Of a DNA stretch of 64,000 nt, positions 1 to 64,000 are shown one piece after another. Positions within the stretch are counted from its first letter, which is position 1. Each line of letters starts with the position of its first letter. The DNA is taken from contig OZ242214.1 of the NCBI GenBank assembly GCA_965206595.1, positions 2,048,001 to 2,112,000 of the forward strand, given 5' to 3'. The translations under genes and the position numbers were made by a program. This stretch comes from Candidatus Latescibacterota bacterium. GTDB lineage: Bacteria; Latescibacterota; UBA2968; UBA8231. The notes under the pieces were generated by a model. It was not told the DNA's origin. It searched no databases and saw nothing but the letters and a program-made list of their open reading frames with translations.

Positions 1-2
1 AC

Positions 3-398
3 ACGATCGCCACCGACCATGCCCCCCACACCGCCGCGGAGAAACGACTTCCCCTTACCGAGGCGCCGTTCGGCATCGTCGGACTGGAAACCGCGGTCGG
101 CCTGACCTTCACCTGTCTGGTCGAGACCGGGGTCCTCGGCGCCGCCCAGGCGATCGCAAAATGGACCACCGCGCCGGCGCGCATACTTAAACTGCCGGGA
201 GGGCGGCTCGACATCGGCGCACCCGGGGACGTGACGGTCATTGATCCCGCCAGGCGCTGGACGGTAAGGCCGGAACGTTTTCGATCGAAGTCGAGCAACA
301 CCCCGTTCGCAGGCTCCAGGCTCACCGGCAAGGCCGTTGCCACCATAGTCGGAGGCGGCGTCGTTCACAACGAGATTTCAGAGCGAAAAGAAGGGTGA
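3..398 (+). CDS. pyrC: Dihydroorotase, C-terminal part (truncated by window edge)
   Basis: Frame +3 reads TIATDHAPH...EAPFGIVGLETAV...FRSKSSNTPFAG.L.GKAVATIVGG; stop TGA at 396-398. Not in ORF track. Confidence 0.9.
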   Translation, partial: TIATDHAPHTAAEKRLPLTEAPFGIVGLETAVGLTFTCLVETGVLGAAQAIAKWTTAPARILKLPGGRLDIGAPGDVTVIDPARRWTVRPERFRSKSSNTPFAGSRLTGKAVATIVGGGVVHNEISERKEG

Positions 399-1721
399 GG
401 ACTGGAAGGCGTTCTCGACATGGGTGACCTCGCAATCCTCCCCTCCGGACCCTAGCTGCACGGCCAGAACGTCGAACCTCACCTCGCATCTCCGGGGGAT
501 GCCGCGGCGGCGTATGAAATGCCTGGCAGCGCGCGTCACGCGTTCCTGTTTTTCGGCAACCACCCTCAGCTCCGGGGGGTAGAGCCGGGATTCGCTCGCC
601 TTGACCTCGACGAACACTAGGCAATTCGGTCCGCGTGCCACGATGTCGACCTCGGCCCCCGCGCCGCGGTAGTTGCGCTCGAGCAAGCGATACCCCATGG
701 CAACCAGATGATCCGCGGCCAGCTGCTCGCCGCGGGCCCCGATATCGCGCAAGCGCCTGCGGCGCTCTCGAACCGAAACCGCGAACTGGCGCTCCTCTTC
801 CTCTGAAAGGGGAATCGCCGTCTTTTCGGAACGCAGCCAGCGCTCGAGGTCCTCGGAGCTGGTCAGAACCTCCAGCTGCCGGCGTCGCTCCCGGAGAGCT
901 TGGCTGGGGGCAGGGCGAAGGTGCTCCGCAACCGGCTCGAAAGAGCGCCGGTGCAAAGGACAAGGGCCGTACTTTTCAAGGGCCTTGCGATGGCGGGCGC
1001 TCGCGTAGCCCTTGTTACTGGCGAATCCGTACTGCGGGTATCTCGAATCCACCTCGACCATCATCCGGTCGCGGTGCACCTTGGCGACGATGGCCGCTGC
1101 GGCGATGGATACCGAGCGTTCGTCGCCGCCGACGATGGCCGTCTCCGAGAATGGGGTTCCCGGCTTGAGGGAGCCGTCGACGAGAACCCGATCAGGCCTT
1201 GGATCCAGCTCCAGCAGGGCTTTTCTCATCGCCTTCAAGGAAGCCTGCAGGATGTTGAGCTCGTCGATCTCCGGGACCTCAACGGACGCTACCGCGACGC
1301 AATGAGCCTGTTCGAGAATCTGCCCGCAAAGCGCCTCGCGCACCTCGGGTGGCAGCTTCTTCGAATCGTCAATCTCCCACAGCCCGACACCGGGGCGGAA
1401 GGCGACGGCAGCGGCCACGACAGGCCCTGCCAGGCACCCGCGGCCGACTTCATCCACTCCAGCCACCACCTGAACCCCTGACTGCCAGAGGCGGGTTTCG
1501 AATTCGCGCATTCGTCGCGCGCGGGCGCATTCGGACTCGCGCCGGCGCATTTGCTGGCGGGCGCGAACGGCGATCCTGCGCACCCCTGCTCGCCTGTCGC
1601 GCTCGAGGACCCGGCAGGCACGCTGGTCGATGTCGGGGTGGGAGCGTACCAGCTCGTCTACCTGGGAGATTGAGAGCCGCTCGACCACTCCGGGTGTGAT
1701 GCGAGTTACGGCCGCAGCCAT
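378..1721 (-). CDS. rnhB: Ribonuclease HII fused to C-terminal YraN (UPF0102) domain
   Basis: GVDEVGRGCLAGPV, DSKKL, GDERSVSIAAA, NKGY (RNase HII), then GARGEQLA...LLERNYR...EVDIVA...LVFVEVK...RFDV (YraN). Confidence 0.9.
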   Translation of the reverse strand: MAAAVTRITPGVVERLSISQVDELVRSHPDIDQRACRVLERDRRAGVRRIAVRARQQMRRRESECARARRMREFETRLWQSGVQVVAGVDEVGRGCLAGPVVAAAVAFRPGVGLWEIDDSKKLPPEVREALCGQILEQAHCVAVASVEVPEIDELNILQASLKAMRKALLELDPRPDRVLVDGSLKPGTPFSETAIVGGDERSVSIAAAAIVAKVHRDRMMVEVDSRYPQYGFASNKGYASARHRKALEKYGPCPLHRRSFEPVAEHLRPAPSQALRERRRQLEVLTSSEDLERWLRSEKTAIPLSEEEERQFAVSVRERRRRLRDIGARGEQLAADHLVAMGYRLLERNYRGAGAEVDIVARGPNCLVFVEVKASESRLYPPELRVVAEKQERVTRAARHFIRRRGIPRRCEVRFDVLAVQLGSGGEDCEVTHVENAFQSSPFFSL

Positions 1722-1745
1722 TGGCTGATCCCGTTCAAGGTGCGA

Positions 1746-1773
1746 TTGACATGGCCTCTACGTCCTTTATGTT
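1746..1773 (+). promoter_or_regulatory. Putative sigma70 promoter
   Basis: TTGACA-N16-TATGTT upstream of the ORF at 1847. Confidence 0.5.
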
Positions 1774-1846
1774 GACGCAACGCGCATGCAGGTCGGGTGA
1801 GGGAACTCTCCCGGTTCTTCAGCGTCCAAAGCCGGAAGGGGATCCA

Positions 1847-2464
1847 ATGTCGGTGGATAACATGGCAAAGATTGCAGCCGCGGTCCTGGTGGCGGCGGGG
1901 TTTGCGCTACGGCCACTGCCCGTCCCGGCGCAGACCGACATCGAAATACAGCCACTGACCGAGTCTGACACCCGGCTGTACCTCAACGACGGCTCGGTCA
2001 TCATGGGCCGCCTGATCGAGCACAGCAAAGACCTCGTAATCGTTCAGGTAAAAGAGCAGATCTTCACCTTCGAGCTCAAGGAGATCGACCGCATCGTAAC
2101 TCTCGATTCTCTCGGAGCGGGGGCGCGGACCGTCTCAGTCATCGAGTTCCCGTATATCAGTTTTCTGGGAGGAACCGTCGCCTTCGGCCTGCTGTCGTGG
2201 CTGCAGTTCGACACCGCTTCGGACCGCGACCGCGACGCCGACCTCAACGAGGCCAGCGGCGTCTCTGCACGGGCACGTGAGCTGCGCGACAAGGCCGAAC
2301 GCGCGCGTCTGCTGGGGTGGTCCTCCGCGGTTCTGGCCGCCGGCAGCACCGTCGTGGCGCTGGTTCCGCGCAAGGAGAAACGGCGGGTTTTTCCCGAGCT
2401 CACGCTGCAGCCTTCGGTCTCCGGTTCACCCGGGTTCATCCTGGCATACAACAGACGCTTCTGA
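1847..2464 (+). CDS. Hypothetical exported/membrane protein
   Basis: Signal-peptide-like N-terminus (start 1847 or 1862), LYLNDGSVIMGRL beta motif, two C-terminal hydrophobic helices. Confidence 0.7.
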   Translation: MSVDNMAKIAAAVLVAAGFALRPLPVPAQTDIEIQPLTESDTRLYLNDGSVIMGRLIEHSKDLVIVQVKEQIFTFELKEIDRIVTLDSLGAGARTVSVIEFPYISFLGGTVAFGLLSWLQFDTASDRDRDADLNEASGVSARARELRDKAERARLLGWSSAVLAAGSTVVALVPRKEKRRVFPELTLQPSVSGSPGFILAYNRRF

Positions 2465-2494
2465 TCTGGGGGCGGCTAGTGCCGTCCCCAGATC
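2463..2494. terminator. Hairpin between convergent genes
   Basis: gatctgggggcggc-tagt-gccgtccccagatc: 14-bp stem with one G-T pair, no U tract. Confidence 0.5.
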
Positions 2495-2676
2495 CAACCT
2501 GCCATCAAAGGGGCGAATGCCCCCAGCCTGCATGCGGGCAGGGGGCCAGATAGAGGCACTGGATGCCTCGGCGGATGAATTCCGGGGGCGTTCGCCATAC
2601 CCCACCCATGCCTGCCTGCGCAATTCCGCGCTGATTCGGTCGCCCTCGCCCGCCCGCGTACTCGCGCAGGCAGGCA

Positions 2677-3162
2677 CTACTTCGCCTCGGGGGGGCACGA
2701 CCGATAGTCGGAGGGAGGCACCCTCGCCGCGAGGAAGTCGACGAGGCCGCGCAAAGCCAGCAGGTAGCTGTCGCTACCGAACCCTGCAACCTGTCCGACA
2801 CACACTGGCGCCACGACCGAGTTCCGGCGGAACCGCTCCCGGGCGTGCACGTTCGTAAGATGGACTTCCACCGCTGGGAGACCCACCGCCGCCACTGCGT
2901 CCCTTACAGCCAGACTGTAGTGGGTCAGTGCCCCGGGGTTGATGACCACACCCTGGGCCCAGCCGCCCGCCTCGTGAATAGCGTCGATTATCGCGCCCTC
3001 GTGATTCGATTGCTCGATCCGGAGTTCGACACCGAGCTCTCCGGCCAAGGCTCGCATGGCGGCATCGATGTCGGCAAGCGTTCCGGAGCCGTACACATCG
3101 GGCTCCCGCCTGCCCAGCAGGTTGAGATTGGGACCATGTACGACCAGAATTCGTAGCGCCAC
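2677..3162 (-). CDS. aroQ: Type II 3-dehydroquinate dehydratase
   Basis: [39 protein letters not shown]. Confidence 0.95.
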
Positions 3163-3177
3163 TGTTGTCCTGCCCTT

Positions 3178-3915
3178 CTATTGGCCTGTCACTCGGAGAT
3201 GGCGAGCCGCCCGTTCCAGCACCAGCGCCGACAGAACCACGCAGGCCGTATCCGCCCGCAGCGTTCGCTCTCCCCAGGAGAACAGCTGCACCCCCGCGGT
3301 GACCGCTGCCGCCGCCTCCGTTCCCGAAAAGCCTCCTTCCGGGCCTGTCATCAGACCGACGGAGGCATCATCCGCCTTAAGGAACTTCAATTCCGGGTGC
3401 GCCTTCCCCCGGGGGACCGATGCCATCACCACGATGCCGCAATCGCGCAGCAAGGCAGCCAGTACATCCTGGAAGTCGCGCGGCTCCTCTACCTGAGGTA
3501 CCCGGGAGCGACCGCATTGTTTTGCCGCCTCCCGCGCCAGGCGCTGCCAGCGCTGCGACCGGCTTCCGGTCGCAACCCCCCTTTCCGCCAGCATCGGCCG
3601 AATCGAGACCACTCCGACCTCCGTCGCCTTTTCGACGACATGATCGAAGCGCTGACTGCCCTTCATCACCGCCGCGGCGAGATGAAGACGCACCGGACTT
3701 TCGCCGCGCTCAGGCTCTTTCTCCATAATAAGGCCGTGCACCGAGGTGCGCTCGATTCTATCGATACGTACACGGTAGAATCCCCCCTGCCCGTCGACGA
3801 CCTCGACGAAGTCTCCGACGGAATACCTGCGGACAGTGACGTGGTGGGCTTCATCCCCCCGCAGCGTCAGCCGATCGGCGACGATATCATCGGGGTTTAC
3901 GAGAAAGGAAGGCAT
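3178..3915 (-). CDS. rsmE: 16S rRNA m3U1498 methyltransferase
   Basis: EKATEVGV, EAAKQCGR, GPEGGF, LRADTA. Confidence 0.93.
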   Translation of the reverse strand: MPSFLVNPDDIVADRLTLRGDEAHHVTVRRYSVGDFVEVVDGQGGFYRVRIDRIERTSVHGLIMEKEPERGESPVRLHLAAAVMKGSQRFDHVVEKATEVGVVSIRPMLAERGVATGSRSQRWQRLAREAAKQCGRSRVPQVEEPRDFQDVLAALLRDCGIVVMASVPRGKAHPELKFLKADDASVGLMTGPEGGFSGTEAAAAVTAGVQLFSWGERTLRADTACVVLSALVLERAARHLRVTGQ

Positions 3916-3937
3916 TTTCTCCCTCTTGTGCGGGGGC

Positions 3938-4831
3938 TCACAACGGGCGAGCGGAAATACCGAGCCAGCCGTTCCTCTCCCACCGGCGAACGACGGCGAG
4001 GCCTGCCTCCCACAACCGGGATTCGAATCGATCCCGCTCCGCCGCCAGCAGGCCGGAAAACAGGATCCTCCCGTCGGCGACGATCAATTTTCGCAAGACA
4101 GGCAGGATCGGAAGCTGGAAACGGCTCTCGAGATTGGCGGCGATCACGTCGAAAGGGTCGTCTCCGGCGGCCTCGATGCTGCCGTGCAGGACCCGCACGC
4201 TGCTGCCGGCTCCTTCCCGGTTCGATCCGAGGTTGGCCTCGACGTTTTCCCGCGCACAGTTGACGGCGTCCGAATCGACATCGATGGCGACCACCTCCCT
4301 CGCCCCGAGTTTTTCCGCTGCAATCGCCAGAATTCCGGTGCCGGTGCCGACGTCGAGGCAGCGCCGCCCGCGGAGTTTCGTGGCCGCGAGCGCTTCGAGG
4401 CACAGCTGTGTCGACTCGTGGGTTCCGGTTCCGAAGGCCATCGCCGGCTCGATTGCGATGGCGATGTCTCCGGGGGAGGTCTCGACCTCGATCCAGGGTG
4501 GGTGGACCACCAGGTTGGGAGTAGGCCACACTTCCTTGTAGAAACGCCGCCATTCCGCGTTCCAGTCGCGGTCGGCAATGGCGTCTACGTCAATGTTCAG
4601 CGGTGAAATTGCGCTCCCCCTGAGCGCTTCCTCAAGGGTTGAACGGAGAGGGTGCTGTGCCGGGGGAGGCTCGTTTGCGAAGTAGGCGAGGACTGCGGTC
4701 CTGTCCCCGGTCTCGTCGATTAACTCGACCCCGGAGCTGCCGCAGTCGAAACAGAGCCCGACTGCGGCAGCTACATCCTCCGCCCGCAGGGTGAGGGCGA
4801 TGCGCTGCCAACTAGCCCCTGACGGGTTCAC
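3938..4831 (-). CDS. prmA: Ribosomal protein L11 methyltransferase
   Basis: IEPAMAFGTGTHEST, LDVGTGTGILAI; lies in dnaJ-prmA-rsmE context. Confidence 0.93.
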   Translation of the reverse strand: MNPSGASWQRIALTLRAEDVAAAVGLCFDCGSSGVELIDETGDRTAVLAYFANEPPPAQHPLRSTLEEALRGSAISPLNIDVDAIADRDWNAEWRRFYKEVWPTPNLVVHPPWIEVETSPGDIAIAIEPAMAFGTGTHESTQLCLEALAATKLRGRRCLDVGTGTGILAIAAEKLGAREVVAIDVDSDAVNCARENVEANLGSNREGAGSSVRVLHGSIEAAGDDPFDVIAANLESRFQLPILPVLRKLIVADGRILFSGLLAAERDRFESRLWEAGLAVVRRWERNGWLGISARPL

Positions 4832-5652
4832 GGGGCCGGCAGGTCTTCCAGCAGCGCCAACACCCGGGATGCGAGGGAGTCGAAAATCTGTTTCTCCTCA
4901 CTACCTTCGCCACTGCGTGCCCCTACCGGATGGCCCCGATCCCCACCCGACCGGATTCTCTCCGATATCGGGATCTCCCCGAGGAAGGGAATGTCGAGGC
5001 GCTCGGCGAGAGCCCCGCCCCCGCCTTCCCCGAAAAGGCAATGGCGTTTGCCACACGACGGACAGTCGTAGTAGCTCATGTTCTCTATGAGCCCCAACAC
5101 CTCGACCTCTACCTTGTCGAACATGGCGATGCCGCGCTCGACGTCGTCGAGGGCGATGTCCTGCGGAGTCGTTACGATTGCGGCGCCCGACAGGGCCACC
5201 GCCTGGCTGAGGGTAAGGGGAATATCTCCGGTACCGGGAGGGAGGTCGATGAATAGGCAGTCGAGCTCCCCCCACTCCACCTGGCCGAGAAACTGCTGCA
5301 CAGCCTGGGCCAACAGGGGACCGCGCCAGACCACGGGGGTGTTCTCGTCGGCGATGAACCCCATCGACATGACGGCGACCCCGTGGCGGAGGATCGGAAG
5401 CAGGCGATTACCGCCCGTCAACTCCGGTTGCTCGTCGATCCCGAGCATCCGCGGGGCGCTCGGGCCGTAGATATCGGCGTCGAGGAGGCCGACTCGCGCC
5501 CCTGTGCCGGCGGCGCTCAGAGCCAGATTGACGCTCACGGTGGACTTGCCCACCCCTCCCTTGGCGCTGGCTACGGCCACTATGTTGCGCACCCCCGGAA
5601 CGGATGCATTCGCGGGAAACGTGCGCGGCACCGAGGCCGTCCGTTCACCCAC
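4828..5652 (-). CDS. mrp: Mrp/NBP35 (ApbC) Fe-S carrier ATPase; start uncertain
   Basis: [41 protein letters not shown]. Confidence 0.9.
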
Positions 5653-6787
5653 GAAAGGCGTCCCGCATGCGGTCGAAAAACCCCTTGCCTTCCCTGGCCG
5701 CGCGATCCTTGTCAAGGAGATCGAGCTCCTCGAAAAGACGGCGCTCCTTGGCGCTCAGGTGGGTCGGGGTCCAGACCGTGATCTCGACCAGCTGGTCGCC
5801 GACACCGCGACCGTCGACATCGGGAATCCCCTTTCCGCGCAGCCTCAGCACCTGACCCGACTGGGTGCCTTCCGGGATGGGCATCTTGACCCTGCCCACC
5901 AGAGTCGGCACCCGGACGTTGTCCCCGAGGGCAGCCTGGCTGATGGTGACCGGCAGGCGGTAGAGCACATCCTTCCCCTGCCGCACGAAGTCCGGGTGCG
6001 GTTGCTCCTCGATGAAGACCTGGCAATCGCCTGCCGCGCCGCCGCGACGGCCCGCGTCTCCCTCCCCTCGCAACGGGATGTAGTTTCCGCTGCTGACCCC
6101 GGGTGGAATCCTCACGGACAGCGTGGCCCTGTCCCTGACGGTGCCCTCCCCGCGGCAGTCGCGGCAGGGATCGGCAATAACCATTCCCTCACCATGGCAG
6201 GTGGGGCACGCAGTCACGGTCACCGACTGTCCGAAGAAGGAGCGCGAGACCTGCTGCACCTTCCCTACCCCACCGCAGGTTTCGCAGCTGCGCGGCGACG
6301 ACCCGGGGGCGGCTCCCGAACCGCCGCATTCTCCGCACCGCCCCTGGCGGCTGAGGTGGATTTTCTTCTCGACCCCGATGGCGATCTCTTCGAGGGTGAG
6401 AACGACACCGACCTTGAGATCCCGCCCCTTCGGCGGCCCGGACGGGCTTCGCTGTCGGCGGCTGCTGCCGAAGATGCCGCCGAAAAGATCGCCGAACAGG
6501 TCCTCGAAATCAGAAGCGTGGGTGAAATCCGACCACTGGAAACCGCCTGAGCCGAAGTTGTTTTCGATCCCGGCATGGCCGTAGCGGTCGTAGGCCGATT
6601 TTTTCTCCGGGTCGCTCAGGATCTCGTAGGCCTCGGAGGCTTCCTTGAATTTCGCCTCAGCTTCGCTGTCGCCCTGATTGCGGTCGGGGTGATACTTGAG
6701 GGCCTGCTTGCGGTAGGCGCTCTTGATGTCGGTTTCCGATGCTTCCCGCTGAACGCCGAGCACTTCGTAATAGTCCCGTTCCGCCAT
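5645..6787 (-). CDS. dnaJ: Chaperone DnaJ
   Basis: J domain with HPD, G/F region, four CxxCxGxG repeats. Confidence 0.97.
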
Positions 6788-6811
6788 CAGATCCGCCCGT
6801 CATGGCGACGC

Positions 6812-7546
6812 CTATTTCCCGTCGCTGTTTTCACTTTCTCCCTTTTCCACAGGAGCCTTGGCCACGACTACGCGCGCCGGCCGCAAGACTTTCTCCCTCA
6901 GCCGGTACCCCTTTTCCATTTCCTCCAGGACGGTGCCGGGCTCGCCGTCGGGGCTCTCCACTTCCAGCATGGCCTCGTGGAGGTTGGGGTCGAAGGGTTT
7001 CCCCGCGGCCTCGATCTCCTCGAGACCGAAGCCGTTAAGGATCGTCTGAAACTGGGACAGGATGAGCTCTACACCCTGTTTCAGGGACTGGGCTTCCGCG
7101 GCTTCCTGAGCGAGGGCCCGCCTCATGTTGTCCATCAGGGGGGCAATCTGGAGAAGGAGGTCGCGCAGGGTTTCCTCGCGCGACTCGGCCCGCATGCGGA
7201 CCGCACGCTTGCGGAAGTTGTCCAGCTCTGCCGCCGCCCTCAGGTAGCGATCGTAGTTGTCGGCGGCTTCGGCACGCGCTTTTTCCAGCTCAACGAGGGG
7301 TCCGTCACCCGGCGTGGCCTCCCCTTCTTCTGCGGGGGCCTCCCCTTCGCTGCCGCAGTCCTGCGGTTCAGTCAGGTCTCCGGGACCGGCTCCATCCTCT
7401 GGATCGGGCTGGGCGGCCTCCGACAGATCCGGCGTGTCACCGGTCGACGGCGCCTCTCCGGCGGCCGGACCACCCTCCGCCCGAATCTCCTGTTCGCTGC
7501 CGTCGCTGTCGGATGGCGAGGTCTCCTCGCTGGTGAATCTGTTCAT
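6812..7546 (-). CDS. grpE: Nucleotide exchange factor GrpE
   Basis: AELDNFRKR, FDPNLHEA, KGYRL..VLRPARVVV. Confidence 0.95.
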   Translation of the reverse strand: MNRFTSEETSPSDSDGSEQEIRAEGGPAAGEAPSTGDTPDLSEAAQPDPEDGAGPGDLTEPQDCGSEGEAPAEEGEATPGDGPLVELEKARAEAADNYDRYLRAAAELDNFRKRAVRMRAESREETLRDLLLQIAPLMDNMRRALAQEAAEAQSLKQGVELILSQFQTILNGFGLEEIEAAGKPFDPNLHEAMLEVESPDGEPGTVLEEMEKGYRLREKVLRPARVVVAKAPVEKGESENSDGK

Positions 7547-7642
7547 GGCGCCTGTCTGCTACTCTGCCTGTGGTAGGAAGGTGCTGTCGTCCGCCCGGTC
7601 ACACCGGCCGGTTTTTGTGGAAAGGAAGGCACTGCCCGAACG

Positions 7643-8668
7643 TCAACCGACGAAGTCAGCGGTGCGGGAAGCGGTGTAGTTCAGCAGGGCTACGAGACGG
7701 TTGTAGGGCATTCGCTTCGGCCCGATTATTCCCAGCACGCCAACGGCGTCTTGCGCGGAGTAGCTGGCCGTTACGACGCTGCACTGGCGCATCTCCATGG
7801 GCTCGTTCTCCTCCCCTATCGTTACCACCACCCCCTCGCGGCCGGCAAGCAGGTCGGCGAGCACTTCCTTGCGCTCCAGCAGGTCCACCAGCCCGGCGAC
7901 TTCGGACGAATCGCTGAACTCTGGCTGTTCGAAAATGTGGCGCGCCCCGGCTACGAACAGGCCATGGCCGCGCGGCGCCAGCAGCGATTCGATTTCGTCC
8001 AGCACGACCCGCAGGAGTTGCGGGTGTGAGATCCTCATGCCGCCCAGCCGCTCTCTGGCAGTCGACCTGATCTCGCTCATCGTGAGACCGGCGAGACGCT
8101 CGTTGAGCAGTTGCCTGACGGCATTCATATCGGACTCCGAGACCTCGGAGTCGACCTCGATAACCAGGCTCTGCACCGGTCCGCGGCCCAGGGCGGCCAC
8201 CAGCAGCAGCTGCTGCGAGGTCAGCCGCACTAGCTCCAGACCCTGGAAAACCGCCTGTTCGAACCGGGGTGCCAGCGCCAGTCCGAGCTGGTTGGAAACG
8301 TCCCCCAGGATGGCGGCGAGCTGTCCGTGGATCTCGTCGGCGCGAACCTGCTGGAACACCTCTTCGAGATTGCTGCGCAGGGACTCGAACTCCTCTGCTG
8401 TCAGATCCAGTGTCTGCGTTTGTCCCTCGTCGACGAAGAAGCGGTAGCCCTCGTCCGTAGGGAGCCTTCCTGCTGAGGTGTGTGGCTGCCGAACGAACCC
8501 CTTGCGCTCCAGGCTCGACATCGTCTTGCGCATGGTCGCCGGACTGAACTCGAAGCCCTCGCGCCGCAGGATGGTTCTCGACCCGACCGGGGTACGCAAA
8601 TCGACATAGGCCCTGACGAGGGCTTCGAGAACGAGGCGCTCCCGTTTGGTCAGAGATTCGGAAAGCAA
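7643..8668 (-). CDS. hrcA: Heat-inducible transcription repressor HrcA
   Basis: PVGSR, SPATMR, QPHTSAGRLPT..GYR, GIIGPKRMPY. Confidence 0.95.
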   Translation of the reverse strand: MLSESLTKRERLVLEALVRAYVDLRTPVGSRTILRREGFEFSPATMRKTMSSLERKGFVRQPHTSAGRLPTDEGYRFFVDEGQTQTLDLTAEEFESLRSNLEEVFQQVRADEIHGQLAAILGDVSNQLGLALAPRFEQAVFQGLELVRLTSQQLLLVAALGRGPVQSLVIEVDSEVSESDMNAVRQLLNERLAGLTMSEIRSTARERLGGMRISHPQLLRVVLDEIESLLAPRGHGLFVAGARHIFEQPEFSDSSEVAGLVDLLERKEVLADLLAGREGVVVTIGEENEPMEMRQCSVVTASYSAQDAVGVLGIIGPKRMPYNRLVALLNYTASRTADFVG

Positions 8669-8790
8669 GTCCGGCGACCTCCAAAATTTGTTTGGAAATG
8701 TGTCGAGCGGCGGTATTTCCGGGGCGGCGCCCGATGGGCTGCTTACTACCTAAATGCGAGAATAAACACCCCCTTCCGCGGCGTCGCGAA

Positions 8791-8818
8791 AAGGTACTGT
8801 CGCTGCAGGGCATGTCAA
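8791..8818 (-). promoter_or_regulatory. Putative sigma70 promoter of the hrcA operon
   Basis: Minus strand reads TTGACA-N16-TACCTT. Confidence 0.5.
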
Positions 8819-9058
8819 GAGTTCGCCACGACTCGAAACGGAGCGCCGCCCCTAGGCTTCCGAGCCTTTATTCCATCCTCGCAGCCGACCTCGGCATCGC
8901 TGTGACCGCATCCTCGGCTGCCATGCCATCGGAACCGGAATCCCCTGGTTGGAACCGGTCCGCAACTGACATAGTTTCCCATTCATGCAGCCCGTCCTCC
9001 GGTCCGTGGGCGAAACGACAATAGCGCCTCGGGCCGCGGCTGTCCCCTGCAATCGTCC

Positions 9059-9694
9059 ATGAGATACACTGCCATTCAGTTCCCCATCCTGCTTCCCCTC
9101 CTCCTGTGCTCCCTTGTGCGAACCGAAGCGGAAACCGCTACGGCGGGACGGATGGCCGAAACCGACGCAAGCATGATCGAGCTGTCCGGGTTCTCCATCG
9201 ACAAGTTCGAGTTTCCCAATATCGAAGGAGTGCTTCCGACCGTCGGGGTCAGCTGGCACGAGGCCCAGGAACTTTGCAGATCGCGGGGCAAGCGGCTCTG
9301 TTCGGAGCGGGAGTGGGGGATCGCCTGCCGGGGGCCGGAAAACTTCCGGTACGGATACGGCGACGAATACGAACCCCGGCGCTGCAACGTCCCCTTTTTC
9401 CATGACGGGCGCTGGATTCGCAGCGGACCTGCGGCCAGCGGCCTCCACCCCGAATGCATCTCCCCTCACGGCGTACAGGACATGATCGGCAATGTCTGGG
9501 AGTGGACGGACGGCTGGTACGACGAGGGCAGACGGTGGCGGGTGGTGCGCGGAGGTTCCTGGTTCAACAGCGTCAACTTCGCTCGCGTCGATGGCCGTTA
9601 CGGCCTGCGGCTCACCCCGGACTACCGGCTCGACCTGATCGGCTTCCGCTGTTGCCGATCAGCCCCGGAGACACCCCCAGGGAATAATAAGTGA
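9059..9694 (+). CDS. SUMF1/FGE-sulfatase domain exported protein
   Basis: GKRLCSEREW, DMIGNVWEW, RGGSW, IGFRCC; N-terminal signal peptide. Confidence 0.85.
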   Translation: MRYTAIQFPILLPLLLCSLVRTEAETATAGRMAETDASMIELSGFSIDKFEFPNIEGVLPTVGVSWHEAQELCRSRGKRLCSEREWGIACRGPENFRYGYGDEYEPRRCNVPFFHDGRWIRSGPAASGLHPECISPHGVQDMIGNVWEWTDGWYDEGRRWRVVRGGSWFNSVNFARVDGRYGLRLTPDYRLDLIGFRCCRSAPETPPGNNK

Positions 9695-9812
9695 CCCGGA
9701 AAGCCGGCGGGGCCCGGCGCGGGCTCCGGTTTTTCGCCGCATTGTTGCCGGCGCTGATGGCCTCCGGTCCGTGCCTCCGGAGTTCCGGTCCCCCGAGCAT
9801 GACACCCACTGC

Positions 9813-10928
9813 TTACCTAAGAGTATCGTAGATCGACTCCAGCGCCCGCGTCTGGCGGCTGGCGTTGTACTGGTTCTCGACGTGGGCGCGACCGGCTCGC
9901 CCCATCGTCGGCCACCGCGACGGATCCTGGAGCAGGGCTGTCAGCCTTTCCGCAAGGCCCTCGACATCCCCTTCCCCGGCGAGCAGACCGGTTGTTCCAT
10001 CGACGACGTACTCCGGAATATCGGCGTGCCTGGTCGCCACCACCGGCATTCCCGCGGCTTGGGCCTCGAGCAGAATCACCGGGGCCCCTCCCTCCCCGTC
10101 CCCATCCACCGCGGTCCTGCTCGGCTGGAGCAGGATGTGACACCGCCCCAGCTCTTCGAGGAGTCGCGAATAAGGGAGGAACCCCGGGCGCTCGGTGTAC
10201 CGCCCGATTCCCGTTGCCGCCAGCGCTTCCTCGACCGCGGGCAGCTCCGGACCGTCCCCGACCAGCACGAGTCGTACGTCGGCCCCGGTGCGCTGGCGCG
10301 CGCGCGCCAGCGCTCTGATCCCGTCGGGGATCCCCTTCTTTTCCCGAAACGAGGCGCAGATCAGAACGCGGGTCTGCTCCCCCGCAGCCTGGGGATCGAA
10401 CGGTATGCGGGCGAGATCGACTCCGAGATGGTGGACGGCGACCTTTTCTTCCGGGCACCCGATACGGCCCAGCTGCGATGCCATGGAGCTCCCCTCGGCA
10501 AGAAACAGCTCTCCCTCGCCGAACAGGCGCCGATAGCGGGATTGCCATTTCGGATTGCGGGCGGCCTGCGTGGCGTCGGCGCCGTAAAACGACGTCACCA
10601 TCGGCAGGGCGGAGCGGCGTTTTGCGCGCAGGCAGCGAACCCCCTGGAAGCCGTGGTGCGCGTGAATGAGATCGGCCTGTTGCGCCCGCAGCACCCCCTG
10701 GTAGAAGGGGTACTGCCCGGAAAACCGGCGAATCAGGCGGTTGGCCGCGGATTTGAAAACCCCGAACGACTCGGCGGTGAAGACCGCCGCAACAGGGTAC
10801 TGCTCGAGGTTCCGGGCCTCCTGGGTGAGGGCGACTGCCCGGTAAGACTGCAGCGAGGCCAGCTGGCTATAGATCCAGGAGCCGGTCTCGGGAAGAAAGG
10901 GAGTGGCGCAGTGGGCTACGGTCTTCAT
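9813..10928 (-). CDS. Glycosyltransferase family 4 (WcaL-like)
   Basis: FREKKG, GDGEGGAPVILLEAQA, TRHADIPE. Confidence 0.9.
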   Translation of the reverse strand: MKTVAHCATPFLPETGSWIYSQLASLQSYRAVALTQEARNLEQYPVAAVFTAESFGVFKSAANRLIRRFSGQYPFYQGVLRAQQADLIHAHHGFQGVRCLRAKRRSALPMVTSFYGADATQAARNPKWQSRYRRLFGEGELFLAEGSSMASQLGRIGCPEEKVAVHHLGVDLARIPFDPQAAGEQTRVLICASFREKKGIPDGIRALARARQRTGADVRLVLVGDGPELPAVEEALAATGIGRYTERPGFLPYSRLLEELGRCHILLQPSRTAVDGDGEGGAPVILLEAQAAGMPVVATRHADIPEYVVDGTTGLLAGEGDVEGLAERLTALLQDPSRWPTMGRAGRAHVENQYNASRQTRALESIYDTLR

Positions 10929-11099
10929 CGCTGGTTCTTCATCCGTTGAGCTGCCGCTATACTGCCGACTGATTCCCCGCCCGGCAAGGCGCGTGGGCAG
11001 GATGCCCCCCTCCCCAGGGAACCGTTGATCGCCACGGCCGGGCGATCCTACATTCGGGCCTTGCCTTTGCAGTTCCCCCGAAACCCGGTTGCTGCATGC

Positions 11100-11786
11100 A
11101 TGTCTGAGCGGCTCAAGGAACTCGCAGGAAGGAAAGCGGTCGAACAGGTCCGCGCCGGAATGGTCGTTGGCCTCGGCTCCGGATCGACCGCGGAATACGC
11201 CATCCGCGCCCTCGGCGAACGCAGCGCTGCCGAGGGAATCGACGTCCGCTGCGTGCCGACGTCGGAGGCATCCGGGCGCCTCGGCCGGGAGGTAGGTCTG
11301 CAGGTAACGAGCCTCGAGGAAGAGCCGGCTATCGACCTGACGATCGACGGCGCCGACGAGGTCGACCCCGACCTCAACCTCGTCAAGGGCCTCGGCGGCG
11401 CCCTTCTTCGCGAAAAGATCGTCGCCGCGGCGAGCACCAGGGAAATCATCATCGTCGACCCATCGAAACTTGTCGACCGCCTCGGAACCAAAAGCCCGCT
11501 CCCGGTGGAAGTCCTCCCCTTCGCCTGGGCACTCGCCCGCTCCAAGTTGATGGAATTCGCCAGCTCCTCGGTCAGGCGCCGCAACCCGGGCGGAGGCGAG
11601 TACCTCACCGACAACGGCAACTACATACTCGACTGCAGCTTCGAGGAAGGCATTGGGAATGCCGCTGCTGTCGAAGAGGGGATCAACCGGATCCCCGGGG
11701 TTGTGGAGAGCGGCTTGTTCGTCGGACTGACCGACCTGGTCATCGTCGCGCAGGAAGATGGGACCTGTCGCGAATTGAAGTCCTGA
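11100..11786 (+). CDS. rpiA: Ribose-5-phosphate isomerase A
   Basis: GLGSGST, DGADEVD, KGLGGALLREK, TDNGN. Confidence 0.95.
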   Translation: MSERLKELAGRKAVEQVRAGMVVGLGSGSTAEYAIRALGERSAAEGIDVRCVPTSEASGRLGREVGLQVTSLEEEPAIDLTIDGADEVDPDLNLVKGLGGALLREKIVAAASTREIIIVDPSKLVDRLGTKSPLPVEVLPFAWALARSKLMEFASSSVRRRNPGGGEYLTDNGNYILDCSFEEGIGNAAAVEEGINRIPGVVESGLFVGLTDLVIVAQEDGTCRELKS

Positions 11787-11826
11787 GAGCGAAGGCCCAA
11801 GTGTTTCCCGCGCCGACCAGGAAGAA

Positions 11827-11854
11827 CCCCTGAGACGCCATCGAACTCAGGGGG
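11827..11854. terminator. Possible hairpin between convergent genes
   Basis: cccctgag-N11-ctcagggg. Confidence 0.3.
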
Positions 11855-11992
11855 CTTCCTGTCATCGAGATCTATTCCAGCAGCCAGGGAAGGATTGTTT
11901 CGGCCCTGCCCTGGGATCGTTCAAATCCACCGCGTCCGCCGCGGGACCCCGTTCCAAATCACCCGGCTTGAAAAGCGGCGATCCCTCCTCCC

Positions 11993-12499
11993 TCACCGAC
12001 TGAATTCGACACCTGCGGGGCCGGTGTCTCTGGTCTCCTCCAGTGGTTGCCTCAGGATGCCTACCCCGGCTCCCTGTCGCTGCACCCCTACCCCGTGGCG
12101 ATAGACGAGCTCGCCTCCGTACAGGCTGGCCGTGTACAGGATACCGCAGCCTGCAAGGGCGGCGATTACCAGGCACCTCAGGGCCCGGCCTTGGGTCCGT
12201 CCCCGCAGCTGCAGCGGCAGGCGCCCGAGGAGAATTGCCAGAAACAGAATGAAAGCGACCGATCCCCAGTCGTCGTGGCGCTGCACCAGCTCGCTTACCA
12301 CCTCGTCGTCACGATAGGGCAGGGCCGCCTGGTTCCCGGTTATCACCGCCGCTGCCGCGGCAGCGGTTCCAAGCAGAAGCAGTGCGTATCCCGTAGTGTG
12401 CCAGGCCGGCCGCCGCCAGAAAACTGCGGCCAGGTCGATAAGGACGCCGACCGGAAGCAGGGCGATCGCATAGTGGACGATCCAGGGGTGCCAGCTCAT
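11993..12499 (-). CDS. DUF2231-family membrane protein
   Basis: HPWIVHYAIAL, ITG, H..WG, GGELVYRHGVGV. Confidence 0.8.
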   Translation of the reverse strand: MSWHPWIVHYAIALLPVGVLIDLAAVFWRRPAWHTTGYALLLLGTAAAAAAVITGNQAALPYRDDEVVSELVQRHDDWGSVAFILFLAILLGRLPLQLRGRTQGRALRCLVIAALAGCGILYTASLYGGELVYRHGVGVQRQGAGVGILRQPLEETRDTGPAGVEFSR

Positions 12500-12550
12500 G
12501 GCCTGGTACGATATCCGGCGCCCGCTGGAGAGGCAAGCAGGGCAGGTCGG

Positions 12551-12580
12551 TTGACACTCGCGCGGGCAGGTCAGTATGCT
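12551..12580 (+). promoter_or_regulatory. Putative sigma70 promoter
   Basis: TTGACA-N18-TATGCT upstream of the amidohydrolase gene. Confidence 0.55.
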
Positions 12581-12618
12581 CCGGGATTATGCCATCTCGC
12601 AACCTGGTGGAGCCTACC

Positions 12619-13926
12619 ATGGCTACTGACCTGCAGCAGCACATCGATCAGACCGCTATCTGCGATACCCACGAACACCTGAAAAAGGAGGCGGACTGGG
12701 TCGACCAGGGTCCTGCGGATGTTCTCGTCGACCTCTTCACCAACTACGTTCCCGCGGACCTGCACACTGCCGGAGCCTCGCGCGAGGCACTGCAGCGGCT
12801 GACCGATGCGGGGGACCCGGACCTCGGGGCGCGCTTCGACGGCATCCGCGACGCCTGGGAGGCGATTCGGTTCACCGGGTACGGGGAGGCGGTGCGGATC
12901 CTGGGGGAGGAGCTCTACGGTCTCAGGGACTGGACCGCGGCGGAATTCGAACAGGCGCAGGCGCAATTGATGGAGTGGCGCCGGCCGGGAGGGCGCCACC
13001 GCCTATTGAGCGAGGTCGCCAACCTCGACCACGCCCAGACCGACGACGGCTGCTGGCCCTGCCTCGCGGACGCGTCCGGGCCGGAGTTCTTCTTCTACGA
13101 TATCAGCTGGGCGGCCTTCTGCCGCGGCGACGTCGACCCCGAGGCGATCGAACGGGAAACGGGCATCGCCGTTACCGATACCGCCACCCTGGGCAGGGCC
13201 ATGGAGGGAATCTTCGACAAGTACGCCCCCTGCGCCATCGCGGTGAAGGCACAGCACGCGTACAGCCGCACCCTCGCTTGGCGGGAACGAAGCGAGGCCG
13301 AAGCGGCCCCGGTTCTCAAACGCGCCCTGCGCGGCGAGTCGCTGGCACCGGAAACGCGGAACGTCCTCGGCGACTGGTGCTGGGCGCGGGGTTGCGAGCT
13401 CGCCGCGGAGTACAACCTTCCCTTCAAGCTCCACACCGGGTATTACGCCGGCAACGACCGCATGCCGGTCGATTTCATCAAGGGGGGCAACCTCTGCGCC
13501 CTGCTGGCGAAGTACCCGAAATGCCGCTTCGTCCTGATGCACATCGCCTACCCGTATTGCGACGAACTCGTCGCCCTGACCAAGCATTACCGCAACGTGT
13601 ATGCCGATCTCTGCTGGGCCTGGTCGATCGACCCGTACAGCTCTGGCGATTTCGTGCGCCGCTTCCTTCACGCGGCCCCTGCCAACAAGCTGTTCGCTTT
13701 CGGCGGCGATACCCGCAATCCCACCAGCGCCACCGCCTACGCCATCCAGACGCGCCGCTGGCTGACGCGCACCCTGGAGGCCGAGGTCGCCGAGGGGCTG
13801 ATGGCGGAGACCGAGGCGATGGAGGTCGCCACCCGCCTGCTGCGCCGCAACCAGCTGGATTGCTTCGATCTGGAAGGGACCAGGGCTGCTTGCCGGGGAG
13901 CAGTCGAAGCCGCGGCCGCGGGGTGA
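12619..13926 (+). CDS. Amidohydrolase family protein
   Basis: DTHEH, LHTG, LMHIAYP, DLCW, FGGD metal-binding pattern. Confidence 0.85.
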   Translation: MATDLQQHIDQTAICDTHEHLKKEADWVDQGPADVLVDLFTNYVPADLHTAGASREALQRLTDAGDPDLGARFDGIRDAWEAIRFTGYGEAVRILGEELYGLRDWTAAEFEQAQAQLMEWRRPGGRHRLLSEVANLDHAQTDDGCWPCLADASGPEFFFYDISWAAFCRGDVDPEAIERETGIAVTDTATLGRAMEGIFDKYAPCAIAVKAQHAYSRTLAWRERSEAEAAPVLKRALRGESLAPETRNVLGDWCWARGCELAAEYNLPFKLHTGYYAGNDRMPVDFIKGGNLCALLAKYPKCRFVLMHIAYPYCDELVALTKHYRNVYADLCWAWSIDPYSSGDFVRRFLHAAPANKLFAFGGDTRNPTSATAYAIQTRRWLTRTLEAEVAEGLMAETEAMEVATRLLRRNQLDCFDLEGTRAACRGAVEAAAAG

Positions 13927-14163
13927 GACGAGCCGGGACGCCTGCCGCAGGAGGCAGACCCTTCCGCATCTGCACCCCGCCGGGAGCGCACCCCGGCTTT
14001 CGCTGAACTGTCCTCCAGGACCCTATCTTCTCCTTGAAATTCCCGCATTCGGGTCGTGCAGGTGTGGGCACTTCTCCCATCAATCGGCTAGCCCCGAGCT
14101 AGTGCCTGCCCGATCCCGCAGAAAACTGCCCGATTCACCTGAGAAAGGCATGGCAGAAGCGAC

Positions 14164-15834
14164 ATGACCGACATGAGACAGCACAGCAGAACCATCGTCG
14201 AGGGCCCCCACCGGGCCGGGGCGCGGGCGATGTACAAAGCCGTGGGGTATGGCGACGAGGCATTGTCGAAGCCGCTGATCGGAATCGCCAATACCTGGAC
14301 GGAGATCGGCCCCTGCAACTACCATCTGCGACGCCTGGCGGAATTCGTCAAAAAGGGGGTGCGCGAGGCGGGGGGCACGCCGCTGGAGTTCAACACCGTG
14401 ACCGTCTCCGACGGCATCACCATGGGTACGGAGGGAATGAAGACCTCTCTCGTCAGCCGCGAGGTGATCGCCGACTCCATTGAGCTCGTCGCCCGCGGCC
14501 ACATGCTCGACGGGCTCGTCGCCATGACCGGGTGCGACAAGACGACCCCCGGGGCGGCGATGGCCCTGGGGCGCCTACAGATACCGTCGCTCGTTTTCTA
14601 CGGCGGCAGCATCATGCCGGGGAAATTCGAGGGCCGCGACATCACCATCCAGGACGTGTTCGAAGCGATGGGAGCGCACGCCAAGGGGCGCCTCGACGCG
14701 GCCGGCCTCAAGGGAATCGAGGACGCCGCCTGCCCAGGTGCGGGCGCCTGCGGGGGCCAATTCACCGCCAACACCATGGCCACCGCGGTCGAGATGCTCG
14801 GCATCGCCGCCATGGGCAGCGGCTCCGTGCCGGCCACCGACCCGAAGAAGCAGGAGGTCGCCGTGGAAATCGGGCGCCTCGCCGTCGACCTCGTGCGTCG
14901 TGGGGTCCGCCCCGGAGATATCGTCACCCGGGCGGCGGTCGAAAACGCCATCGCCGCCATCGCCACCACGGGGGGCTCGACCAACGGGGTGCTCCACATG
15001 CTGGCGATCGCGCGCGAATTCGGCATCGACCTCGAGCTCGACGATTTCCAGGAAATCAGCAGCGCCACCCCGCTCATGGTCAGCCTGAAACCGGGGGGTC
15101 TGTTCGTCGCCCCGGATCTCCACCGGGCAGGGGGCATCCCCCTCGTCGCCAGGCGGCTGCAGCAGGCCGGGGTGCTGCGCGAGCAGTGCCGGACGGTCAC
15201 CGGGCGCACCATCGGCGAGGAGGCCGAAGCCGCCCGCGAAACCCCGGGGCAGGAGGTGGTCCGGCCGGTCGACAAGCCGATCAAGGCGAGCGGCGGCCTG
15301 GTGATCCTGCGCGGCAACCTCGCTCCCGAAGGCTGCGTCGTAAAACTCGCCGGGTACGAGCGCACCCGGCACGTGGGGCCGGCCCGGGTATTCGAGCGCG
15401 AGGAAGAGGTCCTGCCGGCGATCGAGAACGGCACCGTCTCCCAGGGGGACGTGGTCGTCATCCGCTACGAAGGGCCGGTGGGAGGGCCCGGCATGCGCGA
15501 AATGCTGCACGTGACCGGCGCCATTATGGGAGCCGGCCTCGGAGACTCGGTAGCGCTGATTACGGACGGCCGCTTCTCCGGTGCGACCCGCGGCCTGATG
15601 CTCGGACACGTCTCCCCGGAAGCGGCTCGCGGGGGTCCGCTTGCCGCGGTTCGGGACGGGGACGAGATCACCATCGACACCGAGGCCCAGCGTCTCGACG
15701 CCGCCCTCGACAACGTCGAGATCGCCGCGAGGCTGCGGGACTGGAAAGCGCCGGAGCCGCGCTACCGGACCGGCGTCATGGCCAAGTACGCAAAGCTGGT
15801 ATCGTCCGCTTCCGAGGGGGCGGTCACAGGCTAG
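14164..15834 (+). CDS. ilvD: Dihydroxy-acid dehydratase
   Basis: [38 protein letters not shown]. Confidence 0.97.
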
Positions 15835-15874
15835 CTGCCGGGCTGACGCCCGCACGCCAGTAGGTGCGTCTGCG

Positions 15875-17023
15875 ATGAGGGGGGAGAGCATTCTGTGCAG
15901 GGGCTGCGAAACGGATTTCGGCTTCGCCGTCCCTTTCCACCGCTGCCCCGATTGCGAGGGACCCCTTTCCTTCTCCCTGGACCGCTCCTTCCCACCCGCG
16001 GAGATCGCCGCGCGGCCTCCCGGCATGTGGCGCTACCGCGAGGCCCTTCCGGCTTTCCAAGAGGCGATCTCCCTGGGCGAACAGGCGACTCCCCTGGTCC
16101 CGGTGGCGCCTCGGGAGTTCGGACGGGAGGGGGTGTTGTTCAAGTGCGAGTACACCCTTCCGACCGGGTCCTACAAGGACCGCGGCGCCGCCACCCTGGT
16201 CAGCTATCTGAAATCGGTCGGTGTCAAGGAGGCGGTCGAGGACTCGTCCGGGAATGCCGGGGCCTCGATGGCGGCCTACTGCGCCCGGGCAGGTATCGGC
16301 CTGAAGGTATTCTGCCCGCAATCCGCCTCCGAGGGCAAGCTGACGCAGATCCGGCTCTACGGCGCCGAGCTGGTGCGCGTTCCGGGGCCGCGCCCGCGGG
16401 CGACTGAGGCGCTGGTCGAGCACGTCGAGGCCACCGGCAGCGCCTACGCCTCCCACCTCTGGCACCCGCTCTTCCTCGAAGGGATTCGCACCATGGCGTA
16501 CGAGATCGCCGAACAGCTCGGCTGGGCTGCCCCCGACTACGTCCTCTGCCCCGTCGGAGCCGGGAGCATCCTGCTGGGGCTGTTCGGTGGGTTCTCCGAC
16601 CTGCTCGCCGCCGGCGCCATAGCGCGGCTGCCGCGGCTGGTTGCGGTGCAGGCCGCCAACGTCGCCGCCGTCTGCGACGCCGTGCGCACCGGCGCCGGGC
16701 GAGTCGAACCTGCCCGCGACCCGCAGCCGACCCTGGCGGAAGGAATCGCCCTGCCGGCCCCGGTCCGGGACCGCGAGGTGCTGCACGCGATCCGTGCCTC
16801 CGGGGGAACGGCCGTCTCTGTTGTCGAAGAGGAGATCGCTGCGGGAGCGGTATCGCTCGGCAAGGCCGGCTTCTGCGTCGAACCGACCTCCGCGGTCGTT
16901 TGGAATGGGCTGCGGAAGCTGACCGAAAGCCATTCCCCCCCTCCCCCCGGCGCCACCATCGTCGCGGTGCTGTCCGGGCACGGCCTCAAGGCCTCCCCGG
17001 CTCTGGCGGAAATCCTCGCCTGA
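15875..17023 (+). CDS. thrC: Threonine synthase-like PLP enzyme
   Basis: N-terminal CxxC..CxxC, PTGSYKDRG, DSSGNAGAS, EPTSA, SGHGLK. Confidence 0.75.
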   Translation: MRGESILCRGCETDFGFAVPFHRCPDCEGPLSFSLDRSFPPAEIAARPPGMWRYREALPAFQEAISLGEQATPLVPVAPREFGREGVLFKCEYTLPTGSYKDRGAATLVSYLKSVGVKEAVEDSSGNAGASMAAYCARAGIGLKVFCPQSASEGKLTQIRLYGAELVRVPGPRPRATEALVEHVEATGSAYASHLWHPLFLEGIRTMAYEIAEQLGWAAPDYVLCPVGAGSILLGLFGGFSDLLAAGAIARLPRLVAVQAANVAAVCDAVRTGAGRVEPARDPQPTLAEGIALPAPVRDREVLHAIRASGGTAVSVVEEEIAAGAVSLGKAGFCVEPTSAVVWNGLRKLTESHSPPPPGATIVAVLSGHGLKASPALAEILA

Positions 17024-17098
17024 GCCAGCTGACGGCTCCTCCGTTCCGGCTACAAGCCCTGCCCTCACCCCATTCCGCGTGAATCCGGACGCCGTTTC

Positions 17099-18607
17099 TT
17101 ACTCGGACTTGCGCGCGTTGGCTTTCAGCTCCTTGAGCCGCTGCGCGGCTTCCGAGCTCCTGTAGAAATCGTCAAGAGGGAAACAGCCGCTGACCATGCC
17201 GTTGCGCGGGGCCGTGGTGCAGTCGCTGAAGGTGCGGCAGATCAGCTTGCGGGCCAGCCGCCCCCCGCCGTGGAGCAGATCGTGCGGCAGGTCGGGGTAC
17301 GACAGCACCATGCGGCCCAGGCCGACGAAATCGATCGCCCCCGAGCGCACCGCGGCCTGGGCGACGTGGGGCAGAAACTCCTGCAGGTAGCTGTACCCCG
17401 ACCCCACGAACACACGGTCCGGGAACCACCTCTTCAAGCGAGCGGCGGCGGCGATCTGCCTGGCCACTCCGGCGAGCGGGTCCTCGGGCGGCTGGTACCC
17501 GTCTGAGGGAGGAAACAGCGCCGGACGCTGAATGTGGGGGTTGTAGTACGGGCTGCCGCAGGTGAGGTTGACGAGGTTCACCCCCCACTCGCCGAGGGCG
17601 GCAATGAAACGGCGGGGCTCGTCGAGATTGATTTCCAGCGGATCCCGGGGGTCGAGGCCGAACCCGTACTGGTAGGGCAGAAGGGTATCGAAAGGCTCGG
17701 GGATCCCCGTGCCGGGCTTGCCTCCGCCTTCGCCGGGACCGGAACGAAACGGCACTAAGTCATAGACACTAAGGCGCACTCCCACTTGCATTTGTGGCGC
17801 TTCGTTTCGAATTCCCTCCACGATCTCTCGACAGAAACGGGTGCGGTTCTCGAAGGAGCCGCCGAACCTTCCTGGACGGGTGCGCGCGCTCAGCAGCTCG
17901 TGGCCTAGATAGCCATGGCAGTGCTTGACGTCGACGAAGTGGAACCCAGCGTCGCGGGCGATGCAGGCCGCTTCGACGTAGAGCTCGATCAGCCGTTGCA
18001 GATAGTCGTCGGAGACGGGCGCATGGCCGGGGTCGAGTCCGAACCTGCGGTCGAGGATCGGGTGCCGATATGCGATGCAGGGCTCCATCCGGTCCTTGCG
18101 GAAGGGCCGGCAGAAGCGGCCGGAATGGGTCAGCTGCAGGCCGACAACGAGGTCGTCGACCGAGCCGAAACGCTCCCGGTGCGCCGCGGTGAGGATCTCC
18201 CACAGCTCCCGAACTCCGTCGCGAGTCGTGGCGCAAGCCATCAGCTGGTTGGGATTCGCCCTCCCCTCGGGGCACACGGCAAACGCCTCGCCCCCCCAGA
18301 TCAGCTTGGCGCCGCTGCGCCCGAAGTTGCGCCAGCGCCGGCGCACGTACTCGGTGGGCATGCCCTCCCCGGTGCCGTCCCAGCCCTCCATCGGCTGGAT
18401 GGCGAAGCGGTTTCCCGCACGCCTTTCGCCAATGGCGCACGGCTGTGCCAGCGGCGATTCGGGCGCCGACAGCGGCGCTTCGTCACAGGGAAGCGAGGCC
18501 CCGATGGCCTCGAGGTGGGCGCGGAAATCGGCGACCTGCCGGAAGGCGGACACCCGCGGATGCCGGTCCCGGCGCCGCGGGGCCTCTCCCGAATCCGTCT
18601 CAGCCAT
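17099..18607 (-). CDS. NADH:flavin oxidoreductase (old yellow enzyme family)
   Basis: [33 protein letters not shown]-terminal CRTFSDC. Confidence 0.88.
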
Positions 18608-19382
18608 CGGGGCTTCGGCGGTCACGCGCTTCCGGGTCGGACCTCAGCAGGTGTACGGTCCCCGCGATTCCTGCGACCAGCAGCGCCAAGCTGATCAGCT
18701 GCGCCCCGGTCAAGCCCCAGGCCTCGACCGGATTCAGGCGGATGAACTCCACTGCGAAACGGGCGCCGCCACTGAGCATCAGGTAGAGGAAAAATGTGGC
18801 GCCGGGCACCCGCAGGCGCATCCGCGTCGACCAGAGGAGGGCGAAGATCCCCAATCCCATCAGGGTCTCGTAGACCGGGGCGGGGTGGACTTTCTCGAGG
18901 GTGGGGACGACGCCGTCCGGGTACGCCATCCCCCAGGGCAGATCGGTGGGCACGCCGTAGTCGCCGTCCCCGGCCAGCTGGCAGCCGATTCTGCCGATGG
19001 CGTAGCCGATCGCCAGACCGATGCCGACGGCGTCGGCCACCTCCGGCAAAGGCGCGCCGCGGCGGCGCACCACCCAGATGACCGCGGCCGTCGCCAGAAG
19101 GAAGCCGCCGTGCCAGGTTAGGCCGCTGCCGGAGAACACGGCGCCGAGAGACTCGCTCCAGGTGGCCCCCGGTGGAAGTTCGAAGAGGATGAAGTAGAGC
19201 TTGGCTCCGGCGAGGCCGGCGAGGATACCGGCGGTGAGGATGGAGGAGGCGAGCTCGGGATCTATTCCCTTGCGGCGCAATTCCTTCTGGATGAAGTAAT
19301 GGCCGGTGAGGAAACCGAGAACGACCATGGGACCGAAGGTGGGCAGCTTGAAGCCGCCGATTTCCAGCCAGTAGGGGTACAT
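18600..19382 (-). CDS. lgt: Prolipoprotein diacylglyceryl transferase
   Basis: [35 protein letters not shown]; multiple TM helices. Confidence 0.88.
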
Positions 19383-22300
19383 CAGCCCGTCGCCCCGGCG
19401 GCGCTGCCGCCGCCTTCATCCGCTTTCCCGGCGAGACGCGCGATCTCCCGCCGCACCTGCGCGGTGACCTCCCTGTAGACCTCGTAGTTCCCCAGGCGCT
19501 GGCGGCGGGCGGCGTACGGGGCCATCTCCACGGGGGGGCCGAAGTTAAGCCGCACCGGGTTGCGGCGGGGAAAGCGGCCGTGTTTCGGCAGCGCTTCCCG
19601 GGTACCGAGGACGTGCACCGGCACGATCGGCAGGTCGAGCTCCACCGCCAGCAGCCCCACCCCGGTCCTGAACGCCTGCAGCCGGCCGGCCGGCGACCGC
19701 GTTCCCTCCGGAAAGACCAGCAGCGGCCTGCGCACCCCGATCAGGCCGCGCAGGGCCAGCAGGCTTTCGAGAAACTCCTCCTGCCGGTCGAAGGGGACGG
19801 CGTCGAGCATGGTGCGCAGGAACCAGCTGAGCAGCGGCGACCTGGAGAAGTAGTCCCTTGCCGCGGCGAGGCTGAGGCGGTCGACGTGAGGCCTGACCGC
19901 CAGCAGTATGGAGGGGGCGTCGAGATGGCTCGAGTGATTGGCGGCGATCACGTAGGGCCGGTCGGCTGGAAGGTGCTCCAGTCCCCTGGCCTTCAGCGAA
20001 AAATAGAGGCGGAACAATCCCCCACCGGCGCTCCAGAATGCTTCCCGCAGGGCCCCGGGACCGCCATCTGCCGGGCGCCTGTGTTCCCTGTTCCCGTCTT
20101 CTCCCCGCAGCGCCCGGGTCCAGTACCCGCCATCGTCCGCCTGGGAAACGATCCCCTTTCCGGCTGCCGAAAACTGAGGCTCCAGTTTATCCATCAGGCT
20201 TCTCAGGGTCGGGCTGCGGTGGATCTGCCGGGGAAGCGAACGACCGAGCGTCTCCTCGACGACCGCGGCGAACTCGACCGACATCAACGAGTCGAGCAGG
20301 CTGTCGAGGGGGGCGTCGCCGTGGGCGAGCACCTCGGCCGGCGTCAGTCCAGTTATCCTGCTCAGCAGGTCGTAGACCGATCTCTCCCACGGCGCCAGGC
20401 TTTCGTCGACCTCGACCTCGGCGCCATGCAGCTGATGCTGCAGCTCCTCCAGCACCTGAGTCCGGTCGACCTCACCGGCGTGGTTGCGCGGCAGCGGCCG
20501 GCTGCGCACGTGCAGGCGCTGAATGCGCTGGTAGGTCGGCAGGTGGCGGGAAATCCCGTACGCCGCCTCCCTCACCCTCGAGGCCTCGGCCTCGCCGCCC
20601 CCTTCCTTCAGGACCGCCACCCCGTGAGCTTCCTCGCCCAGGGTGCGCGGGGACCTCACCCCGACGACGCTCAGCTCCGCCACCTCGGGCAGGCCGCGGT
20701 ACAGCCCTTCCACTTCATCGGGATAGACGTTTTTCCCCGCCCCGGTGACGATCAGGTCCTTGCTGCGGCCGGTGATGAACAGGTACCCGTCGTCGTCGAC
20801 GTAGCCGATGTCCCCGCTGTGCAACCAGCCGTCCTTGAGGACCTCGGCCGTCAGTTCGGGACTGTCGAGATACCCGGGCGTGACGTTGGGACCGCGCACG
20901 AGGATCTCGCCGCAGCCGCGGGAGTCCGGCTCGTCGATGCGCAGCTCGACCCCGGGCAGCGGGATTCCGACCGACCCCGGCCTGGCTTTTGCCGGCGGGT
21001 TGACGGTGACGATGGGGGACGTCTCCGTGAGGCCGTACCCTTCGTACACGGTAACGCCCTTGCGCCGGTAGCTCTCGAAGATTCCCGGGGCCAGGGGCGC
21101 GCCGCCGCTGACGACGAGCTTGAGCCTGGAAATCAGGGCGGCGCTGTCGCGATTCAGGGCGTTGCGCTCCTCCTCGCCGTGGCGGCCGAGACGTTCGATG
21201 CGATCGGCGAGGATTTTCAGCAGCCGCGGCACCGCGAGCAGGGCTGTCGTACCGGTTTCACGCATTGCATCGAGGATGACCCGGCTGTTGAGGGTCTCGA
21301 GGTAGGTGATCGTCGCCCCGCTCAGCAGGGACATCAGCAGCGAGCCTGTGAACTCCAGGCCGTGGTGAAGAGGTAGCAGGGAGAGGACGCGATCCCCCCT
21401 GTCGAGGCGCTGCACCTCGGCCAGGGCGAGCAGGTCGGAGAGGAAATTGCGGTGCGTCAGCACCACTCCCCTCGGTTCGATCGCGGTGCCGGCCGTGAAG
21501 ATGATCGACGCCTCCATCTCCGGGGTGACGCCGGACGGTTTCCGGTTCCCCTGCGGCTCCGCTCCGGAGCTCTCCGACGGGAACGGCCTGCCTTCGTTTT
21601 CGAGGTCGAAGACAGGCAGCGGCCAGCCGGCCAACCCCGACCCCGTTTCGGGGTTCAAAGTCTCGAAGCAGGCGGGCGAGGCGATCAGGGCCCGGGCCCG
21701 GGTGAACGCCGCCAGCTTCCACACCTCCTCCCCACGGGTCTGGGGATCGACCGGAACCACCGTCAGACCGCCGATCGACGCCGCCATGTAGGCGATCACC
21801 CACTCCGGACTGTTTCCCGCGTACAGCAGCACGCGGTCCCCCGACTCGAGCCCCCAGCGCTGCCACAAGTCCGCCTGGGCTTCGGCCCGCGCCAACAGCT
21901 CCCCGTAGGCAACCGTGACCCAGGACTCCCCGCGCTTCATCTGCAGGGCCGTTCTCTCCTCGTAGCGGGCGCACGACCAGCGCAGCAGATCGGGAATCGT
22001 CTGCAGCTCCTCTTCCTGCTGCCAGCGCTCCTCTTCCGAGCCGACCTCGGCGGGGGCCTCGCGGAAGATCTCCTTTTCCCCGTCCCCCAGGACGTGCCGC
22101 CTCAGTCCGGGCAGATGGACGTCGCAGATGTAGCGCTCCCAATCGATGCGCTCGACGTCCATGTTGAAATCCTGCCGCTCCCCTTCCGGCAGAAGCGCGT
22201 AGAGCGCGCGGGCGCGATCGGTGGCAAAGCTGCAGTTCAGGTGGGTGTACGGATGGTAGATGTCGGCGTAGTAAAGGACCCTCTGCAGCCGGATCTTCAT

Positions 22301-23710
22301 CGTCGACAGGAGCCGGCGTTTCTGCGGGGAAGCCCAGCGCCATCCCGAAGGCAGGCGCTTGAGCCACCAGGAATGCAGCGCCAGGGGCAGGGAGTACTTG
22401 AGCCGGAACTTCATCCGGAAGCGGCGCACGCCGGGGTAGGTCCAGCTCGCCAGGTGCGGAGCGCGGCCGTCGCGGCCGAGAAGCGGGTTGGCGCTGAAGT
22501 AGGTCACCAGGCTGTCGTAGAGCTGGGAAATCCGCACCGGGTTCCGGCTCGCCGTGGCCGCGTGGTAGACCTGCACCTCCCCGGGGGAGGCCTGGGTCGC
22601 CGCCGCCAGGGTGGTGTTGACGACGACGTCGACCGGGACGATGTCGAGGGCGAGATCGGGCCGCGCCGGGAAATCGGGCAACATTCCCTTGCCGTACGCC
22701 GCCACCAGGGGATCCATCACCTTCAGACCGGTGATCCACCCCGGCTCGGGATCCTCGAGGGAGCTTTCGATGATGCTCGGCCGCACGATGACGAGCGCCT
22801 GGCCCTCGCGGTTCCCGACCAGCAGCTGCTCCCCCATCGCCTTGGTGAAGGTGTAGACGTCGTTCCAGCCGTGCTCCCTGGCGCGCCGCATCCCCTCGTC
22901 GACGAGGCGGCGCTCGATCCAGTGCCTGCTGCGGTCCTCGGTGAGCTTCTCGAGCCGGCTCTTCGACAGCGGCCGGGTGCGGTGCTGCCGCAGGATGGCG
23001 CGCTCGAACCCGCGGCGGAGCGCCTCTCCCCGGCCCTCCTCGTACACCCCCCGGCAGAACTCCTCGCAGTCGGCGATCTCGCGCTCGGGATCGAACGGCG
23101 CCGACCCGGCACCCGGATTCGCCATCTGGCTGATGTCCCGGTCCAAGGGCAGGGGCTCCTCCGGAACCAGGCCGGTCAGGCGCCCGTTGACGTAGGCGGT
23201 TGAGACGTGGACGAAGTCGACCGGTTTGCGGCAGCCTGCGGCGAACTTCAGGAGGGCGAGCGGGCCGTGGGTGTTGAGGCGGATCGAGTCGTCGAGGGGC
23301 TCGTCGAAGACCACGGTCGCCGCGCTGTTGAAGATGGTGTCGATCTCTTCGCGCAGGCGGTCGAGAATCCCCGGTTCGACCCCGAAGTCCGGCTTGCCCG
23401 TGTCCCATGGGACGGCGGCGACCTTGGCGGCCTGGCGCGCGAAACCTTCTGGGTCTCCGTCGCGGTGGCGGCGGAAGACCGCGTCCTCCGCCAGCATCCG
23501 CTCCACCCGCTCTTCCGCGGAAAGGGTCTTGCCGTTGCGGCCGCGGCCCGGGCGGGCGAAGGCGTAAATCCGCTCCACCTGCGGCAGGTCGCGAAGGATT
23601 TTCGCGATCAAAGCCTGGCCCAGGAAACCGGTGCCGCCGGTGATCAGCAGACTGCGGCCGGCGTAATATTTGCGGATCATCTCGTGACCTGTCCCGTCAT
23701 CTCGCGGCAC
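19382..23710 (-). CDS. ElbD-like multidomain enzyme: fatty acyl reductase + AMP-dependent ligase + ACP + PlsC-type acyltransferase (start 23710 or 23680)
   Basis: TGGTGFLG/HVSTAYV/YTFTK (FAR); EGYGLTE, GWLHSGDIG (AMP-binding); LDSL carrier serine; NHSSHLD and FPEGTRS (acyltransferase). Confidence 0.88.
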   Translation of the reverse strand: MPRDDGTGHEMIRKYYAGRSLLITGGTGFLGQALIAKILRDLPQVERIYAFARPGRGRNGKTLSAEERVERMLAEDAVFRRHRDGDPEGFARQAAKVAAVPWDTGKPDFGVEPGILDRLREEIDTIFNSAATVVFDEPLDDSIRLNTHGPLALLKFAAGCRKPVDFVHVSTAYVNGRLTGLVPEEPLPLDRDISQMANPGAGSAPFDPEREIADCEEFCRGVYEEGRGEALRRGFERAILRQHRTRPLSKSRLEKLTEDRSRHWIERRLVDEGMRRAREHGWNDVYTFTKAMGEQLLVGNREGQALVIVRPSIIESSLEDPEPGWITGLKVMDPLVAAYGKGMLPDFPARPDLALDIVPVDVVVNTTLAAATQASPGEVQVYHAATASRNPVRISQLYDSLVTYFSANPLLGRDGRAPHLASWTYPGVRRFRMKFRLKYSLPLALHSWWLKRLPSGWRWASPQKRRLLSTMKIRLQRVLYYADIYHPYTHLNCSFATDRARALYALLPEGERQDFNMDVERIDWERYICDVHLPGLRRHVLGDGEKEIFREAPAEVGSEEERWQQEEELQTIPDLLRWSCARYEERTALQMKRGESWVTVAYGELLARAEAQADLWQRWGLESGDRVLLYAGNSPEWVIAYMAASIGGLTVVPVDPQTRGEEVWKLAAFTRARALIASPACFETLNPETGSGLAGWPLPVFDLENEGRPFPSESSGAEPQGNRKPSGVTPEMEASIIFTAGTAIEPRGVVLTHRNFLSDLLALAEVQRLDRGDRVLSLLPLHHGLEFTGSLLMSLLSGATITYLETLNSRVILDAMRETGTTALLAVPRLLKILADRIERLGRHGEEERNALNRDSAALISRLKLVVSGGAPLAPGIFESYRRKGVTVYEGYGLTETSPIVTVNPPAKARPGSVGIPLPGVELRIDEPDSRGCGEILVRGPNVTPGYLDSPELTAEVLKDGWLHSGDIGYVDDDGYLFITGRSKDLIVTGAGKNVYPDEVEGLYRGLPEVAELSVVGVRSPRTLGEEAHGVAVLKEGGGEAEASRVREAAYGISRHLPTYQRIQRLHVRSRPLPRNHAGEVDRTQVLEELQHQLHGAEVEVDESLAPWERSVYDLLSRITGLTPAEVLAHGDAPLDSLLDSLMSVEFAAVVEETLGRSLPRQIHRSPTLRSLMDKLEPQFSAAGKGIVSQADDGGYWTRALRGEDGNREHRRPADGGPGALREAFWSAGGGLFRLYFSLKARGLEHLPADRPYVIAANHSSHLDAPSILLAVRPHVDRLSLAAARDYFSRSPLLSWFLRTMLDAVPFDRQEEFLESLLALRGLIGVRRPLLVFPEGTRSPAGRLQAFRTGVGLLAVELDLPIVPVHVLGTREALPKHGRFPRRNPVRLNFGPPVEMAPYAARRQRLGNYEVYREVTAQVRREIARLAGKADEGGGSAAGATG

Positions 23711-24133
23711 TGCCGGCGCTCGCCCATCCCACTCGGGGGCCTTGCGAGGCGGGGGCCTCGGCCGCGCAATCCTGGCAATCCATTTCCGGAACGGAACACT
23801 TATTGTTGATCAGAGTCGGAGGGGTCGGCGGCGCGGGGACCTTGAGTCGAGAGGTCCGATCCGTTGCCTTCCTGTTCTGTCCGTTGGCGGTCGGAGCCCT
23901 GCGGGGGCTCGAGCCCCTGCCCGGTTATGTACGGGTGCCGGAAATGCTTTCTCAGCGCCTCCAGGAGCGGCTTGTCCAGCCGGTCCGGGGCGCCGTCGCC
24001 GCTGCCGGTTCCGTCTTCGGGACGCCTCGCCATTGCCATTCCTTCCGGGAAAACTCACTGAAGATACGGCGCCCCGTGGTGTCAGCAATTTGAACGGCGG
24101 CAGCACCGCCGCGGCAGGGGAGCCCGCACAGGA

Positions 24134-25057
24134 ATGGAAAAGAATCAGACCGCCACGGGACGCTGGGCCATCATCGCCAATCCGGCCGCGGCCCGGGGCC
24201 GCGCCCCGCTCCTTGCGGCCGCGGCTTCGCGCTACCTGGGCGAACGCGGGATCGCCGCGGACCTGTTGGTTTCGGAGGGCCGCGGCCACGCCTGCGAGCT
24301 CGCCCGCAAAGCGATCGCCGAAGGAGTCGGCCGCATCGTGACGTGCGGAGGGGACGGCACCGTCAACGAGATCCTGCCCGCGGTCGCCGGCTCGCAGGCC
24401 GCTCTCGGACTGCTGCCTTGCGGAACCGCCAACGACTTCGCGCGCGCCCTCGGGATACCTCGGCAACCGCGTCGGGCGCTGCGCAACCTGGTCGAGGGAC
24501 GCGAGGGCCGCGTCGACCTCGGGGCCTGCGGCGACCGCTACTTCTGCACCGTCGCCGCCTGCGGGTTCGACGCCGAGGTCAGCGAGGCGATGCGCGAGGG
24601 CCGCCGCCTGCCGGGAACGGCAGGGTACCTCTGGGCGGCGCTCCGCCACCTGTTCCGCTTCGAGCCGGCGAAGGTGGCGGCGACGGGGGATTTCGGCCGA
24701 CTGGAGACCGAGGTGCTGCTGGTCGCCGCGGCGGTAACGCGAAGCTACGGCGGCGGAATGCGGATCGCTCCGCACGCCGATCCCGCGGACGGGAGGTTCG
24801 ACGTCGTCATCATCGGCCCGGTCGCCAGGAGAACGGTGGTGGCGATGCTCCCCCGCCTGTTCCGGGGCAGCCACGTCCGGCATCCCGCGGTGCGCATCGA
24901 GCGTTCCTCGTTCCTCGAGATCGAGACACCGGGCGGCGCCCGGCCGCTGTACGCCGACGGCGAGCCCCTGGGAGAGACGCCGGTTTCCCTGCGCATCGCC
25001 CCGGGATCGCTTCGCGTCATTGTTCCGCGGCCCCCGGCCCTCGGGATGCCGCCGTGA
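24134..25057 (+). CDS. Diacylglycerol/lipid kinase (YegS/DgkB family)
   Basis: NPAA, GGDGTVNE, GTANDFA, YGGG, ADGE. Confidence 0.9.
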   Translation: MEKNQTATGRWAIIANPAAARGRAPLLAAAASRYLGERGIAADLLVSEGRGHACELARKAIAEGVGRIVTCGGDGTVNEILPAVAGSQAALGLLPCGTANDFARALGIPRQPRRALRNLVEGREGRVDLGACGDRYFCTVAACGFDAEVSEAMREGRRLPGTAGYLWAALRHLFRFEPAKVAATGDFGRLETEVLLVAAAVTRSYGGGMRIAPHADPADGRFDVVIIGPVARRTVVAMLPRLFRGSHVRHPAVRIERSSFLEIETPGGARPLYADGEPLGETPVSLRIAPGSLRVIVPRPPALGMPP

Positions 25058-25209
25058 CCGCAGCGCGCCGCCGGACATTGGCGATCCAAAAAGGGAGGCG
25101 GCGAGTCTCTCCTTGCCCGCATCCGCTATTTTCGCCAAATTACAAGACCCCACAGCAGCGCTCTGCACCCCCCACCCGTCCCATCCCCCCTTTTGAGCCG
25201 TGACGCCCC

Positions 25210-26181
25210 ATGGCATCCCGGGCCCAGAAAATCCGTCTGGCCGTCTTCCTGCTTTCCGCCGCCGGCGTGCTCCTGCTGTTCCTGTTCTACATGGCCGGAC
25301 GCAGCGTCCTCACGCCGCGCCAGACCTACTTCATCGATTTCCCCGACTCGATCGGGGGACTTCGGCGCGGGGACAAGGTCAAGTACCTCGGGATCGAAGC
25401 AGGACGCGTCGAGAACACGTCGATCTCCCCTGACGATCACTCGGTTATCGTCGTCGAGATCTCCGTCGAGGGGGACAAGGTCCCCAACGTCATCCGCGAA
25501 GACACCCGGGCGCGGCTGCAAAGCGTCGGTCTCACCGGGTTGAAGCACATCGAGCTCGTCTCCGGATCGCCGGACTCCCCGGTGCTGCCTCCCGATTCCC
25601 GCATAGCCTCGAGTCCGACCTTCCTTTCCCAAATGGACGAGCGCGCCCAGAGGTTGACCGACAAGATGGAGCTTCTGCTCGAGAACCTCACGGAGATGAC
25701 CGACCGGGAGAACAGCATTCAGCTCAACCGCATGCTCGCCGCCGGCAGCGAGTTCACCTCCAGCGCCAACGACCTGATGAGCGACAACCGCCGGGAGATC
25801 GACGAAAGCATCCGCAACCTCGCCGCCATGACAAAGTCGCTCGCCGGGGCCGCGGCCACCCTGCACGCCACCATGGACTCGATGAACGCCCTGGTCACCG
25901 ACGGCGAACTGCGCGGCACCCTCACCGACCTGCGCCGCACCAGCCGTTCCCTGCAGCTTCAGATGGAGGGGCCGGTTCCGCAGCTGCTGGCGAACCTGTC
26001 GCACATGGCCGGCAATATCGACACCACCTTCATGCGCCTCGACCGCACCGTGATGCAGGGGCGCCGGAACTTCCTCGACGCGATCCAGGACCTCCAGGAA
26101 ACCATGCTCAACGTCCGCCAGGCGACGGAGCTGATCCGGGAGAACCCCTCGATCCTGATTCGCGGCCGCGCCGACCGCTAG
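25210..26181 (+). CDS. MCE/MlaD family protein with long helical tail
   Basis: N-terminal TM, GLRRGDKVKYLGIEAGRV, GLTG...IEL, C-terminal ENPSILIRG. Confidence 0.9.
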   Translation: MASRAQKIRLAVFLLSAAGVLLLFLFYMAGRSVLTPRQTYFIDFPDSIGGLRRGDKVKYLGIEAGRVENTSISPDDHSVIVVEISVEGDKVPNVIREDTRARLQSVGLTGLKHIELVSGSPDSPVLPPDSRIASSPTFLSQMDERAQRLTDKMELLLENLTEMTDRENSIQLNRMLAAGSEFTSSANDLMSDNRREIDESIRNLAAMTKSLAGAAATLHATMDSMNALVTDGELRGTLTDLRRTSRSLQLQMEGPVPQLLANLSHMAGNIDTTFMRLDRTVMQGRRNFLDAIQDLQETMLNVRQATELIRENPSILIRGRADR

Positions 26182-26185
26182 CTCC

Positions 26186-26983
26186 GTGCCGATGCCTGTG
26201 TCCATCCCCGGTTGCTCCCGGTACCTGTGGGCGGCGGCGATCGCCTTGGCCGCCGCCTTCCCCTCCTGCACGAGCCTGATCGGCGGCAAGGCGGAGATCC
26301 GCGAGAACCGCAAGTTCATCATCGAGTCGGGGCAGCTGTCGCTGAACCTGCCGAACTCGGAGCGGCCCTACGCCCTGCACGTCGAGGTCGGCAAGTTCGA
26401 CATCTCCAGGCTGTACGACCGCAACCAGATCATCCTCAGGCAGTCCGCCGAGGAGGTCCGCGAGAAGGCCCACCACTCCTGGGCGGTGCGGCCCAGCGAG
26501 ATGATCACCGACGCCGTCGAGGGCTACCTGAAAGAGGCCCGCCTGTTCACCGATATCCGCCAGGACTTCGTCGACGTCATCCCCGACTACCGGATCACCG
26601 GCACCGTCAAGTCGCTGGAACGCCTCGACAGCGGCGACCAGTGGTACGCCAACTTCAGGCTGTCGGTGCAGCTGGTCGACGGCAGGAACGAGGTCGTCAA
26701 GAGATGGGACTTCGACGACGAAGCGGAGCGCGTGTACCACCGGGATTTCGTGCACACGGTGACGGCATTCAACGAACTGCTGAGGCGCTACATGTACCGG
26801 GTGATCCGCGACATGGACCACATGTTCCTCATCCGCAAGCTGCAGCGGGAGAACCGTCCGTACCAGCACATCCTCGACGTGCCGAACGGCCGCGCCTCCG
26901 CCCCCGCCGACACGGCGGTCAGCGACAGCACCCGGGACGCCCCGCATCCCGACTACGATATCATCCCCGGAAAGGGCCTGTAG
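26186..26983 (+). CDS. ABC transport auxiliary lipoprotein (PqiC-like)
   Basis: Lipobox-like FPSC, LYDRNQI, W...PSEMI; follows the MCE gene. Confidence 0.75.
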   Translation: MPMPVSIPGCSRYLWAAAIALAAAFPSCTSLIGGKAEIRENRKFIIESGQLSLNLPNSERPYALHVEVGKFDISRLYDRNQIILRQSAEEVREKAHHSWAVRPSEMITDAVEGYLKEARLFTDIRQDFVDVIPDYRITGTVKSLERLDSGDQWYANFRLSVQLVDGRNEVVKRWDFDDEAERVYHRDFVHTVTAFNELLRRYMYRVIRDMDHMFLIRKLQRENRPYQHILDVPNGRASAPADTAVSDSTRDAPHPDYDIIPGKGL

Positions 26984-26984
26984 C

Positions 26985-28514
26985 ATGCGCTGTTGCCGCT
27001 CCGCCCCCACGGCCCTCTGCCTCGCGTTCCTCGCGGTCCTGTTCGTTGCATTCGCGGCGGCCGACGAGAGCTCCTGGTCGGCGCCTCCCGGGCGCGTGCA
27101 GCTGGCCGAGGATCCGCAGCTGATCCCCAAGGGGAAGGGGATGCTGTTCGTGCCGATGATGAGCGTTCCCCACGGCAACGAGCCCAGCTACCAGATATAC
27201 AGGGAAGAGGGAAAACTCGTCGGTTCCGCCAGTCCCGGCAGCGGCATGCTCCTCCCCCCCGGGAACTACCGGGTGCGCATCGGTTCCGGGGCGATCTCGC
27301 AGAAGATGAAGAAGACGGTGGAAGTGGTGGAAGGGAGCAGCACCCTGCTCAAACCGGACTGGTCGGCCCTGGTGATCGACGTCATCGACCAGACCCGCAC
27401 CCCGGTCAGCGAATCGTACGAGCTCTACCAGGAGGAGACCCAGGAGAACTTCGGCCAGGGGTTCGGAATCGAGGAGGAACGCGGGGAAAAGGTCCGCACC
27501 TGGATCCTGAAGCCGGGGGTCTACCACGTCGTCAAGGTCGGCGAATCGTTCTCGACCATCCGCAAGTTCAGCGTCCGCCTGGAACCGGGGAAGCTGGTGC
27601 AGCGCGACCTCGTCTACAACGCTTCCTCGGGGAACTTCATCGGTTTCTACGCGCGCCCCATGCTGCCTTACGGGACCGCCCGAATCGCCAGGAACGTCAC
27701 CTCGCAGACCGAGCTCAGCGGCTCGACACTGTTCCACACCTCCCAGAACACCGCCGGCGAGGACATGTCGAGCACCTCGCTGTCGCTGCAGGTCTTCAAC
27801 CGGACGCGCTACAGCACCGAGCAGCACTTTGCCAACCTGCGGCTGATCTTCGAGGAGGGGGCCACACAGGAGGGGGACAAGGGCTTTCACAAGTCGATCG
27901 ACAAGCTCGAGCTGCGGGGCACCTACATCTACCGCGTGTCGACCGCCTTCGGCCCCTACATGCGCGGGGTTCTCAACACCAAGCTGTTCTCCGACGACAT
28001 CACGTTCGAACGTCCGTTCGAAGGGGACTTCATCATGTACGGCGCGCGCAACGACACCCTCACCAACCCGGCCGAGGTTACCCTGTCCCCTGCGTTCTTC
28101 CCGCTGCGCCTGCGCCAGGGTATCGGGATCAACTCCCAGCTGGTGCGCTCGTTCGCCCTCAACGCCGACGTCCGCCTCGGCTTCGGAGCGCGGCAGACCT
28201 ACGTCTCGGACTCGTTCGAGCTCTCGAACGAGCGCTCCGCGACCCAACTCCAGAACGCCTTCAGCAGAGGCTTCGAGGCGGTGTTCATCACCGACGCGCG
28301 CCTGGCCAAGTCGATCAGCCTCGACTCGGAATTCGACATCCTGATCCCTGGGGGGAACCGGGACGATTGGGTGTTCAGCTGGCAGAATCGCCTGCGCATC
28401 TTTCTAACGAGCTTCATCAACCTCGACCTGGTGGGGGACCTCGAGCGCGAAGAGACGCTGAAGCGGCTGCAGGGACGGGAGCAGATCCTGCTCAGATTCT
28501 CCCGTTTCTTCTGA
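26985..28514 (+). CDS. Putative outer-membrane beta-barrel protein with N-terminal soluble domain
   Basis: Signal peptide, amphipathic beta strands, C-terminal ...LRFSRFF. Confidence 0.65.
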   Translation: MRCCRSAPTALCLAFLAVLFVAFAAADESSWSAPPGRVQLAEDPQLIPKGKGMLFVPMMSVPHGNEPSYQIYREEGKLVGSASPGSGMLLPPGNYRVRIGSGAISQKMKKTVEVVEGSSTLLKPDWSALVIDVIDQTRTPVSESYELYQEETQENFGQGFGIEEERGEKVRTWILKPGVYHVVKVGESFSTIRKFSVRLEPGKLVQRDLVYNASSGNFIGFYARPMLPYGTARIARNVTSQTELSGSTLFHTSQNTAGEDMSSTSLSLQVFNRTRYSTEQHFANLRLIFEEGATQEGDKGFHKSIDKLELRGTYIYRVSTAFGPYMRGVLNTKLFSDDITFERPFEGDFIMYGARNDTLTNPAEVTLSPAFFPLRLRQGIGINSQLVRSFALNADVRLGFGARQTYVSDSFELSNERSATQLQNAFSRGFEAVFITDARLAKSISLDSEFDILIPGGNRDDWVFSWQNRLRIFLTSFINLDLVGDLEREETLKRLQGREQILLRFSRFF

Positions 28515-28527
28515 CCGCCCCAGACCG

Positions 28528-29619
28528 ATGAGCGAGGTCGCAGACATCGACGCGGGCATTCGTCTCACCGGCCCCCTCACCCTGGAGACGCTGCCCGGAC
28601 TGGAAAGCCGCTGCCGGCGTCTGATCGACAGCCATCCGCACACCCGTTTGTCGGCCGACGTCACCGCGGTAAGCGCGATCGACACCGCGGGTGTGGTTTT
28701 CCTGCGCGGCCTGGCAAAAACGGCCGGGGCCTCGGGCAAGGAGCTGGTGGTCGGCCCCCTTCCGGAGGACCTGCAACCGTTCTTCGACTTCGTACGGCCT
28801 CCCGAAGCCGCGGCCAGCGAGGCTCCTGCACGTCCGGCGCTCGGCCAGCGCCTCGGCGACGCCGCGGAGGATCTCGTCGATCGCGCCGCGGATTTCCTCT
28901 ACCTCGCCTCCGACCTCACCTGGGTCGCAGCGGCCGCAATTTTCCGGAGATTCGGCATCCGCCGCGGCACCTTCGTCGATCAGGCGGTCGCCATCGGCTC
29001 CCAGGGCCTGCCGATCGTCGCGCTCATACTGTTCCTCGTCGGCGGCGTATCTACCCTGCAGGCCGCGGCCCAGCTGCGTCAGTTCGGCGCCAACATCTTC
29101 GTCGCCGACCTGCTCGCCATCGGCGTCAGCCGCGAGCTCGGGCCGCTGATGACGGCGATCATCGTCGCCGGCCGCAGCGGCTCGGCGATCGCCGCGGAAA
29201 TTGCGACGATGAAGTTCACCGAGGAGATCGACGCCCTGCGCACCATGGCTCTCGATCCCCTGCGCATGGTCGCCGTCCCCAAGATGTGGGCGATGCTGGC
29301 GACGGTGCCCCTGCTGACGATAATGGCGGTCTTCTTCGGCCTCCTCGGGGGGACCCTCACCGGCGTGCTCTCGCTCGACATCGCCCCGACCACCTTTGTC
29401 GCCCGGATCGTCGACGCCCTGCAGCTCAAGGACATCCTCACCGGCCTGGTCAAGAGCGTCTCCTTCGCCTGGATCATCGCCGTGATCGGCGTGCACCGGG
29501 GCCTCAACTCCACGGGGGGAACCACAGGTGTGGGCGTCTCCACCACCTCGTCGGTGGTCAGCTCGATCTTCGGCATCATCGTCCTCGACCTCTCCTGGGG
29601 TCTCATCTTCTACCTGTGA
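28528..29619 (+). CDS. mlaE: STAS (MlaB-like)-MlaE permease fusion
   Basis: IDTAG STAS motif; RELGPL, GRSGSAIAAE, EEIDAL. Confidence 0.9.
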   Translation: MSEVADIDAGIRLTGPLTLETLPGLESRCRRLIDSHPHTRLSADVTAVSAIDTAGVVFLRGLAKTAGASGKELVVGPLPEDLQPFFDFVRPPEAAASEAPARPALGQRLGDAAEDLVDRAADFLYLASDLTWVAAAAIFRRFGIRRGTFVDQAVAIGSQGLPIVALILFLVGGVSTLQAAAQLRQFGANIFVADLLAIGVSRELGPLMTAIIVAGRSGSAIAAEIATMKFTEEIDALRTMALDPLRMVAVPKMWAMLATVPLLTIMAVFFGLLGGTLTGVLSLDIAPTTFVARIVDALQLKDILTGLVKSVSFAWIIAVIGVHRGLNSTGGTTGVGVSTTSSVVSSIFGIIVLDLSWGLIFYL

Positions 29620-29627
29620 CAACGGCG

Positions 29628-30377
29628 ATGGCAGAGGATGCTCAGGCGGTACCCGCGATCGACATAGAGCGCCTGCGCGTGGCCTACGGGGACCATCTCG
29701 TGCTGCGCGACGTCAGCCTGCACGTCGGGAAGGGAGAGATCGCCGTCATCGTCGGGGGCAGCGGCTGCGGCAAGAGCACCCTGCTCAAGGCGGCCATCGG
29801 CCTCGTGGAGCCGAGCTCGGGGGCGGTGCGTCTGCTGGGATCGGAGCTGCGCACCCTGGAGGAATCCCGGCAGGGGGAGCTCAAGAAGCGGATCGGGGTG
29901 ATGTTCCAGTACGGGGCGCTGTTGAACTCGCTGACGATCGGGGAGAACGTCGCCCTGCCGCTGGAAATGCACACCGACCTCGACGGGGACCTCGTGCGCG
30001 AGGTGGTTTCAACGCGGCTGCACATGGTCGGCATCGGTCAGGCGATCGACCGCTATCCGAACGAGCTTTCCGGCGGCATGCGCAAGCGCGCCGCCCTCGC
30101 CCGAGCCATGGTTTTGGAACCGGACATCCTGTTCTGCGACGAGCCGGGGGCCGGGCTCGATCCGGTGACCGCGGCCGAGGTCGACCGCCTCCTGCTTACC
30201 GTCAACCGGAGCCTCGGGATAACCCTCGTCGTCGTCACCCACGAGCTCCTCAGCATCGAGAGACTCGGAGGCCGCCTGCTGATGCTCGCCGGAGGTGAGG
30301 TGCTGTTCTCGGGCACCTCGGAGGAAGCGCGCCATTCCGGGAAACCGGAGCTGGAGGGGTTCTTCCGCCCGCAGTGA
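29628..30377 (+). CDS. mlaF: MlaF-type ABC ATPase
   Basis: GGSGCGKST, FQYGAL, LSGGMRKR, DEPGAGLDP. Confidence 0.9.
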   Translation: MAEDAQAVPAIDIERLRVAYGDHLVLRDVSLHVGKGEIAVIVGGSGCGKSTLLKAAIGLVEPSSGAVRLLGSELRTLEESRQGELKKRIGVMFQYGALLNSLTIGENVALPLEMHTDLDGDLVREVVSTRLHMVGIGQAIDRYPNELSGGMRKRAALARAMVLEPDILFCDEPGAGLDPVTAAEVDRLLLTVNRSLGITLVVVTHELLSIERLGGRLLMLAGGEVLFSGTSEEARHSGKPELEGFFRPQ

Positions 30378-30424
30378 GGCCGCTGCGCCCCGGCTGAATC
30401 CACCCTTCGAGTGCTGGTCCCGCA

Positions 30425-31120
30425 ATGAAATCGATTCCCCCCTTCCTCGCCCGCCTCCCGGACCGCTTCCGGAAAAACGGATTGGTGCGCGGTTTCCGGG
30501 CCTCGTACCTGGCGCGGATCTGTAACCCCGGCACCGTCTTCGACGTCGGCGTCGGACGCGGAACCGAGGAGCTGTACCGCGCATTCCCGAAAGCGAGAAT
30601 GCTGCTGATCGAACCGCTGACCGAGTACCGCGAGGCGCTCGCGCGGATCTCGGGGAAGTACGATTGCCGGATCATCGACAAGGCGGTCGGGCGCCGCTGC
30701 GGACAGGCGGAGATCGCCGTCGACACGGGCGATCCGCACAAATCCTCTTTCGGGCGCCGCACCCGCCAGGGGGTACCGGGCGGTGCGCTTACCGCCCGAG
30801 CCGTCGAGATGACGACACTGGACCAGATCCTGCGGGAAAACCCCGATCTCGCCCCCCCCTTCCTCCTCAAAATCGACACCGAGGGGCACGAGCTCGAAGT
30901 GGTCGAAGGGGCGGACGAGCTGCTGCAACGGACCGAGGTCGTCATCGCCGAGGTCTCGGTCGCCGAGCGCTTCGAGGGCGGGTACCGGTTCGAGGAGTTC
31001 GTCGCCGCCATGGGCGCCCGCGGCTTCCGGGTCTTCGACTTCCTCAGGGTCCGCTACGTCAAGGGGGCCCCGGGGACGCGGTTCGCCGACGTAGTTTTCA
31101 GGAGGGCGGGGGCGGGATGA
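30425..31120 (+). CDS. FkbM family methyltransferase
   Basis: FDVGVGRG, IEP, LKIDTEGHE. Confidence 0.85.
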   Translation: MKSIPPFLARLPDRFRKNGLVRGFRASYLARICNPGTVFDVGVGRGTEELYRAFPKARMLLIEPLTEYREALARISGKYDCRIIDKAVGRRCGQAEIAVDTGDPHKSSFGRRTRQGVPGGALTARAVEMTTLDQILRENPDLAPPFLLKIDTEGHELEVVEGADELLQRTEVVIAEVSVAERFEGGYRFEEFVAAMGARGFRVFDFLRVRYVKGAPGTRFADVVFRRAGAG

Positions 31121-31710
31121 GAATCATCCTGATGGCGGCGATCTCTCCGGACCGCGTCATCGGCCGGGACGGCGCCATCCCCTGGCATTACCCGGCCGAT
31201 ATGCGCTACGTCAAACAGACGACCACCGGCCACCCCTGCGTGATGGGGCGGAAGACCTGGGAATCCCTCCCCCGCCGCCCGCTCCCGGGGCGGCCGAACC
31301 TAGTTCTCACCAGGCAGGCGGGCTACGAGGCCGCTTCGGGAGTGATCCTTTGCGCCAGCTTCGAAGAGGCGCGGCGGCGCTGCCAGGCGATGGGTGCCGA
31401 GCGCGTGTTCGTCCTGGGAGGGGAGGAGGTCTTCCGCGAGACGCTGGAGCTGGACGTAGCGGACGAGTTGCTGATCACCCATGTCCCCGACCGCGTCGAG
31501 GGGGACGTGCATTTCCCGGAATGGGATGAGCGGAAATGGCCTCTGAAAGAAGAATGGCGCGACCCGCCCACGGTTTCCCCTCCCCACTCGGAGAATATGG
31601 CCATGTTTATGCAGATTCAGCAGCAGCAAGGCCTGCGCTTCGCGAGGTACGTACGCCGGCGCGACCCCAATGGAACCCGAACCGAGAGAGAAACGGAGAG
31701 CGATGTTTGA
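31117..31710 (+). CDS. folA: Dihydrofolate reductase
   Basis: VIG....IPW..PAD, MGRKTWES, PLPGRPNLVLT, LGG, GDVHFP; ATGA overlap with upstream gene. Confidence 0.9.
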   Translation: MRIILMAAISPDRVIGRDGAIPWHYPADMRYVKQTTTGHPCVMGRKTWESLPRRPLPGRPNLVLTRQAGYEAASGVILCASFEEARRRCQAMGAERVFVLGGEEVFRETLELDVADELLITHVPDRVEGDVHFPEWDERKWPLKEEWRDPPTVSPPHSENMAMFMQIQQQQGLRFARYVRRRDPNGTRTERETESDV

Positions 31711-32902
31711 ACACCTGGAGCAGGCGCCGGCCGACCCGATCCTTGGTTTGACCGCGGCCTTCAAGGAGGACCCCGACCCCGACAAGATCAACCTCGGGGT
31801 CGGCGTGTACTGCGACGACCGGGGGAAGACCCCGGTTTTCGCCGCGGTGAAGGAGGCGGAAACCCGCCTGCTGGCCGCCCAGTCGACGAAGACCTACCTG
31901 CCGATCGACGGCACCTCGGACTTCGGCCGCGAAGTGCGGGAACTGCTCTTCGGGCCAAAGCTCGCCGAGGAGTACGGCGCCGCCGCGGTGACCGTGCAGG
32001 CTCCCGGGGGCACCGGGGCCCTGCGCCTCGCCGGCGATTTCTTCAAGCGCCTGTTCCCCGGCGCCAGCGTCTGGCTCAGCGAGCCGACGTGGGCAAATCA
32101 CCCCAAGGTGTTCGCCGCCGCGGGCCTGCGGACCGCCAGCTACCCCTACTTCGACTCCGGGGCCAACGGCCTCGGCTTCGATGCCTTCTGCGCTGCCTTG
32201 GAGTCGGTGCCGGCGGGGGACGTGGTTCTGCTGCACGGCTGCTGCCACAACCCGACCGGGGTCGATCCGACGCCGGAGCAGTGGGTGCGGATCGGCAAAA
32301 TTCTGGCCACCCGAGGCGCCATCCCGCTGGTCGATTTCGCCTACCAGGGGCTGGGGACCGGAATCGAGGAGGACGCCGCAGGGCTGCGCGAGCTGTGCAC
32401 CTGCTGCGGCGAGCTCCTTATCGCCAACTCCTTCTCGAAGAACTTCGGCCTCTACCAGGAGCGCGTCGGCTCGCTGACCGCGGTGACCGGCTCCCCGGAG
32501 CAGGGCGCTTCCGTGCTCAGCCATCTCAAGGCCTGCGCCCGCAGCAACTTCTCCAACCCCCCGGCGCACGGGTCGGCCATCGTCACCGAGGTCCTCCAGG
32601 ACGAGGGGCTGCGGTCGAGCTGGGACCGCGAGCTCGGCGAGATGCGCGACCGCATCAACGGGGTGCGCCGGCTTTTCGTGGAAACCCTGAAAGCCCAGGG
32701 AATCGAGCGGGACTTCGGCTTCATCGAGCGGCAGCGGGGGATGTTTTCCTTTTCCGGACTGGACCCCGCACAGGTGGCGCGGCTGCGGCAGAGGCACTCG
32801 ATCTACATCGTCGGTTCCGGGCGCATCAACCTCGCCGGAATCACCTCGGGAAACATCGACAGGCTGTGCCGGGCGATGGCCGAGGTGATCGCGGAAAACT
32901 GA
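31703..32902 (+). CDS. aspC: Aspartate/aromatic amino acid aminotransferase
   Basis: DPILGL, NLGVGVY, HGCCHNPTG, DFAYQG, SFSKNFGLY.ERVG. Confidence 0.92.
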   Translation: MFEHLEQAPADPILGLTAAFKEDPDPDKINLGVGVYCDDRGKTPVFAAVKEAETRLLAAQSTKTYLPIDGTSDFGREVRELLFGPKLAEEYGAAAVTVQAPGGTGALRLAGDFFKRLFPGASVWLSEPTWANHPKVFAAAGLRTASYPYFDSGANGLGFDAFCAALESVPAGDVVLLHGCCHNPTGVDPTPEQWVRIGKILATRGAIPLVDFAYQGLGTGIEEDAAGLRELCTCCGELLIANSFSKNFGLYQERVGSLTAVTGSPEQGASVLSHLKACARSNFSNPPAHGSAIVTEVLQDEGLRSSWDRELGEMRDRINGVRRLFVETLKAQGIERDFGFIERQRGMFSFSGLDPAQVARLRQRHSIYIVGSGRINLAGITSGNIDRLCRAMAEVIAEN

Positions 32903-33090
32903 GTCTTTTGAGAGGCCGGCCTTGCGGCCACCGCGAGTGTGAAGCGGGGCCGCTGACTGCGAGGTGGATTGGACGGTGGTGCTGGTCCGCGGCCGGTTGA
33001 GTAGACCCCTTCGATCACCAGAGGCCTCACTTTGACGACAGTTGGCGGGGCCGCGCGGAGCATGCGGTTTTGACAGGGGAAAACGAGTTG

Positions 33091-33660
33091 ATGGGCAGTG
33101 ACCTGAAGGGAGTTATTGCAGCGCTAGTTTTACTGGCATTCGGGTGTGCCGGCGGAGGCGGGGGCCCGGTCGGACCTTCCGGCACCACGTTGGCAGGTAC
33201 CTGGATCGATTCTCGGGATTCGGAGGACTCTATCCTCTTCCGGACCGACGGCACCTTTCGCAACGTTGCCGACGGCGATACCGCGGACGGCACGTGGCAG
33301 GCTGCGAACGGAATACTGACGCTGCGCTGCGAAGGGACGTTCAAGCCGGTGATAATCGGAGACTCGCTCTCCTTCGAGGCCGTGCAGCGAGGGTGTTCGC
33401 GGCTGGCGGATTGCGTCTTCACGGGAGTGGGACAAAAACTGGAAGGCTCGGACTGGGTCGACGAGTTCGGCCTGGTGCTGCGGTTCGAATCGGACGGGTC
33501 CTACTTCTGGGGGAATGACCTGGAACTGGGCTCGTGGGTGAGCGAAGGCGGGAACATCGTTGTCATCTCAGTCGACAAACCCACGTACGTGATCAACGGA
33601 GAGGTGCTCATAATCAGGCGCCATGACGAAACCGAAGGCACCACGTTCCGGCGAGGTTGA
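33091..33660 (+). CDS. Hypothetical lipoprotein with two internal beta-rich repeats
   Basis: Lipobox LAFGC; LAGTWID..F..DGTF is echoed by LEGSDWVD..F..DGSY. Confidence 0.65.
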   Translation: MGSDLKGVIAALVLLAFGCAGGGGGPVGPSGTTLAGTWIDSRDSEDSILFRTDGTFRNVADGDTADGTWQAANGILTLRCEGTFKPVIIGDSLSFEAVQRGCSRLADCVFTGVGQKLEGSDWVDEFGLVLRFESDGSYFWGNDLELGSWVSEGGNIVVISVDKPTYVINGEVLIIRRHDETEGTTFRRG

Positions 33661-33716
33661 GCCAGCGGCGATCCGGGAACGAAACGACCTGCCCAGAGAG
33701 CAATTGCCCGCCGGCA

Positions 33717-34919
33717 CTAGGAAACTGGTTCGGTCGACAGTTCGCGCAGGCGCCCGACGATCCCGGGTAGCACCTCAAGACAGCGCACCACCTCCGCCCC
33801 GGTGTTCCCCCACCCCAGGCTGAAGCGCACCGACGAGGAGGCGAGGCGCGGTTCCAGCCCCATGGCGAGCAGGACGTGCGAGGGCTCGGGAGCCCCGGAG
33901 GTGCAGGCCGAGCCGCTCGCAACCGCGATTCCCTCGAGGTCGAGACCGAGGATGACCGCCTCCGCCTCGACGCCGCGAAAGACGGCGTTGCAGGTGTTCG
34001 GCAGGCGCCCGGGATCGCGCCCGGCTTGGGAGGCAGCCGAGCTCCTGCCGTTGATCTCGACGGACTCCAGGCTCGAGAGGATGCCGGCTTCAAGCTGGTC
34101 GCGCAGCCTGCCGACCCGCTTGGCCGGGGTCTTTCCGGTCCCTTGCAGTTCCTCCTGGGCGAGTGCCGCGGCCGCTCCGAAACCGATGATTCCGGCGACG
34201 TTCTCCGTTCCGGCGCGTAGCCCCCCCTCGTGGCCGCCGCCGTGGGCGAGCGCGTGAAGCTGGGTTCCCGGGCGCACGAAGAGGGCGCCCACCCCCTTGG
34301 GGCCGTTTATCTTGTGAGCCGAGATCGAAATCAGGTCGGCGCCGAGGTCGGCCGCCCGCCACGGCAGCTTGGCGAACGACTGCACCGCATCGACGTGGAA
34401 GAGGCTGCCCCGCTCCCTGGCCGCGGCGGCGATTCCGGCGACCGGCTGCAGGCGCCCGGTCTCGTTGTTGGCGTGCATGACCGAAACCAGCAGAGTCTCG
34501 TCGTCGATCAGCTCCTCAACCCCCTCGGGAAGCACGGTACCCTCGCCATCGACCGGGGCGTACGCGACCTCCATTCCCAGCTCCTGCAGATGCTCGCAGG
34601 CGTGCCATACCGCGTGGTGCTCGATGGAGGAGGTGACGATGCGGCGGCGCCTGCTGCCTGCGGCGCGGGCTGCGGAAACCACCCCCTTGATCGCCCAGTT
34701 GTCCGACTCGGTACCGCCGCTCGTAAAGCAGACCTCGCCGGGAGCGCAGCCGAGGGCGGCCGCCACCTGCTCGCGCGCCTTGTCGACATCCGACCTGGCC
34801 CGGCGCCCGGCCGCGTGCAGGCTCGAGGGGTTCCCGGCCAGCCCGCCGAGGTGGGGCATCATCGCTTCGAGCACCTCCGGCCGCACCGGGGTGGTGGCGT
34901 TGTGGTCGAAGTAGATCAT
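33717..34919 (-). CDS. iscS: Cysteine desulfurase
   Basis: YFDHNATT, TSGGTES, SAHKINGPKG, SGSACTS. Confidence 0.93.
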   Translation of the reverse strand: MIYFDHNATTPVRPEVLEAMMPHLGGLAGNPSSLHAAGRRARSDVDKAREQVAAALGCAPGEVCFTSGGTESDNWAIKGVVSAARAAGSRRRRIVTSSIEHHAVWHACEHLQELGMEVAYAPVDGEGTVLPEGVEELIDDETLLVSVMHANNETGRLQPVAGIAAAARERGSLFHVDAVQSFAKLPWRAADLGADLISISAHKINGPKGVGALFVRPGTQLHALAHGGGHEGGLRAGTENVAGIIGFGAAAALAQEELQGTGKTPAKRVGRLRDQLEAGILSSLESVEINGRSSAASQAGRDPGRLPNTCNAVFRGVEAEAVILGLDLEGIAVASGSACTSGAPEPSHVLLAMGLEPRLASSSVRFSLGWGNTGAEVVRCLEVLPGIVGRLRELSTEPVS

Positions 34920-34920
34920 G

Positions 34921-36135
34921 TCAGTTGGGCTGGACCTCGAAGGAGATGGCGCGCACCAGAATCGGGGCCGCCGAGTGGACCTCGGGCACACTCTCGAAGG
35001 TGTCGCCGTTGGAGTAGGTGAATGTCTCGGGGTCGCCGCTTTCAATCTCCCCAGCGCGCAGCACCTCGACGGGGGGGGAACCTATGAGCTGGTTCTGCAG
35101 AAACTCGGCGAGCAGGGCATCCACCTGGTCGAGACCCTGGAAACGGTTGAGCTGGCCGTTGCTCACGAGTTCGGCGAGCTCCTCGAAGAGATCTTCGCGG
35201 AGCTCAAAATCCAGGCGCTCGGCAACGACGAAATAGAGCGTGTACACCTCGTTTACCAAGTTGAGGTCGATCCAGCTCTCTTCGCCCGGACCGTACTGCA
35301 GGCGGGCACCGTACACACGGTCGTCGGAGAAGATTCCCTCCCGCCATCCGTTCGAGAGCTGCAGGAAAGCCCAGACCGCGCAGGTCCTGCTGACCCGGAA
35401 CCGCACCTGCAGCTGGTCTCCGCCGCGCAATTCCCCGCCTTCGCTCACATCTACCAGTTGCGGGAACTCCCCTTCGAGACGCCTCACCAGCAGGTGGAAA
35501 TCGACGTCCGCGGCAAAGTCCGAGACCGCGGCCTCCCCCCCCCTGCCCCGCAGCTCGGCCAGGGCCTGCCCGCGGCGGTCCAGTTCCCCTTCCGACACCC
35601 TGCCCCGGGCGCTGCGCAGAACCGTGCCGTCCGCCCGGTCGACGAGCACCAGGCGCAGGTACGCCCAGGGCGGCTCGTAGCGCACCTGTCCGCCGAGCAG
35701 CCGCGGGGCCTCGAGCTCCTCCCATTTCCGGGGCAGGAGAGACCCCATCGACCAGCGCAAGGCCGGTTCGCCCCGCAGCTCTTCGAGAAGTCCGACGTCG
35801 AGGGCGACGGGCAAGTCGTGGGACAGGGCCGCCGACACCAGGGTCTCGTCGAGGGTCTCGGTGCGCAGGGTGCGCTTGCCGTCGGCGTCGCGAAAGCCGA
35901 GCAGGGCAACCGGCGAGTCGGACGGCTGCGCAGACGCCATCGCGGAAACCATGTTCCCCAGGACCGTCCCCACCCCATCCACGGGGGGCTTCCCGGCAAA
36001 GAAACCGCACCCGTACCAGCCCAGGGCGACGGGCACGGCCAGCGCCGCGGCGGCAGCGGCGCCCCACAACCTGAACCGCCAGGGTCGGGTGCCTCGGTCA
36101 GTGCCGGGGGACATTTCGGTAGAATCTGAATTCAT
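34921..36135 (-). CDS. Putative lipoprotein with CsgG/FlgO-like and DUF4384-like domains; start uncertain
   Basis: Hydrophobic leader ending LGWYGC; LRLVLVD..DGTVL; LRGGDQLQVRF. Confidence 0.55.
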   Translation of the reverse strand: MNSDSTEMSPGTDRGTRPWRFRLWGAAAAAALAVPVALGWYGCGFFAGKPPVDGVGTVLGNMVSAMASAQPSDSPVALLGFRDADGKRTLRTETLDETLVSAALSHDLPVALDVGLLEELRGEPALRWSMGSLLPRKWEELEAPRLLGGQVRYEPPWAYLRLVLVDRADGTVLRSARGRVSEGELDRRGQALAELRGRGGEAAVSDFAADVDFHLLVRRLEGEFPQLVDVSEGGELRGGDQLQVRFRVSRTCAVWAFLQLSNGWREGIFSDDRVYGARLQYGPGEESWIDLNLVNEVYTLYFVVAERLDFELREDLFEELAELVSNGQLNRFQGLDQVDALLAEFLQNQLIGSPPVEVLRAGEIESGDPETFTYSNGDTFESVPEVHSAAPILVRAISFEVQPN

Positions 36136-36465
36136 GGTGAGCATTTGCCGTAGTGCCTGGACCCTGGAGTCGATGAACAATTTCAGGCTCCCGTTTCGGA
36201 AAATCGAAGGCTCGTTTTCCGCTGCCGTGAATATAACGTTCCGGCGGCTCCGGAAATCCGCTGCGGTCTTGATCGCCAGACCCCGGCAGCGAAACTCGCT
36301 TCCCACTGCAGGAGCGAATACCCGACTCGCCGGAATTTTCCATCGGCAGCCCGTCGAAAAAGCCCCTCCGGGCTGCGGCCGGCCCTTGCGGCCGCGAGCG
36401 GGCTGCAGGAGGACCCCCCGGAGGCCTGCGAGGAGAACGGGTAAGGGCCGGATGGAAAGTGGAAA

Positions 36466-38181
36466 TTATCGCTCGAGCTGCTGAACGACGGGGAGAAAAT
36501 ACTCGCATGCCACCCTCTCCCAGCTCATCCTCGAGGCGATCACGTACCCCCTGCGCAAGTTATCGGCGAGATGGTCCTCGGCCAGCCGCAGCAGGTCGGC
36601 GAGCTGCCTGGCCGCTTCCCGGCTGCGAGCCACCTCCGCCCGGCGCCGGGCGCCGGCCCCGATCTCCAGGGCTCCGGCGAGGTCAAGTTTCCGGTCGAGT
36701 CGTGTGTATTCGGCGCGGATGTAGCCGCTGCCGACCCCGCCCTTTCCGGCGCTGGCCTGCAGGAATCCCAGGCAGCCGCAAACATCGCTGACGACGCTGA
36801 GGCTCCCGAAACCGATCGGCTCGATCTGGGCTATCCCGAACGGCTCGTAGATCGACTGCCCGAACTCGGCGTCGGTTCCCTGCCGCAGGTCGCTGAAATC
36901 GATGCCGGGCATCCCGCCCCCCCAGGCATCGGGGTCGATGCCGAACTGGTTGACGAACACCACCTTGACGGCGCGCGAACCGGCGTTGAAATGCCGCACT
37001 TGCTGGTCGAAATCCTCCTCCCCGCCGGCGAGGTCGGGGAACCCCTCGCGGTGAACGAGGGGCCACCCGTACTCCGCGGCCATGCGCCTCACGGCCTCGG
37101 GCTCCCGGCGGCCGGCCGCCGTCGCCAGCACAATCAGCACGGCCCTGCGGCCCCGCCCGACCAGGATATCGTCGAGAGCCTGGCACACCAGCAGGTCCCG
37201 CCACAGCCCCTTGCTCTGCACCAGCCTCGACACGTGGGTGAAGGCGTAGTCGGGCCGGAATCCGAGGAGCCGCTCTGCGAACTCCGCGAGCGCTGCGCGC
37301 GCCGACTTCCTGTCGCCGGGGGAGATCTCCTCGGCCTCGACGCCGTTGTACACCAGCAGCGGCGGGTCGGAGCGGAACTCGCCGCCGAGGAAGGCGAGCT
37401 CCCGCATCACGAGGTCCCCCACCGCCAGAACCTTGTCGCAGTGCCAGGCGCGGCGCACCAGGGCGTGCTTGAAGTAGTCGTCCTGGCTGCCGAAGACCTC
37501 CTCGAGCCCGGCCCCGGTTTCCGCGGTGGCCCGCATGGCGTTGTAGAACATCACGTCCTGTCCCGGGGACCCCTCGATTATGCGGCGCACGGTCGCCACC
37601 TCGTGGGCGTGGAACAGGGTGGTGAAGCGGGGGTCGCCGCAAAGAATCGACCGGAAAGCGGTGGGAAGCCCCATGAATTCGTGCGCCACCACACAGCAGG
37701 GCGACGGGACCGGAACCAGGCGGGCGACCGCGTCGAACGCGGGACCGGCGAGGCGCACGTACTGCTCGTACTCCGGATCGGCCTCGTAGCGGTCCGAGGT
37801 CAGGCCGAAACGCTGGTAGAGCTCGTGCTTGAATGCGCCGAGGCCCCGAGGCGGGCCGGTGACGTCGACCAGGAGCACTTCGACCGTAACTCCTTGGGCG
37901 AGCGGCCGCCGCCCGTACACCAGGCGCACATCGTGATCCCTCTCGACCTCCTCCAGGGCAGTGGCGACCGCCGTGTCCCTGACGCCGGAGATGCGGTCGT
38001 AAAGCAGGACTCCCTGCGGCCCAAGCGGCTGCCCTGCCGACGGATCGAACAGCGGTCCTACCAGGATGGAGCGCTCCACCGACTCGCGGTACGGCCGGCT
38101 CGCCAGCAGGCCCTGCAGGACAGCGCCGATGCCGCCGATCTTCTCCACCGCCTCGTGGGTTATGTGCGCGAGAGCCGTCAT
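36466..38181 (-). CDS. GT-B glycosyltransferase, GT3 glycogen-synthase-like
   Basis: HEAVEKIGGIGAVL, AHEF, VYNG, SIYEPFGIAQIE. Confidence 0.7.
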   Translation of the reverse strand: MTALAHITHEAVEKIGGIGAVLQGLLASRPYRESVERSILVGPLFDPSAGQPLGPQGVLLYDRISGVRDTAVATALEEVERDHDVRLVYGRRPLAQGVTVEVLLVDVTGPPRGLGAFKHELYQRFGLTSDRYEADPEYEQYVRLAGPAFDAVARLVPVPSPCCVVAHEFMGLPTAFRSILCGDPRFTTLFHAHEVATVRRIIEGSPGQDVMFYNAMRATAETGAGLEEVFGSQDDYFKHALVRRAWHCDKVLAVGDLVMRELAFLGGEFRSDPPLLVYNGVEAEEISPGDRKSARAALAEFAERLLGFRPDYAFTHVSRLVQSKGLWRDLLVCQALDDILVGRGRRAVLIVLATAAGRREPEAVRRMAAEYGWPLVHREGFPDLAGGEEDFDQQVRHFNAGSRAVKVVFVNQFGIDPDAWGGGMPGIDFSDLRQGTDAEFGQSIYEPFGIAQIEPIGFGSLSVVSDVCGCLGFLQASAGKGGVGSGYIRAEYTRLDRKLDLAGALEIGAGARRRAEVARSREAARQLADLLRLAEDHLADNLRRGYVIASRMSWERVACEYFLPVVQQLER

Positions 38182-38375
38182 CGTTGCAGTCTCATCGGGG
38201 TATGGCTCGCCGGTTCCGCTCTACTTCGCGCCGGGGATTCCCGCGGAGCCGCAAGTGCGAGTCCGCAGGGTGCTTATTCGCAAAGTATGACCCAGGTCGA
38301 ACAGTACCGCCTGGGCTTCATGGTCCGAGGGCGGCTTCAGGACAACCCGGCGGTCCGAGAGACACGCCGGGCTGG

Positions 38376-39057
38376 TCAGGACGACAGCCAGTCGATAAGG
38401 CGAACCAGAGGCGGAACGAGGTTTCCGGCGAAACAGGCGGTCAGCACCACCGCCATCGCGATCACCGGCACGAACGGGATCGTCTCTTCCACCTCCACGA
38501 GGTCTTCCGCGGACTGGTGCCCGCCGGCGACCAGGGAGCGCAGCCTGGAGACCTGTTTCCCGGTGAGCGGCTTTCCCCCGTCGCAAACGAGGCCCTCGCC
38601 TCCCTTGGGAGCGGCGACTTCCAGCCTGTGTACCGGTATCGCGCCGGGGTGCAGGTAGCGTACCGGCAGGGTCTGCACGTAGGAGTGGTTGTGCCAGCGC
38701 CGCACGAACAGGTAAGCCGCTTCGAGTACCCAGGCGATCCCGAGGAGCTTGAGATACGCGGCCCAGCCGCCGAAGGCGAAAAAGAAGAAGGCTAGGGCCG
38801 CCAGCCCCGGGATCGCGATCAGCAGCCAGCGCCGGTTTTTCAGCCAGTGGTCGACGAGGCGGTCCCCGATCAGCAGAATCCCGATGGTTTCGAGTTGGGG
38901 CAACGGGTGGCCCAGCGCCAAGTAGGCTAGCCCCAGGGTCAGGCCCAGAACCCCGGCGAGCCGCACCACCGCGACGCTCTCCCGGGCCTCGGCCCTGGCC
39001 GCGTCGCCGGGTATCCCCTCTCCTTCGACTACCGGTCGTTTCGATTTCCGGGGGCAT
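38376..39057 (-). CDS. Membrane protein with A24 prepilin-peptidase-like C-terminus; probable frameshift near 39033
   Basis: Several TMs, GEGL..LT..Q, ETIPFVPVI...LT...GNL. ATG at 39057 overlaps the upstream stop but is out of frame with the main ORF. Confidence 0.5.
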
Positions 39058-39760
39058 CACTGCAACCCCTCCAGGAGGTCCGTTTCGTCGAGCCATGTCC
39101 CCAGCGCCGCCAGCTCGTGCAGCATCCCCTCGACGCTCAGGGTGGCTCCGCTTATGCCGTCAAGGTCGCGGCCCGCGACCATCCGCACCGGCGCGCGGCC
39201 TGCCAGTTGCGCCAGAAAGAGGGCCGCGTCCAGCGGTTCCCCCTTCAGCTCCCAGGGAACCATTGCCTCCACCGCATGGATCCGCCGGGTGCCCGGATCG
39301 AGCAGCACCGCGATCAGAAGGTCATTGCACAGGACGCAGGCAATGTCGTGACGCAGCACCACGAGCAGACCCGCTTCCCCGGTTTCCCCGCGCACCCGCG
39401 CAGGAGATCGGCGCGCACCACGCCCGAACGCGGCGGCGGCCCCGGGGCCGGTGCAACTGCCTCTTCCATCGCCACGAGGGCGCCTTTTGCCGCAGCAGAT
39501 CGGTGAGGTGGCGGTCCGAGGGCACCGCGGGGAGGGCCGCGTCGAAGTAGCGGTCCCGCGCCGCGAAGAAGGCTGCGAGCAGGATCACGAGCACGGCTGC
39601 GAGCAGAACGACCAGGCCGCTCAGGGCAAACACCGCGGGATGACGCCAGGGCGCTCTGGGTGCCTCTGTTCCGGCAGGTTCGGAGGCCGGCGGAACCGGT
39701 TGGGAAGAATCGTCGGAGGAGATGTCGCTGTCTCGCTGTCTATGGAGTCAATCGACCTCG
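39057..39760 (-). pseudogene. Frameshifted membrane-anchored FMN-binding (flavinylation motif) protein
   Basis: TM segment (39322-39633 frame) and CVLC + DGISGATLS (39057-39395 frame) lie in different frames; no clean start. Confidence 0.55.
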
Positions 39761-39890
39761 GCGGCCGCCAAGGTCGGCGGGACCGGACACGATAGTGGAT
39801 TCTGGGGCTTTTCCGCAAGGCCGGGGGAGGAGGATCCGCCTTGACTGGGGGCATCGCTACGGGTCAATTGACATCGCCTCGTTTCTTTTC

Positions 39891-41335
39891 GGCTCGTCAG
39901 TAGAATTCGTGGGTGAATTGTGGCTCGGGTAAATCGCCGAGCTGATGGAATGAAGCGATTTGGAGTGCCTTGAAGGTGCGGCATCCGAATGCTTTTCTCC
40001 CTGTCAGATTCCATTTCAGGTTCAAGCCCTCGACCATGCCGTTGTTGAACTGCTTCCTGGCCCTGAACCAATTGAGGATGAGCTCTTGGTGACGCCGCAG
40101 CATTCCGGCGATGTCTTTCATCGGTTCGATGTTGCTTCTCATCGTACGGAAACACCCGCGCTGGAGGAACTTCTCAGCCCACGCGGAGTAGGTGTAGTCC
40201 CAGAAGCGCTGGAAGTCCTCCTTGAGCAGGTAGGCTCTGACCGTCCGCAGGTTCATCTTCAATAGCTCCGACAGCTTCAAGCCTTGGGGGGGAGTCGCTG
40301 AGGTTCTCCTTGCGCTTCAGGAAGCACCAGCGGCTCTTGCTCAGGACCGGATCCTGGCCCTGTTCTTTGAGTCTGCGGGCCTCTTCGGCACGGACTTTGT
40401 CGAGGGCCTTGCTGAAGTGCTGCATGAGGTGAAAACGGTCGAGAATAGGTACCGCGGTGGGGAGCCGCTTGCTGATAACGTCGAGGTAGGCTTTCCAGAT
40501 ATCAGAGCAGATGACGGTAATCTGGTCGAGGAAACGGGTCGGCTCCTGCTCGCCGCCGGCTTCCTGCTTGCGCCGGTGCTCCTGCTCCCGTTCGGTAAAG
40601 CCGTCGTTCAAGGCCTTCTTCGTCCGCTTCTCGCCCATCCACAACAGGCGGCGGCGGTGGGGGTCGATCTGGTACAGCAACGTCAGATAATGAGGCCCCT
40701 TACGATACTGGATTTCATCCACGCCGAGGGCCGTGACCTGGTCGAGGCAGCGATGAGCGAGCCCATAGTCCACGACGTACTGGACGGAGTGGTAGACCTT
40801 GTCCCAACGGGTCCGGAAGGAACGCGCCACCTCGATCCACGACAGTTTTTTGGCCCCTGGGCCAGGAAGCAGCGGTAGAGGTCGGTCAGGTGGTGCTTGC
40901 CCGTGCTCCAGGGGACCTTCTCGACGACCACCCGGCCGCAGGCTTTGCAGGCAACCCGGCGCATGCGATACACCAGAAAGACCGGAAACCCCCAGAGGGG
41001 AACAAACTCGAACAGCCGGGCCTCGGGGGCCGTGTCATAGGTGGGGGCCAAGTGACCGCAGCCGCTGCACGCGCCCCGGGAGTTTTTCCGTGGCCTTATC
41101 CTCACCATTATCCTTCCGTGCCGGTCAAAATGACTGCCCTCAAACACAAACCGCTTGAAGGTCGTGCACCGGTTTAGTACCGTGATCAGGCGCATCGTTC
41201 CCTCCACAGGTAGTTGGGTTCCGTCTTGGTGGACTGTCCCAACATACCGGGGGATGATGCGCCTGGGCTACCTGGCCTCCTCTATTCCCATCGCCGCAGC
41301 CTCCCCTCCTCACCCACAGATTCTCCAGAGGAGCC
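39891..41335 (-). mobile_element. ISL3-family insertion sequence
   Basis: 26-bp IRs (ggctcgtcagtagaattcgtgggtga / ggctcctctggagaatctgtgggtga, 21/26) and 8-bp TSD TTCTTTTC at 39883-39890 and 41336-41343. Confidence 0.92.
39897..41195 (-). pseudogene. ISL3 transposase split by two frameshifts
   Basis: CSGC/CKAC zinc finger, LGVDEI, CSDIW, LDRFH, NGMVEGLN spread over three ORFs. Confidence 0.85.
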
Positions 41336-41351
41336 TTCTTTTCTATCTCAG

Positions 41352-43211
41352 CCCTTGTTATTCATACAACCAGCGCATAAGCGGGCCTAGGCGCTTCCGA
41401 GACCCCACTGCATAGCCTCCAAGGCCTGCCTCCCTTCTATAGTTGCCTTTTTGGGTAGAGCCGTCCCCCTATCTCTACCGACCTTGTTGAAATTGTACGC
41501 GCCTCCGCGGAGACGCTTTCCTTGCGAGCCGATTACCCCCACCGACCCGGCCCGGGGTTACGCCATCCCCATATCCACGGGTCTGAGCGTGGCCAGGAAC
41601 CTCCACAGCCGGTCCCAGGGAGCCGCCATCCCTTGGGTCAGGATGACGCCCACCCTGCGTCCGTGCAAGGTGACGCGGGACGGCAGGCGCAGGTAGCGCC
41701 GTCGAAAGCTGTCCAGGCTCAGGGCCGTCGTCGAGCGTCCGTACTTGCGGGGCCGCCCGCGACGGGCCTCGGCGCGCTCGGCGACTTGACGGCCCAGGTG
41801 CAGCAGGTTGTAGGCCAGCAGGTTCAGGGTCAGGATCGCCTGGTTGGCGGCGAAGGCATCCCGGGACGGGGTGCGCTGACCCGGTGGACGACCGCGGTAG
41901 TGCTGTTTGCGCCGGGTGGTCGAGGAGAGCTGGGGCTGAAGGGTGGAGCTCAGCTCTCCGAGCATGCGCTCGAAGAGGCCGCGCTGACGGTAGAAGGCGA
42001 CCACGTCGCGGCCGCCCATCGTCTGGGGACTTTGGTCGGTGATCAGGAAAAAGTGGCGGGCGATGGGCAACTCCTCCGTCTCGGAGGGGACCCATACCAA
42101 TACCACCCGTCGGGGCTGCGCCCAGGACTTGGCTTGATAGCGCAGCTCGCGACAGCGAAAACCCTCTTCCCGCAACCGCTCCGGGTGCTGCGCCAGCTCC
42201 TGCTGATAGGCTTCCACCCAGGGACGAGCCAGCTCCTCCAGGCGCGCATTCTTCTTGATGCGCGACACGTACGAGGTGTTGTCCCGCGCTTCCAGCCGGC
42301 TCAGGAAGGGCCCGCTCACCGAGGCCGCGTCGAAGCGCAGGAGGACGCGGCCGGCCAGGTGCGACTGAATCCAGTCCAGGCGCTCCAGGATAGCCGCTTC
42401 GGCGCCCTCATGCGCGTGCACGTTGCCCGGCCGCAACACGGCGCCGAAGAAGTCGCCGGTCTGCGCCGAGCCGATGATCAGAGGATGGAACCCGGAGGCG
42501 TGGAAGTAGCCGTTGTACTCCACCCCCTGCTGGTGTCCGTGCACCGGCATCGGCAGGGCATCCATGTCGACGGCCAACTCCTCGTAGCGCAGCCGTCGTT
42601 CCAGCAACTGGCACCGGGACCCGGCGCTGCGCAGCACCGCTTCCTCCAACACCGCGCGGTTGCAGGCGCTGGAGGCTTGCCCGATCAGACGCGACAGCGT
42701 CGGCTGACTGGCCAGTCCCTGCGGCCGGCCTTCGTCGGCTGGGCGCAACGGCGACTGCCCTTTGCGATCGCTGACCGCCAGACGCAGGATCGGATCCTGC
42801 CGCAGCACGTCGGCGTCGGCGGCGTGGGGCAAGCCCTGCGCCATCAGCACGATCTGCGTGCGCAAAAGTTCCGACAGCGGGTGCGTGATCTGGTCCGGGC
42901 TACGGCGGTCCTCGAAGTGGGCATCCACCCAATCCAGAACCTGGCTGTGTTCAAGCAGTTGCCGCAACACCAGCGCACCGGGGTCGCCGCTGAGGTGAGT
43001 GGGGCGAGCTTCAATGTGAATGGAGCGGTTGAAAGACGGCTGAATCGGCCCGGCTTGCGGCGACGGGGTGGGGGACGGTAATTCACCCATTGGGTGTCCT
43101 CCTGTGTGGTTGGGTCAAAGGGTGATACTGCCTTGTGTTTCCCTCTGAAACCTAAGCATGGGAGGCACCCCAGTACAGCTCCTTTTACTGAAATTCCATG
43201 AATAACAAGGG
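41352..43211 (-). mobile_element. IS1380-family insertion sequence
   Basis: Perfect 14-bp IR CCCTTGTTATTCAT (41352-41365 / 43198-43211); flanks ctcag / atcag. Confidence 0.9.
41558..43090 (-). CDS. IS1380-family transposase (intact)
   Basis: LASQPTLSR, HGHQQGVEYNGYF, LRPGNVH, RFDA, FYRQRG..E. Confidence 0.9.
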   Translation of the reverse strand: MGELPSPTPSPQAGPIQPSFNRSIHIEARPTHLSGDPGALVLRQLLEHSQVLDWVDAHFEDRRSPDQITHPLSELLRTQIVLMAQGLPHAADADVLRQDPILRLAVSDRKGQSPLRPADEGRPQGLASQPTLSRLIGQASSACNRAVLEEAVLRSAGSRCQLLERRLRYEELAVDMDALPMPVHGHQQGVEYNGYFHASGFHPLIIGSAQTGDFFGAVLRPGNVHAHEGAEAAILERLDWIQSHLAGRVLLRFDAASVSGPFLSRLEARDNTSYVSRIKKNARLEELARPWVEAYQQELAQHPERLREEGFRCRELRYQAKSWAQPRRVVLVWVPSETEELPIARHFFLITDQSPQTMGGRDVVAFYRQRGLFERMLGELSSTLQPQLSSTTRRKQHYRGRPPGQRTPSRDAFAANQAILTLNLLAYNLLHLGRQVAERAEARRGRPRKYGRSTTALSLDSFRRRYLRLPSRVTLHGRRVGVILTQGMAAPWDRLWRFLATLRPVDMGMA

Positions 43212-43285
43212 ATCAGGGGCATCGGGAAGCCGGATCGCCCGGCTGGTTCCGCCTTTTGATGCAGCTCTCACGGGAGGAAAACAAA

Positions 43286-43480
43286 ATGGGATACCTCGTC
43301 ACAGCAGTACTGGAGCCGCTTGTCGCCGCGATTCTCGACGACGCTGGATATGTCTCACCCCGCAGAACCCTGCCGATAGCATGGACCGGCGGCGCCCTGA
43401 TGGCCATGGCCGTCCTGCTCGGCAGTGCCAGCAGCGCGGATGCGCATTCGGGCAAACATGACATGGGTTCAGACTTGTAG
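43286..43480 (+). pseudogene. Short or truncated ORF with signal-peptide-like segment
   Basis: RBS GGAGG then ATG; ends ...LLGSASSADAHSGKHDMGSDL*; sandwiched between IS ends. Confidence 0.4.
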
Positions 43481-44743
43481 AACAAAATCGAATCCCAATG
43501 GCTGGTGCGCTTGGAGTTGCACGCTCATAGCAGGCCGTTGAAAAACCGGGGAATTCCGAAAAATCGAAAGGATTTTAGAATGTAGGGTGTGTTTTGCGGT
43601 TAAATGGACCATTGGAGCGATATTCCCATATATAGAAACGAGCTCGAAAAGGGTAACGAAAAAAGCTTCAAACAGCGGCGCATTCGGCTAAAGAACTCAA
43701 AAACCCTTTTTAAACGATCAGCGCAGGCCCCGAAACCCGATGCCAGCCCATGAAACCCCCTCGGGGTTCCGCTTCCGGTGAGCTTGCGCATGGCCAGGCC
43801 GAGATTGAAGGCGCCGCCATGAATACACAGGCGCTTGTAGAGGTTGGTGTGGCCGCGCAGGTGAGTGCGTCGCATACCCCCGGTTTCATAGGTAGGAGCA
43901 AAACTGCGTTCCGCAAACTCGGCGCGAAGCCGCTGCAGCCTCTTGCCTCGCTCTCCTCGAAGGCGCCGGCGATTCGCATACACCGCCGCCTTGGCCGGCG
44001 CATCCTTTTTCCAGTTTCGACGGCCGCGATCCGGTTCCGAAACGTAGCTGCGAATCTCGGCCTCCTTCAACGTCTTCATGGTGTGATTGCTGTGATAGCC
44101 CTTATCCGCCACCACTTCGCTGAGCGCCGTCTTCTCCTCGACAGGAACCTCTTGCAGAGTGCGATCGGCCTGGTCCAGACTCGCGGCCAGCGACTCGGTG
44201 TCCCCTTCATCGGCGCCACACACCTGGATGGCCACCAGCGCCTGGGTGTCCAGATCGACCGTATGCTCGGCCTTGTGAGCCAAATGAGTGCGTCCGTCTT
44301 TCATCTTGGTACTGCGGGCATCCGCATCATGAGGATGCTCCCAGTCCTTGTTGGACGCCTTGTTCGCACGCTTCTTGTCGAGCCGGGCCAGGTCCTGCTT
44401 CGTCGGCGTTTGGATCCCTTCTGCCCGGGCCAGCCCTTCCAGGTACTCGGGGTAGGCTTTGCCCGTGTCCCGGCGCACGATGCTGCGCATGGCGGCGTTG
44501 GCTTCCAGCGTGGTGGCGTCCACCGCCACCGTCTTGCCCTTCAGCAGGTCGTGGTCGACCAACACCTTCAGCACCCAGTCGAAGACCGCTTGGTGCACCT
44601 CCACCGGCAGGCGCCCGCGTAGGCGCGACAGACTCGAGTGCTCCGGGGGGGTTTCGCTCAAGGGGTAGCCCAGAAAGCGGCGCAGGGCCAGGGAATCGGC
44701 GACCCGCCAAGCGATGCCCCGCTCCGAGCCCAGCCCTTCGAAA

Positions 44744-46367
44744 GTAACCGTTCAGTTCCCCTGGCAGATTGGGGCCGGGGGGCGGAATGGTTGCGGGCTG
44801 ATATTAGCGAATGGGGGAGTGGGTTGAAGGCAGCAGCGAGGGCGCCGGCTGCTGAGACACGGCAGCGTCACAGGCCATCCTGAGATAGTCGAGGACGTTG
44901 CGCTGTTGCTGGCCCAGGGTATCGCGCACCGTGAGCAGGCGCTCTACGAAACGGCTGCCTTCGGCACTGTGGGTACCGAAGCTGGTGTGACGCCACAACA
45001 CGCCATGGCGAAGGGCTCGTTCGGCTTCGTTGTTGGTCGGCTCGACGCCTTCTCTGCGTGCGAAGGTCCACAGGGCCGGCCCGAGGTCGAGGAGATTGGC
45101 GCAGGTGGCCGCCGTCTTGGCGTCGGCGAACCGCTGCCCATAGCACAAATGAAAACGAAAGCGCAGACACAAATCGTCGATATAGTCCTGGAAGCGGGCG
45201 CGGGACAGGGTGCCGTCGCGGACTTGATGCCACCAGGTAAACAGCTGCTCGCTGCGGTCCAACAGGTGGTGACCGACGCGCTCGGCCTCTCCGCCCCGGG
45301 CCACGAACTCCTCGAAGGCGCGCCGCAGATGCGCCCAGCACACTTGCCGGCGTCGAAGCGGCAGATGCCCATAGGCCGAATAGCGATCGCAGCCGACCAC
45401 CGCCGTGTTATCCGCACCCAGCATCTCATCGACCCCGTCGCGTCCCCGGCTGGGGCGAATGGAGAATACGGTGACGCCCTCGGTCACCGCGGTCCACAAC
45501 CAGGCCTTGGCGCGGCCCTGGCGCCAGCCGGTCTCGTCGACGTTGACGAGGCCCTGTCGGCGAACGAAGGCGCGCGCCTCCTCGACCGCACCCGCCAGGG
45601 CCGCAGCCACCTCCTGTTCCAGCCGGCTGACCGTACCCAGCGACACCTCGAGGCCGAAGGCGTCGGACAACAGCGCCCGGATGTTGCGCTTGCTCAGCCG
45701 GTAGGCCCCGGCCAGCAGGCCGACCCAGGCCTGCACGCTGGGACCGAAGGTGTGCCGCGATACGCCCTCGGGCCAACCGGCTGCGGTCAGGCGGTCGCAG
45801 TGAGCGCAGCGCAGGGTGTGCAGCTGATACTCGATGACCTCGGCCCGCAGCGGCGGGAGGACGACTTCCTGGTGACGCTGCGGATGAGGATCGTCTCCCG
45901 TCAACGGGTGCCCGCATCCGTGGCACTGGCTGGGCTTGACCGGGATCCGTTCGTCCACCTGCTCCACCGATACCCACGAGCGGCCGGGTCCTTCGTGCCC
46001 GGGCTGTCCGCCCGGCGAGCGCCCCGAGGACCGGCGTCGGGAGGTGTCGGTGCGCGGCGAGGAGGAAGCGCCCGATTGCGACGAGGCGGCCCGGGCACCG
46101 CGGCGGGAGCGCCCTTTGCGGCGGGCCAATTCCCGCTCCAGCTCCCCGATGCGCGCCGTCTGTTGTTCCACGATCTGCTCAAGCTGGACAATGCGCTGGC
46201 GCAGGTCGCCTTCGGAAATCGTACTCTCAGGAGGTCTCTTCATGGGGTCGCCGTATCCAGGGAAATCTGCAACACACAACCGATCCCGAAGATACCGACG
46301 AACCCGAAAACCCGCTTAGGTATTTCTTTATATGCTCAAACTACTGCAGGGGGGACTGAACGGTTAC
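44744..46367 (-). mobile_element. IS66-family (single-ORF, ISBst12-like) insertion sequence
   Basis: IRs GTAACCGTTCAGT at both ends; 7-bp TSD TTCGAAA at 44737-44743 and 46368-46374. Confidence 0.92.
44804..46243 (-). CDS. IS66-family transposase (intact)
   Basis: GGQPGH, CxxC, NVDETGW, QVCWAHLRR, PTNNEAERALR. Confidence 0.92.
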   Translation of the reverse strand: MKRPPESTISEGDLRQRIVQLEQIVEQQTARIGELERELARRKGRSRRGARAASSQSGASSSPRTDTSRRRSSGRSPGGQPGHEGPGRSWVSVEQVDERIPVKPSQCHGCGHPLTGDDPHPQRHQEVVLPPLRAEVIEYQLHTLRCAHCDRLTAAGWPEGVSRHTFGPSVQAWVGLLAGAYRLSKRNIRALLSDAFGLEVSLGTVSRLEQEVAAALAGAVEEARAFVRRQGLVNVDETGWRQGRAKAWLWTAVTEGVTVFSIRPSRGRDGVDEMLGADNTAVVGCDRYSAYGHLPLRRRQVCWAHLRRAFEEFVARGGEAERVGHHLLDRSEQLFTWWHQVRDGTLSRARFQDYIDDLCLRFRFHLCYGQRFADAKTAATCANLLDLGPALWTFARREGVEPTNNEAERALRHGVLWRHTSFGTHSAEGSRFVERLLTVRDTLGQQQRNVLDYLRMACDAAVSQQPAPSLLPSTHSPIR

Positions 46368-46693
46368 TTCGAAATAGCCGATCATGAGCAGGCGGAAATA
46401 GACCCCGGGAGCAATACTGGGGCGCCCCAACGTCTCGGCGTACTACGGGGCGCAGTGCGCTTCTACAAAGGCATCGAACCCATGCTCCGCCAGCAGCCTG
46501 TTGAGGCGAGTGTAAAACGGATGACCCGGCGTCTCGGACAGGGTGCGAGTCGGTACCCACATTTCTTGCTGCTGACTTTCTGGACGCTTGCTCATCGACA
46601 TAACCGCCTCCTGACTTCGGCCCCTTTTCTTTGGTGTTTTCTAATCTAGAAAAGGCCGATACGACAAGCAATCCCGTTATTGCGGTTTTTAAG

Positions 46694-48246
46694 GGGTGTA
46701 GCCGCGTTTTTACGCAGCCATCGTGTAGTGCGAGGTAGTCTTTTTAAGGTACCAGTTCCAGAAAGCCTCCCATCGTTTCGATTGCACGTGGACTCGCAGG
46801 TTGAGAATCAGCTGTCCTCCCTCGCGCGTCCAGCGCATACCGCTGCGTTTGAGTCGATGGCCGACCAGGGTCTTGGCGGCCGCCTCCACGGGACCACTGG
46901 AGAGGATCAAGCCCGAAGCGTGATAGCCGGCGTAGTCCATTTTATCCCGGTTGGTGCGGAAGTAGCCCAGTTCGGTGGTCGCCTGACGATGGCGTTGTGA
47001 TCCTTTTGGGAGTGTGCGGCAATGGTAGGCCAGGGAACGGATCAGGCCCTGAACGGCACCGGGCTCATGGCGCAGTTTGTGGCGCTATCGTCGATACCAG
47101 CGAAAAGCTTTTCCCGACCGCTTGCCGAAGAGGTGCTCGGCGGCCTTCGACAGATGCTGGGCCGCGTGGTAGAAGTCGAGTATGCGGGTGAAGCCGTCGA
47201 ACACCCCGAGCCCATCCACGGTACGCCAGATCTCGCGCTTGCCGTCGGCCAACACCACCCGGTGCTCGTAGCTCCCTTGCTGCAGGGCCCGATCCGTCTG
47301 GTTCACCAGGCCGTTGACCAAAGTTTCCATTTTCGCCTCCGGCATACGGGCGGCATAGCGCACGTCGACGCGTTGGGGTTCCTCCGCCTCGGGATCCAGC
47401 GGCGTCAGGTAGGTGGCGACCCTGCCCACCCCCGCCTCTTTCCAGGCCGTGGGGGCGCTGTCGGTTTCGCTGTCCATCGGTCGTTCGGCGGGCCGTCCGC
47501 GCTTGGGTGCCGGTTCCCGCAGGGGCACGGTAACTCCGTCCCAACTGACCACCAGGGTGTCGCCCTCGGGATCCAGCGGCGCCGCTGTTTGCAAGGCCAA
47601 CTCGAGTTGTTCGGCGTGGTCCTCGGCATACTGTCCGACCCGGGTCAACAGCTGCTGAATCGCCGTACGCGAGGGCGGCTCGGGCAGCAATTCACGCAAG
47701 CTGTTCTCGACCTCGGCAGGGACCATGCCGGCGCCCAGGAACGCCGTCAGGCGCTCCCGTTCCGGCACCATGAATCGCTTGACCATGCCGCAGCGCTCAT
47801 CCAAAGGCACCCGACTCGGTCCGCCGCGATCGCGTTGGTATAGCCGACGCGCCACCACAACCTTGCCCCACAGGGTCATCCACTCCTTGTCGACCACCTG
47901 CTTGAATCGGTACACCTTCCCGTGGTGTACCACGGTGTCGTCGCCCAATTCACAAGCTTGAGCCAAGCGTTGGAAGCCGCTTCGACCGATGTCGTCCAAG
48001 CACGATCGAAACTCCCCCAGCATCTGGCGAAAGGCATCCGGTCCTGCTTGCCCGGACTGCAGGCGATGTTCCCACTGCCGGACATTTTCCTGCAGGTTGG
48101 TCAGGCGAGCGCTCAAATCTTGCGTATCTTCCATCCGGGACCCCTTTCCGGTTTTTGGGCTAAGTCGTTACCCCCAAAAGTACAACTCGTACCCGGACTT
48201 GGGGTCCCACTCTTGTTAAAAAGTGCGTAAAGTGGAGGCTACACCC
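46694..48246 (-). mobile_element. ISKra4/ISLre2-like insertion sequence
   Basis: IRs GGGTGTAGCC-N5-TTTACGCA at both ends; no TSD. Confidence 0.8.
46710..48134 (-). pseudogene. ISKra4/ISLre2-like transposase with internal TAG
   Basis: WDG, LADG..IW, LDFYHA, SGPVEAAAK..RLKRSGMRW all in one frame, with a stop at 47085-47087. Confidence 0.82.
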
Positions 48247-48349
48247 ATAATTAATCGTGCCCTGCTAATCACATTTCCTACCCCATTCCCCAATAATTGA
48301 TGAATTTGGCAAAGTATATTTATGCTTTTGCACAAATTATACCTGCCCT

Positions 48350-48735
48350 CAGCGCCTCCTCGCCGAGCTCCACGGCGTCTCCGAACGCCAGCGCCGCTGG
48401 CCCCGCCGCGTGCGCATCGTCTCGGTCGAGGCGGTCGCCGAGAAGTGGCTGGTCCCGAGGCTGGCCGCCTTCTCAGCCACCCACCCCGGCATCGCCATCG
48501 AGGTCGAGACCAACCACCGGGGCGTCGATCCGGACGCCCGCGACTTCGACGCCTGGTTCGCCTACACCGGCGAGACCGCGGCTTCGCGCCCGGTGACGCG
48601 GCGTGAGGACATCCTGTTGGAGGAAACGCTCTACGAGGAGCAGCAGCTGCCGGTCTGCGCGGCGGTCCCCTGCTCTACGACCTGGGATGGGACGCCGACT
48701 GGGCGTACTGGTTCGCCCGCCAGGGCCAGTCCACG
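48350..48735 (+). pseudogene. LysR (GcvA-like) substrate-binding domain fragment
   Basis: AEKWLVPRLAAFSATHPGI.IEV, then W..WF after a frameshift; no HTH. Confidence 0.7.
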
Positions 48736-48779
48736 CCCGGCCGGAAGACCTGCGCATGGATCACCCGGGCGGTGGAATC

Positions 48780-49260
48780 GCTCTGCGCGCGCTTGTCCGG
48801 GCCGTGGGCATCCGCATAGCCGACCGTCGCCCGCAGCCGCTTGCCGGCATTCCCTGGTTGCGGCGTATAGCTGGTCAGCCCCGGATAGCGCCCCGCCGGC
48901 AGGGGGGGCTCCCACGGGTCCGTATCCCGGTCCCGGTGCTGCCAAGGCCACCCGTTCACCCGGATGCCCCCATCCGGGTCGGTGGGCACCGCGGTCAGCG
49001 GCGTGCCCACCCGCGGCGGCGGCGAGATCAGGGTCACCTCGCCGGGATCGTCCTCGTTGGTCACCCGCACCGACACCGGCAAGGCCGCATCCGCCGGCGG
49101 CTGACCGTCGGCGTCGGCCTCCACCGTCACTTCGTAGACCTGTCTCGGTTGGCGTCGGCCGGATTCTCGTAGTCCGGCGGCTCCTCGAAGCGGAGCCGGC
49201 CCGCATCATCGATCGTCAGGGTGTCGGCATCGGCCCCCCCGAGGGACCAGGACACCGGCG
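48780..49260 (-). pseudogene. Cadherin-like repeat protein fragment
   Basis: WSLGGADAD.L.ID..G.L.F...PDYENPAD, V.VTNEDDPG.VTL, DPDG, SYTP...GKRLRATVGY.D; frameshifted. Confidence 0.7.
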
Positions 49261-49289
49261 CGACCGCTTGCCCGTCCGCGGAGAGTTGG

Positions 49290-49530
49290 CCAACTGGCCC
49301 AGTTCGGCCATCGCCGGGGTGCAGGTCGGGGTGGCGATCACGTGCCTGACCCCCAGCTCGCAGGCGAAGGCCTCCTCGAACTCCTTCACGGTGTTGCCGG
49401 TCAGGCCGCCGTCGATCACTTCCTTGACGTAGATCCAGCAGTTGGGTCCATGGCGTGGAAACAGCGGCGGCACGATCCCCCGGGTGGAGTGGGCTTCGGC
49501 GCCCCGCAGGGCAGGGTCTGAACGGCCATC
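49290..49530 (-). pseudogene. DegT/DnrJ aminotransferase N-terminal fragment
   Basis: YVKEVIDGGL..VKEFEEAFA..LGVRHVIAT.TCT.AM; truncated. Confidence 0.6.
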
Positions 49531-49872
49531 GGGAGGTTCTACTCGGCACTTGGGTGGTTGTTGCCGGCATTTTCTGGCCACGGCTCCGGGCCGGACCAAA
49601 GACCGCTGACCAGGGGGCGTCTTTCCGGGACGACGGGAGGAGCGGGCATTCCTACCTTACTCCACCAACGAAAGCCGGAAACATCCCTTTACTTGCCAGA
49701 TCAGAAACCAGGGCCTGCGACGGCGACCCCGCCTCGGGCCTGGAGTTAGGGCAGCTTCGGAGTCCGGCGCATTGCGTCCGTGTCGAGCCGGGATTCCGAG
49801 GCGCGAAAGTGCTGCGGGGAGCGCCCCCTCGGATGAAGCTTTCAACGAATCGCCCAAAGAAGGAGAGTTCCC

Positions 49873-50592
49873 GTGAGCCAACCTCTGAAAGACCAGGTCG
49901 CCGTCGTCGTGGGCGCCAGCAGCGGCATGGGGAAGCAGACCGCCCTGTCCCTGGCGCGGGCAGGGGCGAGCGTGGTGGCGGCGGCGCGCAGCGAGGACAG
50001 GCTGCGGGAGCTGGCAGCCGAAATCGGGACAGAAACCCTGGCGTTCCCGGCCGACGTCGAGGATCCGGCCTCGGTCGAGCGCCTGATCGCCGCGTCGGTC
50101 GAGCGCTTCGGCCGCATCGACCTCCTCGTCTACGCCACCGGAACCAACATTCCCGAGCGCGGCCTCGAGGTGCTCACCCCCGAGACCTGGGACATGATGG
50201 TGGCGACCAACCTCAGCGGGGCCTTCCACTGCACCCGGGCGGTGCTGCCGGTCATGCGCTCCCAGGGGTCGGGACTGATCCTCTACGTCGGCAGCGCCTG
50301 CGTGCAGATTCCCGATCTCTCCGGGGTCTCGTACCAGGCAGCGAAGCACGGCCTCGTCGGCCTGGCGCACGGCACCTTCCAGGAGGAGCGGGAGAACGGC
50401 ATTCGCACCACCGTCATCTTCCCCGGCCTGACGGACACGCCGCTGGTCGACAAGCGGCCGGCGCCGACCCCGCCGGAAGTGCTCGCCAAGGCCCTGCAGC
50501 CCGAAGACGTCGCCGCGGCCTGCCTGTTCGTCGCCTCGCTGCCGCCGCGGGCCCGGGTTCCCGAGCTGACGCTGATGCCGGCAGGACTCTGA
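49873..50592 (+). CDS. SDR family oxidoreductase
   Basis: GASSGMG, YQAAK. Confidence 0.9.
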   Translation: MSQPLKDQVAVVVGASSGMGKQTALSLARAGASVVAAARSEDRLRELAAEIGTETLAFPADVEDPASVERLIAASVERFGRIDLLVYATGTNIPERGLEVLTPETWDMMVATNLSGAFHCTRAVLPVMRSQGSGLILYVGSACVQIPDLSGVSYQAAKHGLVGLAHGTFQEERENGIRTTVIFPGLTDTPLVDKRPAPTPPEVLAKALQPEDVAAACLFVASLPPRARVPELTLMPAGL

Positions 50593-50618
50593 CCACGAAA
50601 GGAATCGAAAGGAATCCC

Positions 50619-51437
50619 ATGGCCATCGTGATGTTCACCAAGAGCGTCAAGGACCACACCGTTCCCCAGCTGATCGAGCTCGCCCACGAGCTCGGCCTCG
50701 AGGGGTACGACCTCTGCGTGCGTCCGGAGTACCCGATCAACCCGGACAACGCCGCCACCGAGCTTGTCGGCGCGGTGCGCGTCCTGGGCAGGGCCGGGCT
50801 TTCCGTCCCGATGGTCACCGGCAACTTCGACCTGCTGCTGCCCGACGACGAGACCGCCGAGCCGATCCTGGGGGCGATGGACGCCGCCAACGTGCGCCTG
50901 CTGAAGCTCGGCTACTTCAAGTTCGATCCGCTGTCGCAGGATTACTGGACCGAGGTCGACGGCATCCGAACCGCCTTCGACGGCTGGAGCCGGCTGGCGG
51001 AGAAGCACGGGGTCAAGGTCTGCTACCACACCCACTCGCGCGGCTGCATGGGACTCAACGCCGGCATGATGGCCCATCTCGTGCGCGACTTCGACCCGCG
51101 GCACATCGGGGTCTACCTCGACCCCTGCCACCTCGTCGTCGAAGGGGAGGAGTTCCCGACGGCGGCCGCCATCGTCGGGGAACACCTGTCGATCCTCGGC
51201 CTCAAGGACGCCCTGCTGGTGCGCGGGGAACGGAACGGCCACGGCAGCAAACAAGTGCGCTGGGTGGAGGCGGGCGGCGGCATGGTCGACTGGACCGGGG
51301 TCTTCGCCGAGCTGGACCGCCTCGGTTTCGACGGCCCCCTGTCCGTGCACTGCGAGTTCGAGATCCCCGAGGACGGGTACAGGGCCGCCCTCGAACGGGA
51401 GGTGGCGTTCTTCCGCGCCCGCGCCGCGGGGGCTTAA
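50619..51437 (+). CDS. Sugar phosphate isomerase/epimerase (TIM barrel)
   Basis: YHTH, DPCH, GLKD, G.GMVDW, HCE. Confidence 0.85.
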   Translation: MAIVMFTKSVKDHTVPQLIELAHELGLEGYDLCVRPEYPINPDNAATELVGAVRVLGRAGLSVPMVTGNFDLLLPDDETAEPILGAMDAANVRLLKLGYFKFDPLSQDYWTEVDGIRTAFDGWSRLAEKHGVKVCYHTHSRGCMGLNAGMMAHLVRDFDPRHIGVYLDPCHLVVEGEEFPTAAAIVGEHLSILGLKDALLVRGERNGHGSKQVRWVEAGGGMVDWTGVFAELDRLGFDGPLSVHCEFEIPEDGYRAALEREVAFFRARAAGA

Positions 51438-51510
51438 CCTCGGGTCAGCCGCGGCAGATTCCCTGAGCCGACCTCGACACCCTGCCGGTCAACCACTCGG
51501 TCAGGGTGCG

Positions 51511-52248
51511 TCAGGGAGAGGAGGCGACGCTTGTGGCGTTCGACTGATCCGCCACGAGGTGGCGGCCCTCCTCCTTCAGTCTCCTGAACACCTCGAGATG
51601 CCTGACCCCCTGCTCCTTCTTCCCCTGCTCGAGAAGCAGCCGTCCCAGCCGGTAGTGGGCGGAGGCATGGTCCGGGGACAGCTTGAGCGCCTTGGCGTAG
51701 AGCCCGGCGGCGCGCAGGCCGTTGCCCCGCTTTTCCGAAATCAGCCCGAGGCGGTAGTAGGAGGATCCGAAGTTGGGAACGACCTCGATCGCCTGCCTGT
51801 AGTAGCGCTCCGCCTCGTCGAGGAGGTTGCGGCGCTCGCTGATCACCCCGAGGTCGAAGTACGGCTTGGCCCTGCGCAGGCCGAGCTCGATCGCCCGCTT
51901 GTACGCCTTCTCGGCGCGGTCCCCGTCGGTCAGCAGCATGTAGGCCTTGCCCAGGTGCATGTAGAAGAGGCCGTTGTCCGGCTCCAGGGAGATCGCCCTG
52001 CGGATCGGCTCCAGCGCCTTGCCGGGCTCCAAGCGCAGGGCGTGGCAGAGCCCGAGCTTGGCATGGGCCAAGGCAAACCCGGGGTCCAGCTCGACGGCAC
52101 GCCGGTACTCCCCGGCTGCCTGGAGGTACCTGCCGGCGCGGAGGTGCGCCTGTCCGCGCTCGTAATGGGCCGCCGACGACTCGGAGGAGCCGCACCGGAG
52201 CAGCGAGGCGGTGAGGAGAAGCGGTGCCACCGCCAGGAGGGCTTTCAC
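51511..52248 (-). CDS. TPR repeat protein with signal peptide
   Basis: Several TPR units (A.ELDP..A.AH..LG); GTG start at 52248. Confidence 0.85.
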   Translation of the reverse strand: MKALLAVAPLLLTASLLRCGSSESSAAHYERGQAHLRAGRYLQAAGEYRRAVELDPGFALAHAKLGLCHALRLEPGKALEPIRRAISLEPDNGLFYMHLGKAYMLLTDGDRAEKAYKRAIELGLRRAKPYFDLGVISERRNLLDEAERYYRQAIEVVPNFGSSYYRLGLISEKRGNGLRAAGLYAKALKLSPDHASAHYRLGRLLLEQGKKEQGVRHLEVFRRLKEEGRHLVADQSNATSVASSP

Positions 52249-52549
52249 GCCGCCCACTTCCCTCGCCGGCGGGGGCGGCGTTCCGGCGGCTTCCCCCACC
52301 CTTCCGGGACAGGACTCTTCGAGCGCCCCGGACCGGCCAGAGTGGCGCCCCGAACCTCCCCCTGCCCTTCTCCGGCAGGACTCTCCGTGCCCCCCGCCGC
52401 GGGGGGTACCCGGCCCGGAGGGGACCCTTGGCCATGGAGGAATTGCAATACCGGAAATGCTCGACGGACCATGGCGGTTACAGTGTCGCGCCACGCAGGG
52501 CCGGTCAAGCCCGGCCTTTCGCGGCCCTGAATCCGTAGATTTCCGGGCC

Positions 52550-52717
52550 ATGAACTTCGACAGGTCGATCGACCCGCATCGCCCGCTCTACCATTTCTCG
52601 CCCCCCCTCGGATGGTGGGACGGCGGTCCGGACGGGACCATCCATCACGACGGCCGGTACCACGTCTTCTACCAGTTCGACCCCCGAGTTCGGCGAATCG
52701 ATCTTGCCTGGCGGTAA
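52550..52717 (+). pseudogene. GH32 glycoside hydrolase N-terminal fragment
   Basis: DPHRPLYHFSPP.GW...PDG....DGRYHVFYQ, then an early stop. Confidence 0.7.
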
Positions 52718-52735
52718 ACGGATCCGGATAGCGCG

Positions 52736-53090
52736 GTGACGGAGACCTCCGGAAAAAAACAGCAACCGATCGACGGCATGCCCCGCGACGCGCGCGGGTT
52801 CTGGCAGCAAGTACACCGCCGACTGGATGGCGACGGGAAAGCGCAAGTTCCTCTGGGGAAGTCAGCTCCGCGACAACGTCTTCTGGAGCTGCGCCAGCGG
52901 CTGCACCGTCTGGACCGCGTACGAGGTGCTGATGACGTGGGCCTACGCCAACGGGCTGCTGCCCTACGGCGAGCCGGACATCCCGTTCGACCACTGGTTC
53001 GGCACCAGTCACGACGGGTCTCCGGAGGCTCACGCGTCGATGCGGGAGAAGCGCCGGGCCCGCAACAACGTCGTCACCGACTCGGACTAG
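52736..53090 (+). pseudogene. Sterol desaturase family gene with internal deletions
   Basis: Q.RDNVFWS.ASG..VWTAYEV..W.YANG joined directly to YG...PFD.WFGT.HDG; His boxes absent. Confidence 0.65.
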
Positions 53091-53283
53091 CGGCCCCCCG
53101 GAGATCCGTCAGGCCGCCGGTCGTCCCGGGCGGCATGCGCCGGGGATCCAGGGATCGTCCCGGTGGCCGCGGCCGCAATGGACGCTCCGCGCGGTCACGG
53201 CCTATCTTGGGCCTGCGCCGGACTCAGCGGGCATCGCTGCTCCAGCGCCGTTTGCAGGCAGCCCCGAATCCTACAGGAGCACC

Positions 53284-53658
53284 ATGGCACTGACCATCAT
53301 CCGCACCGTCCGCCCCAGCCCCGAATGGCAGGATACCCTCATCCGCCTGCGCCGGGGACAGCGGATGGTGATCGACACCGAGGAGGTCTGGTCGCCGGAC
53401 ATGCGCAACCAGATCGTCTGGTGCGGGGCAGACGGGGTGTACAACCTCCCCGCGGACGAGGGGTACCTGCTGCCCGGGGCAAACGTCGGCATGCTGATCG
53501 CCCGCGTCGGCGACGGGCCGCCCTTCGCCGTCGGCAGCCGCCACGACTTCCTCTGCGACCGCGAGGGCCTGCTCCACCTGGCGATGAACGAGAACCCCGA
53601 ACACAACAACCAGGCGGGGAAACTCTCCTCCCAGATCATCCTGTTCGGGGAAGAGTGA
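53284..53658 (+). CDS. Hypothetical protein, PA-IL/LecA-like beta-sandwich
   Basis: WQDT.I.L..G, W, YLLPGANVGMLIARVG, F.VG, G.L.L.MNE..N; RBS AGGAG. Confidence 0.55.
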   Translation: MALTIIRTVRPSPEWQDTLIRLRRGQRMVIDTEEVWSPDMRNQIVWCGADGVYNLPADEGYLLPGANVGMLIARVGDGPPFAVGSRHDFLCDREGLLHLAMNENPEHNNQAGKLSSQIILFGEE

Positions 53659-54755
53659 CAGCGACCGAACTGGCAGCTGGGGTCTGGAGAGTCGACCTGG
53701 ACGGCGGCCGCCGCGTCGTCGCCAAGTGCCAGCCGTTTGCCGGCCTCACCCGGGGCCGGGCCGACGACCTGATCGCCGTCGAGCAGCGGGTTCTGACCCT
53801 GCTGAAGGAGCGGAATTGCCCGGTGCCGCAGGTCCTCGGCGCCGATCCGGACGCGGGCCTCATCTTCTTCGAGCACCTCGGGGAGGAGACCCTGGACGAT
53901 GCCTGCCGCGGCGCGGGACCCGGCCGCCTCGCGAGATTGCGGGAGCGGCTCGTCAGCGGATTCCTGCGGATAGAGCAGGCCTTCGCCGACTGCCGGCGGG
54001 AGCTGGCACCCCACATCTCCGCGGCGGCCTCCCGCGAGCGCCTCCCGGACGCTCTCACCCAGGCTCGAGACGGGGCTTGGGACGGAATGCACAGGCTCCT
54101 GCACCGGTGCGGGCAGGCCCCCGGGCCGGCTCTCGAAGATCTGCTCGTGGAGCTCTGCGAGCGGCTCGCCGGGGAGGAGCCGAGCCTCGGAAGCACCGAC
54201 TACAACGCCCGCAACGTCGTCGTCGACCGCGGCAGCGACGCGGTCGGTTTCATCGAGTTCGCCAAGATCGGCTGGGACTGGCCCGAGCGCCGGCTGGTGC
54301 AGTACGCCACCGGCCTGGGAGCGGACGCCGAAGGGGGCTTCGCCGGTCTCCTCGACCGCACCGCGGCCGGCCAGTACGCGAGCTCCGCCCCCGGAGACCG
54401 GGCCCGCAGGGGGTTCGCCCTCGACGGGCACCACCTGCTCTTCCACCTCAACGCGGCGGCCAGGCTCTGCGGCGCCCTGGATGGCCCCGGCCTGGAGCCG
54501 AACCGCACGCTCCTGGAAGTCTGGCGGCAGCCGAGGCTGCGCCTGCGCCAGCTCTGCGACGCCATCTCCTTCCCTCTCGGCGACGACTCCCTGGCCATCG
54601 GCTTCAGAAGGCAGTTCGCCCGTCTCCTGTCCCGGGAATGGACCGGACAGGATGCGGACGCCCAACGGGTCCGGGTAACCCGGAATGAAGAGGAACCAGT
54701 GAACGTACCGCCTGTTGTCACCCTCCCAACCCCTGATGCAGGAGCGCAACCATGA
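53655..54755 (+). CDS. APH/choline-kinase-like phosphotransferase
   Basis: VVAK, E..VL..L, VPQVLG, TDYNARN, IEF; GTGA overlap with upstream gene. Confidence 0.7.
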   Translation: MTATELAAGVWRVDLDGGRRVVAKCQPFAGLTRGRADDLIAVEQRVLTLLKERNCPVPQVLGADPDAGLIFFEHLGEETLDDACRGAGPGRLARLRERLVSGFLRIEQAFADCRRELAPHISAAASRERLPDALTQARDGAWDGMHRLLHRCGQAPGPALEDLLVELCERLAGEEPSLGSTDYNARNVVVDRGSDAVGFIEFAKIGWDWPERRLVQYATGLGADAEGGFAGLLDRTAAGQYASSAPGDRARRGFALDGHHLLFHLNAAARLCGALDGPGLEPNRTLLEVWRQPRLRLRQLCDAISFPLGDDSLAIGFRRQFARLLSREWTGQDADAQRVRVTRNEEEPVNVPPVVTLPTPDAGAQP

Positions 54756-55030
54756 ACGAATCCGACAACCTCGACTTCAAACCCCGGGCCCGGGGGCTCG
54801 TGATCGGCGGCCTTCCCTGGCTCGCCCGCATAGCGGACAAGGCGCGCGCCTGGCACGGCGGGCGCATCGGCGACTACGTCTTCCCGTGAGCTGCCGACCA
54901 GCGCTTTCTGGAGGAAGCGGAGCTGAAGTCGGAGGAGTTCTCGGAGATGGTGCTGGCGAGCGCCGACGACGAGGAGTTGATCGCCAGCATGAAGGAACAC
55001 CTCGGGGGGCGGACCGTTAAGGGTCCCTGA
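54752..55030 (+). CDS. DUF5069-like protein, candidate selenoprotein (TGA at codon 46)
   Basis: MNESDNLDFKPRARGLVIGGLPWLARIADKARAWHGGRIGDYVFP-U-AADQRFLEEAELKSEEFSEMVLASADDEELIASMKEHLGGRTVKGP; RBS AGGAG 7 nt before ATG. Confidence 0.75.
54894..54932 (+). promoter_or_regulatory. Putative bacterial SECIS hairpin
   Basis: ccgac/gtcgg, cag/ctg and cgctttc/ggaagcg stems; apical loop UGGA begins after a 19-nt spacer from the UGA. Confidence 0.7.
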
Positions 55031-55039
55031 CCGCCCGCC

Positions 55040-55837
55040 ATGCTCGAGGACCGGACAGCCGTCGTCACCGGGGCAGGCCAGGGGATCGGACTGGGCGTCG
55101 CCCGGGCCCTGGCCGCCCGGGGGGCGCGGGTGGTCATCGGCGAGCTGGTCCCGGAGCGCGGTGAAAAGGCCGCGGCCGGCATTATAGCGGAAGGGTACCG
55201 CGCCCGGTCGGTACCGCTCGACGTCAGCCTGCCGGAGTCCTGCTCGGCCCTGGTCGACACCGTGCTCGGGGAACACGGGCGTATCGACATCCTCGTCAAC
55301 TGCGCCGGCATCTTCACCGCCCACCGCTCGGAGGAGTTCCCCGAGGAGGACTGGCGGCGGCAGATCGACGTCCTGCTGAACGGGGTCTTCTTCACCACCC
55401 AGGAAGTGGTCCGCAAGGTCATGATTCCGCAGCAGTCCGGCAGCGTCGTCACCGTCGCCTCGATCGGCGGCATGGGCGGCTGGCCGATGCGGGCGGCCTA
55501 CAACGCCGCCAAGGCCGGGGTCATCGTGCTCAACGAGGTGCTGGCGACCGAGTGGGCCCGGCACGGCATCCGCCTCAACTGCGTCTCCCCCGGGGTCACC
55601 CGGACCGAAATGATCGAAAAGGCGATCGCCGCGGGCGCCTCTTCCATGGACCGCTACCGCAACCGCACCCCCCTCGGGCGGATCGCCGAGGTCGAGGAGA
55701 TCGCCAGCGCCGTCCTCTTCCTGGTATCGGACCGCGCCTCCTACATCACCGGGGAAAACCTGCGCGTCGACGGCGGCTGGGTCCCCTGGGGCAACCTCGA
55801 TGCCATCGGCTTTCCCGAAGATGCGGACCGTCCCTGA
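55040..55837 (+). CDS. SDR family oxidoreductase
   Basis: TGAGQGIG, NCAG, YNAAK, VDGG. Confidence 0.92.
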   Translation: MLEDRTAVVTGAGQGIGLGVARALAARGARVVIGELVPERGEKAAAGIIAEGYRARSVPLDVSLPESCSALVDTVLGEHGRIDILVNCAGIFTAHRSEEFPEEDWRRQIDVLLNGVFFTTQEVVRKVMIPQQSGSVVTVASIGGMGGWPMRAAYNAAKAGVIVLNEVLATEWARHGIRLNCVSPGVTRTEMIEKAIAAGASSMDRYRNRTPLGRIAEVEEIASAVLFLVSDRASYITGENLRVDGGWVPWGNLDAIGFPEDADRP

Positions 55838-56594
55838 GTTCGCCGGCAGGACGGTGGTCGTCACCGGCGCCGGCGGCGGGCTCGGCTCGGACATGGCACA
55901 CCGCTTCGGCGAGGCCGGGGCTTTCGTGGTGGTCGCCGACATCGACGCGGCAGCCGGCCATGCTGTCGCAGAGCAGTTGCGCGGCGACGGCATCGAGGCC
56001 GTGTACCGCCGGCTCGACGTGCGCGATCCGGGTTCGAGCGCCGGCCTCGTCGAGGACGTGGCCGGCGAGCGCGGCGGTATCGACGTCTGGGTCAACAACG
56101 CCGGAGTCGCCCACAAGGGGCCGGCCGAAACCCTGCCGCAGGAGCAGTGGCGGGAAAGCATCGACGTGATGCTCTCGGGCGCCTTCTACTGCGCCCAGGC
56201 CGCGGCCCGCCCCATGCTGGAACAGGGCCGGGGCGTGATCGTCAACGTCGCTTCCATCATCGGCTGTTTCCCGATCGAGCAGCGCGTCGCCTACGGCACC
56301 GCCAAGGCGGGACTGATCGCCCTCACCGAAGCCCTGGGGATCGAGTGGGCGGACAGGGGTGTGCGCGTCGTCGGCGTCGCCCCCGCGGTGGTGATGACGG
56401 AGATGGTCCGCAAAGGTCTGGCCGAGGGCACGGCCACGGTCGCCGCGTACGAGCGCCGCACCCCGATGCGGCGGCTCGGCACCAAACGCGAGGTCTCCGA
56501 TGCCGTCCTCTACCTCGCCAGCGACGAGGCCTCGTTCATTACCGCCGAGACCCTGAAGATAGACGGGGGCTGGGGCGCTTATTCCTTCTTCTGA
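55821..56594 (+). CDS. SDR family oxidoreductase
   Basis: TGAGGGLG, NNAG, YGTAK, IDGG. Confidence 0.9.
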   Translation: MRTVPEFAGRTVVVTGAGGGLGSDMAHRFGEAGAFVVVADIDAAAGHAVAEQLRGDGIEAVYRRLDVRDPGSSAGLVEDVAGERGGIDVWVNNAGVAHKGPAETLPQEQWRESIDVMLSGAFYCAQAAARPMLEQGRGVIVNVASIIGCFPIEQRVAYGTAKAGLIALTEALGIEWADRGVRVVGVAPAVVMTEMVRKGLAEGTATVAAYERRTPMRRLGTKREVSDAVLYLASDEASFITAETLKIDGGWGAYSFF

Positions 56595-56614
56595 CTTCTG
56601 AGAAAGGGTTCGTT

Positions 56615-57064
56615 TTGAAAGTAGCCGGAGCGGCGCACACGTCGTACACGGTTTCGGACCTGGCGCGGTCCAAGCAGTTCTACTGCGGCCTTCTCGGCTG
56701 CGAGGTCCTGTGGGAGCGGGAGATCGTCGAGACTTATTTCCGCGCCATCGTCGGTTTTCCCGATTGCGTGGTGAAGGCCGCTCAACTGCGCATTCCCGGA
56801 TCGGGCCACGTGCTCGAGCTGTTCGAATACGCGCATCCGCGCGCCGCCCCCGCGGTGCCGCCGGTCAACCGCCCTGGCAGCTCCCACATCGCCTTTCTGG
56901 TCGAAGACATCCACGCCGCTTGCGAAGAGCTCGGCGCCCGGGGGGTGGTCGTCCGCTCCGACCCGGTCGAAGTCGACTACGGAGCCAACAAGGGGGCCTG
57001 GGGGGTGTACATCGAAGACCCGGACGGCATCCCCATGGAGCTGTTCCAGCCCCCGCCCCGTTGA
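56615..57064 (+). CDS. VOC/glyoxalase family protein
   Basis: HTSYTVSDL.RS..FY, LELFEY, HIAF.V.D, DPDG.PMEL; TTG start. Confidence 0.88.
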   Translation: MKVAGAAHTSYTVSDLARSKQFYCGLLGCEVLWEREIVETYFRAIVGFPDCVVKAAQLRIPGSGHVLELFEYAHPRAAPAVPPVNRPGSSHIAFLVEDIHAACEELGARGVVVRSDPVEVDYGANKGAWGVYIEDPDGIPMELFQPPPR

Positions 57065-57173
57065 TCCGCAGGCACCGCTAGCCTTCGCGCGCGCTGATTT
57101 GCGCCGGGGCGGGATCCGCCCCGGACTCGCCTGGCCTCGCTACGGCGCCGCCTATTTGCCGACTGAGAGAACG

Positions 57174-57932
57174 ATGACCCTCCGCTTCGCCTGCAGCAGC
57201 CTGACCTGGCCCCACGAGGAGCTCGAGCGCAACCTCGCCCTGCTCGCCCCCAGCGGTTACGAAGGGTGGGAGACGCGCGAGCCCCTCGACATCCTCGGCC
57301 CGCCGCGGCGCCTGCTGCGCCTGTGCGCCTCCGCCGGCATCGAGATCGCCGCGGTGACCGGGCCCAACGTCACGCGCTCGACCGCGGATGCGGCGCAGCA
57401 GATCTGCAAGCGCCGCATCGAGTACGCCGCCGACCTCGGGGTCGGGCTGTTCATGACCAAGGGCCCGGGGCACGGAGAGGTTTCGCCGGCGCCGGAGGGG
57501 GAGCTCGACCGCATCGCCGCGGTGTACGAGGACCTCGCCGAATACGGGGACCGGCTCGGGGTCGCGGTGACCTACCACCCGCACGAGAACCACTTCGTCG
57601 ACAGCGCCGCCGAGTGGCGGCGGTTCATGCCGCGGCTGCGGGTCTGCCGCTTGTGCCTCGACGTGATGCACGCCGTGCTGTGGGGGTGGGATGCGGCCGC
57701 GGCGGCGCGGGAATTCGCCGGCCGCATCGCCTACGTCCACCTGCACGGCAGGAAGGGGGAGGAGCCGGCCGACCTCGACGACGGTCCCTTGTGCGACTAC
57801 GCCGGGTTCCTGGGTACGCTCGAGAAAGAGCTGGGGTTCTCGGGGTGGGTGGTGGTCCTGCCGGGAGGCAGGCGGCCCGCGGAGGAGAGCATGCGCCGCA
57901 ACCGCGACTACCTGCGCGGCCTGGGGTACTGA
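57174..57932 (+). CDS. Sugar phosphate isomerase/epimerase (IolE-like)
   Basis: GYEGWE, YHPH, CLDVMH, YVHLH. Confidence 0.82.
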   Translation: MTLRFACSSLTWPHEELERNLALLAPSGYEGWETREPLDILGPPRRLLRLCASAGIEIAAVTGPNVTRSTADAAQQICKRRIEYAADLGVGLFMTKGPGHGEVSPAPEGELDRIAAVYEDLAEYGDRLGVAVTYHPHENHFVDSAAEWRRFMPRLRVCRLCLDVMHAVLWGWDAAAAAREFAGRIAYVHLHGRKGEEPADLDDGPLCDYAGFLGTLEKELGFSGWVVVLPGGRRPAEESMRRNRDYLRGLGY

Positions 57933-57967
57933 GCGGGTACCGTCCCAAGCAGCCGCAGCGACGAACC

Positions 57968-58091
57968 GGAACGGGAAGGAATCGGCCGGCCTCGACGACG
58001 GCCCCCTGTGCGACTACGGCCGGTTCCTGTCCGTGCTCGAGGAGGAGCTGGGGTTCTCGGGATGGGTCGTGGTCCTGCCGGGAGGCCGGCG
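57968..58091 (+). repeat. Diverged copy of 57751-57874 (3' part of the epimerase gene)
   Basis: Ungapped alignment by eye: 19 mismatches in 124 nt. Confidence 0.85.
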
Positions 58092-58337
58092 ACCGCGGCG
58101 CGGCCACCGGGAGGCTACTGCCGTTTCCCTCTGTGCCGCCCTCATGCCGTCGCGGCGGCCTCCTTCGCACGGCGCCCCGGCCAGAGGCAGGGCGCCGGAA
58201 AGCCTCGGATCCTGAGGAAGGGCTGCCGCGAAATTCCCCCGGCGAAACACCGGCCTCGCGCGAGCGGCCGCATGCGCCGCCCAATCGATCCGGCCCGACC
58301 GTCCGGCTCCACTTCAGGCAACCCGGGGCTTTCTCCT

Positions 58338-59369
58338 TCAGCGCCGGATCCTGGCGAGCTTGGCCTGGAAATCCTCCCGGTCGAGCACCTCCCCGTTGAC
58401 CAGGGCCGCGGGGATCTTCCCCGCCATGATCTCCTGGGCCTGGGCAAGTTTGCCGCTCCAGGCGGTGGTGAAATACTCGTCGGTGTGGCAGAGCGAGTGC
58501 GGGGAGACGACGACGTTCTCCATGCGCAGCAGCGGGTTGTCCGGGTCCACCGGCTCCTGCTCGAAGACGTCGAGGCCGGCGCCGCGGATCGTCCCCTGGC
58601 GCAGCGCCTCGATCAGGGCCGGCTCGTCGACGACGGAGCCCCGCGAGGTGTTGACGAGATAGGCCGACGGTTTCATGCCCCCCAGTTCTTCGGCGCCGAT
58701 CAGGTGCCGCGTCTCCTCGTTGAGGGGCACGCAGATGCAGACGAAGTCCGACTCGGCCAGCAGGCGGCCGCGGTCGACCAGCTCCACTCCGAGGCCTTCG
58801 AGCGCTTCCGGGCTCGCGTACGGATCGCAGGCCAGCAGCCTCATGGCGAACGGCTGCGCCAGGACGAGGACCTCGCGCCCGATGTTGCCCACCCCGATCA
58901 CTCCCAGGGTCTTCCCGGTCAACCCTTCCCCCTTGTAGTCGGCGCGCTCCGCCCAGCGCCCTTCGCGGGTGAGCCTGTCCTTGTTGATCAGCTTCGTAGC
59001 CAGGGCGAGGATGTGGGTCATGTTGGTCACCGCCATCGGCCGGCGCACGGCGTCGGGAGCGGTGCAGAGCATCACCCCGGCCCCGGTCAGGGCGGCCACG
59101 TCGATGTGATCGTATCCGACCCCCATGAAGAGCACGGCGATCAGGCGCTCGCTGTCGCCGACGGAGCGGGTCGTCCACGGGACCCCGGCGGAGATGACCA
59201 TGTCGCAGTGGGCGACCTGCCCGGGGGCGATCTCCGGCAGAAGCTCGGCGAGCATCTCGTGTTCGACCCCGGGGATGCGGTCGAACAACGCCAGCCCGCC
59301 GGGGATGACGAGGTTTCCCCCCTCGTCGAACAGGTCCCTGGTGATGGCGATTCTGACGGTGTCGCTCAT
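58338..59369 (-). CDS. D-isomer-specific 2-hydroxyacid dehydrogenase
   Basis: GVGYD, GVGNIG, NTSRG, GLDVFEQEP, SPH. Confidence 0.92.
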   Translation of the reverse strand: MSDTVRIAITRDLFDEGGNLVIPGGLALFDRIPGVEHEMLAELLPEIAPGQVAHCDMVISAGVPWTTRSVGDSERLIAVLFMGVGYDHIDVAALTGAGVMLCTAPDAVRRPMAVTNMTHILALATKLINKDRLTREGRWAERADYKGEGLTGKTLGVIGVGNIGREVLVLAQPFAMRLLACDPYASPEALEGLGVELVDRGRLLAESDFVCICVPLNEETRHLIGAEELGGMKPSAYLVNTSRGSVVDEPALIEALRQGTIRGAGLDVFEQEPVDPDNPLLRMENVVVSPHSLCHTDEYFTTAWSGKLAQAQEIMAGKIPAALVNGEVLDREDFQAKLARIRR

Positions 59370-60166
59370 GCCATTTCTCCGTCCGTTTCAATGGGAGTAT
59401 CCAGCACCCCGAGCTCGTCGAGGCGGCGGAGCCAGCGCTGATGCCGCGGCCCTGCAAGGGAGCGCCAGTGGTCCCCGTACATCTGATGTCTCTTGCAGGT
59501 GAAGATCTGGTGGTTTCCCCGCATCTGGCTGAGCACCGCCTCGGTCGCCTGCGGGGATTCCGGGTCCTCGTAGTAGACGATTACCCCCTGGCGCCGCCCC
59601 GCGGCCCCGCCGAACGAGGCGTGCCAGAGGCCGACGTCAAAGGCGAGCACGTCGCCCGGCTGCGATTCGAAGACGTGGGCCGGCATCTGCACCGGGGGAA
59701 TCCCGTACGCCTCCCCGGGATCGCCGGCGACCATGCCGTGCAGGGGCTCCCGGTGCGAGCCGGGAATGACGCGCAGGGCCCCGGTGGCGCCATCGAGGCG
59801 GTCGGGGTAGATGCAGAACTTGATCCCCCTGTAGTCGAGGGAGGCGGTGTCGGAATGCCAGCGGGTGTCCCCCACCATGTAGCTCCCGTCGACGGCTATG
59901 GCGATCCCCTTGCGGGCGAGCAACTGCTCGGCGACGTCGCCGAAGCGGGGATCGTCGGCGAGGCCGGCGATGGAGGGGCTCGCCGCCTCCATCAGGGTGG
60001 CGTAGTGGCGCTGAGTGCCGTCGAACGCCTCACCCTCGAGCCAGGCCTGCATTCCGCAATCGAACTCCTCGCTGAAGCGCTCCATCTCCGCAGGGGAGAG
60101 CAACTGCCTGAAAACCAGGAATCCGAAGGTCTCGAAGTGGTTGAGCTGTTGTTTGCCGATTTGCAT
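59366..60166 (-). CDS. Phytanoyl-CoA dioxygenase (PhyH) family protein
   Basis: F.TFGFLV, WHSD, GALRVIPGSH, PGDV..F...LWH. Confidence 0.88.
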   Translation of the reverse strand: MQIGKQQLNHFETFGFLVFRQLLSPAEMERFSEEFDCGMQAWLEGEAFDGTQRHYATLMEAASPSIAGLADDPRFGDVAEQLLARKGIAIAVDGSYMVGDTRWHSDTASLDYRGIKFCIYPDRLDGATGALRVIPGSHREPLHGMVAGDPGEAYGIPPVQMPAHVFESQPGDVLAFDVGLWHASFGGAAGRRQGVIVYYEDPESPQATEAVLSQMRGNHQIFTCKRHQMYGDHWRSLAGPRHQRWLRRLDELGVLDTPIETDGEMA

Positions 60167-60312
60167 GATTACCCTTTGCGTTGGCGGCCGCTTCCCGGCC
60201 GCCGGCGATTTTCCGCAACACCGGACCTGATTGCAAGCCCGGCGCCGCGGCCTCCGCGGTCGCCCCTTCGAGCGGCTTGCAGACATCACAACGGACGAGG
60301 AGGGTGAGAGTC

Positions 60313-61353
60313 ATGAGCGACCTGAACGTCGGCATCGTGGGACTGGGCTGGGTTGCCGGCGCCCACATCGAAACCTTCAAGGCGGTAGAGGGGGGCAACG
60401 TCACCGCGGTGTGCTCCCGCAGGGAACACGACGAGGCCGACCTGGCAACGCAGTTCGGCACCCCGCTGAAGGCGTACACCAGCTACGACGAGATGCTGGC
60501 CGACGGCGACATCGATGTCGTCGACATCTGCACCCCCCACCCCTTCCACGCGGAGCAGGCGATCGCCGCGGCGCGCGCCGGCAAGCACCTGATCATCGAG
60601 AAGCCGGTCTGCCTCACGTACGAGGACCTGGTGGCGGTGGGGGAGGCGGTCGAAGAAAGCGGCGTCGAGGTCTGCGTCTGCTTCGAGTGCCGCTACAGCG
60701 CCCACTTCACCCTGATCCGCTCGGTCATCGACCAGGGTCTGCTCGGGGAGTTGCATTTCGCCGAGGTCGACTACTACCACGGCATCGGGCCCTGGTACGG
60801 GCAGTACGGCTGGAACGTCAAGAAGGAGATGGGAGGCAGCTCCCTGTTGACCGCGGGCTGCCACGCCCTCGACGCCTGCCTGTTCTTCATGGACGGCAAG
60901 GTCGAGGAGGTGTCGAGCTACCAGGTGATGTCGAAGGGGGCGGAGTTCGCGCCGTACGAGTACAACACCACCAGCGTCAGCACCCTGAAGTTCGCCGGCG
61001 GCGAAAAGCTCGCCAAGGTCACCTCCTGCATCGACTGCCTGCAGCCCTACTACTTCCACATCCACCTCGTCGGCAGCGAGGGCAGCCTGCTCGACAACCG
61101 CATCTATTCCAAGAAGCTCAAGGGGATGGTCAAGGACCGGTGGAGCACCCTCGAGACCTCGCTGATAGACTCCGGCGACGTCAGCGACCACCCCTACCAG
61201 CCGCAGTTCCAGGCATTCGTCGACGCCGTCGGCAGGAACGAGGCCATGCCGCTGACCGACTGGGACACCGCCTCCGAGTCCTCGCGGGTGGTGTTCGCCG
61301 CGGACCTCGCCGCGGCCGAAGGCCGGCCGGTGGCGTTGTCGGAGCTGGCCTGA
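60313..61353 (+). CDS. Gfo/Idh/MocA oxidoreductase
   Basis: [27 protein letters not shown]. Confidence 0.92.
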
Positions 61354-61482
61354 AGCTCGAGCCCGGTTCCGGCCGCTGCATAAACCGGGTGTCGGATCGG
61401 GTTTTAGACGGGGTTTTGACCGGACAGACCGGCACTGGCTGCAGTCCATTGCCCGCATGACCGCGGTGCGGCACAGTACCCC

Positions 61483-63552
61483 ATGAGACACCTGCCCCTT
61501 CTCCTCCTATCCTTCCGGATCAGCGCCATGGCGAGTACCACCGAGTTCCACGTCTCCCCCTCCGGCGACGACGCCGGCGACGGATCGGCCGAGCGTCCGT
61601 TCGCTACCCCTTCCCGCGCCCGGGATGCCCTGCGCCTGCTCAAGAGCGAGAGCGGCCTTCCCGAGGCCGGAGCCAGCGTCTGGCTGCACGGAGGGGACTA
61701 CCGATTGCGCGAATCGTTTCTCCTCGAAAGACAGGACTCCGGCGCGCCCGGGGCCCCGATCGCCTACCGCGCCGCCCCGGGTGCACAGCCGCGGCTTCTC
61801 GGCGGGATCGAGCTGCCCGCCGCCGCCTGGGCGGCGGTCGAGGATCCGGTGGTGCGCGGCAAGCTCTCCGGGGAGGCGCGCGAGGAAGTGCGCCGCATCG
61901 ACCTCGGGGGGCTCGGAGTGCCGGCGGTGGCGCCGCCCCCGGACGCCTTCAAGGGGAGCGCGCTGCCCGAGCTGTTCGCCGGCGGCGAGCGCATGCCTCT
62001 GGCGCGCTGGCCCAACGAGGGGTGGGTGACCTTCACCGAGGCCGTCGACAGGGGCTCCCGCAGCGGCGACGAGGTCCCCCGGGGAGGCACCTTCCGCTAC
62101 GAGGAGGAGCGCCCGGCCCGCTGGTCCGTGGAGGAAGGGGTCTGGCTGCAGGGGTACTGGTGCTGGGACTGGTACGAGGAGTCGATCCGGGTCGCAGCGA
62201 TCGACACCGCCGCCCGGCTGATCACCCTCGCCGCTCCCCACGGGTACGCCATCGGCTTCGATCCCGGGTACCCCTGGAACGACGCGCCGCGGCGCTACTT
62301 TGCCTTCAACCTGCTTTCCGAGCTCGACCGCCCCGGGGAATGGCACCTCGATCCCGGGGAGATGGTCCTCTACTTCTGGCCTCCCGCGGGCATCGAGGAG
62401 AAGGAGGTGATCCTGTCGCTGCTCGAAGAGCCCCTGATCGCCCTCGAGGACGCTTCCCATGTATCCATCGAGGGGATCACCTTCGAGGCGGGCAGGGAAT
62501 CCGGCGTCGCCGTGACCGGGGGGGCCGGCAACCGGGTGGCAGGCTGCACCTTCCGCAACCTCGGCACCACCGCGGTGAGCGTCAGCGGCGGCTCCGGGCA
62601 CCGGGTCGTCAGCTGCGACATCCACGACGTCGGGGCTTCCGGAATAAGCCTCACCGGCGGGGACCGGCCGACCCTCGAGCCGGGCGGTCACGAGGCGGTC
62701 AACAACCACATCTACCGCTTCGGACGCACACGCCGCACCTATGCCGGCGCCGTCCATCTATACGGTGTGGGCAACCGCGCCGCCCACAACCTCATCCACG
62801 ACGCCCCCCACCTGGCGATGGAGTTCAAAGGCAACGACCACGTCATCGAATTCAACCACATCCACCACGTCGCCCGGGAGACCGGCGACGTCGGCGCCCT
62901 CTACACCGGCCGCGACTGGACCGCCCGCGGCAACCTCATCCGCCACAACTTCATCCACGATCTCACCGGCCCGGGGGTCGTCGGCTCCATGGGGGTCTAC
63001 CTCGACGACTGCCTCAGCGGCACCACCGTGTTCGGCAACGTCATACACAAGGCGACGTTCGCCATGCACACCGGGGGCGGCCGCGACAACCTGTTCCGCA
63101 ACAACATCCTCACGGCGTCGCGCCACGCCTTCCACATCGACGCGCGCTGCGTCGGGATTATCGAGGGTCACGTGCTGACCCCGATTTTTTTCGAGCGCCT
63201 GGAAGCGATGCCCTACCGCGAGCCGCCCTGGAGCGAGCGCTATCCCGAGCTCGTCGACATCCTCGAGGACGACCTCGGGTTCCCCAAGAGGAACGTCGTC
63301 GACCGCAATGTCGTCGTGCACTGCGCGGACTGGTTGCACACCCCCGGAATGGAGCCCTATCTCGACCTCAACCGGATCGAGAACAACCTCGTTTTCGAGG
63401 AGTTCGAAGAAGCCGGGTTCGTCGACGCCGACAACCTCGAGCTGCAGCTGCGGGAGGATTCCCCGGTGTACGAGCGGCTGCCGGAGTTCGAGCGCATCCC
63501 CTTCGAGCGCATCGGGCTGTTCATCGACGAGTACCGCCCCCGTCTCCCCTGA
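61483..63552 (+). CDS. Secreted right-handed beta-helix protein (GH141-like)
   Basis: HVSPSGDD..DGS..PFAT, LARWPN, NLLSELD.PGEW, repeated N.IH turns, GVYLDD. Confidence 0.85.
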   Translation: MRHLPLLLLSFRISAMASTTEFHVSPSGDDAGDGSAERPFATPSRARDALRLLKSESGLPEAGASVWLHGGDYRLRESFLLERQDSGAPGAPIAYRAAPGAQPRLLGGIELPAAAWAAVEDPVVRGKLSGEAREEVRRIDLGGLGVPAVAPPPDAFKGSALPELFAGGERMPLARWPNEGWVTFTEAVDRGSRSGDEVPRGGTFRYEEERPARWSVEEGVWLQGYWCWDWYEESIRVAAIDTAARLITLAAPHGYAIGFDPGYPWNDAPRRYFAFNLLSELDRPGEWHLDPGEMVLYFWPPAGIEEKEVILSLLEEPLIALEDASHVSIEGITFEAGRESGVAVTGGAGNRVAGCTFRNLGTTAVSVSGGSGHRVVSCDIHDVGASGISLTGGDRPTLEPGGHEAVNNHIYRFGRTRRTYAGAVHLYGVGNRAAHNLIHDAPHLAMEFKGNDHVIEFNHIHHVARETGDVGALYTGRDWTARGNLIRHNFIHDLTGPGVVGSMGVYLDDCLSGTTVFGNVIHKATFAMHTGGGRDNLFRNNILTASRHAFHIDARCVGIIEGHVLTPIFFERLEAMPYREPPWSERYPELVDILEDDLGFPKRNVVDRNVVVHCADWLHTPGMEPYLDLNRIENNLVFEEFEEAGFVDADNLELQLREDSPVYERLPEFERIPFERIGLFIDEYRPRLP

Positions 63553-63787
63553 CCAGCAGAGCCCCGGCGTACCCACTCGGGGCCACTCCTACGTTCACAT
63601 CGCGAGCCCGGGCTCGGCGAAATTCCGGCAACCTGTTTTGGAGCCGAACCCGGATATCCGCCGGGAAGGGCGGCCGGAAAATCGAGGGCCCCGGGCGCCT
63701 CGGCCACCTGATTGGCCAAACCTTCCGGGCAGGATTCAGGCAACCGGGGGCCTCTCCCGACCATGCAGAGCCCCCGGGGAGGCGCGA

Positions 63788-64000
63788 TCACCCCATGGAG
63801 ACGAGGTAACCTGTCAGGCCCCCGGCGAGGATCAGCCAGGCCGGGCTCATGCCGGTGTACGTGGTGATGAGGAAGGCCATGCCCGCCATCCACCAGGAGA
63901 ACCCGCCGGTCAGCGAGGCTTCGGCCAGCTTCACGGTCACCGCCAGCATCAGCCCGGTGGCGCCGGCGTTCACGCCGTCGAGGAAGGCGCCGGCCAAGCG
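63788..64000 (-). CDS. chrA: Chromate transporter (ChrA family), C-terminal part
   Basis: AFLDGVNAGATGLM...WLILAGG; truncated by window edge. Confidence 0.75.
   Translation of the reverse strand, partial: RLAGAFLDGVNAGATGLMLAVTVKLAEASLTGGFSWWMAGMAFLITTYTGMSPAWLILAGGLTGYLVSMG

Follow-up and report, generated by a model that had tools for sequence, protein, structure and literature searches.

Bacterial selenoprotein genes with a selenocysteine insertion element inside the reading frame, such as fdhF and selD, carry an in-frame UGA as selenocysteine (Sec) codon, a stem-loop (SECIS) directly downstream in the coding sequence and orthologues with Cys, and SelA, SelB, SelD and tRNA-Sec are encoded in the same genome. 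A bacterial SECIS has a G in the first two positions of a loop that lies 16–37 nt from the UGA, and in the minimal element of Escherichia coli the upper stem-loop stands about 11 nt after the UGA. The latest inventory of prokaryotic selenoproteins, from 2026, lists 119 families and subfamilies in the main-text Table 1 (PMC13188914). A further described case is the MerB-like SaoL, a selenoprotein reported to be truncated in its database entries (bioRxiv 10.1101/2022.07.06.499078). DUF5069 (Pfam PF16798) has a crystal structure, that of an uncharacterised protein of Leptospirillum rubarum (PDB 3omd), and no assigned function.

We analysed a 64,000-nucleotide stretch of a Candidatus Latescibacterota genome (the window), in which positions 54752–55030 of the forward strand are very probably one 92-residue DUF5069 selenoprotein gene, with the UGA at 54887–54889 decoded as Sec. 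The gene has the in-frame UGA, the downstream stem-loop, the Cys orthologues and the encoded machinery of the fdhF and selD systems. It differs from them in its protein family and in its loop (UGGA, not GGUC), and its hairpin is conserved only as an apical stem of 6–7 bp, formed by the codons of an F-L-E-E/G block that does not vary among Sec forms. The 119 tabulated families were recognised by the same logic of a Sec/Cys pair with a SECIS and the accompanying machinery, and many of them are likewise small uncharacterised proteins; but neither the domain identifier PF16798 nor the name DUF5069 occurs in the main-text table (PMC13188914), so that the suspicion of the earlier note that the family is not among the known ones held for this table. 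Nor did either term turn up in the full texts that could be searched. We regard the selenoprotein family as real and, it appears, undescribed, so that it would extend the inventory as given in that main text. It is widespread, occurring in more than 100 related uncultured bacteria labelled Latescibacterota or Poribacteria, and has been annotated so far only as truncated fragments, or missed. In this it resembles SaoL, from which it is distinguished by a single U in place of CU, by its family and by its occurrence in Latescibacterota- and Poribacteria-labelled MAGs.

The layout of the gene proved to be as the earlier note had read it. A Shine-Dalgarno-like AGGAG (54740–54744, forward strand, read from the sequence) precedes the ATG at 54752 by 7 nt; 45 sense codons lead to the TGA at 54887–54889, and 46 more to a TGA stop at 55028–55030, 9 nt before the next ATG at 55040. 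The initial ATG overlaps the TGA stop of the upstream gene (ATGA). As had also been noticed, the open-reading-frame listing misses the gene, having at this locus only a 45-aa stub (54752..54889).

The read-through product matches PF16798 with 58.7 bits (E 8.8e-16), above the gathering cut-off of 27, over residues 11–85 and thus across the UGA, which bears out its assignment to DUF5069; the match is partial, covering profile positions 4–78 of 133 and falling short of a full domain. By its sequence the protein is a short-form DUF5069, and forms of about 90 aa are common among the database matches to the domain. A profile built from 68 orthologues matches 3omd and aligns U46 with the Cys in YNCPLD. 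The AlphaFold2 (AF2) model (pLDDT 82.1) has the same fold as 3omd (VIA-align Z 11.5, rmsd 2.4 over 88 residues; Foldseek E 7.6e-4, TM 0.70), and the two proteins share the motifs PR..., WL.R..DKARA and Y.Y.C/U..D, while the window's protein is set apart by its length of about 90 residues, its partial profile match and Sec in place of Cys. The predicted fold draws on helices from both sides of the UGA. Sec46 belongs to the motif Y-x-[YF]-P-U-x-A-D and caps the N-terminus of helix 47–55 in this fold, beside an invariant Asp49 and an invariant Arg/Lys cluster. Orthologues have 22 invariant columns, spread over residues 1–73; their alignment contains no second conserved Cys, and the protein has a single Sec and no UxxC or CxxU motif. 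Structural searches of the PDB for clues to function (Foldseek and VIA-align) returned 3omd only, the next best match having Z 3.7; the ESM Atlas, queried with a natural Cys form, returned only clusters named DUF5069, with scores below 0.9; and among the NCBIfam models 0 families, and hence no selenoprotein model, matched the read-through protein.

Orthologues are conserved on either side of the TGA. A class-wide search found a match in 126 of 132 genomes; 119 rows of this search are the short orthologue, and one TGA was flagged in 105 of these. The 70 class orthologues that were read divide, at a single gap-free column, into 56 with TGA and 14 with TGC or TGT, and the named-MAG loci, a set of 80 that overlaps these 70, have TGA in 63 and Cys in 17. 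The 80 include a Poribacteria-type clade with six Sec and two Cys forms. Distant DUF5069 domain matches (n = 170) have Cys at this column in 113 cases and Ser in 31. The UGA thus occupies the conserved Cys of the family, as the earlier note had proposed, given the Cys in 14 of 70 orthologues, in 3omd and in 113 of 170 distant domains. On a gene tree of 79 rows, five switches between Sec and Cys are needed, of which at least two are forced by starred branches. Sequence comparison therefore shows both the continuity of the gene and the alternation of UGA with Cys.

Directly downstream of the UGA, the apical hairpin of the candidate bacterial SECIS is found at 54902–54919 of the forward strand (5' arm cgctttc, 54902–54908; loop UGGA, 54909–54912; 3' arm ggaagcg, 54913–54919), lying over codons R51-F-L-E-E-A56. 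Its stem begins 12 nt, and its loop 19 nt, past the UGA; the UGGA loop after a 19-nt spacer had thus been located correctly in advance. This placement is near that in E. coli and that in this genome's own selD, where a 6-bp stem lies 11 nt downstream of the UGA; the selD loop, by contrast, is GGUC. The earlier note had described a stem of three parts. All three are recovered by the minimum free energy (MFE) fold of 54887–54946, with lower parts ccgac/gtcgg and cagc/gctg (54894–54932), but conservation is limited to the apical 6–7 bp: the lower parts are paired in 61–66% of cells with no fixed register, and the RNAalifold consensus contains the apical stem alone. Lower-stem models in two registers were tried, and both were poorly conserved.

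Every Sec form has a 6–7 bp hairpin that starts 12 nt past the UGA, and its UGGA loop shows no variation among the 62 Sec sequences. The window's own fold is not above chance (z = -0.77; 49 of 200 shuffles equal or better), and the basis for regarding the hairpin as exceeding chance is comparison between genomes rather than the sequence of the window. Pairing was assessed in 62 Sec sequences (60 distinct) at stem columns 19–25/30–36, against 500 shuffles and slid controls. Stem cells were paired in 93.8% of cases, compared with 80.7 ± 1.2% after shuffling (0/500 shuffles reaching the observed value) and 24–66% in the slid controls. Pair 20–35 occurs as GU (26), AU (19), GC (10) and UA (5), and pair 21–34 as CG (33) and GC (27). 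The covariation suggested for checking is accordingly present, though it goes back to a small number of independent events, about one for each major clade, and the two measures that count pair types were not above shuffles (185/500).

Codon choice within the hairpin is restricted in the same genes. Leu53 is CTG in 54 of 54 Sec forms, against CTG in 28 of 54 and six codons in use at the invariant control Leu24; Phe52 is TTC in 52 and TTT in 2, whereas these two codons divide 34/20 at Phe9 and 36/18 at Phe63; and Glu54 is GAG in 53 of 53. The UUCCUGGAGGAA 12-mer is retained by a single Cys form of 14, the motif being gone from the other 13, and the Cys forms of the Poribacteria-type clade likewise have no UUCCUGGAGGAA. 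This comparison of sequences shows selection at the RNA level that acts on the hairpin only in UGA-bearing genes. With its F-L-E-E block fixed in Sec forms only, the compact hairpin offers a clean natural case of a SECIS dictating protein sequence. Whole-region folding energy was also considered as a discriminator and does not separate the forms (mean MFE -17.7 kcal/mol for Sec and -19.9 kcal/mol for Cys forms), and for this reason the case for a SECIS is built on the specific conserved stem and not on stability. An Rfam scan of 54600–55150 gave no match at E ≤ 1.

The genome encodes the machinery that Sec insertion uses, which had been named in advance as a check: tRNA-Sec (71.6 bits; called SeC by ARAGORN, anticodon tca), SelA (539 bits), SelB (338 bits) and SelD (368 bits), the last with one in-frame TGA of its own, all four above curated cut-offs. 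A search for selA across the class succeeded in 125 of 132 genomes. In two genera it found no selA in any genome, and both have Cys forms; the two Sec-form genomes in which selA was not found are 81% and 80% complete. From comparison we infer Sec insertion itself: by analogy with known systems, the hairpin in the coding mRNA (54902–54908/54913–54919, UGGA) would recruit SelB with Sec-tRNA(Sec) to the ribosome, while at the terminal UGA, with no such hairpin behind it, translation would end.

Might the TGA instead be a nonsense mutation in a pseudogene, or an error of assembly or sequencing? The source genome comes, judging by its close relatives, from an uncultured organism, gene finders yield only the 45-aa stub, and many such stubs stand in databases: in public protein sets the family is represented by fragments that stop immediately ahead of the UGA, with at least 11 representative clusters ending at profile position 45. 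Yet 56 of the 70 orthologues, which come from different species, have the TGA at the identical column, as expected if relatives keep it; protein conservation goes on past it, so that the downstream half is not neutral; and the hairpin is conserved only in genes that bear it. Contigs assembled from runs of three studies, one of which may be the assembly's own source, cover the gene with 0–1 differences and none at 54887–54889, and agree on the TGA. (One sponge metatranscriptome run had only fragments 85–90% alike, in which the UGA is not spanned.) The comparative data effectively refute a pseudogene or error, to which we assign a negligible probability.

Two other accounts accept the gene and dispute the product, and we think both very improbable. 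Near-cognate decoding, or an alternative code, could place a standard residue such as Trp, Cys or Gly at the UGA, and one database protein (P0008) does have Trp at the position of Sec46, from which it follows that some pipeline used a TGA=Trp code. Against this, TGA is also an ordinary stop in this genome, ending both the adjoining kinase gene and the DUF5069 gene itself, and the code is therefore standard; moreover, the column exchanges specifically with Cys, the genome has a complete Sec system, the selected hairpin stands at SECIS distance, and it is Cys forms that occur in both genera in which no selA was found. Alternatively, in a reading compatible with Sec decoding, the UGA might be mainly a regulated stop, the 45-residue peptide being the main product and the full-length selenoprotein being made only with selenium. 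Release factor 2 and Sec insertion compete for the UGA in bacteria, and a truncated product is compatible with all of the results here; but Cys forms are full length without exception, the predicted fold uses helices of both halves, and for neither half was a start codon or a separate function seen. We therefore retain the full-length selenoprotein as the preferred reading.

An exchange of Sec and Cys is an accepted sign that a residue is reactive, and position 46 (Y-x-Y-P-C/U-x-x-D) is therefore the probable functional centre of DUF5069, which makes that centre directly testable in a family that has a structure and no assigned function. The earlier note had gone further, to a 'catalytic redox or metal-reactive' residue; such a role we can at most infer, because of the Ser found at this column in 31 of 170 distant domains. 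It is possible, and we suggest it tentatively, that Sec46 is a reactive selenol, acting as nucleophile or redox centre, and that in the window's clade it is the partner of the kinase encoded upstream or acts on the product of that kinase; the Ser residues, the lack of a second conserved Cys and the 20 of 80 related loci without the kinase count against this guess.

The kinase gene (53655–54755, forward strand; 366 aa) lies immediately upstream, with a GTG start taken from a 91%-identical database protein. Its product is a predicted kinase of the APH/choline-kinase type, on the grounds of a marginal match to PF01636 (24.0 bits, cut-off 23.2) and of an AF2 model (pLDDT 90.9) whose top Foldseek matches are small-molecule kinases (probability 1.00, E 1.2e-7 to 4e-5). 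In fold it resembles corramycin phosphotransferase (8agy), PsiK, macrolide 2'-phosphotransferases and MTR kinase; the catalytic positions have Lys, Glu, Asp and Asn without exception, and it differs from usual APH kinases in having Glu for the Asp of the DFG-like metal-binding motif (F-I-E-F). It is upstream of the DUF5069 gene in 60 of the 80 related loci, and in the window's family-level clade the two genes appear, from their arrangement, to be translationally coupled, which provides a concrete entry point for biochemistry. The searchable literature contains no kinase–selenoprotein pair of this kind, and a complex prediction for the kinase with a natural Cys-form DUF5069 as stand-in returned 'no answer' (score 0.00), which counts neither for nor against binding. 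It is conceivable, if rather doubtful, that DUF5069 comprises enzymes or redox proteins not yet recognised as such, whose active-site residue the Sec/Cys pair reveals, and that in the window's clade it acts in two steps together with an APH-type kinase dedicated to it. The kinase would first transfer phosphate to a small molecule; the selenol at the helix N-cap, next to the invariant Asp and to the Arg/Lys cluster, which could bind an anionic group, would then attack or reduce the phosphorylated product. Sec forms without the kinase have varied neighbours, among them an RsmD-like methyltransferase, UPF0182 and PheA, and a triple-DUF5069 paralogue elsewhere in this genome has an uninformative setting, adjoining genes for Fpg, a peptidase C26 and a radical SAM protein.

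The gene at 54752–55030 on the forward strand represents a genuine, unannotated selenoprotein family, very probably decoded by the known bacterial mechanism. A Shine-Dalgarno-like AGGAG (54740–54744, +) stands ahead of the start ATG at 54752; 45 sense codons then lead to an in-frame TGA at 54887–54889 (residue 46) and 46 more to the TGA stop at 55028–55030, with the next gene starting at 55040 (+). The ATG shares a 4-nt ATGA overlap with the TGA stop of the upstream ORF and, since TGA ends both the upstream gene and the DUF5069 gene, the genetic code is standard. A mechanical ORF list has the gene as a 45-aa stub only; ribosome-binding site, start, codon counts, stop and the omission from the ORF track are all as the earlier note had read them. 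Contigs from runs of three studies, one of which may be the source of the assembly, span the gene and differ from it at 0, 1 and 1 positions, never at the TGA, and so the codon at 54887, which the note had marked for checking against reads, is present in all three. High-depth contigs of other organisms in three metagenome runs matched only the 62 nt at 54863–54924 (9 differences), comprising the last part of the N-terminal half together with the UGA and hairpin; this stretch is therefore the most conserved DNA of the gene.

The gene is continuous across the UGA. Its 92-residue read-through product matches Pfam DUF5069 (PF16798) with 58.7 bits (cut-off 27) over residues 11–85, spanning the UGA, which upholds the family identity that the earlier note had proposed; because the match takes in only profile positions 4–78 of 133, the protein is a short form of DUF5069. 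An NCBIfam scan of the product returned no matching model. The orthologue profile matches one solved structure, 3omd, an uncharacterised protein of Leptospirillum rubarum, with the UGA column aligned to the Cys of its motif Y-N-C-P-L-D, and an AlphaFold2 model (pLDDT 82.1) matches 3omd alone (Foldseek E 7.6e-4; VIA-align Z 11.5, runner-up 3.7). Among 170 domain matches to distant DUF5069 proteins (150 best representatives), the six commonest states of the column are C 113, S 31, gap 14, G 4, A 2 and N 2; the column proposed as a conserved Cys is indeed Cys in most of these domains, in 3omd and in the Cys-form orthologues.

Sec and Cys form a pair at the UGA column. Of the 132 genomes in the class, 126 gave a match in a six-frame search, and the orthologue of about 90 aa occupies 119 table rows, flagged as having one TGA (105), no stop (13) or a TAA (1). 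Seventy orthologues were checked by reading (30 loci from the six-frame search and 40 fetched). Column 46 is TGA in 54 and TGC/TGT in 14 of the 68 that could be parsed; two outside the parsing pattern have TGA, preceded by Phe not Pro, giving 56/70 TGA and 14/70 Cys, so that both expected codons occur at the same column. The flagged TGA of genome G124 and TAA of G024 are terminal stops, with Cys at the column, and with both corrected the class comprises about 104 Sec and 15 Cys forms, the by-eye check having covered 57 of the 105 flagged TGAs. Among species-representative genomes, a scan turned up 266 relatives, and the best 80 were retained, a set overlapping that of the class; most carry the record title Candidatus Latescibacterota, the others Gemmatimonadetes, Poribacteria, Handelsmanbacteria, Opitutales or Planctomycetota. 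These best 80 comprise 63 TGA and 17 Cys forms, including six Poribacteria-titled Sec forms. A gene tree of 79 rows, built with the UGA column masked, needs 5 Sec/Cys switches, of which its starred branches force at least two.

Downstream of the UGA, a compact hairpin at SECIS distance (cgctttc-UGGA-ggaagcg, 54902–54919, +) shows RNA-level selection that is confined to UGA-bearing genes. The minimum free energy fold of 54887–54946 gives the three-part stem described in the earlier note, and, given the GC-rich sequence, does not exceed chance (z = -0.77; 49/200 shuffles equal or exceed it). The alignment from the UGA to +60 nt is gap-free across orthologues, and RNAalifold predicts the apical stem as the only structure; this part of the stem is conserved, but the lower stems (61–66% paired) are not. 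Every one of 62 Sec sequences (60 distinct) has the loop UGGA, and 93.8% of the cells in the 7-bp stem are paired, compared with 80.7 +/- 1.2% in column shuffles (0/500 reach the observed value) and 24–66% in slid controls. Pair 20–35 is GU 26, AU 19, GC 10 and UA 5, and pair 21–34 is CG 33 and GC 27; G-U pairs result from the window's two T-for-C changes. Three versions of the stem base follow clades: the window's family has CGC...GCG/GUG, the remaining three class families A(A/G)G...CU(N) and Poribacteria AUG...CAU/CAC. They demand that the amino acids at residues 51 and 56 change together. The covariation that the note had proposed to look for is seen in the pairing, the stem base representing few independent events; two measures that count pair types were not above shuffles (185/500).

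Codon usage within the Sec forms is a stronger test than pair covariation. In 54 Sec forms, Leu53, within the hairpin, is CTG in 54/54 versus six codons at the invariant Leu24 (CTG 28/54); Phe52, also within it, is TTC/TTT 52/2 versus 34/20 at Phe9 and 36/18 at Phe63; and Glu54 is GAG in 53/53. The same sites vary in the 14 Cys forms, in amino acids too (FLRE, FLQK and others), and the 12-mer UUCCUGGAGGAA is kept in 1/14. Sec and Cys forms cannot be told apart by total folding energy (-17.7 vs -19.9 kcal/mol, respectively).

The Sec machinery is present in the 7.05 Mb genome, which encodes all four components for which the earlier note had proposed a search: tRNA-Sec (71.6 bits; called SeC, anticodon tca, by ARAGORN), selB (338 bits), selA (539 bits) and selD (L021, G000:C1:6566458-6567381, minus strand; 368 bits, one in-frame TGA). 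This selD is itself a selenoprotein, with the motif KTCG-U-AAK and a hairpin (6-bp stem, loop GGUC) that begins 11 nt past its UGA, similar in geometry to that of the DUF5069 gene. Across the class, selA was found in 125/132 genomes; both genera in which no genome gave a selA match have Cys forms wherever the orthologue is present, and completeness is 81% and 80% for the two Sec-form genomes that lacked such a match. SelB-dependent insertion of Sec at residue 46 is very probable, in which case UGA 54887–54889 would be decoded by the SelB route.

Sec/Cys pairs as a general rule mark reactive cysteines. In the AlphaFold2 model, residue 46 closes the coil ahead of helix 47–55, an N-cap position, and Asp49, Tyr42 and an Arg/Lys cluster (R12, R14, R26, K30, R32) are invariant; together with that rule, these features point to a possible nucleophilic or redox selenol. 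A simple dithiol-type oxidoreductase is argued against by Ser in about a fifth of the distant domains and by the lack of a partner Cys. The Sec-containing DUF5069 of the earlier note is supported by the TGA/Cys pair, hairpin and machinery.

The upstream gene (53655–54755, +) encodes a predicted APH-type phosphotransferase, narrowly over the APH cut-off (24.0 bits against 23.2); its probable GTG start follows that of a database protein of 366 aa and 91% identity. Its model (pLDDT 90.9) matches small-molecule kinases, namely corramycin phosphotransferase, PsiK, ethanolamine kinase, macrolide and aminoglycoside phosphotransferases and MTR kinase. The residues at the catalytic sites of the kinase (Lys, Glu, Asp and Asn) do not vary, Glu takes the place of the usual metal-binding Asp in F-I-E-F-A-K-I-G-W-D-W, and G-C-P-V-P contains an almost invariant Cys. 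NCBI names two of its relatives 'phosphotransferase', the rest being 'hypothetical protein' or nameless. A kinase homologue lies directly upstream in 60/80 loci, usually with the 4-nt ATGA overlap, beside Sec and Cys forms alike. Because these 60 loci belong mostly to one family-level clade, they represent one conserved operon, not many independent associations. In the window's clade the putative selenol would be linked to the kinase. The kinase was not found at 20/80 loci (the other three class families, Poribacteria and a subclade within the window's own family), which have differing contexts; at one of them, L191, an alignment alone shows a divergent kinase-like ORF upstream. One Sec-form locus with no kinase upstream has a more typical APH-family gene (L123:5416-6549, 87.5 bits) about 1.1 kb downstream. 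Downstream of the DUF5069 gene, two short-chain dehydrogenase genes and a glyoxalase-family gene (55040–57064, +) are syntenic within the genus only, in two same-genus genomes.

Only 5 relatives of similar length, including 4 full-length Cys forms, came out of a word-seeded search of 5.8 billion proteins, and an exhaustive profile search yielded 661. Fragments that stop exactly at profile position 45 make up at least 11 representative clusters, and one full-length entry (P0008) has Trp at the Sec position, so that some pipeline has read the TGA as Trp. Public protein sets thus contain the family in three wrong forms (P0008, P0024, P0027, P0018, P0034): stubs that stop right before the UGA, C-terminal pieces and this one Trp-bearing full-length entry. 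The DUF5069 selenoprotein family is apparently undescribed, a point that the note had marked for checking. The searched full texts mention neither DUF5069 / PF16798 nor selenocysteine together with Latescibacterota; judged by title or opening of the abstract, none of the papers found that mention selenoproteins with Latescibacteria or Poribacteria concerns the family. The family is absent from the 119 families or subfamilies in Table 1 of a 2026 review (PMC13188914) and from the nine new families listed in passages of the deep-Sep paper (PMC12013277). The review credits a Cell Reports 2026 groundwater-MAG study with 'potentially novel candidates'.

Other DUF5069 genes occur in the class. The window's own genome has three tandem DUF5069 domains in one open frame (L193:5765-7477; G000:C1:4728764-4730476), an arrangement kept across the class, with uninformative neighbours (Fpg, peptidase C26 and a radical SAM/SPASM gene); in a relative's triple gene, the motif has Ser, as G-x-x-S-G-x-D. 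The triple gene of genome G010 (L195, G010:C1:2154925-2156775, minus) has an in-frame TGA (EFL-U-IDVD) at a column that is Gly or Glu in its other repeats; the TGA probably reflects a nonsense mutation or an error of assembly and not Sec. A full-length, 135-aa DUF5069 gene of a different subfamily (L194:286-693, G018:C322) has TGA at the same column as the short form (L194:412-414, DYVYN-U-SLD), for which either a second Sec form or a point mutation could account; its five class orthologues have TGT/TGC there, and the TGA version occurs in one species only, in a genome without the short form.
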